From a virus (lineage: Duplodnaviria > Caudoviricetes), in the IMG/VR virus record IMGVR_UViG_3300029705_000021: a DNA stretch of 64,000 nt, one strand, 5' to 3'. Both the position numbers and the translations under genes were made by a program. The notes under the pieces are model-generated. The model searched no databases, was not told where the DNA came from, and worked only from the letters and a program-made list of their open reading frames with translations. Below, one piece after another: positions 1 through 64,000 of the stretch; the first letter of the stretch is position 1; every line of letters begins with the position of its first letter.

Positions 1-61
1 ATAAATCCAACCTTTTCATTCCAAATTAAAATATTACTACTTGTCATCGCAATTCTCCTTT

Positions 62-520
62 CTAACCTCTCCAACTCTTTGTTACTGTGTCATACAAAGC
101 TCCGTTTGCATCTTGATACTCTAAGTTTTCTGAGTATGTATACTTATAACATTTGTGTTTGTCTATTCCACAATATACAACCTCACACTCTCCGTTATAC
201 ATTGCGAACTTCTCTCTGTATCCTGCGCTCTGCACCATTTCATCCTCTTCCTTTGGTGTAGGTTTTACTGACTTCATAATTCCGTTAGCAGCTTGAACAG
301 CTCCATACAACCAACCATTCAGATAATCAATGTTGTAGCAATACTGTGTGTAGTTACCAGTTTCTTTTCTTTCTTCACTTGTGTAAGCATAAAATCCATC
401 TCCGTAGTTCTCTTTCTCAATGTGAAGATATCCGAAGTTGTGTAAATAAGCCCGTAAGTTATCTTTAATAATTTCCTTTTCTGTATTTGTCATATCCATT
501 CCTCCTATATAAATACACAA
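62..520 (-). CDS. Hypothetical phage protein
   Basis: 152-aa ORF; SD GGAGG suggests the real start is the internal MDMTN. Confidence 0.7.
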   Translation of the reverse strand: MCIYIGGMDMTNTEKEIIKDNLRAYLHNFGYLHIEKENYGDGFYAYTSEERKETGNYTQYCYNIDYLNGWLYGAVQAANGIMKSVKPTPKEEDEMVQSAGYREKFAMYNGECEVVYCGIDKHKCYKYTYSENLEYQDANGALYDTVTKSWRG

Positions 521-682
521 GCACCATAACGGTCAACTATATAAAACTTCTTACTATGAAGTCCAAAGTCTAAGTGATAACCTTGTGGTAAATGAATCTC
601 TCTTTTATATTTATCTACCAATGATGTTCCAACTACATTGTTCAATGCATCAAGTTGTTTCCTTAATTTTTCTGTATCAAAT

Positions 683-1147
683 CTATTCACATTTACTCTC
701 CTTTTTATTCTTTAATTCAAGCATCTTTTCTCTGTATTCCTCAATCTGTTCAAGTGTTAACCACTCAGGTTTATCTTCATCTGTAAATGATTCATACAGT
801 TTCTTCATCTCATCACAATGCTTATTGACTTCCTTGTAGTAAAGGTGTCCCTCGTATCCATTTCCGTTACCTAAGAAGTAATTACAATCCATTTTATATC
901 TACTTAACATCATGTAATCAAATTCCCTTGGATGCCTTACAAATGGTTCATCACACTCAACTGTTTCTTCTACTTGGTAACTTGGCTCTCCACAAATATC
1001 TCCATCTTCTGGATGTCTATAAGCACCAGTACAAAGACTTAATCCGTTTCTGCCATCATTCACATCAAAGTATAACTTTCCGTTTTCATCTTCGTAGCAA
1101 GGATATTCTGCATATCCACCACCAAAGCCTACATATTTTACTTTCAT
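683..1147 (-). CDS. LPD11 (large polyvalent protein-associated domain 11)-like protein
   Basis: C-terminal YMMLSRYKMDCNYFLGNGNG...MKKLYESF...KPEWLTLEQIEEY pattern; SD GGAGG before ATG at 1147. Confidence 0.65.
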   Translation of the reverse strand: MKVKYVGFGGGYAEYPCYEDENGKLYFDVNDGRNGLSLCTGAYRHPEDGDICGEPSYQVEETVECDEPFVRHPREFDYMMLSRYKMDCNYFLGNGNGYEGHLYYKEVNKHCDEMKKLYESFTDEDKPEWLTLEQIEEYREKMLELKNKKESKCE

Positions 1148-2567
1148 ATTAATATTCCTCCTTATAAAATCTAATTGTATCTGCCTTTTCCTTTTCATAC
1201 TTCTCTCTATCTGTAAATGGTGTGAGATAAATATCTCCCTCACAATATGTAAACACAGCCATCTGTTCATCTGAGAAAGCATAAGCAGAATATCCATCTA
1301 TTTGATGTAATTCAAACCCACACTTGTTTGCGAACTGATAACACAAATCACTCCACCAATGACCTTGTAACATATAATTTCCATTTTTATCTTCAGTTTC
1401 TTCCATAAAGTTTTTATCTGCAATTCTTTGTGTTATTGCATTTAATGAATAAGCCGACAAATCAAGTGGTAAAATTTCATATTCATCATCTTTTGGAATT
1501 CTACCAGTTTCACTTATCAACTTGAAATAATCGTTCCTCTTAATTTGTTTTGCCATAATGTATTCTCCTTCCCTATTCAACTGACCAAGTTCCAACCTTG
1601 TTTCCGTTGATATCCATAATCACACCTTCGTCATATCCATTAGTAAGTTTGCGTGATATGTCCATTAAATTTCTCTGCAACTCATATCTACCTTCCATTG
1701 TAAGAACATCTTCATCACTATAAGCTGCACCACCTGTTTTAATTTCGATCTTTAACATAATGCATTCTCCTTTCCTTTTTCCTACTCTTCTGTAGGAACT
1801 TCAAACCATCTGTATTCGCTTACGATTTTAAATGTTTCATCATCAACATAGCTTGTATCTACAAGAACTACATTGAGATTGTTTTCTACTATGTGGTCTA
1901 TCTCATCTAATGGATAGTCCCACAAGTCTTCATATCCTGTCGTATCAAGGATATGCCTAAGTTCATCTTCGTTTCCCTTTACAAATGGACAGAATCCTAA
2001 AAACTCATCACAATAACTTTGTATACTGTAAATCTGTTTGCTTTTTACCATAGCAATATCTCCTTTCTATAAAATTAATTAGTTACAAGTTCTCTTTCGA
2101 GAGCTTCTTGCTCTTCTTCTCTTTGAAGATTTACATACTCATCATCAGTTTCATATTCTTGATATTTATGCGTTGTTTCACTCTTACCTTTACAAGAATA
2201 TCCAATAAGAAACCAATCATTATACATATTGCTCATCTCCTTTCTAGCTTGATAAACTTTTTAAAGCACTCAATAAATAAATCAAGCCAAGTTCTTTTGC
2301 CTTGTCAATATCTCTTTCAAGCATATCAATTTCTTCATCATATGTTTCTATGTAATCCATATAATCCATATCTGCTGAAGCACTTATGATTTGCTTTGCA
2401 AGTTCTCTACTACTCATTTCCGTTCTCTCCTTTCTCTATATGTTATTATGTAACAAAATGTTAACATAAGAACCATTCCTATTGTTAGTGGAAGTGTTTG
2501 TTCCATCTTGAACATATAGTGACTGATTATTCCACCTGCAACACAACCCATTAAGGTTGCTGTGTAG

Positions 2568-3137
2568 TTACTTGTTTTCATTTTCATTTTCTCCTTTCAC
2601 TATAAACTCTTCAAGTGCCTTGGCTATATCCTTAAGCTTATAGCTTTTAGCAATATGATGCCATACGCTTGACTTGTGTTCATATGACAATTCGTACTGT
2701 CCGTACCACATATACTGCAAGTTCTTCTCGGTTGCTTTCTCTGGCACTGGAATATACAACTCAAACTTTGTACCATTGTAATCAAAAGTAAAACCATAAG
2801 CATATCCTTCATACCCACAAGTTACAATACTTTCTAACTTAACATCTTTTCTTCTTTTTTCATCAAAAAGTTCCTCAATCAACCTTTTCTTCATCCACTC
2901 ATAAGTCGGTCTTTCCGATTTCTTTTTTAATTTCTGTTGATTAGCAGCTTCTTTCATCATATCTTCCATATAAGGAAGTGTAAGTGACCTAACTCCTCTA
3001 ATAAGTGAAGCTGTTAAAGAGTTCTTAATTGTTGTCAGTTCCTCAATCTCTGCTTCTTTCTTATTAACAAGGTTCTTGTAGTTCTCAATTGCCTTGTATC
3101 TATTTCCTTCGATTTCTTCAATAGTCATACCAAACAT
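2568..3137 (-). CDS. Hypothetical phage protein
   Basis: 189-aa ORF with SD AGGAG. Confidence 0.75.
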   Translation of the reverse strand: MFGMTIEEIEGNRYKAIENYKNLVNKKEAEIEELTTIKNSLTASLIRGVRSLTLPYMEDMMKEAANQQKLKKKSERPTYEWMKKRLIEELFDEKRRKDVKLESIVTCGYEGYAYGFTFDYNGTKFELYIPVPEKATEKNLQYMWYGQYELSYEHKSSVWHHIAKSYKLKDIAKALEEFIVKGENENENK

Positions 3138-4145
3138 ATTACATTCTCCTTTCTTATCTCACTCTTGTTCTATCAAACTCATAAGCAGCACTTCCTTGAA
3201 GTAAAGTTTTCCAGCCACCATAAAATGTGATATGAACTTTAGGATTTCCGTTGATGTCCATTGTTATATTGTAACTTTCAATGTCCGAATAAGAATGACA
3301 AGTTGTTGGTACAAAATCATATAACATATTCATTTGCGCTCGCTCCTCTCTTAATCTTCCATAAAGTCTTCAACAGATATATTATACATATCTTCATAAA
3401 CCTTATAATGATTTATGATTTCCATATGCTCATCTCTTGTAAGGTCTGCAAGTCTTTGTACTTCGTTGCTATACATATTACAAACTCCACTTGCTTGAAC
3501 TTTTACAAATCTTTTGAATTTTTCTTTCGTTATCATAAATAATCTCCTTTCTTAATCCATCCATCTAATAGCCACACCATCTTCATCAATTTCACATCCG
3601 TAATACCCACAATCATCATCGTCTAATTCAACACTTTCGTGTTTATCATGGTATGGCACATGCTTTAATTTCTGTTCTGCTTCTTCATGATTTTCGGCTA
3701 ATAAATATCCATCTGCAATACATTTATATCCAACTGTTGCTCTCCAATGAAAAATTCTCATAACTGTTCTCCTTTCTTAAAGCTCTAAGTTCAATAGAGT
3801 ATCAATGATTTCTCTTGTGTCATATTCTGCTACACCACGCTCGTCTGCAAACACACTATCTTCATTATTTCGTACACTTTCTGCACAATCTTTTAAATAC
3901 TCAAGTTTATTTTTTAAGCGTTCATATTCTTTTTGTGATTTCAATATCTCAATCTGTTCTTCAAGATTTCCTACAATCTTTAAGATTTCTTTTCCACATT
4001 CAGTAAGAATTTTCTCTGCATAAGCAGGTGCATCTAAACTATCTCCAATTTGATTGATTAGCTCTACTATTCTATCTTTCATAGGTTTCAGCTCCTTTCC
4101 GTTAAAGAAAAGGCAGAGGTTAGTCTGCCTTTGGGGTTGGTTAAT

Positions 4146-5117
4146 TTAACTTACTTTTTTGTTTACATACTTTGTTTTTAATAATCTCGCTTCAAATTCA
4201 GCAAGAATATCTTTTGCTAATGTAGCGTGAACTCCCCACATAATAAATTCATTTAACAAAGAATCCCAAGGGATATCATCAACATCAGCTTTTCCGTTGT
4301 CAGTAAACATATTATATAATTCTTCTTTGGTTTGTGATAGATAACCACCATTCATTAGAGGAATATCTAATTGTTTAACTTCTTCTGGTTTGTCTTTTCT
4401 CTTGTAATGATTATTCTTATAATCTGTAATCGCTTGATTACACAACTTACAATCAAGATTTAATTCTTTTGCAATTTGTGTAGGATTTTTACCAGTTCCT
4501 TGACTACTCTCCCAAGTATCCATTAACAAAGTATACTCTTCCCAAGTAAGTTCTGTTGGTGTTGGTGGTGCAGGAGTCGCAGACTCCGTTATAGGCGAAG
4601 CCGTTTCTGTAGACTGAACCGTTGGTCGGTCACGGTCACGGTCAGTACTATCATTATCACCATCATTACCATTATCATTATCATTATCATTATCAAAAGT
4701 AAGAATTCCTTCATACTCTCCATTACGATATTTCTTTAATGTTTTGTTAACTTTTCCTTTGCTGGTATGTAATAACTGTGCAAGTTTATCTTGGCTTAAA
4801 TCTGGTCGGTCACAGTGTGACTGAATAATCTTTTTACTCATTTCCAAATCTTCACCAGAAAATGCTCTTGCTCTTTTCTCTTGTCCTTTATCAATTACAT
4901 CAAATACTGTTTCAGACACAAAGATTAGAATGTCTTCATCTATTGGTCTTATACCATATAATCCATAATCAATAATTGCACTTTGAACTTTGTAAGCCAT
5001 ATCTACTCCGTACTTCTTTTCAATACGCTTCACACTTGTTCTGTAGTTTCCGAAGAATGACATACATATACTTCTGTCAAACTCCTCTGTTTGCGTTGTT
5101 ACATTGTCTTTTGTCAT
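4146..5117 (-). CDS. HTH-containing replication-initiator-like protein with a DN/DR-rich low-complexity linker
   Basis: LSQDKLAQLLHTSKGKVNKTL HTH-like segment, DNDNDNDNGND linker, second HTH-like PTQIAKELNL. Confidence 0.45.
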   Translation of the reverse strand: MTKDNVTTQTEEFDRSICMSFFGNYRTSVKRIEKKYGVDMAYKVQSAIIDYGLYGIRPIDEDILIFVSETVFDVIDKGQEKRARAFSGEDLEMSKKIIQSHCDRPDLSQDKLAQLLHTSKGKVNKTLKKYRNGEYEGILTFDNDNDNDNGNDGDNDSTDRDRDRPTVQSTETASPITESATPAPPTPTELTWEEYTLLMDTWESSQGTGKNPTQIAKELNLDCKLCNQAITDYKNNHYKRKDKPEEVKQLDIPLMNGGYLSQTKEELYNMFTDNGKADVDDIPWDSLLNEFIMWGVHATLAKDILAEFEARLLKTKYVNKKVS

Positions 5118-5144
5118 TTGTCTTTTCTCCTTTAAATGTATTTA

Positions 5145-5324
5145 TTAACAACTTGGAATCAAGCTGTAATATTCTTCAATCGCATCTCGGAGAGCAGGTG
5201 TTTCTTCAAATATCCATACCTTTCTATTAGGGATAAATACATTTGGTTTCTCTTCTAAATACTTAAACCCTTTCTCCAATAAGTAGGTACATAACCTAAT
5301 CTTTCTACATACATATGTTTTCAT
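5145..5324 (-). CDS. Small 59-aa protein (DUF5659-like), missed by the ORF track
   Basis: MKTYVCRKIRLCTYLLEKGF...KVWIFEETPALRDAIEEYY, SD AGGAG. Confidence 0.6.
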   Translation of the reverse strand: MKTYVCRKIRLCTYLLEKGFKYLEEKPNVFIPNRKVWIFEETPALRDAIEEYYSLIPSC

Positions 5325-6047
5325 TTTGCTTTTCTCCTTTCTCTATTGGCTCGTTTACTCAGTTAAAATATAATCGCAATCTATACGAGTATCTACATCA
5401 AAGTCGCAAATAATAAATTTGCCTTTCATTCCTGTATCTCTTGCATATCCATCTGCTATTTCCTGTGCTTCCTTTTCTTCGTTTGCACAGATAAGGATAT
5501 TGAAGTCTTCTTCTTCGTTACAACCCATCCACAAGTTATTCATATCTGTTATCTTCATAAAATCAATCCTTTCCGTTTATATTTTTAATTAGTCTTCACA
5601 TCTTAAATTGTGCAATTTTATATAGAACTCAATATGAGTAACCATACGTTTCTTACACATATTCTTAAATGCACGACCTGTTGTATTCTGTTTTACTTGC
5701 AGTGGATATAACATTTCCAACATCTGAACAAGCTGTTTTCTTGTAAATTCTTCTACAAAATCTTTATTGTAAAAGTATACGCTTAAGTAATTCTTAAGTT
5801 GTCCAACTGTTTTAAAAGTTACTTCGCTTGGGTTTCTACCATCTGTAAATTCTAAGCAAACTCTTTCTTCCATAGATATATCTAATCCATAGTTAACACC
5901 ATGATGACATCTACCAAGCCAACTATATTTGCATTGCCAACAATTATGCATTTCATCTTTTAATGCTCCATTCATAATTATCTCCTTTCCTAATACTACC
6001 ACAACCCACCTGTTTTGTCAAGTGGGCTGTGTGTATTTTTGATTAGT

Positions 6048-6425
6048 TTATTTAACTATCTTTACCTTGCAACCGAAGTGTGCTTCAAGTTCTGCCATTG
6101 TCATTTCCTTGACTGGCTTTTCTCTTTTCCAAAGAAGTTTTCTTTCGCTTCTCTCATAGTTAAGGTCAGCAAAAGTATATGGATGTGGTGATAATTCAAC
6201 TTTTATAATATCAAAATCGTCTCCATCATTACAGTCCATCAATCCATTTTTATAAGTCAAATCTTCTTCGTAATTCTCTAACCTATTCCAACGGTGTTCA
6301 TCTGAATTTAACATTACATCACACGCTCCTTTAGTATAATCTGATACTGCATCAAGAAGTACAACATATTCGCTCCCATCTCTTATTGTAACAATCATAC
6401 CAGTTTTTAAATCACTTTTCTTCAT
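6048..6425 (-). CDS. Conserved hypothetical phage protein
   Basis: MKKSDLKTGMIV N-terminus and EMTMAELEAHFGCKVKIVK C-terminus, a recurrent phage pattern. Confidence 0.7.
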   Translation of the reverse strand: MKKSDLKTGMIVTIRDGSEYVVLLDAVSDYTKGACDVMLNSDEHRWNRLENYEEDLTYKNGLMDCNDGDDFDIIKVELSPHPYTFADLNYERSERKLLWKREKPVKEMTMAELEAHFGCKVKIVK

Positions 6426-6698
6426 TTCGCTTACCTACCTTTCTATTTCAAGTCTACCGTGTCTATACGCATCATACTCTTCATCTGTCATTTCCATACG
6501 AAGTCTTTCTTCATCAAGTTCTGGACACTCTACATCATTAGGCGTATCATCAATACATAAACCTGTTTCATCACAATAAAGTTTTCCGTTCTCTTCTCTA
6601 CAAATGCCACAATTAACACAGTCTTCCCTTGTTGTAATCAAACCTAACTCGCTTACTCTTTCTCTTGTGATTTTCATAGTTCTATTCCTCCTTTTTGA

Positions 6699-7523
6699 TT
6701 AGTTTACTTTCAACAGCCCCTTGATTGCTAACAGCACAGCGTTTCTGTTAGTATGTTCTGGGAAGTTATGTTTTCCCTCAATAATCAACTCTTCTGGTGT
6801 AATAGAATTCATAAGTCTTATCAACTTTGGCTCTATCATATTAAGATTTTCCTTGTTATCATTACACAAAGACCATAATGGCAAATATATAATCTCTGTA
6901 TACGCCTTTGGACAATTAGCCCAGTTAGAAGCATTGATTACATCTATTATCCATTCAAAGTATGTAGAATGTGTTCTTACATTACCTAAACACTTCAACA
7001 CCTTTTCATTCTTTGCCTTTGTGTATCTTACTTCTATACCATACTTATCGCAAACTCGCTTGATTTCCATATCCTTTGCAATAACAGGAATACTTGTATC
7101 ACCACAAGCTATATTTGCCTTAAATATATCATATGGAGTTAATCTGTTGATATTTTCCTGCTGTTGTGCAAACTTGCGAGCTTCATCGTGCTGTGTTAAG
7201 TTTGTAAATATGATACACGGAAGCGATGCAATTCCTTTTGCCTTAGCAACTGAGTATCTGTGCTGACCATCAATGATATAGAACTTATTATCTCTGTATG
7301 AAACAACCAAGAAGTCACATTTATCATTATCCCATTCTTCCACAAGCTTCTTTATTGTTGCACCAAGAACTCTCTGATATGAATAATCAAGTTCCATTAA
7401 GGCAACTGGTACACTTGCAATCCTCTTACCACAGATTGAATATGTATTTTCCATTACTGTTGTTGCTAATGTTGTTGTATTTCCTGTTACTACTGTTACG
7501 TTATTTCTTTCTATTGTTCTCAT
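6699..7523 (-). CDS. ParB/Srx-fold DGQHR-motif protein (DUF6551-like)
   Basis: SYQR...YIIDGQHR motif. Confidence 0.65.
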   Translation of the reverse strand: MRTIERNNVTVVTGNTTTLATTVMENTYSICGKRIASVPVALMELDYSYQRVLGATIKKLVEEWDNDKCDFLVVSYRDNKFYIIDGQHRYSVAKAKGIASLPCIIFTNLTQHDEARKFAQQQENINRLTPYDIFKANIACGDTSIPVIAKDMEIKRVCDKYGIEVRYTKAKNEKVLKCLGNVRTHSTYFEWIIDVINASNWANCPKAYTEIIYLPLWSLCNDNKENLNMIEPKLIRLMNSITPEELIIEGKHNFPEHTNRNAVLLAIKGLLKVN

Positions 7524-7604
7524 AATTCTTTACCTCATTCTTTCTTTCAATAAATAACACCCTGCACTCATTTGAATACAGGGTGTGTTTTTAATTAGCT
7601 TCAG

Positions 7605-7703
7605 CTACTTAACCAGCTTGCTTGCCGAGAGCTTTACCACTCTCTTTCTCTTTGGATGAACCAGTGCTCTCTTTGTCATTGTCTTCTTTCCTAACTGTAC
7701 CAT
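7605..7703 (-). CDS. Small basic peptide, 32 aa (paralog 1)
   Basis: MVQLGKKTMTKRALVHPKRKRVVKLSASKLVK; SD GAGG upstream; paralogous to the adjacent ORF. Confidence 0.6.
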   Translation of the reverse strand: MVQLGKKTMTKRALVHPKRKRVVKLSASKLVK

Positions 7704-7721
7704 AATAAATTCCTCTCTTTC

Positions 7722-7829
7722 TTAATTCTTCTTAATAAGTTTACTTGCTGCAATTCTTACTGTCTTGTTTCTCTTTGGGTGAACAAGACTTCTCTTTGTA
7801 ACAACTTTCTTTGCTAACTTAACTGGCAT
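7722..7829 (-). CDS. Small basic peptide, 35 aa (paralog 2)
   Basis: MPVKLAKKVVTKRSLVHPKRNKTVRIAASKLIKKN; SD GAGGTG upstream. Confidence 0.6.
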   Translation of the reverse strand: MPVKLAKKVVTKRSLVHPKRNKTVRIAASKLIKKN

Positions 7830-8193
7830 AGTTTCTGCACCTCTCTTTCTTAGTTTGTTCTCATAAACTCGCTCAAGTACCATCTCTGTCTTTGTCTTAC
7901 AAAAAATGGTTTGCCTTGAGCTGTATATTGAATACGTGACTTAGATACTCTTATGTATCCTTCTCCGTAATTCTCAGCTGTGATGACATAATCATCTATT
8001 CCTTGTTGAAGCTCCATTATGCAAACTCCACCAAAGTTACAAGTTGAGCAAGTTGCTACTGGACTTGCATTAGGCGGATATTTCCTTGCTTTCATTTACA
8101 TCACTCCCTTCTAATCTTCCAAAGCTCTTTCAATAGCATTATTAATCGCAATCTCTAAACAGATTTCGCTTATGACCTCATCAACAAGTTCCA

Positions 8194-8790
8194 TCATTTA
8201 ATCACCTCATAGTTCTCTGGGATATGATTTGCAGAAATATAACCACTTCCATCAGCAAGCATCCAAAAAGGTTTCTTGAATTGATAGCCTGCTTCGTGTT
8301 TGAATACTTCCATTTCTCTTCCGTCCCAACGGGTGTACTTAATTCGTGTACCTACTGGCAGACTTGAAAGTGTTGGTTTCTTATTTGTGCGTTTCTCATT
8401 ACATTTTCTTCTCCACTCTAAAGCATTTTCATTTTCCGTTGGTGAAAGTAAATCAAGAATTCCTTTTGGACAATCATACTGATATGGGCGTACTGTTTCG
8501 TCCATATCCTTATATCCAAAATTCATTCCGTCATTCCATTTTGTACTTGTTAAACATATTGCAGCCCAAGTACAATCATATCCAGTCTGTGAGTTCGTTG
8601 TCCTTACAGCCGCATAATATGTACTTCCTACCATAGAAGATTTTAACACTTCCATTTTAGGATAGTGACAAGTACCACCATTGTAATCAGAACCATCGTG
8701 TTCTTCTTGTGTAAACCTCTTATCCATTTCTGCTTTACGGTCTACTTTTCCGTTTTTGTAATGTGTTGCTCTGTAACTTGTCCAACCCAT
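8194..8790 (-). CDS. DUF6927-like protein
   Basis: MGWT start, GSTYYAAV, FGYKDMDET.RPYQYDCP..ILDLLSPT...ALEWR pattern. Confidence 0.6.
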   Translation of the reverse strand: MGWTSYRATHYKNGKVDRKAEMDKRFTQEEHDGSDYNGGTCHYPKMEVLKSSMVGSTYYAAVRTTNSQTGYDCTWAAICLTSTKWNDGMNFGYKDMDETVRPYQYDCPKGILDLLSPTENENALEWRRKCNEKRTNKKPTLSSLPVGTRIKYTRWDGREMEVFKHEAGYQFKKPFWMLADGSGYISANHIPENYEVIK

Positions 8791-10628
8791 AGTTATTCTC
8801 CCTTCTAAATCAGATCAAAAATATAATCAGGTTCTAAACCAAAATCATATTCTAAAATTTCCTCTGGATTTTCACCTTCAAGTACTCTTTCCCTTGCATC
8901 TTCAACTTCTCTTATGGCTTCTTCTAATGTGTATCCATCTCTTTCCATTAGAATTTTAACTATTGCGTTCATAATATCAACCTACCTTTCTACTTCCATA
9001 ATTCATAGTTCAACATATCAATAAGTTCTCCACAATCAACCCATAAAGCGTGATTTACTTTCTCTTTTCTGTAGTCTTCGATTGTGTTACACTGCTCAGG
9101 TATATCTAACCTATCAGCATATTTTCTTAACAGTAACCACAATACAAAATTCTGTTCATCTACTGTTAGGTTGCTTATTTGCGTATCAAGTTCACAAAAT
9201 TTTGCTTCTCTATCCATACTAAACCACCACCATTCCGTTCTGTCTTTCAGTAATTCCATACTTAATCATTGCATTACAGAAGTCATTTGCCTTCTCAATG
9301 CTTATTTTCATATGGTCAGCTATCAAGCCTACACTCATAACACCTTGACTGTTCTTCTTTACATTGCCATATACTGTTCCACAGAGGTCTCTGTAGAATT
9401 CGGTTGCCTGTGACTTTGTGATTTCTGGTGTTAATGTTCTCATATTCATCACTCCTTATATTTAATTTTTAATGCTGTTAAATCAGCAATTAAATCCATA
9501 TCTTTTAAATGTTGTTCTTCTGGATAGTATGGATTTTCGCTACGAGCTATTATTTTCGCTTGTACTTCTTTAATTATTCGCTCGTTTGTAAGATGTTGTG
9601 TTGCCATAGTCACATTTCCTTTCCGTTATACAAACTCAACAAGTTCTCTTGCTAATTCTTTATCATCTTTTCCTATAGCAATTCCTACAAGTGCAGCATT
9701 AAGCATATTAAGACTTGCCTGTTCACTTGCTCTACATCTATCAATGATATCCTGATGATACTCTTCTTCTACCTTGCGAAGTCTTGTAACTTCTTCTCTT
9801 AATTTTCTGTTTTCCATTACAATATTCGCCATTGTTAAAATGATTTCTTCTGTCTGTTCAATCGCAATATCTGCAATTTCTCTCTGTTGCCATTTGTCAA
9901 ATTCTTTTGCCATTTTTATCTACCTACCTTTCTAATAATCAAATGCTTCATATGGGTCATCTAACCCATCAACTTCTGCCATCTCAAACAAAGCACCTCG
10001 TATTTCACCAATACTCTGTTCAAGCTCTGCTATATCTTCTACATCTGCGTTCTGCTCTTTAGCTAGTTTCAATGCTTCTTCATAGCCTTCAAGCATACGA
10101 TTAAGCCTTGCGTATTCACCCATTGTTACCACCTATTCCTTTCTTCTCCACAATACTCTTTCTGAAGCTCTATTAACTTCTTCTTAAGCTCCGTTAATAC
10201 ATCATCCTCAACCAAATCTTTTGGATTATTTGGTCTCGCAAACGACACTCCATCAGACATTGTAAACAGCTTGACTTCTATGATTGTGTCATAAATTGTT
10301 CTCTGTTTCGCTATGAGAAACTTCTTTCCATAACGATTTTTGCAAAGTATTATTTCCCATACCTTTCTCTGAATTGTGATTTCTCTTATCTGCATATCTG
10401 CATCTCCTTCCCTATGCCAATTCATTTCTTCTCTTATTGGCATATCTAAACAAACAAAGTTTTTCTTGAAACTAAGAATTATTATTACTCGCTTTCCGTT
10501 CTATTTTGGAAAGGAGTGGGTGTTCTGAATTTCACACACCCTAATACCATTGTTTGCTTGGATATGCCAACAAGCACTTGACCACTTGACTTGACCACTT
10601 GACTTGTTGACATTAAAAAAGAGAGTGA

Positions 10629-11312
10629 TTAGTTCTCACTCTCTACTGCTTCAACTACTGCTTCAACATCTCCGTTGTACTCCTGCAAAGCCGAAAGATA
10701 TGCTTCACGTATCTCTGATATACGCTCTGCTCTCTTACGCTCTGCACGAAGCTTTCTCTTCTCAGCACGTTTCGCTTTCTGACGAGCCTTGATTTCTGCT
10801 CTCTTTGTAGCTTCCTTACGTGCCTCATTGATTTCTATGACCTGACTGTCTGCTGTCTTGAGTATCTTGTAGTACTTATCTGCACCACCACAAATATGTT
10901 TCATAATACATACTTCAAGACCTCTTGAGAAGTCATATTCATCTCCCATACAGCATTTTGCTTTCTGTATGTCTCCGTCCTCGAAGAATACAACCACTGT
11001 CTGCTTTTTATTATCTACCTTGTAATCTTTAATTTTAAATCTCATATTTTTGTCCTCCAATCTGATTTCTTTTGTTGTGTTTTCTGTTTCTGTTACACGC
11101 TCGGCTACCAAGCCCTCGAACATTTCTTCCACAAACCAGCCACCGTACTCTGCGACTTGATATGTATTATCATTCGGATCTACTTGTGTGATGGTTACGA
11201 TTTTATTTGGTAACTCTCTTTTTTTATAGTTGGGAAGACAACCAATAATACGGTATTCTTCCTTTATGTTTTTTACTACTCTTACAATATCTCCTATTTT
11301 GTATTTTGCCAT
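10629..11312 (-). CDS. Hypothetical phage protein with KOW-like N-terminus and basic coiled coil
   Basis: YKIGDIVRV start; TVVVFFEDG...KC..GDEYDF..GL motif. Confidence 0.65.
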   Translation of the reverse strand: MAKYKIGDIVRVVKNIKEEYRIIGCLPNYKKRELPNKIVTITQVDPNDNTYQVAEYGGWFVEEMFEGLVAERVTETENTTKEIRLEDKNMRFKIKDYKVDNKKQTVVVFFEDGDIQKAKCCMGDEYDFSRGLEVCIMKHICGGADKYYKILKTADSQVIEINEARKEATKRAEIKARQKAKRAEKRKLRAERKRAERISEIREAYLSALQEYNGDVEAVVEAVESEN

Positions 11313-12879
11313 TTTTTGTCCTCCTTAAATGTCAACTTTGTTGTTTCCCTTGTTGTCGTGTTACTTTGCTTGGTTTACAGTTACAAAAAAAGAGTTCCCT
11401 TATTCGAGAACTCTTTTTACTCTGCATTTCCAATATGCAGAAAATTTATATTCGTACTTACGCCTTGTCATTCTCATTTTATCACTTCCTTTCTACTTTG
11501 AAAATATAATGTCCCTTGCTCGTCTGTCTATCTCATATTCAGACTTACAATTATCAAATATGTGTCTGTCTACCTTGAAGCCTAATTGCTTCAAAAGGTC
11601 TACCTTTTTCTCTGCATAGGTTCTTCCTTTTGCACCGATCATATCTGTATCATATGTAATTCCCATTTTCCTTTCACCTACCTTTCATTGTTCTCCTCGT
11701 TCTCTGCATACATAATTCCCTTGTGGTCTAAATACTCCCAAAGGATTATATATTCTCCCTTGTCATCTGTTAAGACTTCAAAGGTTTCTTGACGGTTGTG
11801 TGTTCCGTCTAATTCCACATCTGTACAATCACAGGTTATCTCCGTTTCTGTTCTTGATACAATTTCGTAGTACATTTGACCACTCGTAAAGATGTCTGTA
11901 CTACAGAATTTATCACCGACTTGGAATTTATTCATAGGCTTTTCCCAAAAGATTTCGTCCTTATGTGCTCTCACATAGTCGGTGATTTCCGTTGATGTGC
12001 CAACTAACCAACCTTGAGAAAGCGCAAGCCAATTCTCCCCTGTCTCTGGATTTCGGAAACAGATTCCGTGTCCAAAGTTACACAACGGATGGAAATCGGC
12101 TATTATTTTATCAGCAATGAGCAGTTCCTTTGGCTTCTCATCTGTCCAGTTTTCCCACTGGCATATGTGCCAACACTTCTCTGCATCAAAAGCTTTCATT
12201 TCTATTTGCCCATAGTATGTTGGGCAATCTTCTCCCTTTGGGAAAACATAAAAGCTAATTTGCATTCCGTTACACCTCCTATAAATCTATTTCCCACCAC
12301 TCAATCGTATATGTGTTTCCGTTGTCTAACATATAACAGAATCCATATAGCGATGTGGAAATTACTGTTGCGTTGTGGCTTTTACACCACTTGCGAGCAT
12401 AATAGAGCTGTTCCTCTTCTGAATGAATTACATTCATTGTTACACCTCCTACTCTGCCACACCGACAATTTTCCAATCATCGGTAAACTTACAGATGATT
12501 TCCGTTCCTACTTCGTATCCGTCTCCGTAGAAAGAGTATAACTCTCCCTTGTAGTTGACTGTTACGAGGTCTCCGTTAATTTCTGTTACCTCACAAGTAC
12601 GTTCTGTTACGTACTCGTAATGGAGACCATTGTTACTTTCACTTGCTATTGCATATCTGCTTTCTGTTGCACTTGCAGATACAATTCCTGCTCCACATAA
12701 CACCACAATAAAAAGAAACATTACAGCAATGATAATATTACTCATAATGTTTCCCTTGTTTCCCTTGTTACGCTCTTTAATCGAAGCAGAGTACGCAGCT
12801 GCTCTTGCGTTCCTCTCTGTTAATTCATTCTTTTTCTGCACCATTCGGGCAAAGGTTAAATCTAACTTCTTTTCCATAG

Positions 12880-13386
12880 TTAGTCCTCCTTTCCTAACAT
12901 TTCTTCTATCACACTTTTTGCCTGTGCCATTGCTTCAGCACTATAACCAACACATCCTCCGTTGCACCCGTCATAAGTACCATCGGCATAGCAGCACTCT
13001 GCATATTTGTAGACTGCTTTCTTAAGGGCTTCTTTGTCAATGCCTGCGTCTACTCTGCCAAGGCTCTTGCACCCAATGATGCGTCCGTTCTCGTCACGAA
13101 CAGACTCATTTGGAATAAACACATCATCTCTTCCCTTGCAACGCTGTGCTACAAGACTAGAAACAATATATACAACTCCCTCTTGTGGCTCTGGTAAGTT
13201 CTCTACTTCACCAAACTTAGTTTCTGTTACAGGAATACCTACACAGATACCTGTCACTATAGTTTCCGTTGTTACTCTCGCAATTGTGCCTGATGGCTCA
13301 ACTGTAAGAGCTATATCTCCATTGCTATCTACAAATGTGATAGCGTGTGGTGTTAAATTAACCACCATTTCTGTTGTCTTCTTCAT
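12880..13386 (-). CDS. Conserved phage protein (NLTPH family)
   Basis: VNLTPHAI...PSGTIARV...NLPEPQEGVVYIVSSLVA...VRDENGRIIGC; SD before ATG at 13386. Confidence 0.7.
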   Translation of the reverse strand: MKKTTEMVVNLTPHAITFVDSNGDIALTVEPSGTIARVTTETIVTGICVGIPVTETKFGEVENLPEPQEGVVYIVSSLVAQRCKGRDDVFIPNESVRDENGRIIGCKSLGRVDAGIDKEALKKAVYKYAECCYADGTYDGCNGGCVGYSAEAMAQAKSVIEEMLGKED

Positions 13387-13510
13387 AATATCCTTCCTTT
13401 CCGTCTGCCTTTGGTTTGGGAGAATTGCGCAGACTTCCCTTGATTTCCGTTGCATACTTATGCAACCATTTCAACCTACTTTTTGGAAATAGGCTCAAAT
13501 CGTTGCAAAA

Positions 13511-14029
13511 AAGCATTGTTATTTTTTAATTTCGCTTATATTTTGGGTGTGTAAATCAGTTAAAGCCTCTTGACCGTAGCCAGTTGTAAAGCCCCATATA
13601 CTCTTGTCAGGCACAATTACATTCTTTTACGCATCAGATATCGGTTGCCCTCTATCCCACCCAAAAATAAGCATTATTAATTTTTGTTTTCGCTTATAAA
13701 AAAGAGTAGACAAAAAGCCTACTCTTCTTCATTCGCTTTATACTCTGCATACTCTTCGTATGCTTCGAGTATGTCCTTGATCCAAGCTTCTCCCATCTCT
13801 ATCACTCCTTCCTATAGTGAAATAAGGATTGTTAATTTTCAATTTGCTTTGTAATAAGGCAGAAAAAAAGGATTGTTAATTTTCATTTCCGTTTAGTCTG
13901 CACAATACGCACACATAATACAGAATTAACAATCCAAGTTTCTTTATATTTTTTACACAAAAAAGGATTGTTAAATTTTAGTTCGGTTAATGTTTTGATA
14001 TAAAATTATCCGTAAAATCTAACAACCCT
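13511..14029. repeat. Cluster of five direct ~26-bp repeats (AAGSATTRTTAW-T-rich-TTYSGYT) plus two inverted partial copies
   Basis: Copies at 13511, 13669, 13824, 13868 and 13963; inverted partials at 13924 and 14014. Confidence 0.75.
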
Positions 14030-14037
14030 AATTCATA

Positions 14038-14802
14038 CTATTTCTCATTCCACGACTCAAGTACAAGACTTGCAACATTCATATACTTGAATGAGCCATC
14101 GAGAATGCAGCCGAGGAACGCACCCCAATTGTGTTCTAACCAGGTGATTAAGTAGAACTTATTGTCCATCTTAATACTTCTAGTTTGTGCAGACGAGATA
14201 TGATTCTCGAAAGCTTTCCACAACTTGAAAGTGATTTCATTTGCCCTATTATCGTGTAACAGGTAGTGTGAGAACTTCTTCTCAAAGTCCTCATATATTT
14301 CAATTTTGAGGTCGTAGCTTTCCTCATAGCTGAGTTTGTAGTCGTTCTCAGAATCATCACAAAACTCAAACTCTTCCTCGCAGAGAGTAACACCACCAAC
14401 AAACATCCAGCCACCTTCTGGATCTGATCTGAAGTTTATCTCTGATGTTGGAATGCACCAAAAGATTTCTTTGTACTGTCCGACACTCCAGGGAAAAGCG
14501 TTTTCTTCCTCATAAAGTACATAATAACTTTTTGTGTCATCCATCAGCATATTATTAAGCTCATTGAACTTCTTTATAAACTTGTCACGAGTCAATGGTG
14601 TTCCTACTACTCTCTGTCCATCTATCTTAAATATCTTAAAATAGATACATTGTGGGTCATACCCATAATCTTCAGGAATTGCAATTCCTCTAAATATGTT
14701 CTTACGACACTCCTCGTCAAGAGTGTCAATGAATATTGTTTCGTTAGCATTGTATGTGATGGCACAACCAACTCTGCCATCAGTTAATTTTTCAATTTTC
14801 AT
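14038..14802 (-). CDS. Hypothetical protein
   Basis: 254-aa ORF with SD GAGGT. Confidence 0.7.
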   Translation of the reverse strand: MKIEKLTDGRVGCAITYNANETIFIDTLDEECRKNIFRGIAIPEDYGYDPQCIYFKIFKIDGQRVVGTPLTRDKFIKKFNELNNMLMDDTKSYYVLYEEENAFPWSVGQYKEIFWCIPTSEINFRSDPEGGWMFVGGVTLCEEEFEFCDDSENDYKLSYEESYDLKIEIYEDFEKKFSHYLLHDNRANEITFKLWKAFENHISSAQTRSIKMDNKFYLITWLEHNWGAFLGCILDGSFKYMNVASLVLESWNEK

Positions 14803-15702
14803 AATTTTCTACCTCATTTCTTCAACTAAAAAAGGACAGACTTTGAGCGTTCTGCCCTTGTATGTTTCTGCTTTTGTATACTATGCAAGACCTTTAATGT
14901 CTACATAATATCCACGACTTGTATCTATATCCTTGTGAGTGTTTAAGAATTTCTTAAAATACTCCATATTGATTCTTTCTTGATGTTCTGTAGTGTCTTT
15001 GATAACTGTACCATCAAGTTTAACTATTTTTTCAGAAACAATTGCGTCATATGTGCTATCTACCCACTTTAAATGATAGACAACTATGTGTTTAATGTTA
15101 GTACTAAAATTGATAGCACTATATTTTATAGTTTTTGTTAAGTTGAACATAGTCAACACACTCCTTCCCGACCTTTAAAGTCAAACAAAATTGTGCAATT
15201 AAAAATAGACACACTTCGAGCGTGTCTGTGTGTGCGCCTACAATGTTGTAGACTAGACACCCACCAAGCTTTGACACTTGATGGGCGTAAGAATATGATT
15301 ATTCATCATCTTCTTCTGTGTGTTTCAAATAGTTCTTTAATACTCTAGTTTTTGCAAGAACACCTCTATCATTAAAATGACAAATTTCTGTCTGTGCAAT
15401 TTCTTTAAAGTCAGTTTTTCTAAACTCTGATGTGAATTTATCCATAGCCGACTTTGAGTTAAAGACTATTTGGCTGTCAGTAAACACTTCTTGACTTTCA
15501 AATGGTACATAATGACGCATTTGTACTCTGTAAAATGTTACTTCATTGTTATTAGTTGTTGCCATAAGCATACCTCTTTCTAGTGGGAAAGAGATTATAG
15601 TTTTTATGTTCCCACCATAAACCGTCACTCCTCTCTTAATTTTGGGCATAAAAAAAGCACCATATTCACAATGGAATATGATGCTCTTTAGCATAACCAA
15701 AA

Positions 15703-16263
15703 TTATTTATATTTATCAAGATGTTTCTTCCTAAAAGTATCTATTTGTTGTTGCTTGTCTTTAATCTTCTGTACTTTTTTCTTGTCTACATACATAGCAG
15801 GCTTATATATTGCGTCTGTTTCTGTGGTAAAAGTATTTTCCCATTCTAATACTTTTCGGTGTCTATATGGTACATTATATGTATAACCATTATATCCTTG
15901 TGGTTGCTTGCGTTCAGGCTTTTTACCCATTCTGTATAAATTTGGCTCGACTTTTGCATTAAAGAGATTATGATAATCTATAAACGCAAATATCATATTG
16001 TACCATTCTGTGTGCTTTGACACAAGTGTTTTATGAAACTGTGTGTCTTTGCGTGCGTCTAAAATCCAAATGACAAACTGTGTCAATTCATACTGTGGGT
16101 CGAATTGCCACAAATTATCTATATAAATATAAATGTTGCGTGTTGGTCTGCCATATACACAACCTTTTGGCAAAGGATTATCAAAATAACCTGTGCCATA
16201 TTGTTTACATATCTTTAATTTAGATAATGCCTTATCAATATAATTATCTGTAATAGTATTCAT
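15703..16263 (-). CDS. Hypothetical protein
   Basis: 186-aa ORF with SD GGAGG. Confidence 0.7.
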   Translation of the reverse strand: MNTITDNYIDKALSKLKICKQYGTGYFDNPLPKGCVYGRPTRNIYIYIDNLWQFDPQYELTQFVIWILDARKDTQFHKTLVSKHTEWYNMIFAFIDYHNLFNAKVEPNLYRMGKKPERKQPQGYNGYTYNVPYRHRKVLEWENTFTTETDAIYKPAMYVDKKKVQKIKDKQQQIDTFRKKHLDKYK

Positions 16264-16345
16264 AATATAATACCCTCCGATTTTTTAAAATTTAAACCAT
16301 TAAAAAAAGAGTATCCCCAAGGGGATACCCTTTTTTAGTTGGTTT

Positions 16346-17242
16346 TTAGTCTGCTTTTTTCTCTGCTTTTCTTTTCTTGGCTTTTTCCTCTGCTTGCTTG
16401 ATAGCCTTTTCCTCTGCCTGCTTGATGAGTTCCTCGCTTTTCCTCTTGCGTTCTTCCTCTGCCTTTTTCTCTCTCTCTGCGTCTTCCTCGTAGGCTTTGC
16501 GTGATTTCTTCTGTAAATCTTCAATAACGGCAAGTACAATTTCTAAACGAACATTTTTCCCGTCTGTGTCGAAACTCTGCACAACCTTTGATTTTGCAAC
16601 CTTACGACCTTTATAATATACTTTCTTACAGTCCTCGACAAGATGTGTATTTGCGTGAAAATGATATTCTCTATAAATATCATCCTCAGCAACTGTGAAA
16701 GACTGTAAAACCTTATCTAATAAAGGTTTAAGAACTTGTGTTGGCTTATCGTCTGCAAGATTAGTAAGAAATGCTGTAAAGCCTGAAAAACTTGAAAATA
16801 CTGACGTATCTTTTGAAAAGTATACACTCATAAATTTTATTAATTTATCTGCTTGACAAAATGCTATTTCTTGAGGTGTATAACACATTTTGAGCACATC
16901 CTCAAAAATTGTTACAGTTTCCTCAATATTGTACTTTTCTGTGTACTGTTCGTTGGTCAAACTGTCTTCAAGTTCCTTTTCCTCTAACTTGTTTAATTTA
17001 GAGTTCATAACTTTAATAGTACCGATGAAATATGCACACTCTAGCAACCTCGCATATTCTATACAATCTTTAAGAAAATGAAAGTTACAGTCTAAAGATT
17101 TCAAAGTAAATGAGCCTTTTGAGAAATTGGCAACGGGAATAATTGCTTTGCGACTGTCGATGTTCCTTGTGTCTTCCATAACCTCTGCAACTGTTTTTGT
17201 AACCTCGAGTTCCCCATTTTTGAATAATATTGCGTTTAACAT
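16346..17242 (-). CDS. Hypothetical protein, first gene of the leftward block, K/E-rich C-terminus
   Basis: 298-aa ORF, SD AGGAGG, followed by a terminator-like hairpin near 16310-16335. Confidence 0.75.
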   Translation of the reverse strand: MLNAILFKNGELEVTKTVAEVMEDTRNIDSRKAIIPVANFSKGSFTLKSLDCNFHFLKDCIEYARLLECAYFIGTIKVMNSKLNKLEEKELEDSLTNEQYTEKYNIEETVTIFEDVLKMCYTPQEIAFCQADKLIKFMSVYFSKDTSVFSSFSGFTAFLTNLADDKPTQVLKPLLDKVLQSFTVAEDDIYREYHFHANTHLVEDCKKVYYKGRKVAKSKVVQSFDTDGKNVRLEIVLAVIEDLQKKSRKAYEEDAEREKKAEEERKRKSEELIKQAEEKAIKQAEEKAKKRKAEKKAD

Positions 17243-17544
17243 AATTAACGCCCTCCTTTAAATAAAATATTTTGAAGGGGGATTTCTTCCCCCTATTCAA
17301 TACCCTGTGCAAGTTATACAAGATATTCAACAGGGAAAAGAAAAGCAATTCAAAAAAAGTTTGTTGAACTAATCCAACTGTCATTTATAACACCATTCAC
17401 AAATAAAACTATTGTTCAAGGCTTGCGCCCTAGTGCTATGCACCTATTTGCTAATAACAAGAACCTCGCCGACTGTGGCTTTGCACCTTGTCTTGTGTGG
17501 GTATTTGGTTTATGTGCGATATAGCAAAAATTTGCTACAAGTCC

Positions 17545-17573
17545 ATTATACATTAATTAAAAATAAAAAGTAA
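17545..17573 (-). promoter_or_regulatory. Leftward sigmaA-type promoter
   Basis: TTACTT-17bp-TATAAT on the minus strand. Confidence 0.5.
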
Positions 17574-18134
17574 TTTAAAAAAAAAGAATTTTAAATATTT
17601 TTGAAAACGCTTAAAAGTATTGATTTTACTAGCATTTCAAGGCTTTTCAACCGGCGCAAAGTTGCATAATATAGTTATATTATTGCACTATACGGGGGTA
17701 GAAAAAACTGATTTTTTTAATTTTTTTACGCAAAGTTCGGTCAGCTAGTTCATCCACACACCAACTGCAAAATCAACGATCCGATCCAATTTTTCCGCAC
17801 TCGAATCGAATATCGAAAAACTCCCTATAAACAGTTGAAAAACGTATTTTAAATCATTAAAAATCAGCACATATTCTCGATGCCATTGTTTGCCTATTCT
17901 CATCGAAAACCCAATAAAAATAAAGGAAAATAGCGAATTCTATACAATCACATAGTTTTTCCACAAAGCAATCCACAATTCCACATGACAGGGGGCGTAG
18001 TTTCAACTTATTTAAATAAAGGTGTATATGTGGGGGAGGGGGTGTTTTAAACCTGATATAGATATACTCTTCTATTCAATGATGGGGTATAAAATAGAAA
18101 AAGATAAAAAGGTAAGAAATATTTAAAAAAGTAG

Positions 18135-18163
18135 TTGACAATAAATGTAAAATGTGGTAAGAT
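18135..18163 (+). promoter_or_regulatory. Rightward sigmaA-type promoter
   Basis: TTGACA-17bp-TAAGAT with a TGn extended -10. Confidence 0.7.
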
Positions 18164-18340
18164 TGGCACAAGAGTAGGAAGAAATGTATCTATTCTTAAT
18201 TTTAACAAGAAAACTAATTAAAAATACAGATAAATAATTTTTGGACATCCCTTGTTCCAATGATAGTAATTTATAAATCATTTGTCTTGCACATGTCCAA
18301 AAATTTAAAATTCAAAAATATATTATAAAGAAAGGAAATT

Positions 18341-19468
18341 TTGATGCAAGAAATAACAAATAAAGATAATCATAGTTCGCCTGGGATAAGTACTACTGCT
18401 ATAGACACTATGAGTACTCAGAATCTAATAATAGGTGATTATGTTACATATAAAAAGCTATGTGAGCTATTAAATGAGCCATATAAAAATGGGAATGCGA
18501 AGAAGGCACAATTAAAAGAATGGCTGCGTTATTTTGATTATGAGAAGATAGATAGTAAGTTTTTAATACTAGATGTATATAATGAACCATTAGAAAAGGA
18601 ATATCAATATCCTGCAAATGCTATTTATATAAAGTATATAGAAGTATTACTACTAAGCTTATTAGCATCTACTGAAGGGAATATGATTACTATTGCTCCC
18701 CAGTCGTTATATAAAACATTTGGGATGATCAATGATAATTTCACAAGAATACAAAGATTAGAGCCAGATGAGCGTCTTAAGGAATTGCAAAAGGTACATA
18801 GTTATATGACAGATTTTGAAATTAATGATTTTTTTGAAAGATGTAAGTCAAAATTTTCAAAAGTTATTAAAGGAGCATTTAGCAGCTTACAGAAAAGAAT
18901 GTTAATAAAGTTTTCGGAAGAATATGAGTATTATGTATTAGAAAAAGAAAACTTATTTGATATGAGACCTAATCCCAAGATGACAGTCAGAAAATATATA
19001 GCAGATGCAGATGACATTGAATATATATTAAAAGTAAAAAGAGAAACATTACTTAAATATGGTTGCGAAGAAGAAAGCCAGATTTATTTAAAGAAGAAAA
19101 CTCTTCCTTATTATAATGAAATAAATAGACGAGTTAAAGAAGAAAAGAACTGGGTAGGGTTATATAAGGTATATGTAATAAATTATTGTAGAGATACATC
19201 TATAGAAGCATTAGAGAAAGATCAGCTTACATTGCAGAAATATGGATTAAATGAAGCACTAATTAAATATATAGATGAGCAAGCAGTAAAGAATTATAGT
19301 AAAACAAAGGATATATCAAAAGACAGTGAAGAATTTCGTTATCCTGAGAGCTATGTAAATATGCAGCATTTACTTTCAGATCAATTACTTCGTATAGAAC
19401 AAAAGAAAGAAAAGGATAAAGGTAAAGAAGAAATTAAAGAAACTGATGAATGGTTAGATAATATATAA
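18341..19468 (+). CDS. Conserved hypothetical phage protein, possibly DNA-binding
   Basis: 375-aa ORF; N-terminal YKKLCELLNEP..GNAKKAQLKEW.RYF; preceded by inverted repeat TTTTGGACAT/ATGTCCAAAA. Confidence 0.7.
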   Translation: MMQEITNKDNHSSPGISTTAIDTMSTQNLIIGDYVTYKKLCELLNEPYKNGNAKKAQLKEWLRYFDYEKIDSKFLILDVYNEPLEKEYQYPANAIYIKYIEVLLLSLLASTEGNMITIAPQSLYKTFGMINDNFTRIQRLEPDERLKELQKVHSYMTDFEINDFFERCKSKFSKVIKGAFSSLQKRMLIKFSEEYEYYVLEKENLFDMRPNPKMTVRKYIADADDIEYILKVKRETLLKYGCEEESQIYLKKKTLPYYNEINRRVKEEKNWVGLYKVYVINYCRDTSIEALEKDQLTLQKYGLNEALIKYIDEQAVKNYSKTKDISKDSEEFRYPESYVNMQHLLSDQLLRIEQKKEKDKGKEEIKETDEWLDNI

Positions 19469-21651
19469 AGGAAAGAAAAAATGGGAATAGCAACAATTGA
19501 TAAACTAAACAGAATAAACAAAGAATAAAGGAGAGAAACAATGTTTGATTTTATAGATATGGATTATTTGTATAAAGATGAAGATGTATTAGTAACTCAT
19601 AATAAATATGAAATAGAAGGTAGATGTGGAGCTTTCTGTAAATGTGGAGCGACATTGCACATTAAACCACCATTCTTTGCACAGTGGTGTAGTATAGAGT
19701 GTCCAGAATGTAAAAATATAACTCAATTATATTGTGGACAACTAAATAGATATATAGATGAAGATTTACCAATTGATTAAGGAAAGGAGAGAACAATGTT
19801 AATCAGAACCCAAGACAAAAGAAGTTTAGTAGATATAGCAGGAATGATAGTAGATATAGCATATGATGGAGTAAACTCTAAGTCTGAGCTTAGAGTGATT
19901 TCTAATCAAGCAGGATATAGACACCATAAACCATTAGGCACATATTCTACAGAAGAGAAAGCAATGAAAGTATTAGATATGATTCAAGAAACATATCTCA
20001 GTCCTATTGCAAAAAATATAGTTGGATTAAGCGAAGAGGCAATTTATCAGAATAAAGTCTTTGTTATGCCCTTAGACGAGGAGGTAGACGTATGACATAT
20101 ACAGTACAATTAGATTTTTGGATAGATGAAGATGTAGTAAGAACAGATAAAGAAGTTGAGGATGTGCTGAAAGAAATTTTTGATTGTTGCAGTTGTGGAG
20201 CATCAAACATAAAAGTAATTGATGTGAATGATTAATTAAAACGAGGAGGTAAGCGTATGAGTAAAACAAAATCAATGTTAATAATAGACACACCAGAAAG
20301 TTGTGCGAAATGTAAATTAAGATATGATTCTTATGGAGAATGTGATATTTGTGCTGGAAAAGATTTAATTGTAGATGACTTTATAGAAACAAATACTAAA
20401 CCAGACTGGTGTCCACTCTCTTCTCTTCCAGAGAGAATAAACCTAAAGCAATATGTAGAGAACGGAGTACAAGATATTGGCAACATGTTAGCGTATCAAT
20501 ATGCGCAAGGCTGGAATGATTGTTTGGAAGATATACAGAAAGGAAGAAACTAATGAATAATATATTATGTAATATTAAAGAAGTAACAGATATTAAAGAA
20601 TTAAGTAAAATTATTGCTGCTTGTCAAGAGAGACAAAAAGAATTAATTGAAAATACTTGGAAAGAAACATATAAAGATCGTTGTAAAGAATATTTTGTGA
20701 CATTAGAAGATATTTTTTGGGAGTTTCGTATGGTTAATCTTTATAATATAGATTCAAACAACAAAGAACTTTGTGATAAGTTAGAAGAAGAATATTATAG
20801 ATTTCCTTACGGATTATCAAAATTACTTTTTTATGCAAAGGATCTAGAATTGGAAGTACCATTTATTGTTGGTAGAATGGCATGTGCTTTATGTGTTTGT
20901 AAAGGTTGTCCATACCAGAAGGAATGTAATGGATATACATGTAAAGAATGTAAACCACACTATACAGGATATCAATGGGAATGCGAAGAATAGAGAGAGG
21001 ATAAAAAAAAGGAGAAGCTAATGCGTGACTATGTATACACAGAAAAAGTAAAGTTGGAACTGTACATAATTAATAATGAACAATATACAGATTATGATAT
21101 TGGAGATTGTTTGTATAATAGTGCTCCTCAGAGTGAAGTTGAAGATGATGCATATGAAGTTTGTAGAGAAATAGCTGAAGATCTGTATAAGACTGTAACT
21201 GGAGAATATAAATGTATAATTGAAATTGAATTAGAATATACAAGCTCCTATTATTATTTTGAAGGATGGGAACTTGATATGGACTATAGTTATCAGCTTA
21301 TTAGTAAAGAGAAAACAGATTATTGGAAGGAGAATTAAAATGACTACAGAAGAGATTTTAAGAAAACGAGGAGAAAGATATTATTGGGAAACACAAGATG
21401 GACAGTTTATTCCAGTAGACGAGTTAACAGATTTGTATATAGTAAATATAGTAATCAAGTTTGGAAAAGATAAACTAATTGCTTTAGGACACAATCTAAT
21501 TATTGATAAGTTTAATGAATTAAGAAAAACAAGTGGTTTTTATATTTAAGCAAACCTCGGTAAAACTTTCAAAATTACTTATGATTACTTAAACGAACTT
21601 CGGCATAACAATAGAACTGCCGAAAGTAATTAAAAATAGAAAGGAATAAAT

Positions 21652-22131
21652 ATGGGAACACCAAGAAAAATTATATTTAAAGCAAAGAAAAGTGATGAGG
21701 AGTGGGTCGAAGGTAATTATCATTATAGAGAATGGATAAATGGAACTAGAAAAAATATACATTATATTACTGGCATAATAAATGAGTTTCATTATTATCA
21801 ATATGAAATAGATCCTACTACTCTCTCACAGTTTACAGGCTGGGTAGATAATCATGGTAATAGAATATTTGAGAACGACATTGTAGAAATTGTATCTTCT
21901 CCAAAACGTTCATATAAGTATTTGATTTGGTGGAATAGAGAAATGAATATGATAACTGCTGTTTCACTTGATGATATATATTTTAATGGAACTGATTATT
22001 GGGACGGTAATCCTAATTTTAACTACTCTACATTTTGTTTAATGCTGCAAGAACCTTGGGGAGATTTTTCAGATGTAAAGATAATTGGTAATTTGTTTGA
22101 TAATTATGAAATTGTAAAGGAGAAATTATGA
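21652..22131 (+). CDS. yopX: YopX-family protein
   Basis: IFKAK...WVEG...TLSQFTG..D.HGNRIFENDIV...IIGNLFDN. Confidence 0.8.
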   Translation: MGTPRKIIFKAKKSDEEWVEGNYHYREWINGTRKNIHYITGIINEFHYYQYEIDPTTLSQFTGWVDNHGNRIFENDIVEIVSSPKRSYKYLIWWNREMNMITAVSLDDIYFNGTDYWDGNPNFNYSTFCLMLQEPWGDFSDVKIIGNLFDNYEIVKEKL

Positions 22132-22855
22132 AAGTATATTTAATAACACGAAAAGCAGACTGGTGTGAAGATTATGCTTTAGTTGTAGTAGCTGAGGATA
22201 AGCTTCATGCAGAAAGACGAGCCAGATTAAGCTCTGATGATTTTAGAAAAGAAAAAGATATAAAGATTAAAGAGATCAAGTTAGATGAAGAAAAAGTTGT
22301 TTTAAAGAGCAATGTAGGTGCTTAGGAAGGAGATATATGAGTAAAATAACATATTTTAAAGATGAACCATCTGAATGTAGAGCTTATCAACTACATAGCG
22401 GAGACGTACTTTATTGCAATATAGAGGTTATGAATTGTTTAGGATATCCCTATGAATTAGCATTAGGACAAAATGTTTACATTTATCCAGAACACAATAG
22501 TATCATAGCTAAAAGTATTACCGCAAAAGTAACAAAAGTACATAAACATAAGAAATATCCTAATAAGAAATGGTGGCAGTTCTGGCTTAAGCAGGAAGAA
22601 TATGTAGAAGGATATAATTTAATGATTTTATAGAAAGGAATAAGAAAATGATAACAGTATCAGAATTAAAAGAAGCATGTGAAAAAATTGAAAGAGAATG
22701 GGGATCAGATAGTAAAGTTTGTATTCAGATTAGAAATGAAGACGGTTCTTTAATAAATGGAGACTATTGTCTTAGTTTGTTTAGAGATGCAGACGGAACT
22801 TTGTTTTTAAGTAATCATAAATTTAAACATGGAAATTGTGAATAAGGAGAAAAAT

Positions 22856-23332
22856 ATGAGAATGGCATTAACAGGTCATAGACCAGAAAGATTAGGATAT
22901 AACAAAGACAACTTTAGTACAACCGAATGGATAAGACTAATTGATTGGTTGAAGTTGGCTTTAATAGAGCTTAAAGTAACAGATATATATTGTGGTATGG
23001 CAGACGGGTGTGATATAGCATACGGCATTGCCGCCCTAGCATTAAAAGATGAAGGTTATTCTGTAAAACTACATTGTATTCTTCCTTGTAAGAATTATAA
23101 CTCTAGCAATCCTTGGTATAATATTTTAAAAGAGGACGCAGACGAATGGATTGAGTTATCAGAAGAATTTTATAAAGGTTGTGATAATGCAAGAGATCAA
23201 TATATGGTAGACCATAGTGATAAGTTATTTGCAATATGGGATGGTATTGAATCAGGTGGAGTTTGGTCTACTATTAAAAAAGCACAAAAGAAAGGTTTGG
23301 ATATTGTATATTATCCAAAGGAAAATTTATAA
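22856..23332 (+). CDS. SLOG/YspA (DUF1273)-family protein
   Basis: ALTGHRPERLG, GMADGCD, RDQYMVDHSD..FAIWDG..SGG. Confidence 0.8.
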   Translation: MRMALTGHRPERLGYNKDNFSTTEWIRLIDWLKLALIELKVTDIYCGMADGCDIAYGIAALALKDEGYSVKLHCILPCKNYNSSNPWYNILKEDADEWIELSEEFYKGCDNARDQYMVDHSDKLFAIWDGIESGGVWSTIKKAQKKGLDIVYYPKENL

Positions 23333-24044
23333 ATAGAAAAGGAGAAAAATAGTATGATTTTTACAACAAGTAATAATCCAATAGATAAATTAAGCTGCTA
23401 TTTGGATAATAAAAAAGAAGAACTCTCAAGAGTTCACTGGTTAATGGGTAAACATAAAAAAGTTGAATGCACAATTTGCGGAGATATTCTAGATTCTTAT
23501 AGAGATATATGGTCTCCTATGCAATGTGGCTGGTATAAAATTGGTGAATATCGTTGGATATGCCATAGATGTCTTGACCATAGAGATTTTAGAAAATATA
23601 TCCCACAGATTGATGAAGATGAAAGAAAATTATGGGAAGAAATTAAAAAGGAGGATGAATAAATAATGAACGAATTAACCAGAGAACAACAATTAAGAAT
23701 TAAAGCACAAGAAGTAATTGATTTATTAAAAGAATATTTGCCAGAATACAAGGAAGCATTCGATTTGTACGACCCTGATAACGAATACAATTTAGATATT
23801 TGCAAAGAAGGGGATGAAGCTATAATGGGAGAATTTAGTTTTATTCTTTGGGATAAGGGCGAGAACTATTGTCTTGACATAAGAAATATTTGTATTCTTG
23901 GAGTATTAAAACCTCATCCAACCGAAATGATTGAAATTGCACGTTACATAGATGAAGAAAAAATAAAAACTTGTACAATTGAAAACCCTTGGACTTGGGA
24001 TGATGCGATTGAAGTAATAAAGAAAAGATTGGAGGAGACACAGA

Positions 24045-24608
24045 ATGAAGCCATATGATACAGGATTAATATGTGGACGTTTTCAAACATTCCACAAAGG
24101 ACATGAAAAATTAGTAGATACAGGGTTACTTCTTTGTGATAGATTAGTTATTTTAATAGGTAGTTCACAGGAATGTGGCACAGAACGTAATCCGCTTAAT
24201 ATTAACACCAGAACAAAAATGTTAAGAGAAGTTTATGGAGATTCTCCAAATATTATGATATACGGATTAGCGGATCTCTCCAATGAAAATGATATTAGAC
24301 CAGAATGGGGAAGATATCTTTTAGATAATGTAGATCGTTATATTCATAAGAACCCTGAAATTATGATATATGGAAATGATGAAAGTCGTAGTGCTTGGTT
24401 TGATAAGAAAGACTTAAAGAATACTACTGAGTTAATTATTAACCGTACAGAGTTACCTATTTCTGCTACTATGTTACGTCAGCTTATGGTGGAGGATAAT
24501 CGTAAGGAATGGATGAAATGGGTAAATCCACGTTTACATAAAATGTACGATGAATTGCGTAGTGAGTTGTTAAGTGTACCATTTTATAGAGAAATTAAGG
24601 AGAGATAA
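24045..24608 (+). CDS. Nicotinamide-nucleotide adenylyltransferase (NadM-like, cytidylyltransferase fold)
   Basis: GRFQTFHKGH (HxGH), IGSSQ, RNPL and ISAT.LR motifs. Confidence 0.85.
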   Translation: MKPYDTGLICGRFQTFHKGHEKLVDTGLLLCDRLVILIGSSQECGTERNPLNINTRTKMLREVYGDSPNIMIYGLADLSNENDIRPEWGRYLLDNVDRYIHKNPEIMIYGNDESRSAWFDKKDLKNTTELIINRTELPISATMLRQLMVEDNRKEWMKWVNPRLHKMYDELRSELLSVPFYREIKER

Positions 24609-25973
24609 TATGATAGTAGCAGACAGAGGGTTATATGTACATGACTCAGTAAAACCACAAAATTCAATTAAAGAACTCTATGTCCCTTCACAGGGAAGAA
24701 TACCTAAGAAGGAAAAAATTAAAAGAATATACGAAGACGATGATTTTGTAATTGACTTGTTTCCTGAAGAACCTACGGTAAGAGTAAGTATATTTAAAGA
24801 CGGACATTTTCAGGACGAAGCTTTTGTAAGAAAGGATGATTATTGTGGTTAAGTTTTGGAAGGAAGATTTTAGATATATAGCAAGACATTATTGTTTTGA
24901 TGATTATTTTTATACTTTCTCTATACGTGGAGAGTCAGCAAACTATTTAATGAACAAGTATCATTTAGATTATCCTATTATACAAGTAAATGTATTTATG
25001 AATAATGGCAGCATGTCAATTACGAGCAGAGCAAAGAACGGACTTGGTTTTTGCGGAGCAGAGATTAAAGAAGATGATTATAAAGAACTTATGGATATTC
25101 TACAGAAAGAAATAGACAATGATTTGAGAAACTATGAAGAATGGCAATGTAATAGTGATTATTACAAAAAAGATTCAAGATAGAAATAAAGGAGAAAACA
25201 ATGAATAAAAGACCAAAAGAAATTGAAGAAGCTATAGATTACATAGATGGTGTATGCCCTGCCTATATAACAAAATCAATTATAGATTACATAGAGCAAC
25301 TAGAGAGAACAGAACAAGAGTTATTAAACGAGATGGAAAGAATGTCAGATGATGGAAAGTAGTAATGTAGTATTACTACTCTTCTACTATCGGCACTACT
25401 GCTCTCTTGCTGCCGAAAAGATAATTTACACTTTGTGATTTACAAGGTGCAAAATTTGCACTTTAAAAATATTAAAAGGAGATAAAAAAATATGACAGAT
25501 AAAAAATATCATGTAGGCTGTGGTGCATTTGGAATATACGCAGGCATACTAAAGAACAAAGAAGAATGGAAAGATAAATCAGATTGCACAGATGAAGCAA
25601 TTGAGGCTGTTAGAGACTACTTGGTTCAAGAATGTCTTGGTGGTTTAGATTGCAGTAAAGATACCAAGGGTGGTTACTCTTGGAAACTTAAAGATGGTAG
25701 AACTGTGAAGTTAATGATTGAGATTGAGGAGAATAAGTAATGTGTAAATATTGTGAACATATAGAAGATAATACGCAATTAAGTAGTCGAGAATTCAGTA
25801 AATATAATGAAGGATGTTATACAGGTATAGAGGCGTATATTGAACCAAATAAGCTGATTATATTTGCTTGTCTTGACAATCAATATATAAAACCACTAAA
25901 TAAAGAAGTGGAAATATCAATTAACTTTTGTCCAATGTGTGGTAAAAAGTTAAATAAATTTTGTTAAAAACTC

Positions 25974-26002
25974 TTGACAAATATTGTAAATTAATGTATA
26001 TT
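25974..26002 (+). promoter_or_regulatory. sigmaA-type promoter
   Basis: TTGACA-17bp-TATATT. Confidence 0.6.
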
Positions 26003-26037
26003 TAAACTAATTAATTTTAAAGAAAGGAATATTATTT

Positions 26038-27603
26038 ATGATAGTGATTAATTTATTTGGAACTCCAGGAGCTGGCAAATGCTTTGGTAAAAATACAGAA
26101 GTCTTAATGTATGATGGAACTATAAAATATATACAAGATATAAAAGTTGGTGATATAGTTATGGGAGATGACAGTACACCAAGACATGTATTAAATTTAC
26201 ATCGTGGTGTTTCTAAATTATATGAATTAAACATTAATAAAAGTGAAAATATTATAGTAAGCGAAAATCATATTTTATGTATTACAAGACAAAAAAGATA
26301 TGCTAGAAAACATATAAACGAATGGATTACAAAAGATATTTCTATTGAAGATTATTTTTCTATGACAAAAAGTTATAAAGAAAAGTGTAAGCTATATCAA
26401 GTTCCAGTAATATATGAAGAAAAAGAATTAAAAATAGATCCTTATTATCTTGGTATTTGGTTAGGAGATGGATTATCTGAATCATTAACAAGATTCTGTT
26501 CTGCAGATAATGAAATAATTGATTGGTGTGACCAATACGCAGAAAGATTAGGTATCAAATTAAAACAGCATAGTTTTAAAGAAGGAAAATGTCAAACATA
26601 TTGCTTTTCAGAAGGAAATAATGGAAACCATTCAAATCATCCTATTGCTAAATATAATCGAGATTATAATTTAGTTAATAATAAACATATACCTCTTGAT
26701 TATTTGACATCATCTGAAGATCAACGTTTAAAATTATTGGCTGGTTTAATAGACTCGGACGGTTATTTAAATCGTGGTAATTTTATTGAAATAACACAAA
26801 AGAATATAGTTCTTGCTGATGATATTGTAAGATTATGTTGTTCTTTAGGAATGAATGCTCAGAAAAAATATGTATATAAAAAAGCACAAACAATGGATAA
26901 AAATGCACAAGGTAATAGATATTGTAGAATTTCTATATCTGGTGATTTAAGAAAAATTCCAACAAAACTACCAAGAAAAAAGGTGATTAATCAAAATCCA
27001 GTTAATAATTCATTACATCATGGTTTTTCTATAAATGATTATGGAACAGGAGAATATTTTGGCATTGAAACAGATGGTAATCAAAAATTTTTACTTAAAA
27101 ATTGCATGGTAGTACATAACTCGACAGGGGCTGCATATGTATTTTCACAGTTAAAAATGCAAGGAATTAATGCAGAACTTATAACTGAATTTGCAAAAGA
27201 TAAAGTATGGGAAAATAATGATGAGGCATTTAAAAATCAAGCTTATTTATTTGGTAAGCAGAGTTATAGAATGAGTCGTTGTAAAGATAAAGTTGAATGC
27301 ATTATTACAGATAGTCCTCTCCCATTATCTATTTTTTATAATAATGATAAAGAAGTATTAGGTGAGAATTTCAACAAAACTGTTATGGACGTATTTAATT
27401 CATATAACAATTTAAATTATTTATTAATTAGAACTAAGCCTTATAACCCAATTGGTAGACATCAAACAGAAGAAGAATCTGATAAATTAAAAGCACAAAT
27501 GGTATCTTTATTGACAGATAGAAATATTTCTTATACAGAAACTACAGGTGATATTGAAGGATATCAGAAAATTATTGATGAGGCAATGAAGTTATTAAGA
27601 TAG
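26038..27603 (+). CDS. P-loop kinase/ATPase (AAA_28/NadR-like) interrupted by an intein
   Basis: Spliced product VINLFGTPGAGK|STGAAYVFSQLK...ELITEFAKD...IITDSPL, about 174 aa. Confidence 0.8.
   Translation: MIVINLFGTPGAGKCFGKNTEVLMYDGTIKYIQDIKVGDIVMGDDSTPRHVLNLHRGVSKLYELNINKSENIIVSENHILCITRQKRYARKHINEWITKDISIEDYFSMTKSYKEKCKLYQVPVIYEEKELKIDPYYLGIWLGDGLSESLTRFCSADNEIIDWCDQYAERLGIKLKQHSFKEGKCQTYCFSEGNNGNHSNHPIAKYNRDYNLVNNKHIPLDYLTSSEDQRLKLLAGLIDSDGYLNRGNFIEITQKNIVLADDIVRLCCSLGMNAQKKYVYKKAQTMDKNAQGNRYCRISISGDLRKIPTKLPRKKVINQNPVNNSLHHGFSINDYGTGEYFGIETDGNQKFLLKNCMVVHNSTGAAYVFSQLKMQGINAELITEFAKDKVWENNDEAFKNQAYLFGKQSYRMSRCKDKVECIITDSPLPLSIFYNNDKEVLGENFNKTVMDVFNSYNNLNYLLIRTKPYNPIGRHQTEEESDKLKAQMVSLLTDRNISYTETTGDIEGYQKIIDEAMKLLR
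26080..27120 (+). mobile_element. Intein (347 aa) with LAGLIDADG homing endonuclease
   Basis: Starts CFGKNTEVLMYDG, block B SENHIL, YLGIWLGDG and LLAGLIDSDG motifs, ends VVHN followed by Ser; inserted in the Walker A motif. Confidence 0.93.
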
Positions 27604-27618
27604 AAAGGAGTAATAAAT

Positions 27619-27945
27619 ATGAAGGTAAAAAGAAATTTATTAATTTTATTAACAATACTACTCTTCTCTTTTACACTGGCTGGCTGCGAATCAGAAACCG
27701 TTGCAGTTAATGTTGAGAATAGCGAAAATATTAATGGTACAGCGTTTGGGAGAAGTGTAATGGTAGCAATTGGAGATGGATTATGGTATGATTCCACTAC
27801 AAAAATCGTATATTGGTGGAACGGTAGTTTATTTCAATCTTGTGCAGATTTTTCTACTACTCCTTCACCATACTACGCTCCTAATGGATTGCCATATAGA
27901 TATAATCCTGAAACAAATACATTTGAAGAAATTGAGGTAGATTAA
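27619..27945 (+). CDS. Putative lipoprotein
   Basis: Basic N-terminus, hydrophobic stretch and lipobox LAGC. Confidence 0.65.
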   Translation: MKVKRNLLILLTILLFSFTLAGCESETVAVNVENSENINGTAFGRSVMVAIGDGLWYDSTTKIVYWWNGSLFQSCADFSTTPSPYYAPNGLPYRYNPETNTFEEIEVD

Positions 27946-29797
27946 TGGACAATATAGAATTTTATTGGGACGATATTTTTCTAGAATTACATAACGGAGA
28001 AACAGAAAATTTTGAAGAATTATTGATAGAAAAGAATAATTCATTACAAGAAAAAAGTTGTGATCATAACTGCGAAGACTGTTGGTGTAGTTGTACAAAG
28101 GAGGATTAAATGAATAATATATTAGCAGCACAAGTATTACGCTCTCACTTACCTGAAATAACAGACGGAGCTTATAAAACTGCAACTGAAGTTGCTATTG
28201 AAACTTTGTATATGGATGCTATAGATGATTGGCACACCAGATATGAAGGTGAATTATCTGCAAGAGAATATTTAGGATTAACAGAAGATGAATATTCACA
28301 TTGGATTTGTGGCAATGAAGTTATAATAAATCCAATAACAAATGAAGTTGTAGGATATAAAATTGATAAAAGTTTAGAAGAAGTTTATAAGGAGAATTTA
28401 AAATGAGAATTAATTATAGAAATTGCGAAATTGAATGTAATAGAGAAGGTGAATGTCTCTTCTATTCTATTTTTGATGAAGATGGATTTGAAGTAGATTC
28501 TGGGTTTAGTTATTGTAGCGACACCGTTAGAGATTATATTAAGGCGTTAAAGACAACAGTAGATGATTATATTGAGCATCCTGAAGATTACAAAGATGAA
28601 AATGAGGCTGAAGATTTAGAAGATGACGAAGATGATGATAACGAAATGTATCAAATTACTCCACAAGGCATAGCTGCTCTCTCACTGTTACAGTGCGGAT
28701 TGGTTGAACATATGGATGATCCGAGAATAAATGGTTTCTGGGCATTATTTGAAAGCGGTATGATAAAGAGTGGTTATATTGTGGAGGAGGATGAATGTTA
28801 GTAGGAACTTATACTGCAAAATACATAGGTAAAACATTGTGTGGATTTATTAACTCTCACGAATATCTTATTAAGATAGGCAAAGACGAATACTGTTATG
28901 GAATAGAAGGAATTGTAGATATAACAGAGGATGAAGATACTACTGCTTATATAACTTATGCTAGTGAGAAAAGTGTAAAGAGAAACTGGGATATTAAAGA
29001 AGACGTAACACAGTTAGGTGGTGAATAAAATGGCTTTAGGATTAAAGGGATCTTGGAAAGAAACAAAAGGATGGAAACTGACACATAGATTAAGAGAATT
29101 AAAATGGGATCTTAAATATGCTTGGCAAAGAGCTTGGCGTGGTTGGGATTCTAGAGATATGTTTAATATGGATACTAGCTTTATAGACAGACAAAAGGAA
29201 ATTTTGAAAAGATATAGAGAAGTACATAGTGGATTATTTAATGTCCCTGTAGAATACAGAGATAAATTTAGTCAAGATTATTTTGAAGATGATGACACTG
29301 ATATGATTATTGATACTATGATTTTTCATTTAGAAATGATGAATGAAGATTATGTTAAAAAGTTACTTTACGGAAAGAATGTATATGATAATTATTATGA
29401 TTGGAAGAATTATACTATTGAGAAAACCAAACGTATCTCTTCTATTGTTAATCAAAATAAAGAAGCTTTCATGAAATTGTTTAATATTTTCTTCTGGCAA
29501 TTATGGGATTAAATTAACGAATATGACTCAAATTTTGATTTTTATATTTTAGACGAACAAGTTTACACTGAAACTGTTTTGATTCAAATTTGAACTGCGA
29601 GGACATTAAAAGGCTTTAAATTAAGTATCGAGAAAGGTGCGATGATGGGTAAGTATTCAGATTACAAAAAGAAAGCAAGTGCTGAATGTCATTATTGTGA
29701 TTATTGTACTTGTCGCAAAGGACATAAATGTAATTGGTTCAAACGTTTTGTAAAGAAGTATAAAAATAAATAAACTAATTAATTTTAAAAATTATGC

Positions 29798-29826
29798 TTG
29801 ACAATTAATGGAAGTTATGATAAGAT
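29798..29826 (+). promoter_or_regulatory. sigmaA-type promoter with upstream AAACTAATTAATTTT box
   Basis: TTGACA-17bp-TAAGAT with extended -10. Confidence 0.7.
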
Positions 29827-29948
29827 GGCACTAACAAGAGAGTTGGTGTCATCTTTTGTGTATAAAGAATACACATTTTTAATTATAGATTACACTAATT
29901 AATATTATAAATACATATAAAATATTAACAAAAAGAAAGGAAATTATT

Positions 29949-31859
29949 ATGATTTTATTACCTGATATAAGAATTGATGGAAATATTTTAAGTATTCAAG
30001 AACCATTTACTTTAAATGGTTATTTGGTTACTGATATTGATATAATAGAAATGGAGATGTCTTATCATACTATTCCGTCTGGAAGAATTAGAATTAAAAA
30101 TGAAACTAATTATAATGTCGAAATAGGATTTGAAAACCTTAATTATTGTTTTACTAGAGAAATGGATTCTTTTCTTCTCAGATATGGAAGTGATGCTCAT
30201 GTTGAGGGGAGACGTGATAGAACAGATTGGAGTCATTATAATTTTTTTAAATATACTGATGAAATAAAAGAGCAATGTCGTAAAATTCGTGAAGCTGGAT
30301 ATAATTACGGTCGCTATAGTTATTTAAACGCTTTAAGAGCAGACCTTAGAAGACAAGGTAGAGTTGCAGGAGAATTTAGAAATCTTGAATCTTGTAGTAT
30401 AATAAACAATCCATTCGTAAACGAATTTGACGCAACATGGTATGGTAGCAGTGTGACTAATTATCTTCAACCTACATTTGGTGTAGATATAAATACTGCA
30501 AGAAATGCTTGTATCACTTTATCTAATGGAATGAGAGGAGTTTGTACTGTACCTGAAACAATACGTGAATATATTCATAAGCATAATTATAAACCAAGAT
30601 ATATTCATCATTATATGCCTAATGAGAAAGAAGATACTACTCTTCTACTTGGTGCGGAAATTGAAGTAGATTGTGGCGGTGAATCTGAAGAACATGCAAA
30701 AAATGTATTAGAAATCATTTGTGGTATTAACCCAGATAATAATTCTGAAGCATTAGAAGATAAAATGTATTGCACACATGATGGATCATTGAAAAATGGA
30801 ATTGAATTTGATACTATGCCATGTTCATTAGCGTATCATAAATACAAAATGAGATACAAAGAAATGTTTAAGTATCTTGATGAACATGGATATAAAGCAC
30901 ATGATACTACTACTTGTGGGTTACATATTCATGCTGATAGAAAATATCTTGGTAAATCAGAATTAATACAGCAATTAACTATTTCAAAGATTTTATATAT
31001 TCTTGAAAAGTTTAATGATGAGATTTGTGTTATTGCGAGAAGAGGCAATAGCTATAGTAAATTTGTAGGTAACGGAAAAGATGAAAAGTCTATTATTGAA
31101 TTGTATGGTAAGTATAAAAATCAAGATAAGCATGTTGCATTAAATTTAAAACACGAAAAAAGTATTGAGTTTAGATGTTTTAAAGGAACATTAAAGTATG
31201 AGACATTTATTCTTACTCTTGAGTTTGTACAAAACATTATTGATTATGCTAAATCTATCAATATTGAAGAAATTGAAAAAATGAGATGGTCAGATTTGAT
31301 GGATACTTTTTCTGATGGGTTAAAAGAGTATTATAATGAGAGACTTGAGAAAGAAAAACAGAATAAGAAAAAAGAAGAAGAGAAAAAAGAAAGTATTACT
31401 ACTACGTGGAGAGTTGATAGTATTAATCTTAACAATACAACAATAGATACAGGAAGACTTTATATAAACGATGGAGATTGTATACGATCTATAGCTTCTT
31501 TGAATTCTATTGAACCTGAACCTATATATGCTGATATTGATACAGATTGGAGTAGAGCTGGAAGAAATTTATTTAATAATAGTATTGGTACTATATCTGC
31601 AGAAATAGAATCCTCAGCAAGAGGATTTTGGGAAAATTTAGTAATAACTAATAATGGTTGGAATATCATTAACAGTAATAGTTCTACAAAATCAGAAGAA
31701 GAAAAACTTAAAGATAAAATTAATTCTTTAAAGAAGAAAATAAAGAATAGTAATAATTTTATGGAAAAGAAAAATTTACAAAAAGAACTTAATGAAACAC
31801 AAAAAGAACTCAAGAAAGAAAAGAAAAAGAATAGACTAAATAATAATACAGAAAGATAG
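29949..31859 (+). CDS. Putative amidoligase (COOH-NH2 ligase, Amidoligase_2-like) with N- and C-terminal extensions
   Basis: LGAEIEV, HDGSL, GIEF, TCGLHIH, ALN and IEFR motifs in the expected order. Confidence 0.75.
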   Translation: MILLPDIRIDGNILSIQEPFTLNGYLVTDIDIIEMEMSYHTIPSGRIRIKNETNYNVEIGFENLNYCFTREMDSFLLRYGSDAHVEGRRDRTDWSHYNFFKYTDEIKEQCRKIREAGYNYGRYSYLNALRADLRRQGRVAGEFRNLESCSIINNPFVNEFDATWYGSSVTNYLQPTFGVDINTARNACITLSNGMRGVCTVPETIREYIHKHNYKPRYIHHYMPNEKEDTTLLLGAEIEVDCGGESEEHAKNVLEIICGINPDNNSEALEDKMYCTHDGSLKNGIEFDTMPCSLAYHKYKMRYKEMFKYLDEHGYKAHDTTTCGLHIHADRKYLGKSELIQQLTISKILYILEKFNDEICVIARRGNSYSKFVGNGKDEKSIIELYGKYKNQDKHVALNLKHEKSIEFRCFKGTLKYETFILTLEFVQNIIDYAKSINIEEIEKMRWSDLMDTFSDGLKEYYNERLEKEKQNKKKEEEKKESITTTWRVDSINLNNTTIDTGRLYINDGDCIRSIASLNSIEPEPIYADIDTDWSRAGRNLFNNSIGTISAEIESSARGFWENLVITNNGWNIINSNSSTKSEEEKLKDKINSLKKKIKNSNNFMEKKNLQKELNETQKELKKEKKKNRLNNNTER

Positions 31860-32071
31860 TGGAGTTCAAGAGAATATTATGCTGGCATCGTAGATGCTTG
31901 CAACTCGGATTTTCCGAGTGCAATAACTTCGTTTATATTAGTTATATTCGTCTTATATTAGTTAGAATGTAAAATGTTACATACTTAGTACACAACTTTT
32001 CGAGTCGCACTCAAATTTTTTGTGTATTAGTTGCATACATTTTTAAAAATAGTAAGACAAGGAGAAAGACA

Positions 32072-32959
32072 ATGAAATTAAAACTAAGTAAAACAATAAT
32101 TGAAAACAGTCAATTAACTCATGATGCAATTATGGTTTACACAGGAATTGTTGCATCGTATCGAAATAATTGTAATGCAGTATTGACTAACAAAAATATG
32201 ATAAATTATTATCTTACCCAAAATAGAAAAATGCCAAGACGTTTTGAAGAGAATTTAAGAAAAGGATTTCAAGAATTATTAGATAAAGAAATTGTTATAT
32301 GTAAAGAAAAAATAGGAGTGGATTATTATTTTGATTTAAAAAATATTAAACTTAATGAAGTTGATAAATTTGTTTTTATTGATTTTGATGATATTCACAA
32401 AATTATGGTATCTAACTCTTATAATAAGGGTGGTTTATTGAGATTATATATTTGTATATTAAGTACTTTTATTTCTAAAAATAAAATTAAAGATATTAGA
32501 GAACCTGAGAAATTTAATAATATTTTAGGTATGATGTCACAAAAATATTTGTCAGAAATTACTGGTTTATCATCTCATTCTGTGGTTGAATATATTAAAA
32601 CACTAGAACAGTTAGAATTAATATATGTTTCTAGATGCTCATTTATGTTTAAAGATGAAAAAGGGAATATAAAACAACATAATAATATTTATGGTAGATA
32701 TTGTGACAGAGAACTTATTGATGAGTTTGCAAAGATTAGATATGACATGTATGACGATTTACATAAAGTTAAAAGTACTACTGCTACTAACAATGCTAGA
32801 TCTCTAATGCAAAAGTATAATTGTTTACGTAATAACACTGAATATGACAAAGATACTGTTGATGCTATTTATAATTATATTTGTAGTTATAATGAGAAAT
32901 ATCCTAAGAGAACCAAAGATATGAAACCATTTGAGAGGTATGGTTATAAAGTAGATTAA
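32072..32959 (+). CDS. Putative winged-HTH/replication-type protein
   Basis: SQKYLSEITGLSSHSVVEYIKTLEQLELI HTH, NIYGRY; upstream direct repeats TTCGT(C)TTATATTAGTTA. Confidence 0.5.
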   Translation: MKLKLSKTIIENSQLTHDAIMVYTGIVASYRNNCNAVLTNKNMINYYLTQNRKMPRRFEENLRKGFQELLDKEIVICKEKIGVDYYFDLKNIKLNEVDKFVFIDFDDIHKIMVSNSYNKGGLLRLYICILSTFISKNKIKDIREPEKFNNILGMMSQKYLSEITGLSSHSVVEYIKTLEQLELIYVSRCSFMFKDEKGNIKQHNNIYGRYCDRELIDEFAKIRYDMYDDLHKVKSTTATNNARSLMQKYNCLRNNTEYDKDTVDAIYNYICSYNEKYPKRTKDMKPFERYGYKVD

Positions 32960-32988
32960 ATTAAACTAATTAATTTTAAAATTTATTG

Positions 32989-33017
32989 TTGACAAAGTTT
33001 GGAAGTTATGGTATAGT
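32989..33017 (+). promoter_or_regulatory. sigmaA-type promoter with upstream AAACTAATTAATTTT box
   Basis: TTGACA-17bp-TATAGT, extended -10; near-duplicate of the 29.8 kb promoter. Confidence 0.7.
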
Positions 33018-33063
33018 ATCCATAAGAAAAATAAAACTAGTTAAGAAAGGACTGAAAAAATAA

Positions 33064-34221
33064 ATGACATATTTGAATAGCTGCTCTACTACGCAGCCAA
33101 CACAAGAAGTAATTGATGATGTAAACTTCTATTTAAAACAAAATTGGAGTAATCCTTCAGATATTTCACAAAATGGCATTCATGCAAAAAGCGATATTAC
33201 ATATGCAAGAAATCAGATTGCTAAGTCTATTGGGGTTTCGGGTAATGAGATCTTCTTTACGTCTGGAGGATCGGAAAGTAACAATTGGGCATTAAAAGGT
33301 ATTTTAGATAGCCACCCTGAGATTGATACTATTATTACTTCTACTATTGAGCATCCTTCAGTTTATAAGACTTGCAAGTATTTAGAAACAAAAGGATATA
33401 CAGTACATTATCTTAAGGTTAATTGTTGGGGTCAAGTTGATATATATGAACTTGAACAATTGATTAGAGATTATAATATTAAAAATCCTTTAGTTTCGAT
33501 TATGTTTGCTAACAACGAAATTGGCAGTATAAACGATATTAAGAAGATTTCGAAACTTGTTCATGATATAGATGGGATTTTTCACTGTGATGCAGTACAA
33601 GCTTTTATGCATACACATATAAATGTTAAAAAGTTGGGAATAGATTTAATGAGTGCTAGTGGGCATAAAATAAATTGTCCAAAGGGAATAGGTTTTTTAT
33701 ATAAGAGAAAAGACTTAGATATTACTCCACTTATTCATGGTGGTAAACAGATGGATAATCTCAGAGGTGGTACAGAGAATGTTCCGTACATCTGTGCAAT
33801 GGGTAATCAAGTAGAAAGATTATCTGATGATTTAGATATATATCTTGAAAGAGCTGTAGATATTCATAATTACATAGTTCAAGAAGTTTACGAGAAATGT
33901 GGAGAATATTGTGATGTGTATTTAAATGGGCATCCTAAGAAAAGAATTGCTAATAATTTGAGTTTTACTTTTACTGGTATTAATGCAGAACAGCTTATTA
34001 CTCTTTTAGATTTGAAGGGTATACAAGTGAGTGCAGGATCAGCTTGTTGTTCTGGAGAACCAACTCCTAGTAGAGTAATAAAAGCAATTGGATTAAGTGA
34101 TGAAGAAGCTTTTAGTACCATTAGAGTTAGCTTCGATTATAATACTACTAGAGATATGGTCGATGAATTTGTGGATGCGTTGGTTGAGTGTTTGAGAAGT
34201 TTACAAATGTTTGTAGACTAA
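33064..34221 (+). CDS. iscS: Cysteine desulfurase (IscS/NifS family)
   Basis: FTSGGSESNN, IEHPSV, NNEIG, HCDAVQA, SGHK (PLP lysine), SAGSAC (catalytic Cys). Confidence 0.92.
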   Translation: MTYLNSCSTTQPTQEVIDDVNFYLKQNWSNPSDISQNGIHAKSDITYARNQIAKSIGVSGNEIFFTSGGSESNNWALKGILDSHPEIDTIITSTIEHPSVYKTCKYLETKGYTVHYLKVNCWGQVDIYELEQLIRDYNIKNPLVSIMFANNEIGSINDIKKISKLVHDIDGIFHCDAVQAFMHTHINVKKLGIDLMSASGHKINCPKGIGFLYKRKDLDITPLIHGGKQMDNLRGGTENVPYICAMGNQVERLSDDLDIYLERAVDIHNYIVQEVYEKCGEYCDVYLNGHPKKRIANNLSFTFTGINAEQLITLLDLKGIQVSAGSACCSGEPTPSRVIKAIGLSDEEAFSTIRVSFDYNTTRDMVDEFVDALVECLRSLQMFVD

Positions 34222-34461
34222 TTAATTTTATAAAGGAGATGTAGAAATGAATAAAGAAGAAATGATTGAATTAATTAAAGAATATTCACTTGATGATAAT
34301 GAAATGTGTATTGAAAACTGTAGTGATTGTGTTTGTTTAGAAGAATGTTATTCTAAGGCGATTGATAAATGCGATTCTGAATTTGCAAAATCAATTAATT
34401 ATGGAGGATACTCTTCTGAAGAAGAATTTTGGGAAATGTTAATGTCTTAGGTGGTGAATAA

Positions 34462-37095
34462 ATGAGTAAATATGGCTTAAAAATAAAGAATTTTCAAGCA
34501 GGTTCTTTATTTGGATATAATAATGGAACTAGAGATAGACTTGATAGTACCGATGCAATGCTTACTAATAGTTTGTTTAGTGATTTTATTATTCAAAACG
34601 GATTAAATGTTTGGAAAGGTGAATCTACCAGAGATATTATTTGCATAGAATTTGATTATGGTACTAGAGATTATCAAGGAGAACTCGATAATTTTAACAA
34701 TATAATTAAAAGTATAAATAAAGACGAAAAAATGTCTTTAGAAGAGAAAGAAGAACGAATTGAGAAAATTAATTTTTTGATAAATAGAGCAAACGAAAAT
34801 CAATGTAGATATATCAAAAAATCGGCACATGAATTAAGAGAACTGTTTTATACCGAAGGAGTAGATATTAATTATAAAACCTACAATAAAAAAGGCGAAG
34901 TTATTAAAGAAGATTTAATTCATTATAAAATGTTATATAGAACTCCAGGTAAAGCAAAAAAAGGTTCTTGTATGTTTATTAATGAACAATTATATGATAC
35001 TGCAAGAAATTTTCTTTATATGGGAATACAGTTGTCTGAAAAAAATGCGCCAATTGTTGAGATAGGTGCGTATTCTTCTCTTATTACTTCTACTATCGTT
35101 GGAAAAATACAAATTAGATCAGAGCAAATATTAGTAGTTAATGATGTAGATTCGTTTTATAAAACCAATATCATTAGTATTGAAACTGATGAAAGTAAGC
35201 GTTGTATTTCAAAACCAATTGATGATTATGAGTTAAAGAACACATTGTTTGATGGACAAGCTTTAATTGATACTTCTATCTTTCCAGAATGGGGTGATGG
35301 TTATGTTTTACTAAGACATCATATGTGTAAGATGGCTGCTTTTCATACAAATATAGAATTGTTTATGAGAGAGCACTTTAAAGAAAATTATGATACTGCA
35401 TATATTAATGATATGTGGGGCAATCTCGTTAAGGTTTCGGATATTAAATTAATTACAACGGATAATGCAATGAAATGGCTAAAATTTGATAAATCATTTG
35501 AATATTGGTCTGATTGGGTTAGACAAAATGATTGTATGTTTGGTGTTGTAAAAACTGCGCATCAGAGTAAACTTGGAGAAGTTCAACGTATGAGTTATCA
35601 AATGATTAATGCATTAGATATGGATATCATGCCTCAAGTTACACAATGTAGTATTGATTATATAAATGCATTAAAAACAAACGATGATGTATTTTTGAAT
35701 TATCTTAGAGACAACCAAAACTTTTCTAATGATTTTGAAGTACTAATTGCATTAGTTGAACAAGATAGAGAGTTTTTACGAAGTGAGTATTTTAGACATC
35801 GTAAAGAATATATCATTAAAGCTTATGTTATGAATTTTAAAAATGGAAAGATTATTCAAAACGCAGATAATCTCGTTATTGTTGGATCTCCATATGCAAT
35901 GTTATTACATTCAGTAGGTAAAGATCCTTTAAATGATGAAACTTTTAAAACAGAAGATGGGGCAATTCAATGTTTTACTCAAAGATTTAATGATGGGGAA
36001 TATCTTGCTGAATTTAGAAGTCCATTTAATTCTAAAAATAATATGGGATATTTACATAATGTATATAGTGATAAATTACAAACGTATTTTAATTTTGGAA
36101 AACAAATTATTGCAATTAATATGATAAATACGGATTTCCAAGACAGAAATAACGGATCAGACCAGGATAGCGACAGCCTGTATGTTACTAACCAAAAAGA
36201 GATTGTTGAGTATGCAAAATTTTGCTATTTAAACTATCCAACAATTGTTAATAATATTCCAAAAGAGAAAAATTCATATGATAATACATTATTAAATTTT
36301 GCAAACATAGATAATAATTTATCTGACGCTCAAGAAGCGATTGGTACATCGAGTAATTTGGCTCAAATTGATTTAACATATACTTATAATGCAAAAACAG
36401 ATGAAGATAAAAAGAAGTATGAAAAATATGTATGTATTTTATCAGTTTTAGCACAAGTGGCAATTGATAATGCAAAGCGCAGATTTGATATTGATCTTGT
36501 TAAAGAAATTGACTTGATAAAAAAAGATATGAATATCAAAGAAAATGGGTTTCCTGCATTTTGGGGAATTGTAAAAAAAGATTTTAATAAAAGAAGAATT
36601 AATAAAAACTTGATATGCCCTATGAATTATATATTTGATATTCAAATTGATAAGTATAAAAGCAAGGAATCTACTCTTCCTATGAGTGATTTTTTTGTAA
36701 ATTATCCGATGGAAGAACATAGACGTAAATCAAGAAAGGTTGAAGAATTAATTCAAAAATACTCTCTTGATTTATATACAAAATATCAGAAACCTAAAGA
36801 TTGTGGATATATGGATGACGAAGACGAAGAAGATTCTTATTTACTATTGCGTTCAGATTTTGACGATTTAATTAATGATATAAATCAAATATATATATCT
36901 AAAAATTATTTAGGTTTAATGTCTTGGTTAATTAATCGTGCTTTTCTTATTGGGGCTGGTGCAAGAAGAAATACAAAAGAAATACAATCAACATTAAATA
37001 ATAATAAATCTATTTTATTAAAAACTTTGTATACAATAAATCCTGACGCATTGTTAAAATGTTTTGCAAAAAATATAGAAAAAGTGGACACTTAA
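34462..37095 (+). CDS. yonO: YonO-like single-subunit DNA-dependent RNA polymerase (RdRP-related double-psi barrel)
   Basis: RTPGKAKKG, DGQALID, RSP, GSDQDSD metal motif, AIDNAK; SPbeta-like synteny with HU next. Confidence 0.85.
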   Translation: MSKYGLKIKNFQAGSLFGYNNGTRDRLDSTDAMLTNSLFSDFIIQNGLNVWKGESTRDIICIEFDYGTRDYQGELDNFNNIIKSINKDEKMSLEEKEERIEKINFLINRANENQCRYIKKSAHELRELFYTEGVDINYKTYNKKGEVIKEDLIHYKMLYRTPGKAKKGSCMFINEQLYDTARNFLYMGIQLSEKNAPIVEIGAYSSLITSTIVGKIQIRSEQILVVNDVDSFYKTNIISIETDESKRCISKPIDDYELKNTLFDGQALIDTSIFPEWGDGYVLLRHHMCKMAAFHTNIELFMREHFKENYDTAYINDMWGNLVKVSDIKLITTDNAMKWLKFDKSFEYWSDWVRQNDCMFGVVKTAHQSKLGEVQRMSYQMINALDMDIMPQVTQCSIDYINALKTNDDVFLNYLRDNQNFSNDFEVLIALVEQDREFLRSEYFRHRKEYIIKAYVMNFKNGKIIQNADNLVIVGSPYAMLLHSVGKDPLNDETFKTEDGAIQCFTQRFNDGEYLAEFRSPFNSKNNMGYLHNVYSDKLQTYFNFGKQIIAINMINTDFQDRNNGSDQDSDSLYVTNQKEIVEYAKFCYLNYPTIVNNIPKEKNSYDNTLLNFANIDNNLSDAQEAIGTSSNLAQIDLTYTYNAKTDEDKKKYEKYVCILSVLAQVAIDNAKRRFDIDLVKEIDLIKKDMNIKENGFPAFWGIVKKDFNKRRINKNLICPMNYIFDIQIDKYKSKESTLPMSDFFVNYPMEEHRRKSRKVEELIQKYSLDLYTKYQKPKDCGYMDDEDEEDSYLLLRSDFDDLINDINQIYISKNYLGLMSWLINRAFLIGAGARRNTKEIQSTLNNNKSILLKTLYTINPDALLKCFAKNIEKVDT

Positions 37096-37309
37096 TAATT
37101 TTAAACATTTAAAAACCCCAGTAAAACTAATTAAAATTACAGATTAGCTTAACCAAGTAAATGATAGAAAAGGCGTATTGTCTGAGTAATCAAACCGCTA
37201 ATACCGATTGCGGTATAAAAATATGGGAGTTAACTAAATAAATCCTTTTCGGTGGGCGGTAAAACCGACATATATGAAAAATTTAACTAATTAATTTTAG
37301 AATTTACTA

Positions 37310-37338
37310 TTGACAAATATTGTCAAATATGATAGTAT
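37310..37338 (+). promoter_or_regulatory. sigmaA-type promoter overlapped by inverted repeat TTGACAA-ATA-TTGTCAA
   Basis: TTGACA-17bp-TAGTAT; the inverted repeat covers the -35. Confidence 0.6.
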
Positions 37339-37354
37339 AAAGGAGAATAAGGAT

Positions 37355-37702
37355 ATGAGAGAATTTAGAAACACTAAAGGATGGACAGAGCATTATAATT
37401 CTTTAGAAGAACTAAGAGCTGGATGGAATTTAAAGCCAGCATCAAAGAAAAGACCAAAAGATGAAAAGGCTTTGCAGGAAGCAAGAGAAAAGTTTTTAGG
37501 AACTTGCCCTTGTTGTAAAAATACGCTTTCGTATATCTATGGTTCAAGTTATAAGACTTGCAAGAATGCAGAATGTAAAGGTTTTAAGAAAGTTGAGAAA
37601 AACGAAGACGGAACTGAAAGAGTTTGTTACATTCCATATCTTTCAAAACCACTTGATAAACATGGTAAAGAAATTGCATTGAATTTATTTGATGAAGAAT
37701 AA
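37355..37702 (+). CDS. Zn-finger-like hypothetical protein
   Basis: CPCC...CKNAEC; SD AGGAG before ATG 37355. Confidence 0.65.
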   Translation: MREFRNTKGWTEHYNSLEELRAGWNLKPASKKRPKDEKALQEAREKFLGTCPCCKNTLSYIYGSSYKTCKNAECKGFKKVEKNEDGTERVCYIPYLSKPLDKHGKEIALNLFDEE

Positions 37703-37815
37703 TTTTTTTAATGAAACTAATTAATTTTACATAATATAAATTATGGTTACTCCTCTTCGTCCTGAAGAGATAACAAATAAACAAAATATTTAATGAATAA
37801 AAGGAGAATTAAAAA

Positions 37816-38094
37816 ATGAACAAAGTAGAATTAATCGCAAAAATTGCAGAGGTAAACGAAACAACAAAGAAGGCAGCTGGCGAACAGTTAGATGCAATTG
37901 TTAGTGTAATCACAGAAGCTTTAGTAGATGGTGAAGAAGTTTCACTTACTGGATTTGGAAAGTTTAGTGTAGTAGAAAGAGCTGAACGTCAGGGTGTAAA
38001 TCCTGCCACATCTGAAAAGATTACAATTGCAGCTTCTAAAGCACCAAAGTTTAAAGCAAGCTCTACACTTAAGAATCTTGTAAATGGAAAGTAA
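37816..38094 (+). CDS. hup: HU family DNA-binding protein
   Basis: MNKVELIAKIAE...GFGKFSV.ERAER.GVNPAT.EKI.I.ASKAPKFK. Confidence 0.95.
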   Translation: MNKVELIAKIAEVNETTKKAAGEQLDAIVSVITEALVDGEEVSLTGFGKFSVVERAERQGVNPATSEKITIAASKAPKFKASSTLKNLVNGK

Positions 38095-38158
38095 TTAAAT
38101 AAATTCGTGTGAACATTAAGTTGTTGTGCTGGTTCATTGCCAGCCACACAATTTAAGA

Positions 38159-38254
38159 TGCAAGCAAATTGGGAGTAGCTACCCAATTTATGCGAGAACT
38201 ATCCCCTCGCTGCTTGCAACTTAGATATATAGGGATAGAGAAAGTTAGGGATAG
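38159..38254 (+). promoter_or_regulatory. Structured leader (three-way junction) with anti-SD loop
   Basis: TGCAAGCA/TGCTTGCA, AATTGGG/CCCAATT and GCGAG/CTCGC stems; loop CTATCCC is complementary to two downstream GGGATAG. Confidence 0.6.
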
Positions 38255-38259
38255 AAAAA

Positions 38260-39267
38260 ATGGAAAAGAATAACAAAAGATACGATTATGAATATGTAAA
38301 ATCTAAATTTAAAAAAAAAGACTATACTCTTGTTTCAGAAGAGTATAAAAATAAAAATGAAAAACTAGATTATATTTGTAATAAACATAAAGAATTTGGA
38401 ATACAAAAGGTTAGTTTTGCATCACTGGAATTGAATAATTGTAATTGTAAAAAATGTATAAATGAAAATGCGGTAGGAAAACGTCATAATGTTCCAAAAC
38501 TAACAATTAAAAACTATGATGAATATTTTGAAAAATATAAAAACAAATTGTTTAATGAAGTTGGAGAAGAATATTCTTTGCAAAAAATAGATGTAAAAAA
38601 TAAGAAAACAATGTTATATTTAATACATAATAAATGCAATCAACCATATCCGATTGAACAATATAAATTTTTTAAAAGAAAATATAGATGCCAAAATCCA
38701 GATTGTAAGCATCAAAGAATATCTGACCGTTGTATGAAAACAACAGAACAATTCAAAAAAGAAGTGTTCGATTTGGTTAAAGACGAATATATTATTGAAG
38801 GAGAATATGTTGGTAAAGATAACAATATTCTTTTCAGACATATTACGTGTAACTGTACATTTGAAAAAACACCGCATAATTTTTTAGCAGGTCAGAGATG
38901 TCCTCATTGTATATTGCCAACTAAAGGAGAACAAAAAATTATTGATTATTTGGACAATAATAATATTAAATATACATTTCAGAAAACATATAATGATTTA
39001 AGAGGTATCAATGGTGGGTTATTGTCATATGACATATATTTAGATGATTATAATTGTTTAATTGAATACCAAGGTCATTTTCACGATGGTACTGCGTTTA
39101 AAGAATATGATGAAAAATTTGAACGTCAACAAGAACATGATAAACGAAAACGAGAATATGCAAAATTTCATGGAATAAATTTATTAGAAATTTGGTATTG
39201 GGATTTTGATAATATTGAAAATATATTAATAGACTACTTAAATTTACATAACGAAATTGCAAGCTAA
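38260..39267 (+). CDS. Free-standing homing-type endonuclease (Zn-binding repeats plus PD-(D/E)xK/Vsr-like C-terminus)
   Basis: Repeated CxxH/CxxC modules; GEQKI...YDIYL...IEYQG.FH...HDKRK.EYA...LLEIWY. Confidence 0.75.
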   Translation: MEKNNKRYDYEYVKSKFKKKDYTLVSEEYKNKNEKLDYICNKHKEFGIQKVSFASLELNNCNCKKCINENAVGKRHNVPKLTIKNYDEYFEKYKNKLFNEVGEEYSLQKIDVKNKKTMLYLIHNKCNQPYPIEQYKFFKRKYRCQNPDCKHQRISDRCMKTTEQFKKEVFDLVKDEYIIEGEYVGKDNNILFRHITCNCTFEKTPHNFLAGQRCPHCILPTKGEQKIIDYLDNNNIKYTFQKTYNDLRGINGGLLSYDIYLDDYNCLIEYQGHFHDGTAFKEYDEKFERQQEHDKRKREYAKFHGINLLEIWYWDFDNIENILIDYLNLHNEIAS

Positions 39268-39317
39268 AATAAAAAAACTAAATATTATACAAGTAGGGTG
39301 TTCTACCCTACTTCTAT

Positions 39318-39390
39318 GGGAACTTAGCTCAGTAGGCAGAGCGTTTGGCTGTTAACCAAAATGTCATATGTTCGATCCCTATAGTTCCCG
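39318..39390 (+). tRNA. tRNA-Asn(GTT)
   Basis: Acceptor GGGAACT/AGTTCCC, anticodon arm TTTGG-CTGTTAA-CCAAA, one mismatch in the T stem. Confidence 0.85.
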
Positions 39391-39415
39391 TTCCTTATTC
39401 TATGGTGGAATAAGA

Positions 39416-40039
39416 ATCCTATGATGTATACTGACTCAGATAAGTATATTAGGCTCTCTTCGGAATGACTGCATCCGTATCTGAAAACAAATCAGTAGTC
39501 AATACTCATCCATCCTAGTGTGGTATGAGCTGAGATTTTGTCAGATTGACATTTTCGTATTGTCTCCGAGAGTGACGGGACATTAATTTAGAATATCGCT
39601 CAATTGTAAGTTAAAAGAATAGGTCGAATATTCTTTCCTCTCAACTGTTGGTGCATTCCTAGGGAAGTAAGACTATCTATAGAAGTAGATTAAGCCAAAC
39701 ATACTGGTCACATGGGCAATGTTTGTACGAAAGAGGTTCTGGTGTTATAGACCACCCTAAAAAATGATTGGAACGTAGCCACGTTTGAATAATAGGCTAG
39801 TGAGTAGGGATGACCTCCGAAAGCGATTAATAAAAGAACCTAACACGCCTCTCGATGATGCGTACCACGTTAGGTCATTTGAAAAGAACCCTTAAGTGGG
39901 CAACTATGCTCTTTATGAGCCGTACATAAGTACATTACTAAGCATGAATGGAACAAATTCTCTATTCTAAACAACTGGTTGTGTACAGACCAATAAGAAG
40001 TTAGTTAGTGCTTTATACTTCTTATTAATTTTGTAGGAT
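39416..40039 (+). ncRNA. Candidate large structured ncRNA (~625 nt)
   Basis: ORF-free, GC-richer than flanks, more than ten hairpins, terminal ATCCTAT/GTAGGAT pairing, lies between tRNAs. Confidence 0.6.
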
Positions 40040-40108
40040 CGCCTAACGCCATCTAGTTCGCCAAAGTGCAGGATAAGAAATTAGAAAATGTTAGGCTTAA
40101 AAATATAT

Positions 40109-40183
40109 AGCGGAGTAGAGCAGTTCGGTAGCTCGTCAGCCCCATAAGCTGAAGGTCGTGGGTTCAAATCCCACCTCTCGCAA
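40109..40183 (+). tRNA. tRNA-Met(CAT), initiator-like, degenerate
   Basis: fMet-like D arm, anticodon loop CCCATAA (C instead of U33), extra base in the 3' acceptor strand. Confidence 0.65.
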
Positions 40184-40186
40184 TCA

Positions 40187-40289
40187 TAGATAGTTACAGC
40201 AAATTTAAATCTTAACGAAGCTCCAGTAATTGCTTTTCGCAGGTTCGACTCCTGTGTGTAAAAGAGACGGTTCTCAAAACAACTATCTA
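40187..40289 (+). ncRNA. ACAGCAA-motif stem-closed RNA, copy 1 (contains a T-arm-like hairpin)
   Basis: TAGATAGTT/AACTATCTA stem, ACAGCAAA just inside it, GCAGG-TTCGACT-CCTGT. Confidence 0.5.
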
Positions 40290-40297
40290 GAATTTAT

Positions 40298-40370
40298 TGA
40301 GTAGTAGCTCAGTTGGGAGAGCACTAGTTTTGGGAACTAGGGGTCGTGAGTTCGAGTCTCACTTATTCAA
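40298..40370 (+). tRNA. tRNA-Pro(TGG)
   Basis: Cloverleaf, CTAGT-TTTGGGA-ACTAG, GTTCGAG T loop. Confidence 0.85.
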
Positions 40371-40374
40371 TTAT

Positions 40375-40446
40375 GGTGTCATTAGTTTAATGGTAAAACG
40401 TCAGAATGTGGGTCTGAAGTTAAAAGTTCGATTCTTTTATGATACC
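40375..40446 (+). tRNA. tRNA-His(GTG)
   Basis: G-1 plus GTGTCAT/ATGATAC acceptor, TCAGA-ATGTGGG-TCTGA. Confidence 0.8.
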
Positions 40447-40546
40447 CTTGGTTGCCTAATGCATAGCTATAGGCGTAATTCCTACCACTATCCTCTTACT
40501 GGCGAATTGCTGGGAGTGCGCACGAATAGAGGCAATGGTGTATTAT

Positions 40547-40619
40547 GCACTTGTGATGTAATTGGCTAACATACTGGTCTTCCAAATCGGTTATGTGGGA
40601 TCGTACCCCATCAAGTGCT
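40547..40619 (+). tRNA. tRNA-Gly(TCC)
   Basis: GCACTTG/CAAGTGC acceptor, CTTCCAA loop, atypical T loop ATCGTAC. Confidence 0.8.
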
Positions 40620-40622
40620 CTT

Positions 40623-40728
40623 AAGACACGAACAGCAAACTTATATGTTATATGATGAATAAAATTATAAAGAAATTACAGATTTAAGTATTTACTGATA
40701 GAAATTAACTATATCAATGTTGTGTCTT
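40623..40728 (+). ncRNA. ACAGCAA-motif stem-closed RNA, copy 2
   Basis: AAGACACG/TGTGTCTT stem followed by AACAGCAAA. Confidence 0.45.
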
Positions 40729-40730
40729 GT

Positions 40731-40841
40731 AAGGCGTGTTAACTGCAATATTTCAAATAGCAACAAGAAATTTTATTTAATTAATTATCTCCTATCTAAA
40801 ACTTTAAATTTTAAATATTCTATTTATTATAATTGCGCCTT
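40731..40841 (+). ncRNA. ACAGCAA-motif stem-closed RNA, copy 3 (ACTGCAA variant)
   Basis: AAGGCGTG/TGCGCCTT stem followed by TTAACTGCAAT. Confidence 0.4.
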
Positions 40842-40848
40842 GTTTTAT

Positions 40849-40921
40849 GGCTCTATAGGAGAATGGCTAATCCGTCTGACTGTCTATCAGAAGATTGTGG
40901 GTTCGAACCCCACTAGAGTCG
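40849..40921 (+). tRNA. tRNA-Asp(GTC)
   Basis: GGCTCTA/TAGAGTC acceptor, TCTGA-CTGTCTA-TCAGA. Confidence 0.88.
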
Positions 40922-40928
40922 TTTATTT

Positions 40929-41018
40929 GCCCATTTAATCCTAATTGGTAAGGAAGTGGTCTTGAAAACCACTAGTAATCGAGCAATCGGTGTCTCAGTT
41001 CGAGTCTGAGGGTGGGCG
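40929..41018 (+). tRNA. tRNA-Ser(TGA)
   Basis: GTGGT-CTTGAAA-ACCAC, long variable arm, GTTCGAG. Confidence 0.88.
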
Positions 41019-41026
41019 TTTATTAT

Positions 41027-41109
41027 TCGTAGGTAGCCCAGTGGCGAAGGCGGCGCACTGTAAATCTGTTACATAAGAAACATCGTAGGTTCGAGTCCTA
41101 CCCTGCGAA
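41027..41109 (+). tRNA. tRNA-Tyr(GTA), anticodon stem mismatched
   Basis: TCGTAGG/CCTGCGA acceptor, CTGTAAA loop, long variable arm; stem GCGCA/TCTGT pairs poorly. Confidence 0.7.
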
Positions 41110-41162
41110 CTATTAATCTCCTATTGTATTAGGAGAAATTTAAAATGAAAAGAGGAAAATAA

Positions 41163-41390
41163 ATGTTATTAATTTCAAAAGAGGTAGCACATAAGTTACA
41201 CGATGAATACGGAATTCGATGGAAAGATAATGGAATTTCAAAAAGTAGAACTAAACATCCCAAATATTATTTATGTGAATCTGAATGGAATCTGAAAAAA
41301 TTATTATCTATCACTCCAAATGAAAAAGCAGAACGACTGTTGAAAGAAATTAGAGATAGAAAAAAAGAAGAAAAAGAAAATACATACTAG
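41163..41390 (+). CDS. Hypothetical protein
   Basis: 75-aa ORF with SD GAGG. Confidence 0.7.
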   Translation: MLLISKEVAHKLHDEYGIRWKDNGISKSRTKHPKYYLCESEWNLKKLLSITPNEKAERLLKEIRDRKKEEKENTY

Positions 41391-41411
41391 GATATTTGAT
41401 ACTAAAATAAT

Positions 41412-42866
41412 ATGAAAGGTGGAATACCTTTGGGAAAGAAAAAATTAAAAGAGATTAAAATCTCATTTGTAGATGAGCCAGCAGCTGAAGATGTGACTGG
41501 TTCATTTGTATTAGTAGAAACACCACATCATAAAATTGGATTAGATTGTGGTCTTAGTCAGTCAAACGATAAATATTTAGACTTTATGACAAATAATCGT
41601 AAGACTAAAGAGTTTAAACCGAAAGACTTAGATATTATATTCGTTAGCCATTTGCATGGAGATCATTGCTTGCTAGTACCAAAGTACTATAAAAATGGGT
41701 TTAGAGGTGCTACTGTTATATCTCAGGGAAGTAAAGATGTTTTTAAAGCAATGGCTGAAGATTCAGCTTTTATATCAGAAAGAGATATTTTAGTAATTAA
41801 TAATCAGCATAATAAAAATTATGATCCATTATATTCAATTGAAGATGTAAATCTAATGATGGAATATACTATTGAAAAGCCAGTTAATCAAAAAATTGTA
41901 ATTGACGAAGAATTGTCATTTGAATTCATCCCATCTGGTCATTTATTAGGTGGATGTCAAATAATTTTATATATTACTATTGATGGTTTAACAAAATCAA
42001 TTTTGTATACTGGAGATATTGGAAATAGAGAAATTCATAATTATTTTGTAGGTGAATATCAGCCTATAGATAGATTTGTTGACTTAGCAATTTGCGAAAC
42101 TACATATGGAGATAGACCAGATTTAAAAACTGGTATAAAGGAAAGAAATAATGATTTAGATAAATTAAAGTCTATTATTGACACACAAGTACATGAAATG
42201 AATGGTAGAGTTTTAATTCCGAGTTTTGCACAGAGCAGAGTTCAGCAATTAGCATTAATGATTTATCAATTATATAAAAATGAAGAATGGCAACCAAAAG
42301 TATATATTGACTCCCCTCTTGCTATTACTATTTTTAAAGAATATGAAAAGATTTTAGAGGGAGAAGAAAAAGAATTATTTGATGAACTATTAGCTTGGGA
42401 TAAATTAGTATTTGTAAAAGAGTCAGAATCAAGTAAAGAGTTAGTCGAATCAAAAGAAGCTTGTTGTGTAATTAGTACAGCAGGAATGTGTCAGGTCGGT
42501 AGGGTAAGACATCATTTAAAGTCTTTAGTATCAAATCCAAATGCAACTATATTGTTTGTTGGATTTTCTACGCCTGGTAGTTTGGCTACTTTGCTTAAAG
42601 ACAATAAGACAAAATCAATTATTATTGATACTAAAGAATATAAATGTAGATGTGCTTCTTACAGCTTAAAGTCTATGAGTGGACATATGCCTTTTGGGCA
42701 GATGTTACAAACATATTCAGATTTAAATTGTAATAAAATAGTTCTTCATCATGGAAGCACTGAAGCAAAAGAAACTTTTAGTAAAGCTTTAAAAAAAGAA
42801 TTAGAAAAGAAATGTAAATCAACTAGAGTTGTAATTGCTAATTCTAGTTTAAAATTTAATTTATAA
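41412..42866 (+). CDS. Metallo-beta-lactamase/beta-CASP ribonuclease
   Basis: VTGS, LDCG, SHLHGDH, SGHLLG, YTGD, ETTYG, PSFA..R.Q, DSPLA, SGH and HG motifs. Confidence 0.9.
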   Translation: MKGGIPLGKKKLKEIKISFVDEPAAEDVTGSFVLVETPHHKIGLDCGLSQSNDKYLDFMTNNRKTKEFKPKDLDIIFVSHLHGDHCLLVPKYYKNGFRGATVISQGSKDVFKAMAEDSAFISERDILVINNQHNKNYDPLYSIEDVNLMMEYTIEKPVNQKIVIDEELSFEFIPSGHLLGGCQIILYITIDGLTKSILYTGDIGNREIHNYFVGEYQPIDRFVDLAICETTYGDRPDLKTGIKERNNDLDKLKSIIDTQVHEMNGRVLIPSFAQSRVQQLALMIYQLYKNEEWQPKVYIDSPLAITIFKEYEKILEGEEKELFDELLAWDKLVFVKESESSKELVESKEACCVISTAGMCQVGRVRHHLKSLVSNPNATILFVGFSTPGSLATLLKDNKTKSIIIDTKEYKCRCASYSLKSMSGHMPFGQMLQTYSDLNCNKIVLHHGSTEAKETFSKALKKELEKKCKSTRVVIANSSLKFNL

Positions 42867-42916
42867 AAATATGAATTGGGTTATCCCAATTAGGAATTAA
42901 AAGGAGAAATAAAAGT

Positions 42917-43537
42917 ATGGCAGAATTAATGACATTACTAGGCGGTAATAATGATGATTTATATAATGAAATAATTAAGGAAAATCTAGAACAACGTATT
43001 TTAATTTTCAATGACGAAGTAAATGATATGGTTATCGAGAATTATATTATGTATATTTTAAAATGGAATAGAGAAGATCGTGACAGAAAAATCCCTGTCG
43101 ATTCAAGAAAAAAGATCTGGGTAATTTTAAACTCGCCAGGTGGAGATAAATTAGCAGGTATGATGTTTTTAGATGTCGTTAAACAGTCTATTACACCTAT
43201 TAACTGCTTAATTGTATCACTTGCTGCGTCAATGGCATCTTATATTCCAATGGTATGCAAAGAATCATATGCATTTGGTAATTCGGTTGTATGTTTGCAT
43301 GATGGTGAGGTCGGAGTTGTTCAAACAACCAGAAAAGCTAATGATACAATGAACTTTATTAAGGCTTGTGACGAAAAGCTTGATGATATTGTTTTAAATA
43401 ATACAAAAATTACAGAAGATTATTTGAATGAAATTGCAGATAGAGAATATTATATATTTGCTAAAGAAGCAAAAGAACTTGGTATTGTTGATTATATTGT
43501 TGGCGAAGACTGTACGATTGACGACATTTTAAACTAA
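42917..43537 (+). CDS. clpP: ClpP-family protease
   Basis: LNSPGG, AASMAS (Ser), CLHDG (His), DRE.Y..AKEAKELG.VD. Confidence 0.85.
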   Translation: MAELMTLLGGNNDDLYNEIIKENLEQRILIFNDEVNDMVIENYIMYILKWNREDRDRKIPVDSRKKIWVILNSPGGDKLAGMMFLDVVKQSITPINCLIVSLAASMASYIPMVCKESYAFGNSVVCLHDGEVGVVQTTRKANDTMNFIKACDEKLDDIVLNNTKITEDYLNEIADREYYIFAKEAKELGIVDYIVGEDCTIDDILN

Positions 43538-43575
43538 TCATAAATACATATAAGAATTTAAAGGAGTAAAAGGAA

Positions 43576-43821
43576 ATGGAAATTAAAAAGACAATTAAGT
43601 ATGACGGAAATTTAAAAAATGTAAGTATTAGAAATGGTGTACTTATTGATGAAGATGGAGTTCAAGTAGATTTAATGAAAACACTTGCCAATGTTTATGG
43701 AGATAAGACATTTAATATTTCTACAAATACTAAGACAGAGCAGCTTATTGATGCCGATGATTTTCATAATGGCAATGACAGTTATGAAGATGAGGATGAA
43801 GAAGATTCCGATGAAGAGTAA
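43576..43821 (+). CDS. Small acidic protein (YonK-like position)
   Basis: 81 aa, acidic tail, immediately upstream of the phosphoesterase as in SPbeta. Confidence 0.5.
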   Translation: MEIKKTIKYDGNLKNVSIRNGVLIDEDGVQVDLMKTLANVYGDKTFNISTNTKTEQLIDADDFHNGNDSYEDEDEEDSDEE

Positions 43822-43936
43822 ACACTACTCTTCTATTTTTGTTTAGTGGGCAAAAGGCGGTGCGAGTGTTAATGCTCGTATCGTCTTTTGTAATATAAAG
43901 ATTTTGACAGGATAAAAAGGAGAATAAAAGATATAT

Positions 43937-45151
43937 ATGGATTTCAAGAAAAAACCAGAAGAAAACTATCAACAGTACATATGGAGAATGGATGAATTAG
44001 TTCGATCTGGCAAATATCAGAATTGGAAGGAAATTACTCCGTTTGTAAATAAAGAACTGTTTGAAGAAGACGAGTCTCAATATCGTGATGAGTCTGCGTA
44101 TCGTAAGGCAGTTAAATATGCTAGAGATTTTTATGAAGCAGGTGTATTTGGAGTAAATGAAGATGAATATTTGAAAAAAATACAACTTCAAAGAGATGAA
44201 TTATACAAAGTTAAAAGACAAGTAATGGATCAGAGACGTGAATATAATAAAATATTAACATCTGATTCAAGAGCAGATCATTTAATGGAATGTATGATTG
44301 AGTGTGCAAATAAGATGAATGAAAATCATCCTTTATTATTTGCTTCTGAACCATTTAAGGACACAAATCCAAACAAAGAAGCAATACTCTTTTTCTCAGA
44401 CTGGCATTACGGTATGGTTACAGATAATCTTTGGAATAAATATAATACAGAAATTTGTAAACAACGAGTATCAAAGCTTATTGCGAAAACTAAGGAGTAT
44501 TTAAAATTAAATCATATTAGCAAATTACATATTGTAACTTTGGGTGATGCTGCGCATGGGTCAATTCATGTTAGTTGTAGAGTAACTTCGGAAGAAGATA
44601 CTTGTGATCAAATTATGCATGTTGCAGAAATTATGGCACAAGCAGTTGAAGAACTTTCTTTAGTAGTGGATAATGTAAAATTCTACTCTTGCTATGGCAA
44701 TCATTTAAGAACTATTCAAGAAAAGAATGATTCAGTTCATAGTGACAACATGGAGAAGATGATTCCATGGTGGATGAAACAAAGATTGGCAAAGAATTTA
44801 AAAGTAGAAATTATTGAATCTGAGTTTAAGGAATTTACAAAATTAAATGTATTGGGTTATAACATTTGTTGTGTCCATGGAGATTTAGATAGTATTAAAA
44901 ATATTGGTGTTACGGTAAACACTTTATTTAATCGTTTATATGGAGAAACAATTGACTATACAGTGTCAGGCGACAAACATCATCTCGAAGAATTTGAGCA
45001 ATTTGACATTGAAAGTATTATAATTAGATCTTTGTGCGGAACTGATGAATATGCAAACAATAAGCGTTTGTATTCGAAAGCAGGACAAACATTAATGATC
45101 TTTAATTCGGAAGATGGACGTGAAGCAACATATAATATTCCATTAAAATAA
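43937..45151 (+). CDS. Calcineurin-like metallophosphoesterase (SPbeta YonJ-like)
   Basis: SDWHYG, LGD, GNH, VHGD and GDKHH motifs. Confidence 0.85.
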   Translation: MDFKKKPEENYQQYIWRMDELVRSGKYQNWKEITPFVNKELFEEDESQYRDESAYRKAVKYARDFYEAGVFGVNEDEYLKKIQLQRDELYKVKRQVMDQRREYNKILTSDSRADHLMECMIECANKMNENHPLLFASEPFKDTNPNKEAILFFSDWHYGMVTDNLWNKYNTEICKQRVSKLIAKTKEYLKLNHISKLHIVTLGDAAHGSIHVSCRVTSEEDTCDQIMHVAEIMAQAVEELSLVVDNVKFYSCYGNHLRTIQEKNDSVHSDNMEKMIPWWMKQRLAKNLKVEIIESEFKEFTKLNVLGYNICCVHGDLDSIKNIGVTVNTLFNRLYGETIDYTVSGDKHHLEEFEQFDIESIIIRSLCGTDEYANNKRLYSKAGQTLMIFNSEDGREATYNIPLK

Positions 45152-45406
45152 ATTAATTAAATTAAATAACAATTGAAAACTATAGATATAAGTTTTGTAA
45201 GTGGTGACAGCTGGTCGCTCTCGCTACGGATTTTTAAAGTATCTAATAGATTAAGTGGCAATGACCGAACCCACGTTAGGCTGACGACTGCCATGAAAAG
45301 TGTCGAGAGGTTAAACTTGGAGAGTTAAGTGGAGACTCTACTTCTCTCCTATTATTTTGGAAAAGATTATAATAAATTTATTTTTTATTAAAAAGGAGAA
45401 AGCTTT

Positions 45407-45940
45407 ATGTTTATGAGAGGTGGATATTTAGCTGTTATGCAACCAAATCATCATTTGGCTTGTAGTGAAGGATGGGTATATGTACATAGATTAAAAGCTG
45501 AAGAAAAATTAGGAAGACCATTATCTGATACGGAATGTGTACACCACATAGATGGAAATAAACTAAATAATAATATAAACAATTTAATGGTATTTAAAAC
45601 AATAGCAGATCATTCGGCTTATCATATGGGTGCAGATATTAGAATGGAAGGTGATGTATATGTAGCATTACCAAATAAAAATAATATTTGTCCTATTTGT
45701 GAAAAATATAAAGATAATGCTGCAAAATTATGTGTAGAATGTTACAAAAAAGAAAGAAAATTAGGAATACCATCTAGAGATAAATTAAAAGAATTGATAT
45801 ATGAATATTCTTTTATTTATATAGGTCAATTATATGGTTTGTCAGATAATGCAGTTCGCAAATGGTGTAAGCAATATAATTTACCATATCAAAAAAATAA
45901 AATAAAAAAATATACAGAACAAGAATGGGTAGATATATAA
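45407..45940 (+). CDS. HNH homing endonuclease with Zn ribbon and HTH tail
   Basis: YVHR..AE..LGR.L...ECVHHIDGNKLNN..NNL; CPIC/CVEC; GLSDNAVRKWC. Confidence 0.88.
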   Translation: MFMRGGYLAVMQPNHHLACSEGWVYVHRLKAEEKLGRPLSDTECVHHIDGNKLNNNINNLMVFKTIADHSAYHMGADIRMEGDVYVALPNKNNICPICEKYKDNAAKLCVECYKKERKLGIPSRDKLKELIYEYSFIYIGQLYGLSDNAVRKWCKQYNLPYQKNKIKKYTEQEWVDI

Positions 45941-46043
45941 ATAATTATATATTGGAATGTTAAAAACATTATAGGTTCAAATCTTATTGCCCAATTATTA
46001 TGAGAAAACGGATAAAAATCAAAATAGAAAGGTGGTAAAAGAG

Positions 46044-46502
46044 ATGAATATAACAACAACAAATGAAATTACAAATGGAGTATTTTCTACAGTTATAACT
46101 GTTGCAAGTTTTGGAGCAGATACTCTTTCAAGTGAAGAAGAATTAAATCTTTTAAATAATTATTCTTGTAAACTTCGTTATAAAGATTTAGATTTTTCTG
46201 GAAAGTTTAAAGTAGTGGATGGAGAATTAACTATAACAGAGGATGAAGATGGTGCATTAGTGGAACTTGCTGTATCAGATATAGCTATTCCAGTAAATAA
46301 AAACTTCAAAGCAGAATATAAAATTGCTTTAAATAAGATACAGGATAATGAAATTGGGGAGGTTTTCACAACAAAAGAAATGGTTTGTGAAGCAAAATGT
46401 AAATTATTTGCATCTGTGGTTAAAGAAGGATTAAGAGTTATTCTTGAAGATATTAGAAGTAAATCAACAAGTTTTGAAGGAACTACTGAAGAAATGATTT
46501 AA
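46044..46502 (+). CDS. Hypothetical protein
   Basis: SD GAAAGGTGG before ATG 46044. Confidence 0.7.
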   Translation: MNITTTNEITNGVFSTVITVASFGADTLSSEEELNLLNNYSCKLRYKDLDFSGKFKVVDGELTITEDEDGALVELAVSDIAIPVNKNFKAEYKIALNKIQDNEIGEVFTTKEMVCEAKCKLFASVVKEGLRVILEDIRSKSTSFEGTTEEMI

Positions 46503-46513
46503 ATGTATATAAG

Positions 46514-46667
46514 TTAAATTATAGTTTGCTTATGATTTTTATAGTTTGAGCACATAGGTATGTGCTCAAACTTGTATATATTGTTTAATTTGAGTGCTTA
46601 GGTATGTACAGAATCGTGCATATTCCTAAGTACTCAACAGTTATTTATTATTTAAACTATAATTTAA
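46514..46667. repeat. Element A: 14-bp terminal inverted repeat enclosing GxGTRCWTARGxA motif hairpins
   Basis: TTAAATTATAGTTT/AAACTATAATTTAA; motifs at 46548, 46592 and inverted at 46623. Confidence 0.8.
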
Positions 46668-46679
46668 TAGTTTTGCTTA

Positions 46680-46708
46680 TTGACATATTTTTACATTTAA
46701 TATATATT
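46680..46708 (+). promoter_or_regulatory. sigmaA-type promoter of the recombinase, with a motif copy near +1
   Basis: TTGACA-17bp-TATATT, then TAGTGCTTAAGAT at 46711. Confidence 0.65.
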
Positions 46709-46752
46709 ATTAGTGCTTAAGATTAACTAATATTATAAAGAGAGGTAAGAAT

Positions 46753-47796
46753 ATGAGTAAGAAGAATGAATTAATTAATATAATTTTACATAGTGCAATG
46801 AGAAGTTTTGATAAAGATGCAATTGTGGAATTAAAAAAGATACTTAGAATTTCTCTTTATGATTATTCGGTAGAAAAAATAGGGACAACAGATATTGCTA
46901 TTGGAAATTACGAAACCACTCAAGGATTATTGGAATATTTTACTGTATGTAAATTAAGCTCTGGTAGATCGCATAAAACAATTAGACAGTATATACTCGT
47001 GGCGAACCAGTTGTGCGGTTTGGTACACAAGAATTTGGGTGATATAACGAGCGAAGATGTAATTTATTTCTTAGCGAAATACCCTACTACGAAATCTCCA
47101 CATGTAAGTCAGTGTACTATGGATTCAAAGAGAAGATACTTGTCTTCTATCTTTGGTTTGTTAAAGAAACACAAAAAGATTTCAGAGAATCCGATGGATA
47201 TGGTTGAGAGTTTGAAATATCCCTATAAGGTAAAAGAACAATTTACTGATCAAGAAATACATAAATTATATGAAAGCATTAACGATTGCAAAAATGATAT
47301 TATTAAACATAGAAATAATGCCATACTTAGTTTATGTCTTGATACTGGTTGTCGTGTTTCAGAATTAACTAATATTAGTATCAGAGATTGTAATTTTCAG
47401 AGCAATGAGGTTAAAGTGCAAGGAAAAGGCAATAAGGAAAGAATTGTATTTTTCTCTAAATCAACAAAAGATAAAATTATTGACTATTTAAAACTTAGAA
47501 ATATTCAGAACTATAATACTAATATTCCATTGTTTATGGATATCTGCAATAAGAACAGACTTAAAGCTTCGGGTGTCAGAAGTATGCTTAAAAGAATTGG
47601 TTTAGCGAGTGGAGTAAACAATGTTCACCCACATAGACTGAGACGTACTTGCGCAACAAGCCTTGTTGTAAAAGGTATACCGATTGATACAGTTGCTAGA
47701 TACTTAGGTCATGCTAATTTAGATATCGTGCAGAAATACGTCTGTAATTCGAATGAAAGAATGAAAAATGAGTTACAAAGAGTTGGTATAGGTTAA
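46753..47796 (+). CDS. Tyrosine recombinase (XerC/D-like)
   Basis: DTGCRVSE (R), GKGNKER (K), HPHRLRR (HxxR), LGHAN (H), VQKY (Y). Confidence 0.93.
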   Translation: MSKKNELINIILHSAMRSFDKDAIVELKKILRISLYDYSVEKIGTTDIAIGNYETTQGLLEYFTVCKLSSGRSHKTIRQYILVANQLCGLVHKNLGDITSEDVIYFLAKYPTTKSPHVSQCTMDSKRRYLSSIFGLLKKHKKISENPMDMVESLKYPYKVKEQFTDQEIHKLYESINDCKNDIIKHRNNAILSLCLDTGCRVSELTNISIRDCNFQSNEVKVQGKGNKERIVFFSKSTKDKIIDYLKLRNIQNYNTNIPLFMDICNKNRLKASGVRSMLKRIGLASGVNNVHPHRLRRTCATSLVVKGIPIDTVARYLGHANLDIVQKYVCNSNERMKNELQRVGIG

Positions 47797-47821
47797 CTAA
47801 ACTAACTAATTTTTGATATAT

Positions 47822-47995
47822 TAAACTCGAATATACTTAATAATTTTTATTGCGTACATAAGTATATACATAAAAAATTGTGTACTTAAGGATGTACACA
47901 AGTATTGAGTGCTTAGGTAAACACTCTATATTGTGTGCTTAGGAATGCTGCCAAACATTTATAGTACGATATTTTATTAATTAAATTCGAGTTTA
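47822..47995. repeat. Element B: 11-bp terminal inverted repeat enclosing four motif copies at a 26-28 bp period
   Basis: TAAACTCGAAT/ATTCGAGTTTA; motifs at 47852, 47880, 47907 and 47933. Confidence 0.8.
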
Positions 47996-48084
47996 GTAAA
48001 CGAATCTGTTAACCAACTTCTTTTGTGTAGAGTTGGTTTTATTATAAAAATCAACTAAATAAAAAAAGAAAGTGAGGTAGAGCA

Positions 48085-48735
48085 ATGTATACAATTTTAG
48101 TTAAAGATACTAATGAATTATCTATAACAGTAAAAGAACGAATTATGCAAAGAAGTAAACTTATTGATAATTTGCATTTTTTAGTTAGCCCTTTATATAA
48201 GGACGAAATTGATATGACTGGCTTTACGGTAATGATGGAATATATATTACCTATAAGTAAAAAATATCGTAGTGAAATATTAACATTATCTGAAGAGTTA
48301 TATAAAGAAAAATTAGAATATAAACTTCCTTTTGATACAAAACTTACAGAAGAAGCTGGAAGTATTGAAGTACAATTATCTTTTATTAAATTAGATTTAG
48401 ACGAAGAGGGTAATAGTGTTCAATATGTTAGAAAGACAAGCCCTGCGACTATTACAATTGTACCAATTAGTGCATGGAGTGATATTATTCCTGATGAGGT
48501 ATTAAGTCCTATTGATGCTAAAATGTTAGAGATACAAGGTCAAATTAAAGCATTAGAAGAATTATCTAATATAACTGCTACTACAAAGGCAGATAATATT
48601 GTCCTTGATGAAGGAACTCATGAATTGTATTTGACATCTAATGGAGAAGCGATTGGAAATAAAATTGATATGGATACACTTGGTGAAGCAATTGTAGAAA
48701 ATACTGAAAATGGTCTTGTTCAAATGATAATATAG
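48085..48735 (+). CDS. Structural/fibre-associated protein (BppU N-terminal-like)
   Basis: IMQRSKLIDNLHFL...LPFDTKLTEEAGSIEVQLSF...VRKTSP.TI.I beta-sandwich pattern. Confidence 0.5.
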   Translation: MYTILVKDTNELSITVKERIMQRSKLIDNLHFLVSPLYKDEIDMTGFTVMMEYILPISKKYRSEILTLSEELYKEKLEYKLPFDTKLTEEAGSIEVQLSFIKLDLDEEGNSVQYVRKTSPATITIVPISAWSDIIPDEVLSPIDAKMLEIQGQIKALEELSNITATTKADNIVLDEGTHELYLTSNGEAIGNKIDMDTLGEAIVENTENGLVQMII

Positions 48736-48745
48736 GGAGGTAATT

Positions 48746-49582
48746 ATGTCACAAAATAGAGCGAAATTTGGTTATCTTTCTTATGATGATATGCTGCAAA
48801 AAATTACTGATGGCGTATTAGACCAACATGACATAGTATTTACTAAAGATACAAAAGAAACATATATTATTTCTCCCGATGCTGAACCTATAGCTTTAAA
48901 AAGTAAAGTTTATGTATATAATTCTATGACAGAAGCAATTAGAGAAATTAATAGAAATACTGATACTTATATTGGTCAAATTGTTAGTATTTTAGACGGA
49001 GATACATATCGAGGTTATATTGTTAATCAAAATACAAAATATAGAACTACTTCTTATACAGTAAGTCCTTTAACAGATACTTCTTCTATTGATTATAATA
49101 CATTGGGTAATAAACCAATTATAAATCTTATTGGTACTTTAGATGAACCAATAACTTTATCAGAGTTATCTAATGGTACATATTCTATTATTGGTCAATA
49201 CAAAGTTAAGGATTCTGAAGAAACAATATATCTTAATGCTTCTCCGACAGTGGTTATTATAGAAAAAGATAACAATAAAACATTTATAAAAAAAATTTCA
49301 TCGTCAGAAATTATAGATTATGTAATAACTGATGATATTGTTGAGAAAAAAGCATATGCAACAGATAAATTTCTTGAAGAATATGGATATGCTACTACTT
49401 CTTATGTTGATAATAAAATTGCAGTTCTTGATTTTATTACCAAAGATGAAGTGTCTATATATGTAGACAATTTAGTAAATGAAATACTTGATAATATATT
49501 GGATTCTAAAATTGATAAAAAGATTGACGAAAAAATTCAGCCTGTTGGGGAAGAATATGTTGTTAGTCTTTTTTCTTTATAG
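48746..49582 (+). CDS. Putative fibre/structural protein
   Basis: IDYNTLGNKPIIN and YATTSYVDNKI fibre-type motifs. Confidence 0.5.
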   Translation: MSQNRAKFGYLSYDDMLQKITDGVLDQHDIVFTKDTKETYIISPDAEPIALKSKVYVYNSMTEAIREINRNTDTYIGQIVSILDGDTYRGYIVNQNTKYRTTSYTVSPLTDTSSIDYNTLGNKPIINLIGTLDEPITLSELSNGTYSIIGQYKVKDSEETIYLNASPTVVIIEKDNNKTFIKKISSSEIIDYVITDDIVEKKAYATDKFLEEYGYATTSYVDNKIAVLDFITKDEVSIYVDNLVNEILDNILDSKIDKKIDEKIQPVGEEYVVSLFSL

Positions 49583-49656
49583 AAAATATATGATACATAG
49601 TTAAAAACACCAAATTATGGTGTTTAAAAATAAAAAAAAGAAAGGAATATATAATT

Positions 49657-50907
49657 ATGGCAAAATTAAAAGTTTTTACATTGGATAACCTTACTCTCTA
49701 TGATGGATTGATTAAAGGTTATGTTGACAAAGCTGCTGCTGCAGTTGATGCAAAGTCAATAAAGACTGTTGCAATTACAGGTAACACACTTAATTTTTAT
49801 AATGTTTCAGAACCTGTAGGTGAAACTGCTCCTGTTTATTCTATTGAACTTCCACAGACAGATTTAACAGACGTTCTTACAAGACTTTCTGCTCTTGAAG
49901 ATGGTAAGGCTGATAAGACTGAAGTTTACACAAAAGGTGAAGTTTACACAAAAGGTGAAGTTGATGCTGCTATTCAGGATGCTGAATATGATGATACTCA
50001 GATTAAGGCTGATATTAAAGCAAATGCTGACGCTATTACAGCAATTAACGCTGCTGATACAGGTATTCTTGCTCAGGCAAAGACTTATGCTGATGGCAAA
50101 GATGACGCTATCGCAGCTGCTAAGAAGGCTGGAGATGACGCTCAGGCTGACGTAGATGCTCTTGAAGCAAAGATTGGTACTGTTGAAGACGGAAAAACTG
50201 TAATGGGTATTATTGCAGACATTCAGGCTAATGCTTACGATGATACTCAGGTTAAAGCTGATATTAAGAAAAATGCTGATGATATTGCTGCTATTAATAA
50301 TGCAGACACAGGTATTTTAGCTCAGTCTAAAGGATACACAGATACAACTGTGGCACAGGCAGTAAAGACTGTTAAAGAAAGTCTTGCTTCTGCTCTTACA
50401 TATAAAGGTCAGAAGGCTACTGAAGATGAACTTCCAACAGAAGGTAATGTATGTGGTGATGTATGGAATGTAACTACAACAGATAAGGGTACTTCTGCTG
50501 AATTCGTATGGGTAGTTGATAATGCTGAAACTGGAGCAGGTCATTGGGAAGAATTAGGTACAGCTCTTGATCTTTCTGCTTATGCTGAAAAGACACAGGT
50601 TGCTACTGATATTGCTACAGCTAAGGGCGAAGCTGTTTCTGAAGCTAAAGCATACGCTGATGGATTGGCTTCGAATTATGACGCTGCAGGTGCTGCTAGT
50701 GATGCACTTACAGAAGCTAAAGCATACACAGATACAGAAGTTGCAAAGGCAAATGATGCAGTAACTGCTCTTACAAATGGTCAGGTTAAGACAAATACTG
50801 ATGCTATCGCTAAGAATGCACAGGATATCGCTGGTTTACAGTCAACTCTTGGCGAAGGTGTTGAAGCTATTACAGAAGCTGAAATTAACGCTTTATTTAA
50901 TGCTTAA
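49657..50907 (+). CDS. Ala-rich coiled-coil fibre protein with internal repeats
   Basis: EVYTKG x2, duplicated YDDTQ.KADIK.NAD.I.AIN.ADTGILAQ.K, AKAYAD repeats, LTYKG...LP.EGN..GDVWNV domain; codon usage resembles the capsid gene. Confidence 0.65.
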   Translation: MAKLKVFTLDNLTLYDGLIKGYVDKAAAAVDAKSIKTVAITGNTLNFYNVSEPVGETAPVYSIELPQTDLTDVLTRLSALEDGKADKTEVYTKGEVYTKGEVDAAIQDAEYDDTQIKADIKANADAITAINAADTGILAQAKTYADGKDDAIAAAKKAGDDAQADVDALEAKIGTVEDGKTVMGIIADIQANAYDDTQVKADIKKNADDIAAINNADTGILAQSKGYTDTTVAQAVKTVKESLASALTYKGQKATEDELPTEGNVCGDVWNVTTTDKGTSAEFVWVVDNAETGAGHWEELGTALDLSAYAEKTQVATDIATAKGEAVSEAKAYADGLASNYDAAGAASDALTEAKAYTDTEVAKANDAVTALTNGQVKTNTDAIAKNAQDIAGLQSTLGEGVEAITEAEINALFNA

Positions 50908-50932
50908 TTAAAATAAAATTGAATACATGATT

Positions 50933-50966
50933 GCAAAGAGCCTTGTGAAATATCAAGGCTCTTTGT
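50933..50966 (+). terminator. Intrinsic terminator-like hairpin
   Basis: CAAAGAGCCTTG/CAAGGCTCTTTG stem after the fibre gene. Confidence 0.65.
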
Positions 50967-50981
50967 ATTAATATTGGTTGA

Positions 50982-51136
50982 TAAATAAATGTTTAGTGAT
51001 CTTATGTATTTACCTAAGCACTCTTAAAACAGGTATTTTTTTATATTTATATTTTTGATTATGTGCTTACCTAAGCCCACAATCCTTTTAAAATACAATA
51101 AAATTTTAATTTATAAATTCACTAAACATTTATTTA
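50982..51136. repeat. Element C: 18-bp terminal inverted repeat enclosing two motif copies in the opposite orientation
   Basis: TAAATAAATGTTTAGTGA/TCACTAAACATTTATTTA; TACCTAAGCACTC at 51011 and TACCTAAGCCCAC at 51068. Confidence 0.8.
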
Positions 51137-51151
51137 ACTAATTAAATTTAT

Positions 51152-51224
51152 GCCTCGATGGCTCAATTGGCAGAGCAGCTGATTTGTAATCAGCAGGTTA
51201 TCGGTTCAAGTCCGATTCGAGGCT
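51152..51224 (+). tRNA. tRNA-Thr(TGT)
   Basis: GCCTCGA/TCGAGGC acceptor, GCTGA-TTTGTAA-TCAGC, GTTCAAG. Confidence 0.93.
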
Positions 51225-51300
51225 TATGAAGAAGAGTTGGTTGTATGGCTACTCTTCTATTTTATTGGAATAAATTATGATTAAAAGGAGGAGTTGTTAG

Positions 51301-52605
51301 ATGGCAACTGTAAAAAAAATGAGTACGGATGTCAAAATGACTCCTGCTCAAATGAAAAAAGAAATAGAAAAATTAAAAGAAGAAAATGAAAAGCTTAGAA
51401 ATAGTTCTCGTTGTCTTATATGTGACACATTAAAAAAAAAGGACGATTTTTATGTTAGTACAGACCCAATGAATAAAGCAGGGCATACTCAAATATGTAA
51501 AACTTGTGCTCGTAAATTGGCATTGAGAACAGATAAAAATGGCAATGAACATGAATGTAATATGGATTCAATTTGTTTAAGCCTTAAATACATGAATAAA
51601 CCATTTTTAAATGATTTATGGGATTCTAGTATACAAGAATCAGAAAATTTAGTAGCAGGAAAAGTAAAACATAGTCCAGCAACCGCTTATTTTAAGAATG
51701 TCGCAATGGGACAATATAATGGTCTTACCTATTTTGACAGTGACATGTTCAAAGAAAAAGTTGTTTATGAAGATGAAAAAACACCTCAAATGATTGTCGA
51801 AGAACATGCAGGTCAAGATACTTATGATGATTTTATTAAGAATAAAAAAGATGTTATTAGATTATTAAGTTATGACCCATTTGAACAAGAAGCTGTAAGT
51901 GATCAACCATTTTTATATTCTCAGTTAATAGGATTACTTGATGCTGGTGGAGATGAGAATGATGATATGATGAGAAATGCTTCTTGTATTTCAATTGTAA
52001 GAAGTTTCTTGCAATCTTCTAAGATAGATAATGCCATAGCAAATCTTATGGCAGATATTAAAAATATAGATAAAAATTCTGCTACTATTAAATCACTTCA
52101 AGATAGCAAATCAAAAATTACAAGTACTATTACGAATTTGGCAGCAGAAAGTTGTATTTCATTGAAAAATAATAAAAATGCTAAGAAAGGTGAAAATACT
52201 TGGACTGGTAAAATTAAAAAGATTAAAGATTTAAATCTTAGAGATGGACAAGTTAATGGATTTGATATAGCAACTTGCAAGGGTATGCAACAAGTACAGG
52301 AAATCAGTGATGCTTCTATTATGAAGCAGTTGGCACTTGATGAATCAGATTGGTCAGATATGGTTGCAGAAATGAGAAAAGATAATCAAGCTTTAAGAAA
52401 AGAAAGAGATTCTTATAAAGAAATTAATAGAATTCTTTTACAAGAGAATTTAGATCTTAAGGATTATTTTGAAGATAATAATATAAATCCAGATATTGAA
52501 TATAGAAATTTAAAAGAATTGTACTCTATATTTGCGAGTGACGATGAAATAGAAACAACTGTTGAGGAGGTAGATGAAGATGAATCAGATACTACTTCCG
52601 TATAA
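51301..52605 (+). CDS. Zn-binding protein upstream of the terminase (candidate small-terminase-like)
   Basis: CLIC...CKTC; overlaps the start of the large terminase. Confidence 0.5.
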   Translation: MATVKKMSTDVKMTPAQMKKEIEKLKEENEKLRNSSRCLICDTLKKKDDFYVSTDPMNKAGHTQICKTCARKLALRTDKNGNEHECNMDSICLSLKYMNKPFLNDLWDSSIQESENLVAGKVKHSPATAYFKNVAMGQYNGLTYFDSDMFKEKVVYEDEKTPQMIVEEHAGQDTYDDFIKNKKDVIRLLSYDPFEQEAVSDQPFLYSQLIGLLDAGGDENDDMMRNASCISIVRSFLQSSKIDNAIANLMADIKNIDKNSATIKSLQDSKSKITSTITNLAAESCISLKNNKNAKKGENTWTGKIKKIKDLNLRDGQVNGFDIATCKGMQQVQEISDASIMKQLALDESDWSDMVAEMRKDNQALRKERDSYKEINRILLQENLDLKDYFEDNNINPDIEYRNLKELYSIFASDDEIETTVEEVDEDESDTTSV

Positions 52606-54896
52606 TAATTATCAATTAGATTATGATAAAGATTTCTATCAAGACTATGGTATTTTTGTAAAACCAATTAATTATCCATTATCCAGTAGAAAAATAGAAG
52701 CTTTATTGGAGATTGCAAATATGCAAAAGTATTTTCAATGTAACCCTGTTAAAATGATAGACATTATGTTCAACATAGAACTTCTTGATAGCCAAGCACT
52801 TGCAGTACAAAAAACATGGATTTGTCCTAATGCACTTTTGGTGTGTACTCGTGGTTGGGGTAAATCTACTGTTATTGATTTATCTCTCATGGCAAAAGGA
52901 ATGTGCTTCGCAAATTATTGGAGCTATATAGCAAGTGGTTCTGGTTCTCAGGCTGAACAAACTTTTACTACGTTAGAAAGACTTGCTAATGATAATATTG
53001 ATACATTTTCAGGGTCTACTGGAATTGTGTTCAAAAACGAAGTAGAAATTAAAAACGCTGCAGGTGATGGATTTAGTCATAGCAGTAATGGATTTAACTA
53101 TTCTTTATATAATGGTTCAATGACACAAACATTAAATTCAAATATAGACGCTAAAAGAGGTGAACGATTGCCTCACTAATTAGAAATAATTAGAGAAAAA
53201 TAAGTGCGAAAGAAAACTGGAAGACTGAAATGTTAATCAGAATGGAAGGCTAAATGCAAAAGTTTAGTCACATGCAGAGCATAGAGTTTGAAACTAATTA
53301 ATATTAGAATATAATAACTCCACGAGTTCGCACCATCTAAACGTAAAGTCGTAGATGAAAAGGTATGCCGAGCTTATAGGAATAAAACTATAAGAACTAT
53401 AAGATAAAAAACTTGTAGGATAACAATTGTATCGTGGTAGCGTAGTTTTTGATGAAAGTGGTTTCTTATCAGAAGAAATGATGAACGTATATAGTGCGTT
53501 TGCTGTAGTTAATAGAGATTTGAAAACTGGTAAAGATGCAAGTGGAAAATCAATTGATCCAATTAGACAAAGATGTTTCCCACCTGACATGCCATATCAG
53601 AAAATATATATCAGTTCTGCTTCTAGTACTGATACAAAATTCTTTGCATTATATAAAGATTTTGCAAAGAAACAAATTATGGGAGACCCAGATTATTGTG
53701 TTTTACATATTGATTGCGAGTTGGCATTTAAACCAACAATGCATGGAGAATTAATTACTCCTCTTCTCTCTCGTTCTACTGTTCAATCTGAAATGAGAAC
53801 AAATCCTGAAAAGGCAAGACGAGAATATTATTGTCAATTTACTACTGAAGCAGGTGAAAATGCAATTATTAAAAGAGGTGTTATTACTAGAAATGAAGAA
53901 ATTAGAAAACCACTTCTTTATAATGATACTGGTGATAAGAAATTTGTTATATGTTATGACCCAGCTAGAAGCCGAGACAATAGTGTTATTTTGGTTGGTG
54001 AAATATATGATCACGAAGAAGTTGATGGTTCTATTGATAAAAGAATGAGACTTGTAAACTGTATTAACTTGATTGACGTTGGTAAAAAGATTAAATCTCC
54101 TATGCAAACACCTGATCAGATTGAATATCTTAAAAAAGTTATTCTTGATTATAATGGTGGTGCTGATGCTTATGAAAACATTGTTGGAATATATATTGAT
54201 GCTGGTTCTGGTGGTGGAGGCGTTAACATTGCAGACTATTTAATGCAAGATTGGGTAGATAAAGCAGGAATTAAACATAGAGGTTTAATTGACAAAGAAT
54301 ATTCTGCTGAATATGTTAAAAAGTTTCCTAATGCAGTTGACAAAGTTAGGTTAATATCTCCTTCAGGCTATAAATCAGAAATGTACGAAGCAATGATAGA
54401 ATTAATGAATCAAGATAAAATTAGCTTTACAGCGCAATATGACAGAAAAGGTATCTTAACTGTATTTGATGTTGATGAAGAAAAGTTGGCAAAAGAGAAA
54501 GAAAAGATTATAAATAAATTAAAGAAACAGAAACTTTCTAATGAAGAGTTTAGTAATAAACTTGACGAAGAGTTAAAGCAAGTTCAATCTGTAAAAACTA
54601 AAACAATTAAACTTGATTGGCAAGATGAAATTGCTTTAGTTAATATGGACGCATTAAAAGAAGAGCTTGTCAATATGGTTCGTAAAAAGAGAGAATCTGG
54701 AAAAGACTCTTTCGAATTGACTGCAGAAAAAGCAAATAAAATGCATGATGATAGAGCTTATACTTGTTGTTTAGCTTCATATGCTCTTATGTGTGAAAGA
54801 AGAAAGAATATTACTTCTAGAAAGAGAAAACCTACAACAACCAACCTAGCAGATCTCTTACCAATCAAAACACCAAAGAGATCTTCTTACTTTTAA
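52574..54896 (+). CDS. terL: Terminase large subunit, two exons (52574-53161 and 53430-54896), ~684 aa
   Basis: Walker A TRGWGKS in exon 1; junction AKRG|YRGSVVFDESG (Walker B); nuclease motifs YDPARSRD, IDAG, HDDRAY. Confidence 0.9.
53162..53429 (+). mobile_element. Group I intron, 268 nt, no ORF
   Basis: P1 GAGGT/GCCTC with U-G at the 5' splice site, P10 ACGAT/ATCGT, P3 GTGCGAA/TTCGCAC, P7 GCATA/TATGC, terminal G; removal restores the frame. Confidence 0.92.
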
Positions 54897-55030
54897 ATTT
54901 TAAACTAAATAAAAATATATTTTCTCAATATAACATATATCATAAATAATATAGTTTGTCAAGATAAAATTTTAAAAAATAAATATAAATAAAAAATACT
55001 AAAAAAAAATAAATAAAGGGAGGTGTACCG

Positions 55031-56599
55031 ATGGGAAGACCAAAGGGCAGTAAAAATAAACCAAAGGTGACAGAAAGTGCACCTTCTACAACAGTAACAA
55101 TGGGAACAAATATACCTGCAACAAAAACTAAACGTACTGTTGCGGAAATGAAGGAATGGTATGAAAAGAATACTGAAAATACACAAGAAGCATTTAAGAA
55201 AATTAGGGATGTAACAAAAACTGGTCGCCAGACAACTTTAAATTCTTATAGTAAAGATAATGTAATTTCATATTTGCAAAACATTTCTTCTAATGAGAAC
55301 AACTTAAGAAATTTGTCTCGTTATTTGTTTTATAGATCACAGGTGTATTTTAGATTAGTTATGTATAATGCCACAATGTTTGATTTAAATGCACGTACTG
55401 TAATCCCACAATATGATCCAATAAAAACAAATAATCCAAATAAAATATTAAAATCATATTATGAAACTTTACAATGGTTAGATAGAATGAATTTACAACA
55501 CGAATTTTTATCAGTTTTAGTTAATAATTTTATAGAGGATGTTTTCTATGGTTGTTGTTGGATTGATGAAACTGGAATATTTATATTGCAGTTACCACCA
55601 GAGTATTGTAAAATTAACGGAAAATTTTTCACAGGAGATTTTCATTACGAAGTGGACATGTCATATTATAAGAAATATGAATATTTAATTGAATATTTAG
55701 GCGAACCTTTCTCTTCTATGTATTCGGCTTACGGTGGAGACAACGCAAAAAGATGGCAACCAATGCCAGATGAATACACCTTATGTACGAAGTATAGATT
55801 AGAATCTTGGGAAACAGTATGTCCACCTTATTCTGGCTTATTTCTTGATTTGATCGGACTTCTCAATTTATCTGATGTTCAGGCAGTTGCAGATGAACAG
55901 CAGATTTATAAGCTTATTACTGCTACTATTCCATTGTTAGATAATTCGGATGTGCCAGATGATTGGGCGGTAGATGTTAATACAGCATTAGAATATTATA
56001 GAAAGTTGGACGCTGCTTTGCCTCCATATATAGGTAGTATCATTACTCCTATTCCATTGGATACAATATCGTTTTCTGATGATCAAGCTACTGATACAAC
56101 TAAAGTTCAAAAAGCCACAAAAGAAGTTTTAAATACATCTGGTGGAGCACAGATTTTGAACTCTAGTACAATTTCAGGAGCAGAAGCTTTTAAAGCTGCT
56201 ACTCGTGCAGATACGGAATTAGCAATTTCTAGTTTGTTGGGACAAATTAGTGGTTGGACAAATCGTATGTTATCTTATTTAGTATCTGATCCTGCAAAAG
56301 TTAAGTTTTTCGAAGTATCTTCTTATACTAAAGATGCTTTCAAAGAATCTTTGCAAAAAGATTTGAATTATGGATTTGTTAGTGCTTTAGCAATTAATTC
56401 GTTAAACGGATTTAGTGAATTAGATACATTGGCATTGAACTATTTGGAAAGAGATGTTTTACAACTTCATGACAAGTTTGTTCCTTATAAAACAGCATCT
56501 ACACAATCTGGAGATGGTGAAGGTGGAGCACCAGAGAAATCTGACACGGAAATTTCGGATGAGGGTAGTGAAACAAAGGATCAGGAGAAAAATCAGTAA
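55031..56599 (+). CDS. Portal protein (SPbeta YonE-like)
   Basis: 522 aa directly after terL; LRNLSRYLFY.SQVYFRL; position in the head module. Confidence 0.75.
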   Translation: MGRPKGSKNKPKVTESAPSTTVTMGTNIPATKTKRTVAEMKEWYEKNTENTQEAFKKIRDVTKTGRQTTLNSYSKDNVISYLQNISSNENNLRNLSRYLFYRSQVYFRLVMYNATMFDLNARTVIPQYDPIKTNNPNKILKSYYETLQWLDRMNLQHEFLSVLVNNFIEDVFYGCCWIDETGIFILQLPPEYCKINGKFFTGDFHYEVDMSYYKKYEYLIEYLGEPFSSMYSAYGGDNAKRWQPMPDEYTLCTKYRLESWETVCPPYSGLFLDLIGLLNLSDVQAVADEQQIYKLITATIPLLDNSDVPDDWAVDVNTALEYYRKLDAALPPYIGSIITPIPLDTISFSDDQATDTTKVQKATKEVLNTSGGAQILNSSTISGAEAFKAATRADTELAISSLLGQISGWTNRMLSYLVSDPAKVKFFEVSSYTKDAFKESLQKDLNYGFVSALAINSLNGFSELDTLALNYLERDVLQLHDKFVPYKTASTQSGDGEGGAPEKSDTEISDEGSETKDQEKNQ

Positions 56600-56613
56600 A
56601 GGAAGAAAAGGAT

Positions 56614-56808
56614 ATGAAGAATAGAAATGATAATACTAAAGCTATGTTTATCAAAACTCAAGATTTAGATACGTCTGAAAGTTTAAAACAAGCTGGCTTT
56701 GAATTAGTTGATTATACAAATGAAACATGGACGTTTGTAAATAATCCGAAGTGTCCATTAACATTTGATAATAATAAAGTAGCATATTCAAATATGCTAT
56801 TCTTTTAA
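56614..56808 (+). CDS. Small hypothetical protein
   Basis: 64-aa ORF followed by hairpin AAGACTC/GAGTCTT and a T-run. Confidence 0.6.
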   Translation: MKNRNDNTKAMFIKTQDLDTSESLKQAGFELVDYTNETWTFVNNPKCPLTFDNNKVAYSNMLFF

Positions 56809-56884
56809 GACTCCTTTTGAGAGTCTTTTTCTATGTTTAAAAAATAGACTAATAAGATTTAAAGAAAGGAGGAAACGTTGGAAA

Positions 56885-58711
56885 ATGGCAAATAAAACAA
56901 TGAAAAAAATTCTAACTATTGAAGATTTAGTACAATTTTGTCAAACACAAAATTTTCATAAATTTAGTTCTGCTGAAACAGGATATCAGTTATCTGTACA
57001 AGTTCCAGCAATAGCTACATATAAAAAGAAAGAAGAAACTGAAGATAATACTCTTCTATTTTGTAAGGTTAAATTGTTTCATATTGGACGTAATAGAAAT
57101 GGGTCAAGTGTAACAAAAGAAGCTGCAGAAAAAGCTTTATCAACTATTGCTTATAAACCTTTGCTTGCAAACTTCTGTGAAATTGATGGTGTAAAAGACT
57201 TTACAAGTCATGATATGAATATTTTAGAAGATGGATCTATTGAGTATATTGAAAGACAGATTGGTACTTTTACAGCAGATAAGCCTTATATAGAATACGA
57301 TGAAGAAAATGACAAAGATTTTATCTATGCTTATGTTGCTATTCCTCGTGAATATAGCGATGCTAGTGAGATCATAGAGCGCAAAGAAGGAACTAAAGTT
57401 TCGGTTGAGCTTATAATCAATGCTATGTCGTACAATGCAAGTGAACGTGTGCTTGAATTAGAAGATATTATTGTTCAAGGAGCGACTTGCTTGGGATTGA
57501 ATCCAGAAACTGGGGAAGAAGTTGGTGAAGGCATGAAAGGTGCTAGACTGGATATAGTAGATTTTAGTGTTGAAAATAATTCTGTGCATTTTGATGCTAA
57601 TGAAGAATTATTAAATGAAATTAAGAAGTTGAATGAGAATTTATCTCATATCAATATAAATTCAAAACTTGAAGAAGGGAGGAACGAAACGGTGAACAAA
57701 TTTGAAGAATTACTTGAAAAATACGGTAAGACTGTAGAAGATATTACATTTGAATATGAGAATCTTTCTGATGAAGAACTTGAAGCAAAATTTGCTGAAG
57801 AGTTTGAAGAAGAGAACACCGATGGAGAAGGTGAAGCAGATCCAGAGCCTACTTCTGAAGGTGATGAAGGAGAAAATAATTCTGACGACAATGACGACAA
57901 TGATAATGATGAAGATGGAGAAGTAGTTGTTGAAGATAATAGTGGTGAAGAAAACACAGAAGATAACAATGAATCTGATACAAATTCAGAACCAGAATCA
58001 GAATCAGAACCAGAAATTGAACCTGAAACAGAGCCTGTTGTTGTAACTGAGTCTGTAAAACCTGAAAAGTATTCAATTGCTTTATCTGACGGTACAGTTA
58101 AAGAATTTGCTTTAACTCTTGATGAAATTAACAATGCTTTATATATGTTAGTAAATCAGACATATGGTGAAACAGATGATGCATGGTATAGTGTACAAGT
58201 TTATGAAGATGGTTCTCTCATTATGATTGATTGGTGGAATAATAAGGCATTTAGACAGTCTTATAAGAGAGATGAAGAAAACTTCTCACTTGTTGGAGAC
58301 AGAGTTGAAGTTAATCAAGTATGGGTTACAGCTGAGGAAGAAGCAGCTCTTAATGAGATGAAGTCTAACTATGCGTCTTTAGTACAGTTCAAAGAAGATA
58401 CAGAAAATGCACAAATTCATACACAGAGAGAAGAAATTCTTTATAATGAAAAGTATTCTGTTCTTGCTGAAAAGGATGAAAATAATGAATACAAAAATGA
58501 AGCTTATGCAAAATTAGTATCTGAAATGGATAATTACTCTCTCGTTGATTTAGAGAAAGAATTGAAATCTGTATTTGCAGATTATATTACAAATGGCGGT
58601 CAGTTTGCTTATGTTGGCGAACCAGAAGCTAAACCTGTAGTAAATAAGAAGTTATTTGCTACTCCTACTAGTGAAAAACCTAGTAGATATGGTAACTTAT
58701 TTAATAAATAA
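56885..58711 (+). CDS. Prohead protease/scaffold protein (YonD-like)
   Basis: HIGRNRNGS, VSVEL, GATCLG...EGMKGA protease-like N-terminal domain, acidic linker, coiled-coil C-terminus. Confidence 0.7.
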   Translation: MANKTMKKILTIEDLVQFCQTQNFHKFSSAETGYQLSVQVPAIATYKKKEETEDNTLLFCKVKLFHIGRNRNGSSVTKEAAEKALSTIAYKPLLANFCEIDGVKDFTSHDMNILEDGSIEYIERQIGTFTADKPYIEYDEENDKDFIYAYVAIPREYSDASEIIERKEGTKVSVELIINAMSYNASERVLELEDIIVQGATCLGLNPETGEEVGEGMKGARLDIVDFSVENNSVHFDANEELLNEIKKLNENLSHININSKLEEGRNETVNKFEELLEKYGKTVEDITFEYENLSDEELEAKFAEEFEEENTDGEGEADPEPTSEGDEGENNSDDNDDNDNDEDGEVVVEDNSGEENTEDNNESDTNSEPESESEPEIEPETEPVVVTESVKPEKYSIALSDGTVKEFALTLDEINNALYMLVNQTYGETDDAWYSVQVYEDGSLIMIDWWNNKAFRQSYKRDEENFSLVGDRVEVNQVWVTAEEEAALNEMKSNYASLVQFKEDTENAQIHTQREEILYNEKYSVLAEKDENNEYKNEAYAKLVSEMDNYSLVDLEKELKSVFADYITNGGQFAYVGEPEAKPVVNKKLFATPTSEKPSRYGNLFNK

Positions 58712-58794
58712 GAAACTAAATAAAAAAATATAAACACATTTTAAACAAATGGACTATATAAATAGTCTTGAAACATTTTAAGGAGGAAAAAGAA

Positions 58795-59262
58795 ATGGCA
58801 ATTAAATTTGAAATTGAAAAACATGCTTATTGTTTCCCTACTAAAGTTTTAGCAGGAAATGGTGGCGCACATATCTTAAACATTGAATTAACAGCAGACG
58901 CAGATAATGGTTCTATCGTTGGTGTTGGGGAATATAAGTCTTTTGACAACTACGTTGAAGCAGAAGCACCAGCAGAATATTCTGCAAAAATCGTTGACAA
59001 AGCAGCAGATGGAAACTTCTATGTAGAAGTAGTAGAACCAGCTAATGCAGTTCTTGTATGTGAAGTAGTTAATAATCCTTACACAAATTATGACTCTAGA
59101 TTTAAGTCAGATAAGAACTTCTATAATGCAGCTGGCGATGTAGTACGTGGATACTGTCTTGTTAAACATGACGTTTATGAATTAAGCGCAGAAGGTTTTG
59201 AAGGTACACCTGAAGTTGGTAAGACAGTAACAATCACAGGAAGAAAGCACGTAGTTGCGTAA
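58795..59262 (+). CDS. Head decoration/capsid-associated protein (YonC-like)
   Basis: DNGSIVGVG...FYNAAGDVVRGY.L...DVYELS.EGF; between scaffold and capsid genes. Confidence 0.6.
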   Translation: MAIKFEIEKHAYCFPTKVLAGNGGAHILNIELTADADNGSIVGVGEYKSFDNYVEAEAPAEYSAKIVDKAADGNFYVEVVEPANAVLVCEVVNNPYTNYDSRFKSDKNFYNAAGDVVRGYCLVKHDVYELSAEGFEGTPEVGKTVTITGRKHVVA

Positions 59263-59285
59263 TATAAGGAAGGAGGAACAATACA

Positions 59286-60395
59286 ATGGGAAAAATGCAT
59301 TTTAATAGTAGAGTAATCGGTGTTTTCTCAGAAATGGGAACATCTTATGATGAAGTTAAAAATCTTATGTTTGACCTTTATAAAGGTGAATTAAGCGAAG
59401 GTATTACAAAAGCTGAAGCTGAAAATAAAATTAGAGAGGTTTCTTTAAAAATCTTTGGATTAACAAAAGATTCTTCTAAGAGAGACCGTAAGAGAGCATA
59501 TGAAGAATATGGTCGTCAGTTCTTTGATGTAATCGAAGAAATTACTGACTTTACAGTATCTACAGGATTAAAAGAAAATGAATGGTTTACTACACTTGTA
59601 AACTATAAGAATCTTGCAGATGGTGATGAAAACTTATTCTACAACGAACATGAAGAAGTAATTCTTTCTGTTGCAAGAATGGGTAAGAGACACCATGATA
59701 CAATGTTACAGAGATTACCAGAAGGTTCAACATATTCTGTTGAAACAGACCTTTATGGTGCTGCTGTAGGTGCTGATATTGATAGATATTTAATTGGACA
59801 GGAAGATTGGACAAAGCTTATTGATGCTATCACAAAAGCATTTGTTGTTATGACACAGGATTTGATCTTTACAGAAATTCTTGCAGCTCCAGCAAAGCTT
59901 CCAGTTCAGACAGGTTTTGTTGAAACAGGTGCTTTATCTGATGCAACAAGAAAGAAATTCAACAAGGTTCTTCAGAACGTATCTGTAGCAAATGATAATG
60001 CAGATGTAGTTATTATGGGTACTATGGTAGGTCTTCAGGAACTTGAAAATCTTATTAATGTAGATTGGATTTCTGATGGTCAGAAAGCTGACAAGGCATC
60101 AATGGGTAGACTTGGTAACTATGGTCGTTACCAGCTTGTTGAAATCCCACAGAGATTTGCAAAGAACGATGTAACTAGAGATGTATATGATGATAATACT
60201 CTTTGGATCTTTGCTTCTGGAGATAACAAGCTTGTTGATATGATTGACGTAGGTGAAACTCTTATTGATGAAATCACAGATCGTGGAGAAGCTAATGGTA
60301 GAATTGATGATATCATGAAATATGAAGTTCAGAGAGAACTTGGTGTAGCTACTCGTCTTGGAAAATTCTTCGGTAAGTGGACAATTACTGCGTAA
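59286..60395 (+). CDS. Major capsid protein (YonB-like)
   Basis: 369 aa, strong SD AGGAGG, high-expression codon bias, position in the head module. Confidence 0.75.
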   Translation: MGKMHFNSRVIGVFSEMGTSYDEVKNLMFDLYKGELSEGITKAEAENKIREVSLKIFGLTKDSSKRDRKRAYEEYGRQFFDVIEEITDFTVSTGLKENEWFTTLVNYKNLADGDENLFYNEHEEVILSVARMGKRHHDTMLQRLPEGSTYSVETDLYGAAVGADIDRYLIGQEDWTKLIDAITKAFVVMTQDLIFTEILAAPAKLPVQTGFVETGALSDATRKKFNKVLQNVSVANDNADVVIMGTMVGLQELENLINVDWISDGQKADKASMGRLGNYGRYQLVEIPQRFAKNDVTRDVYDDNTLWIFASGDNKLVDMIDVGETLIDEITDRGEANGRIDDIMKYEVQRELGVATRLGKFFGKWTITA

Positions 60396-60474
60396 TTAAA
60401 CTAATTAATATTACATATAGTAAATTAAAGGAGAGTGCTAATGCGCTCTCCTGTTGATTAAAAGGAGAAAAGAT

Positions 60475-61155
60475 ATGGCAACAACTACAAAAAAAACAAC
60501 TACAAAAAAAACTACAGTAAAAGCAAATGAAGATGTTAAAAATACTGCTGTTATAGAAAAAGAAGTGGAAACTACAACAAAAGTTGTAGAAGAAGCTGTA
60601 AAAGAAACTGTCGCAGAAGTCGTAAAGGAAGTTATGAAAGAAGTTGTAAAAGAAAAAATCGAAGAAGAAAAACCAGTAATTGTAGAAGCAAAGAAAACAT
60701 TTACTGATTCAGATTATGTTTTATGTCGTTCTGTATGTTCAGGCGGTCTAAATATTGTTTCACAGTCTGGAAATTTATACGAATTTAAAGATTATGGTTC
60801 AGAATGCGAAATTAATTATAGAGACTTGGTAACTTTAATCAGAAGGGGTTCTGATCATGTTTTCTTACCTAGATTTGTCATTTTAGATGAAGATTTCTTA
60901 GAAGATTTTCCAACTATTCAGAAAGTGTATGGAGAAATGTATACAAAGGATGATTTAGTAGAGATTCTTGACCTTCCAATTGCTAGAATGAAGATTGAAA
61001 TTGAGAAATTACCAGAATCTACTAAGAATAGTATGCGTAATTTAATTGCAACACAGATTGCAAACGGACGACTTGATAGTATTGCAAAAGTTAGAGCATT
61101 AACAGAGATTTTTAATTCTGATTTTAATTTACTTAGTGATTTGTTTGTTAAATAG
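60475..61155 (+). CDS. Virion-associated protein (YonA-like)
   Basis: T/K/E-rich N-terminus, follows the capsid gene. Confidence 0.5.
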   Translation: MATTTKKTTTKKTTVKANEDVKNTAVIEKEVETTTKVVEEAVKETVAEVVKEVMKEVVKEKIEEEKPVIVEAKKTFTDSDYVLCRSVCSGGLNIVSQSGNLYEFKDYGSECEINYRDLVTLIRRGSDHVFLPRFVILDEDFLEDFPTIQKVYGEMYTKDDLVEILDLPIARMKIEIEKLPESTKNSMRNLIATQIANGRLDSIAKVRALTEIFNSDFNLLSDLFVK

Positions 61156-61170
61156 TTCGGAGGTGTTTAA

Positions 61171-61617
61171 ATGACCTACGAAGAAATATTTTCACAGTTT
61201 TATCTCAAAGAAATTGACCCAAGCTTATTTAAGCTATCTAAAGAAGATGCTTATGAAAAGATGAAAGGGTGGTTACAGATGGTAGCTGCTGATCCTCGTG
61301 TTCGTAAGTGTTTTTCTACATTAACTCTTAATGATGATATAGAAGAATTAGATTTTGCATTAAATCATTCTGTAGATGAAGATTCTGATAAATATTTTGT
61401 AAAAGAAGTATTTGCACAAGGTATGGTAATTTGTTGGATGCGTCCACAAATAGAAAGAAATATCAACTTAGCAGTTGTTATTGGTGGTAAGGAAGAAAAG
61501 TCAATGTTAAATAATTATAAACCTAATATTGCTAGACTTGAAACTCTTGAAAAGAATTTAAAGAAGTTTATTAGAGATTATGGTTATTTAAATAATGATT
61601 ATATAGGTGAATCGTAA
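61171..61617 (+). CDS. Putative head-tail adaptor
   Basis: MTYEEIFSQFY start; position. Confidence 0.5.
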   Translation: MTYEEIFSQFYLKEIDPSLFKLSKEDAYEKMKGWLQMVAADPRVRKCFSTLTLNDDIEELDFALNHSVDEDSDKYFVKEVFAQGMVICWMRPQIERNINLAVVIGGKEEKSMLNNYKPNIARLETLEKNLKKFIRDYGYLNNDYIGES

Positions 61618-61946
61618 TGAAACACTTATATGGAGAATTTACTAAAGAACAAATTGTGCAAACTAAAAAATCATTAAGAAGTTCTATTTTCTTTTTATTA
61701 CTTTGTGTAGATAGAAAAACTGCATCGGAGTATGAAGATATAGATGTAAATAAAAGTTTTAATGGACTGTTATTAAGAATTGGTGGATTAAATGAGTTAC
61801 TTATGAATCAGCCAGAATTGGTAACAGTTTTAAGTTTACTTCAGGCTGCAAAGATTGAATATAACAATCCTGAATTTAATTTTCATACTTATAGGAAACT
61901 AATTTTAGATGCAGGAGCTGAGGTAGATAAATTAGAGGAGGTGTAA
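61617..61946 (+). CDS. Hypothetical virion-module protein
   Basis: 109-aa ORF coupled to the upstream gene. Confidence 0.6.
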   Translation: MKHLYGEFTKEQIVQTKKSLRSSIFFLLLCVDRKTASEYEDIDVNKSFNGLLLRIGGLNELLMNQPELVTVLSLLQAAKIEYNNPEFNFHTYRKLILDAGAEVDKLEEV

Positions 61947-61947
61947 T

Positions 61948-63171
61948 ATGCTCTCCTTTGAAGACATGCAAAAATTATGTACAAATGTTGGTAGTCATGG
62001 TCAGCAGTTGAAGGCAATGGCTGATGATGTTATGCAACAGACATGGGATAACGATATCCAAAGCAAATTGTGTTACATATACGATTACTATCATGATGAT
62101 CAATTTGATGAAGGTTTAAATGGATATAATCCTGCTTTATCAAAATCTAAAATACCAGTAAAATTAAAATTTATTGTAAAGGCATATAAGTCTGCAGCAA
62201 AAGATGATCCAGAATACCATATTCAGTTTGAACCAGATGTTTGGAATTCAATGAGTTGTAAACCTCAATGGTTCGTAGATGGATATCAGAAGTTAGGCGT
62301 AGAATTCCCTGTAGGGTTGTACGTGGATGTGCCTGATGATAGAGGAGTATATCAAAAGTGGTTTATTTTCTATAAAGAAGAAGCAAATCAGTTTGTTAAA
62401 TGCGGTATTATGAAATGTAACTATTTATTTATGTGGATTAAGGATGACGGTATACATAGATATAAACGTAAGATGTGGGGAGTTGACCGTTCACAGAACA
62501 GTTATACCTCTGGACGATGGAGGGGAGATAAAATTACAATCTTAGATAATCAGGATAAATTTTGGCTTCCATGGAATCCAATTTCTGCAGAGATTAGACA
62601 TGATCAAAGGTTGTTCCTTTCAATGATTCAAGATGAACCATATGCTTATGCAATATCTAAAATTAATAACGCTTCTCCAAAAGGAGTTATTGAATATACT
62701 GTAGTTCAAGACGAATTTGATCAAAATAAAGATTATGTAGATAACGATCCAAATAGTCTTACTTATGGAGAAATGTATGCAGACTACTACTCTTCTACTA
62801 TTGTTCCAGAAGAGGTTATATCTGATATGAAAGTAATTACAAACATACTTTCTATTGAGGCAAAAACTTATAGTGTTAGAATTAATGGTGGCTCTAAAGT
62901 AGTATATGCTAAGATTTTAGATAATGATGGTAATGATGTAACTAATAATTATAGTAGTGATGATTTTATTTGGGATATTTCATTTAAAGATAATGAATTT
63001 GCAAAAGATAATTTAATTGTTATTGATGGATCTTATAGTTTAAAAGATGGTAATCAATATAAATGCAAGTTTAAATTTAAAGGTGATGAAACTTATCTCA
63101 ACAAAAGAATTACGGTAACTTTAAAAATTAATGAATTATCTGCTACTGCAGATTTAGATATAGTTTCATAG
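61948..63171 (+). CDS. Putative head-closure/neck protein with Ig-like C-terminus
   Basis: 407 aa, FPVGLYVDVPD, beta-rich C-terminus. Confidence 0.5.
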   Translation: MLSFEDMQKLCTNVGSHGQQLKAMADDVMQQTWDNDIQSKLCYIYDYYHDDQFDEGLNGYNPALSKSKIPVKLKFIVKAYKSAAKDDPEYHIQFEPDVWNSMSCKPQWFVDGYQKLGVEFPVGLYVDVPDDRGVYQKWFIFYKEEANQFVKCGIMKCNYLFMWIKDDGIHRYKRKMWGVDRSQNSYTSGRWRGDKITILDNQDKFWLPWNPISAEIRHDQRLFLSMIQDEPYAYAISKINNASPKGVIEYTVVQDEFDQNKDYVDNDPNSLTYGEMYADYYSSTIVPEEVISDMKVITNILSIEAKTYSVRINGGSKVVYAKILDNDGNDVTNNYSSDDFIWDISFKDNEFAKDNLIVIDGSYSLKDGNQYKCKFKFKGDETYLNKRITVTLKINELSATADLDIVS

Positions 63172-63182
63172 GAGGTGTTGTT

Positions 63183-63731
63183 ATGATTGATAAAGATATT
63201 AAGGAAATTATCCAGTATAAGAAACAAAAAGGAAATGACAACATCCAATATAAAGAAATTATAAAAGATAAACTAATTAATAATTCAAAAATAATTCGTT
63301 CTTTAAATAATCAAGATTTAGATCCAGATTGTCCAGATGATTATTATGGAGAAAATATACTCCCTTACTATTTGCTAGTAAATGTTCAAGAAAATGTAAA
63401 AAATTATATTTGTTTTGAAACATCATTTGATGAAGTTGCTAGATATAATAAAATTATGAAGCTAGGACAAGTTATCTTTTATATTGTATGTAATAATAAA
63501 AATATATTAGATAAAGAAACTGGTATTGCTCGTCATGATTTATTGGCTGCTTTAATAACTGATGAATTTGATTGGAGTAATTTATTTGGTACGCAGGTGC
63601 ATTTGGTATCTGATAGACCTATGGCTGTTGATGCACAGTATGTTGGCAGAACTCTTATATTCGAACAAACTACTACAAATTCTATAGTAAAAGATGGAAA
63701 GGTTTATAATAATGGAAAGCAAATTACCTGA
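63183..63731 (+). CDS. Putative tail terminator/completion protein
   Basis: NILPYY...KNYICFE...RHDLLA; position. Confidence 0.45.
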   Translation: MIDKDIKEIIQYKKQKGNDNIQYKEIIKDKLINNSKIIRSLNNQDLDPDCPDDYYGENILPYYLLVNVQENVKNYICFETSFDEVARYNKIMKLGQVIFYIVCNNKNILDKETGIARHDLLAALITDEFDWSNLFGTQVHLVSDRPMAVDAQYVGRTLIFEQTTTNSIVKDGKVYNNGKQIT

Positions 63732-64000
63732 CGTAGACTTGTCTAACTTTATAGAAGTAGATAAATTACAATTATATTTTGGTGATGATATTATTATTAA
63801 TGACAATATTACATTACATCAGCCAAAAGTTGGAGAAATAGTAGAGTTTGGAGAGAGACATTTTTATTCTGTATTATCGGCATTAACGTGTATCCCTTCA
63901 GATATGAAATCAGAATTATGGGATATGAATAAAACTGATTGGCAAACAGTTGATGATTTTGAGTTATTTATAATGCTAACAAGGAGTTTTACATCGAAAG
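63712..64000 (+). CDS. Partial ORF running off the window end (tail-assembly-region protein)
   Basis: MESKLPDVDL...DKLQLYFGDD...LHQPKVGEIVEFGE, open to the end. Confidence 0.65.
   Translation, partial: MESKLPDVDLSNFIEVDKLQLYFGDDIIINDNITLHQPKVGEIVEFGERHFYSVLSALTCIPSDMKSELWDMNKTDWQTVDDFELFIMLTRSFTSK

Follow-up and report, generated by a model that had tools for sequence, protein, structure and literature searches.

An exchangeable cassette of small RNA units, probably including antitoxin decoys, in the tRNA array of a gut/rumen-type phage

The tRNA array and its surroundings

The stretch analysed here, positions 39416-40039 of a 64,000-nt window (the whole stretch of DNA that was analysed), belongs to a virus record of 161,663 bases that is 91% complete and has 31% G+C. 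It sits in a tRNA array, with HU and HNH endonuclease genes on the 5' side and beta-CASP nuclease and Clp protease genes on the 3' side. As the sequence-only reading had placed it, it lies between tRNA-Asn (39317-39391, + strand) and tRNA-Met(CAT) (40110-40182, + strand), the 5' and 3' boundaries of what we call the cassette. The HNH endonuclease gene (window 38260-39267) directly precedes the array, and the gene for a beta-CASP metallo-hydrolase (window 41412-42866) follows it. A weak sigma70-type promoter-like site (39243-39270, + strand, 10/12) lies ahead of the array, where 8 such sites were observed and 6.0 are expected by chance. No tRNA, terminator or promoter splits the stretch between tRNA-Asn and tRNA-Met in a sequence scan, and it is free of open reading frames, as had been claimed, the longest stop-free frame of all six being 44 codons.

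The source is a gut/rumen-type phage. The relatives retrieved via the beta-CASP protein have YonG, YonJ and YonK as neighbours, two relative copies reside in Clostridia genomes, and an integrase gene is present in the window; together these features point to a temperate, SPbeta-like phage with a presumed host among the Clostridia. The position of the beta-CASP gene next to tRNA arrays is conserved in dozens of relatives.

Other folded elements occupy the same array. Stem-closed elements of ~105 nt with a common 7-nt motif lie between tRNAs at window positions 40187-40289, 40623-40728 and 40731-40841; they have no Rfam match, and counterparts are found in L347 (~3187-3288), L354 (~2552-2655), L272 and L252. 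Another unit of ~95 nt (window 40449-40546), also without an Rfam match, lies between tRNA-His and tRNA-Gly and resembles L352 sequence near 4090-4185. Degenerate tRNA-Met-like genes missed by ARAGORN adjoin RNA units in L272 (~1087-1160), L007 (~4922-4995) and L134, in the last case beside unit B (described below).

A string of small RNA units

In size and in location beside phage tRNAs, the cassette is like ROOL (RF03087) and GOLLD (RF02032), and the sequence-only reading took it for an RNA of this type or for a new single large RNA. Unlike these RNAs, it has no model match and no conserved whole-molecule architecture. ROOL gave no match at E<=10 (model cut-off 99.1 bits) in a scan that held no ROOL positive control, and the single conserved ~580-nt ROOL architecture is absent, the parts being rearranged or alone in relatives. 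GOLLD gave no match at E<=10 in the phage's own genome; since the same scan detected GOLLD in relatives L266 and L357 (152.8 and 182.7 bits), a GOLLD RNA in the stretch would have been detected. These true GOLLD RNAs (L266 3283-3756 and L357 2697-3183) lie at the same HU-to-beta-CASP locus. For tmRNA, RNase P, group I/II introns and riboswitches, neither Rfam nor ARAGORN returned a match, in line with the earlier view that the stretch is neither a tmRNA nor an intron; a likeness by eye of 39730-39770 to a preQ1 riboswitch was dropped and has no Rfam match. The Rfam comparison proposed by the sequence-only reading thus found no large RNA, but did give an abiF match above the cut-off. Full-length homologs were found in none of the GenBank phages, 80 related phage loci and 401 Clostridia genomes compared. 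The covariation expected among homologs is present within units, whereas no relative holds the whole stretch as one unit. Because ROOL and GOLLD give no match and the parts are shuffled, separated or alone in relatives, the stretch is not one giant RNA; it is a string of small folded RNA units. The more general proposal, a structured non-coding RNA in the tRNA array of a Firmicute phage, was right; the sequence-only reading did not recognise that two of the parts are relatives of bacterial antitoxin RNAs.

The folding statistics do not bear out the description of the stretch as densely base-paired beyond chance (z -1.48 on the + strand and -1.60 on the - strand). With 100 shuffles, the z of the stretch is -1.40 and that of the full 718-nt spacer -2.05, no 100-nt window goes beyond -1.9, and the excess over shuffles is slight and equal on both strands. 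The ten stem pairs that had been listed were all found at the expected places, with varied outcomes. Those at 39505/39525 and 39539/39548 (unit B), 39838/39869 (abiF) and 39992/40018 (unit D) covary, and a bovine RNA-library contig has a compensatory double change in the stem at 39772/39781. The stem at 39590/39628, in contrast, is without support and cannot coexist with the unit E pseudoknot, which covaries, and those at 39696/39719 and 39906/39941 are at most partly kept.

All units described here lie on the + strand. Unit A (39392-39501; also in L272 and L354) has three hairpins, the last of which may form a pseudoknot (39461-39501), and shows double changes in 10 of 29 pairs among 3 sequences. 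Unit B (39503-39559) consists of two hairpins with an invariant 8-nt loop and keeps 94% of its pairing, with 9 double changes (0/500 shuffles); here and below, the unit alignments are small (3-11 sequences) and the sequences related, so that shuffle counts are not to be read as probabilities. Unit E (39555-39612) is followed by the middle hairpins (39613-39770), which the bovine RNA-library contig matches from 39684 onward; no homolog of 39613-39683 was found among the sequences compared. PK2 (39771-39799) is a compact H-type pseudoknot (39772-39775/39782-39785 and 39776-39780/39795-39799) that resembles type III antitoxins in size and shape. The pseudoknot descriptor finds 3 candidates against 0.07 per shuffle, which is weak evidence because it was tuned after E and PK2 had been seen. 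The abiF unit (39831-39880) is followed by unit C/D (39903-40026), in which small hairpins precede a covarying pair of hairpins (39938-40025) that ends in a bulged stem-loop; 6 of the 14 pairs of unit D have double changes.

Units A, B, E, abiF and D recur in relatives in other orders, spacings and sites. The relative L143/L272, which is 89% identical to the source phage over the upstream gene and tRNA-Asn, has unit A, 270 unrelated bases, B fused directly to abiF, and then D. B is joined to abiF in L347 without A or D, and stands alone between two tRNA-Leu genes in L252. L354 has only unit A, L279 and L287 carry unit D within a different tRNA cluster, and unit E occurs alone in L264 and in Enterococcus phages. 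The 869-base bovine contig has unit B, omits E and matches 39684-39879 at ~95%.

The sole long-range element with support is a closing helix between 39416-39424 and 40031-40039 (+ strand), and it bears on an alternative in which unit A and this helix form a carrier that displays interchangeable payload domains on one multivalent 624-nt molecule. The helix that had been proposed to close the stretch is predicted with pair probabilities of 0.7-1.0 and shows three double changes in L354 (2297-2303/2449-2455, with the 3' strand before tRNA-Met), even though it encloses only ~150 nt there versus ~610 here; the undivided state of the stretch also fits a single molecule. However, L272 lacks the helix while having A, B, abiF and D, and B, D, E and abiF all occur without A. 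The whole-region z is only -1.4, the helix draws its support from two sequences, and a 7-bp helix between the two ends also forms in 89% of shuffles. We consider such a scaffold unlikely, and return to the string of independent units.

Two units resembling RNA antitoxins

By homology and covariation, unit E is a predicted type III antitoxin repeat of TenpI-like type. Like TenpI (PMC12283969, PMC13682666), it has the format of a 50-55-nt unit with a central H-type pseudoknot and a long A/U-rich loop. In unit E the pseudoknot spans 39562-39601 (stem 1, 39562-39568/39576-39581; stem 2, 39570-39575/39596-39601), and its stems keep pairing in 93 of 94 cells (98.9%), with 11 double changes (0/500 shuffles). 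The unit matches 24 plasmid records at 2-4 places each. On Enterococcus faecalis plasmid pEK4S, an E-like 52-nt unit, repeated 3.1 times in tandem, stands between a promoter and a terminator and is followed by a 158-aa ORF, an arrangement of promoter, repeats, terminator and TenpN-like ORF that has the layout of a type III toxin-antitoxin locus and would mark the bacterial source of the unit. Unit E shares 87% identity with the pEK4S repeat along 54 nt; in a small library this match has E 6e-11, and reversed controls reach 1.6e-4 at best. The best family for the 158-aa ORF is TenpIN (NF047358, E 2.8e-10), yet its 40.6 bits stay under the 90-bit NCBIfam cut-off, and the source toxin of unit E would belong to a divergent TenpN-like subfamily. 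An Apilactobacillus plasmid likewise carries a 53-nt E-like repeat (3.1 copies) beside a TenpN-like ORF on the opposite strand.

Type III toxins were also sampled from the family of Ruminococcus sp. AM36-2AA. The Clostridia toxins in this sample closest to the pEK4S toxin are those of L399-L402 (E 1e-28 to 4e-24), and an E-like unit lies upstream in L400-L402, those of the four with upstream DNA present. As the closest toxins of the pEK4S type have E-like units, the toxin and RNA subfamilies travel together and exist in the likely host group. The exact pattern of unit E occurs in none of 301 Clostridia genomes, and looser copies were found ahead of TenpN-like genes. The divergent TenpN-like type III toxin-antitoxin subfamily can be seen at L358 2440-3173 (NZ_AP025272.1) as well as in L399-L402; on the plasmid it is listed as a 'hypothetical protein'.

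Unlike a TenpIN system, unit E is a single copy without a promoter, terminator or toxin of its own, and its single-stranded flanks differ from those of the plasmid repeats. In TenpIN, the single-stranded flanks of the repeat contact the toxin, a single TenpI repeat is enough for rescue, and some single changes inactivate ToxI (PMC13682666). A lone unit E is also present in the cultured Enterococcus phage vipetofem (MT119361; L002 2992-3047); in this phage and four kin it shares 90% identity with the pEK4S repeat, 5' flank included.

The second unit is a predicted lone AbiF antitoxin hairpin. Its match to RF03085 (39839-39875) scores 38.5 bits, above the gathering threshold of 37, and the bulged hairpin covaries with 15 double changes (0/500 shuffles). 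It resembles the known abiF RNA (RF03085; AbiFr, RCd22; PMC12373285) in its bulged hairpin, conserved loop and covarying stems. It differs from an AbiF system in being embedded mid-spacer in a genome with no Abi_2 gene, and from the C. difficile antitoxin, which has two motifs, in having one. RNA with the abiF motif binds AbiF and neutralises it in trans (PMC12373285), and an abiF RNA in a cyanophage has been noted once (PMC9964418). Chromosomal copies from the family of Ruminococcus sp. AM36-2AA share 79-88% identity with the unit. Among the 16 bacterial abiF hairpins examined (L360-L376), 5 have an Abi_2 gene directly behind them and 11 are followed by unrelated genes or none (eight downstream ORFs checked, all unrelated), so that orphan copies can be remnants or terminator-like. 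Lone abiF hairpins adjoin tRNA genes in many other phages, according to a pattern scan. In L007, a second, weaker abiF-like hairpin (6322-6358, 26.2 bits) follows tRNA-Gly.

Neither Abi_2 (PF07751) nor TenpN or ToxN genes were found in the phage's own genome (91% complete), which, like a phage mimic, thus carries antitoxin-like RNAs with no cognate toxin in the assembled DNA. TenpN and ToxN genes are also absent from five other carriers, two of them essentially complete. Further lone antitoxin-like units occur in the arrays of relatives. In L347 and L348, abiF is directly followed by a ToxI-like unit that shares 90% identity with repeats in L420; these precede a ToxN gene, which has two internal stops. 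With weaker scores, L007 has a ToxI-like unit at the exact position of E and another just before abiF, and L272 has one. A search that returned four sites below E 1e-5, all non-coding, with none in the reversed control, yielded a TenpI-like unit in L266, where a tRNA lies 6 bases away, and, in L267, a unit resembling one that precedes a CptN gene. In another gut phage group, the tRNA array is flanked by a lone ToxI-like unit ahead and a lone abiF hairpin behind (L030 12025-12067, L064 557-600 and L124 10484-10527).

The sources of the other units were not found: those of A, B and D in plasmids or phages, and that of PK2 in plasmids or a viral pattern scan, with 251 genomes at background level. 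Covariance models of A, B and D returned nothing in 106-121 Clostridia genomes (run without a positive control), and the viral pattern scan for unit A gave chance matches only. Most likely, these four too are ligands of this kind, directed at other host proteins.

Decoy function and alternative readings

The best reading is that the cassette consists of independent 40-120-nt RNA units in a phage tRNA operon, with at least two antitoxin decoys among them. As two of the units copy the RNA antidotes to two suicide nucleases, AbiF and a TenpN-like toxin, the phage probably disarms those defences, and we consider it likely that the stretch is a swappable antitoxin-decoy cassette co-transcribed with the tRNAs. 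The units would be transcribed together with the tRNAs from a promoter ahead of tRNA-Asn, which would supply the RNA abundance needed to titrate host toxins. Trimming of tRNA-Asn and tRNA-Met would then free the 718-nt spacer, which the 39416/40039 helix may clamp, and the nearby beta-CASP nuclease might aid processing. Unit E would adopt its TenpI-type pseudoknot and the abiF hairpin its AbiF antitoxin form, folds that covariation shows in units whose homology to antitoxins is clear. AbiF RNA and type III antitoxins inhibit their RNases but are unstable, and when they are lost during infection the RNase is freed (PMC13728456). When infection cuts host transcription, the host antitoxin RNA would decay and free the TenpN-like and AbiF RNases, which the phage copies would bind, preventing abortive infection. 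Lineages would gain and exchange units to match host defences, a cause suggested by the observed mosaic.

The published precedent is pseudo-ToxI of phage phiTE, likewise a type III antitoxin RNA carried by a phage that lacks the toxin, for which suppression of abortive infection by mimicry was proposed; such mimicry is proven for phiTE and works given abundant RNA, and the wild-type phiTE locus was not protective until expanded (PMC3475682). However, phiTE has one family and needed repeat expansion, whereas in the cassette two or more unrelated antitoxin families share one spacer of the tRNA operon, each as a single copy, and the copies are exchanged between relatives. It is neither a toxin-antitoxin system nor a ROOL or GOLLD RNA, and its working mode would be like that of pseudo-ToxI. 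What is new is the mixed, swappable antitoxin-like cassette; the literature searched, with few subscription papers covered, describes no exchangeable tRNA-operon cassette that combines several antitoxin families. Chief among the doubts are the possible weakness of single copies, as with wild-type phiTE, the divergence of the flanks of E, the frequency of orphan abiF hairpins in chromosomes, and the large share of the stretch, about three quarters, that is without an assignment. Evidence of expression comes from a single RNA-library contig, which belongs to a relative; a search of sequencing runs turned up one holder, with a small share, and contigs reveal neither ends, strand nor level.

A bolder version, in which all units (A, B, E, PK2, abiF and D) are decoys for different host RNA-binding defence proteins in a clamp-closed anti-defence array of SPbeta-like Clostridia phages, seems unlikely. 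If every unit were a decoy, the unassigned ones would point to RNA-controlled defence systems still undescribed.

It is also conceivable, if distinctly unlikely, that the units serve as signals for processing or stability, or that they are neutral remnants picked up with mobile DNA, and that their likeness to antitoxins reflects origin and not present function. Orphan abiF hairpins are common in chromosomes ahead of unrelated genes, an HNH endonuclease gene lies directly upstream, and the flanks of unit E are divergent. Yet compensatory changes keep the pairing in the phage copies themselves, three antitoxin families occur independently in non-coding array sites and never with a toxin, and toxin fragments would be expected alongside remnants. 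Action in lysogeny or against competitors, with a temperate phage silencing toxin-antitoxin systems of co-resident plasmids or prophages instead of escaping abortive infection, is very improbable: the integrase gene, the YonG/YonJ/YonK neighbours in relatives and the plasmid location of the closest matches of unit E speak for it, but unit E is also alone in vipetofem and its kin, and location within a tRNA operon would fit expression in the lytic cycle. Descent from ROOL or GOLLD as a diverged RNA is largely refuted by the missing matches and by the shuffling of parts among relatives, although the length and position beside tRNAs fit ROOL (PMC5737381) and relatives have GOLLD at the same locus.

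Long ORF-free gaps in phage tRNA arrays should therefore not be taken as ROOL- or GOLLD-like by default. RNA-based anti-defence in phages is so far on record from a single laboratory-evolved phage and a single type III family. If the units do work as decoys, phages in the wild would maintain, within their tRNA operons, a modular set of antitoxin mimics directed at several suicide RNases, and part of the unexplained non-coding DNA in phage tRNA arrays would be accounted for. It would also provide short RNA inhibitors of AbiF (the Cas13 ancestor family) and of TenpN-like nucleases, and the unassigned units could serve as bait for new RNA-controlled defences.

Follow-up and report, generated by a model that had tools for sequence, protein, structure and literature searches.

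Known phage inversions mostly exchange tail-fibre coding segments, and in the Mu Gin, P1 Cin and Rci-shufflon systems coding segments are rearranged via sites that have their crossover in common. The fimS switch of E. coli (FimB/FimE) is a short invertible piece of non-coding DNA that has accessory-protein sites in its interior; it is a single switch with recombinases of 200 aa and a proven promoter. In Cre/loxP and XerH/XerS, symmetric arms surround an asymmetric 6-bp spacer, the identity of which determines pairing; orthogonal spacer sets for Cre are, to our knowledge, a laboratory construct.

The Cdi switches of Clostridioides difficile, a member of the Bacillota, are several intergenic invertible segments of 154–230 bp that occur in differing proportions (Sekulovic et al. 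2018, PMC5903667), and the tyrosine recombinase RecV of that organism acts on several of them (PMC5903667); the pdcB switch, of 174 bp, contains an invertible promoter (PMC9286219). In Bacteroides fragilis, Mpi serves, as cited in PMC5903667, as the master recombinase for at least 13 regions. MrpR of SPbeta, for its part, has the tyrosine-recombinase fold with three of seven catalytic residues kept, and its SPBRE sites lie across the prophage (Kohm et al. 2023, PMC10516654). Reversible inversions are reported on gut viral contigs, with sixteen candidates for viral invertons, and are described as poorly understood (TPMM, PMC13501310).

The module described here pairs a single tyrosine recombinase gene with as many as five miniature invertible segments devoid of genes, of which the present phage has three, and it lies in the predicted late operon of SPbeta-like phages. 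With Cdi/RecV it shares the multiple short intergenic invertible segments and, in all likelihood, the reliance on one tyrosine recombinase; the Cdi switches, however, are scattered over a chromosome, each in front of its own operon, and have mostly unrelated inverted repeats, whereas the present elements are phage-borne, clustered round the recombinase and built on one common core in which the spacer can be exchanged. They also hold palindromic sites in phase and may stand in tandem without an intervening gene. The likeness to fimS lies in the short invertible non-coding DNA and that to Mpi, as far as it is cited, in one recombinase for many regions; Mpi, though, is a serine enzyme on scattered loci with proven promoters, whereas the phage promoter is a candidate. 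As in Gin, Cin and Rci, the probable invertase is encoded beside its substrates (phage- or plasmid-borne), but here the inverting DNA contains no gene and each element is kept apart from the others. With MrpR the locus has in common a tyrosine-recombinase-fold protein, an SPbeta-type phage and a repeated DNA element; in contrast to that repressor, whose catalytic residues are lost and whose operator is dispersed, the R, K, H, R, H and Y are kept and the motif is confined to the elements. Unlike engineered lox sites, the spacer sets are natural, evolve in matched pairs and enclose only 140–190 bp. The available text of PMC13501310 describes no recombinase family, site structure or arrays for its viral invertons. 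A literature search, made largely in open-access papers, found no description of such a natural phage multi-switch module.

Organization of the locus and its core sites

The stretch of DNA analysed (the window, 64,000 nucleotides) comes from a large gut phage with a genome of 161,663 bp, and contains the following features.

46514..46667, no strand: element A, invertible; core-to-core length 150 bp; TTATAG as spacer key; core positions 46515-46528 and 46653-46666; 20-bp sites in the interior, three, at 46548, 46592 and 46616
46680..46708, + strand: predicted sigma-A-type promoter of the recombinase, TTGACA-17-TATATT; the best-scoring site, as a consensus match only
46753..47796, + strand: tyrosine recombinase, 347 aa; probable invertase
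47822..47995, no strand: element B, invertible; core-to-core length 172 bp; CTCGAA as spacer key; core positions 47822-47835 and 47982-47995; sites in the interior, four, at 47852, 47880, 47907 and 47933
48085..50907, + strand: three structural-looking passenger genes of 216, 278 and 416 aa
50932..50967, + strand: terminator-like hairpin directly upstream of C, as a pattern match only
50982..51136, no strand: element C, invertible; core-to-core length 153 bp; TAAATG as spacer key; core positions 50982-50995 and 51123-51136; sites in the interior, two, at 51004 and 51061
51152..51224, + strand: tRNA-Thr(TGT), 15 bp downstream of C
51301..52605, + strand: YonG-like gene, leading the group of terminase, portal and head genes; a possible target downstream of the array

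Elements A, B and C are separate, gene-free invertible segments of 150–172 bp and not the ends of a fibre cassette; the scan of the whole genome (161.7 kb) returned these three elements, each closed by two inverted recombinase-type sites, TAAA-N6-TTTA, with a spacer unique to it. The coordinates and perfect inverted repeats given in the original prediction (14 bp in A, 11 bp in B, 18 bp in C) proved exact, as did the inverted recurrence of a 15-mer of B at 51009-51023. The inner and outer core arms share a common consensus of about 10 bp, the crossover window spans 14–15 bp, and the spacers follow the pattern Y-N4-R, with a pyrimidine first and a purine last. Partner spacers were identical in every called element, a match that the element detector itself demands, and spacers differed within each genome; those of A, B and C differ at no fewer than 2 of 6 positions in either orientation, B from C at 4 of 6 at least. 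This is the composition of a Cre/Xer-type core, namely symmetric arms round an asymmetric spacer of 6–8 bp that is identical in recombining partners. The adjacent recombinase would bind those arms in the manner of Cre on lox or of XerH, while identity of the 6-bp spacer would restrict each pair to recombination with itself, both of which propositions we hold to be highly probable; the different spacers would therefore be keys against deletion or inversion between elements.

The recombinase matches PF00589 (E 8e-34), its predicted fold resembles XerA, XerH, Cre and lambda Int, and its catalytic set (R201, K225, H294, R297, H320, Y329) is intact and invariant in 64 homologues. It scores under the cut-off of every named NCBIfam family and belongs to a separate clade. 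This adjacent enzyme is very probably the one that flips the elements; two other tyrosine recombinases are encoded in the genome, which counts against that assignment. The predicted recombinase promoter lies outside A and is unchanged in the flipped model, with TTGACA at the same place in relatives.

No close homologue of the recombinase was found in cultured phages (best, 36% identity), nor any close locus in IMG/VR when searched with the sequence and its alignment; the loci of relatives were drawn from ENA, Logan, metagenome and GTDB contigs, one GTDB match being a 4-kb contig in a Bacilli MAG. Elements were present at 16 of the 16 sampled loci of the recombinase clade, up to five per locus, and were absent both from 581 kb of yonG loci without the recombinase and from beside homologues of 44% identity or less. 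DNA-pattern scans of IMG/VR for elements gave two chance matches inside genes and no element, which neither extends nor contradicts the link. Twenty of 100 homologues lay on contigs of 1130–1270 bp, a length close to the interval that separates the cores of A from those of B.

Both orientations of the elements in assemblies

The segments occur in both orientations, with the crossover within the 14–15 bp around TAAA-N6-TTTA and independently of their neighbours, as observed in assemblies; the evidence consists throughout of assembled contigs, at a depth of about 6 for the near-identical strain. In that near-identical phage, from run X4, C is flipped with A and B unflipped, a contig of 1997 bp following 49125-50981 and then entering C on the opposite strand. 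Contig limits coincide with the elements as well: contigs of runs X2 and X3 begin at 46654 and one X2 contig at 46514 (A), an X2 contig spans exactly 47822-47995 (B), and an X1 contig exactly 50982-51136 (C). The four runs, X1–X4, may be a single campaign, and one may be the source sample. Weak "skip" joints in the run contigs had sides of 30 bases or fewer that map outside the elements, and were rejected.

Comparison of relatives' assemblies yielded five exact flips, each between flanks identical over 40 bp and together drawn from four lineages of the recombinase, in A-type elements (L071/L072, L081/L082) and B-type elements (L062/L063, L076/L079, L081/L082); in all five, an exact flip inside the 14–15-bp window recreates the partner assembly. 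Further flips separate L069/L070 and L042/L043, neighbouring elements flipped independently in L062/L063, L069/L070 and L076/L079, the A, B and C orthologues are all reversed in the relative L039, and both states are present in at least six lineages. The elements are thus invertons in the accepted sense, that is, short segments between inverted repeats, found both ways round between fixed flanks and linked to a catalytically intact site-specific recombinase.

The original prediction is upheld in part: a recombinase-linked switching system with multi-site substrates was rightly proposed, but every element inverts on itself and the moving unit is not a cassette. The direct or inverted orientation of one element to another, to which significance had been given, is uninformative, since any of the elements can flip and the motif is almost symmetric. 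Leaving the output aside, we regard the locus with good confidence as an array of independent, spacer-keyed switches driven by the adjacent tyrosine recombinase.

Internal sites and the possible read-out

The strict 13-bp motif has 7 copies in the whole 161,663-bp genome, all within A–C, against 0.42 expected from shuffles; the genome scan restricted the motif to A–C bar two isolated matches. The claim of 2–4 copies per element stood for A (2) and B (4) but failed for C, with only 1 strict copy, and the 28/27/26 spacing in B was confirmed. The motif is part of a 20-bp pseudo-palindrome with 3, 4 and 2 copies in A, B and C. Element lengths cluster at 141, 151, 159, 170, 180 and 190 bp (period about 10, R 0.71), a periodicity equalled in 0 of 20,000 simulations for elements that are nevertheless related by descent; core-to-motif distances cluster near 21, 31, 42 and 53 bp. 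These length steps of about 10 bp and the core-phased pseudo-palindromes suggest DNA-binding sites. On balance we favour their being double-stranded sites for a dimeric protein, either the recombinase or a host or phage factor, which would bend the short loop into a productive synapse. The elements also hold type-specific, conserved, asymmetric blocks beyond the motif, and the N-terminal 52 residues of the recombinase have low pLDDT. Autorepression through a lone motif-like site at 46713, at the recombinase promoter, is unsupported, the score being sub-threshold and relatives having no clear counterpart.

A tRNA-Thr-like gene lies 3' of the array in most relatives with downstream DNA read. The YonG-like gene matches Bacillus SPbeta-like phages weakly, with the terminase large subunit and portal genes next to it, and its L039 orthologue, 87% identical, bears Pfam YonG_N. 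Orientation might be read out as transcription, through a one-way promoter, terminator or roadblock, a plausible proposal that we hold with slightly more doubt than confidence. A would then act on the recombinase gene, and B and C on the tRNA-Thr, terminase and head genes, or they would fire antisense into the recombinase; with such a read-out, the present phage could pass on 8 different states and its relatives as many as 32. Read in one direction, 18 of 46 elements have a −10-like hexamer after the last motif (7 expected); read in the other, 3 of 46 do (4 expected). This test was devised after inspection of the data and on elements related by descent. A and B contain terminator-like hairpins by pattern match. 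Modelled flips neither created nor destroyed a strong sigma-A promoter, and the DNA upstream of yonG in relatives that lack the module showed no evident conserved promoter. Every element type is often met in either orientation, without strong bias, which argues against an essential on/off late promoter. In its fullest form, which we offer tentatively and consider rather doubtful, the module would be a multi-bit DNA memory in which one recombinase writes three to five insulated, spacer-keyed bits in the predicted late operon, the combination of which would grade or time the expression of the recombinase and packaging genes, with antisense or termination feedback on the recombinase and hedging of lineages among 8–32 heritable states.

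Other accounts of the elements

The elements might instead flip without regulatory output, as miniature passengers or selfish units kept and occasionally moved by the recombinase in the manner of REPINs maintained or moved by RAYT, an account that we find unlikely. Element number and type do vary among close relatives, with whole elements gained or lost (B is cleanly missing in L071 and present in L081, one element of L042 is missing from L043, and L087 has an orphan core); arrays of four elements without an intervening gene exist, and the want of a strong orientation bias would suit passengers too. Nevertheless, exactly three elements in 161.7 kb indicate no genomic spread, element order and type are conserved across recombinases 53–87% identical, along with the type-specific blocks, and inversion itself creates no copies.

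It is still less probable that the cores or the internal sites have their role in maintaining the replicon (by multimer resolution, by partition or as a packaging start near the terminase genes), with inversion as a side reaction. A lox-like core is a direct repeat in a genome dimer and could resolve it, and at every locus with downstream DNA read, yonG-like and terminase genes come after the module. One site, however, suffices for resolution, several differently keyed inverted pairs are left unexplained, and elements and motif clusters are both absent from 38 related yonG loci, so packaging does not need them.

Structured RNAs, whether sponges of the CsrB type or folded single-strand substrates resembling attC, had also been suggested, and we consider them very improbable, even if an RNA role may operate in both orientations. 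Relative to shuffles, the folding of A is much stronger on both strands (z about −7), that of C moderately so, and that of B weakly so on the plus strand; covariation of the motif arms is a little higher than chance (0.58 v 0.52), and the commonest motif centre includes AGGA. Yet CsrB/RsmZ sponges present many GGA loops on one strand, whereas here GGA occurs in only 61 of 131 motif copies, strand asymmetry is lacking, no Rfam match was found, and motif polarity reverses between orthologous positions. In the motif arms, G–T mismatches are as frequent as A–C mismatches (89 v 89), which together with those reversals leaves the folded single-strand reading unsupported, and the repeats taken for a closing "stem" form a recombination core, the spacer of which can be exchanged. 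Where attC sites are direct repeats with AAC/GTT cores and one gene cassette each, the elements stand in gene-free tandem, in either orientation, with TAAA-N6-TTTA ends; the recombinase, for its part, scores 56 bits with TIGR02249, the cut-off for IntI-class integrases being 265.

The first model, that the fibre genes between B and C invert or that an A–B or A–C segment is excised, we judge highly improbable. The fibre-like character of the genes keeps leads for 49657-50907 (resembling phage-fibre-repeat clusters at an atlas score of 0.91, a lead only) and for 48085-48735 (BppU_N-like clusters at 0.92, with the family on 34% of the cluster's members, again a lead only), and lacks them for 48746-49582, without a match in Pfam, PHROG or NCBIfam. 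The passenger genes between B/D-type and C-type elements differ among phages, as the model would have it, other loci holding different genes or none; the yonJ–yonG interval, however, is also variable in phages without the module, and the interval genes are co-oriented with the recombinase at every locus examined. Among the loci sampled, the three genes occur only here and in L039, where A, B and C are all flipped yet the genes keep the same orientation, which counts against inversion of a B–C cassette. The contigs of the four runs, which drop rare variants, contained neither inverted passenger genes nor any B–C inversion or A–B or A–C excision joint, and the spacer mismatches among A, B and C tell against such joints and separate the locus from Gin/Cin or Rci shufflons, in which coding segments invert at a common crossover. 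The passenger genes are neither an invertible cassette nor a constant part of the module.

That both orientations are an assembly or library artefact of the inverted repeats, as the reliance on contigs and the fold-back contig ends at elements in L052 and L053 could suggest, deserves next to no credence, since repeats of 11–18 bp are too short to confuse assemblers, which use words of 31 letters or more, and long contigs, produced by different assemblers from different samples, have the flipped form as their principal path. Both states, moreover, occur in six lineages or more.

The spacer-keyed array thus defines a family of phage non-coding switches with a site grammar, a candidate enzyme and evidence of flipping in many lineages, and indicates that nature has the spacer-keyed orthogonality that is otherwise engineered into lox sites. 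One enzyme, over 25 natural spacer keys and switches of 140–190 bp make up a compact toolkit, and the 10-bp length ladder a clean model for the synapsis of short loops. For SPbeta-like temperate phages, the module would offer a testable handle on heritable heterogeneity.

Architecture and distribution of the elements

The inverted repeats that had been described as closing three gene-free elements of the window, of 14, 11, and 18 bp, were all found, as were the inverted 15-mer and the motif spacing of 28/27/26 bp. The region is organized as follows:

46514-46667: element A
46753..47796 (+): recombinase gene
47822-47995: element B
48085..50907 (+): proposed fibre cassette, three structural-looking genes
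50982-51136: element C

The claim that the 13-bp motif is confined to A, B, and C held for the whole 161,663-bp genome, where all 7 strict matches lie inside the elements, against 0.42 expected. A better form of the motif is a 20-bp pseudo-palindrome, GTGTRC-WTAGGAAT-GYACAC, present in three copies in A, four in B, and two in C; an isolated strong copy (score 18) lies outside any element at G000:C1 14845-14865, in locus L090.

The closing repeats have the form TAAA-N6-TTTA (the core), with an identical 6-bp spacer at both ends of the element, inverted, which spacer differs between A, B, and C. A detector requiring inverted core pairs with matching spacers plus at least two internal motifs returned exactly A, B, and C from the whole genome and found elements in all 16 fetchable loci of the clade, with at most five per locus; it found none in 581 kb around yonG from 38 loci without the recombinase gene. 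Nor were elements found beside recombinase homologues of at most 44% identity. The inner and outer arms have a common consensus of approximately 10 bp, which fits one enzyme bound at all four arms. The first base of the spacers is C or T and the last A or G; within a genome, spacers differ at two or more positions in 9 of 10 arrays, and at one position in the other. Tyrosine recombination requires spacer identity, and inverted partner sites lead to inversion; each core pair should therefore recombine solely with itself.

Element lengths cluster at 141-142, 150-153, 158-160, 169-172, 179-182, and 190 bp, with a periodicity near 10 bp (R 0.71, reached in 0 of 20,000 uniform simulations, a significance overstated because the elements are kin by descent). 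Counted from the element end, the nearest internal motif begins at about 21, 31, 42, or 53 bp, the commonest motif-to-motif spacing being 25 bp. In the motif arms G-T mismatches equal A-C mismatches, and motif polarity is reversed between orthologous positions. This phasing, that equality, and the reversal together favour reading the internal motifs, on sequence grounds, as predicted double-stranded protein sites on one helical face, whose binder might be the recombinase, or else a host factor or a distant phage protein. The alternative readings as CsrB-type sponge RNAs or attC-like substrates both fail the sequence tests.

The recombinase is the sole constant gene of the module. The element types and their order are conserved: A precedes the recombinase promoter, B follows directly on the stop codon of that gene, and next come a D type and then C types ahead of tRNA-Thr and yonG. 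Asymmetric blocks particular to each type are conserved as well. The D-type element, absent from the window's phage, carries near one end a second conserved palindrome, TATTCT-N4-AGAATA-like (e.g., 13395-13565 and 9271-9440 of the relatives' loci L039 and L065, respectively), a candidate site for a different protein.

Evidence of flipping

The evidence consists of assembled contigs, not reads, and the four assembled runs (X1-X4) searched for the window's phage may share one campaign. In L039, with a recombinase of 87% identity, A, B, and C all have reversed interiors (identity 0.73-0.80 reversed vs. 0.50-0.62 forward). A near-identical phage is present in X4: one of the contigs, of 1997 bp, spans 49125-50981 and passes from there into C on the opposite strand, and others traverse A and the two junctions of B in the window orientation. 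One contig of X1 is C alone and one of X2 is B alone, as expected if both states coexist; their depth is about twice that of the flanks (11.1 vs. ~6.6 and 10 vs. 5.5-6.5), which may be short-contig noise. Five element pairs from assemblies with identical recombinases are exact flips between identical 40-bp flanks, with a crossover window of 14-15 bp, and two further flips separate the relatives L069/L070 and L042/L043. Neighbouring elements are unmoved in L062/L063, L069/L070, and L076/L079, so that the flips are independent. Among the top 100 homologues, 20 lie on contigs of 1130-1270 bp, approximately the distance from the A core to the B core. That the elements switch orientation is well supported, and we infer that the recombinase is the enzyme.

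The original prediction of recombinase-linked switching thus stands for the elements, but not for the proposed fibre cassette, which is not the moving unit: the keys of B and C are incompatible, and the cassette genes are co-oriented in L039 though A, B, and C are all flipped there. No joint of the proposed B-C inversion or A-B or A-C excision was seen in the contigs of the four runs. Other phages have other genes or none between B and C, and this passenger interval is variable even in phages that lack the module.

Whole elements are cleanly gone from close relatives, with no core left (L071 7025-7060 vs. L081 7030-7250; L042 11245-11394 vs. L043), and an orphan core occurs in L087 at 3760-3800.

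Recombinase and genomic setting

The recombinase, of 347 aa, has an intact R-K-H-R-H-Y set and an Xer/Cre-like fold; it falls in no named family in the NCBIfam comparison and belongs to a distinct clade of ~100 homologues that share at least 52% identity. No member of the resolvase-type serine recombinase family turned up in the genome search. Other relevant genes are:

G000:C1 11616-12644 (-): further tyrosine recombinase, 334 aa, no elements nearby
G000:C1 156229-157428 (-): further tyrosine recombinase, 396 aa, no elements nearby
window 34462-37095: putative YonO-like single-subunit RNA polymerase, 877 aa, upstream of the module, assigned by likeness to YonO-kind phage proteins and a DxDxD motif

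That motif reads DQDSD, the usual form in such polymerases being DxDGD. An HU gene also lies upstream. The IMG/VR record is a phage contig of 91% estimated completeness. In relatives the genes surrounding the locus include members of the Pfam families YonJ, YonG, YonD, and YonB, and the gene after C shows a weak similarity to Bacillus SPbeta-like phages. Judging from synteny, the module would lie within the predicted late operon, between yonJ and yonG.

In L039 (11030-13110) the recombinase gene is followed by an inserted gene for a probable homing endonuclease, a protein of 553 aa that matches NUMOD1 faintly; next, directly before element B, the 3' end of the recombinase gene occurs a second time. 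A 14-bp element, ACTAATTAATTTTA, has 21 copies in the genome when one mismatch is allowed, among them the copy at window 51137-51150; the copies often adjoin TTGACA promoters or ribosome-binding sites, and relatives have the element too. By distribution alone it recalls the MrpR-bound SPbeta repeated element (SPBRE). A gap of ~250 bp (window 53179-53427) interrupts the terminase large subunit; most relatives lack it, and several have gaps of 0.27-1.6 kb in that position. It is probably an intron or intron remnant, with no match in Rfam. The head gene cluster of L069 is broken directly after the terminase gene (13828-17074) by genes for a DDE transposase, an HTH regulator, and a PemK-family protein. 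An abiF RNA match barely above the Rfam gathering score lies within the tRNA cluster (window 39839-39875), and ARAGORN finds tRNA-Pyl genes (amber anticodon), possible suppressor tRNAs, upstream of yonG in the related phages L004 and L020.

Known systems and the output of flipping

The integron, shufflon, Gin/Cin cassette, and MrpR-type repressor were each ruled out on the features tested. The module works like an inverton, and the closest system is that of the C. difficile Cdi switches, of 154-230 bp, several of them RecV-dependent (PMC5903667, PMC9286219); those switches, however, are dispersed and chromosomal, with mostly unrelated repeats. The searchable literature, whose coverage is incomplete, yielded no account of a phage module built from spacer-keyed, helically phased, gene-free tandem switches, and the architecture of the array appears undescribed.

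As to output, both orientations are common. A -10-like hexamer follows the last motif in 18 of 46 cases in one direction (7 expected) and in 3 in the other (4 expected), by a post hoc test, and pattern matching places terminator-like hairpins on one strand of A and B; flipping created no strong sigma-A promoter in the modelled elements. The main rivals are that the elements flip without output, or that they serve replicon maintenance. The reading that we favour, tentatively and as a possibility somewhat short of an even chance, is that element orientation may control transcription.
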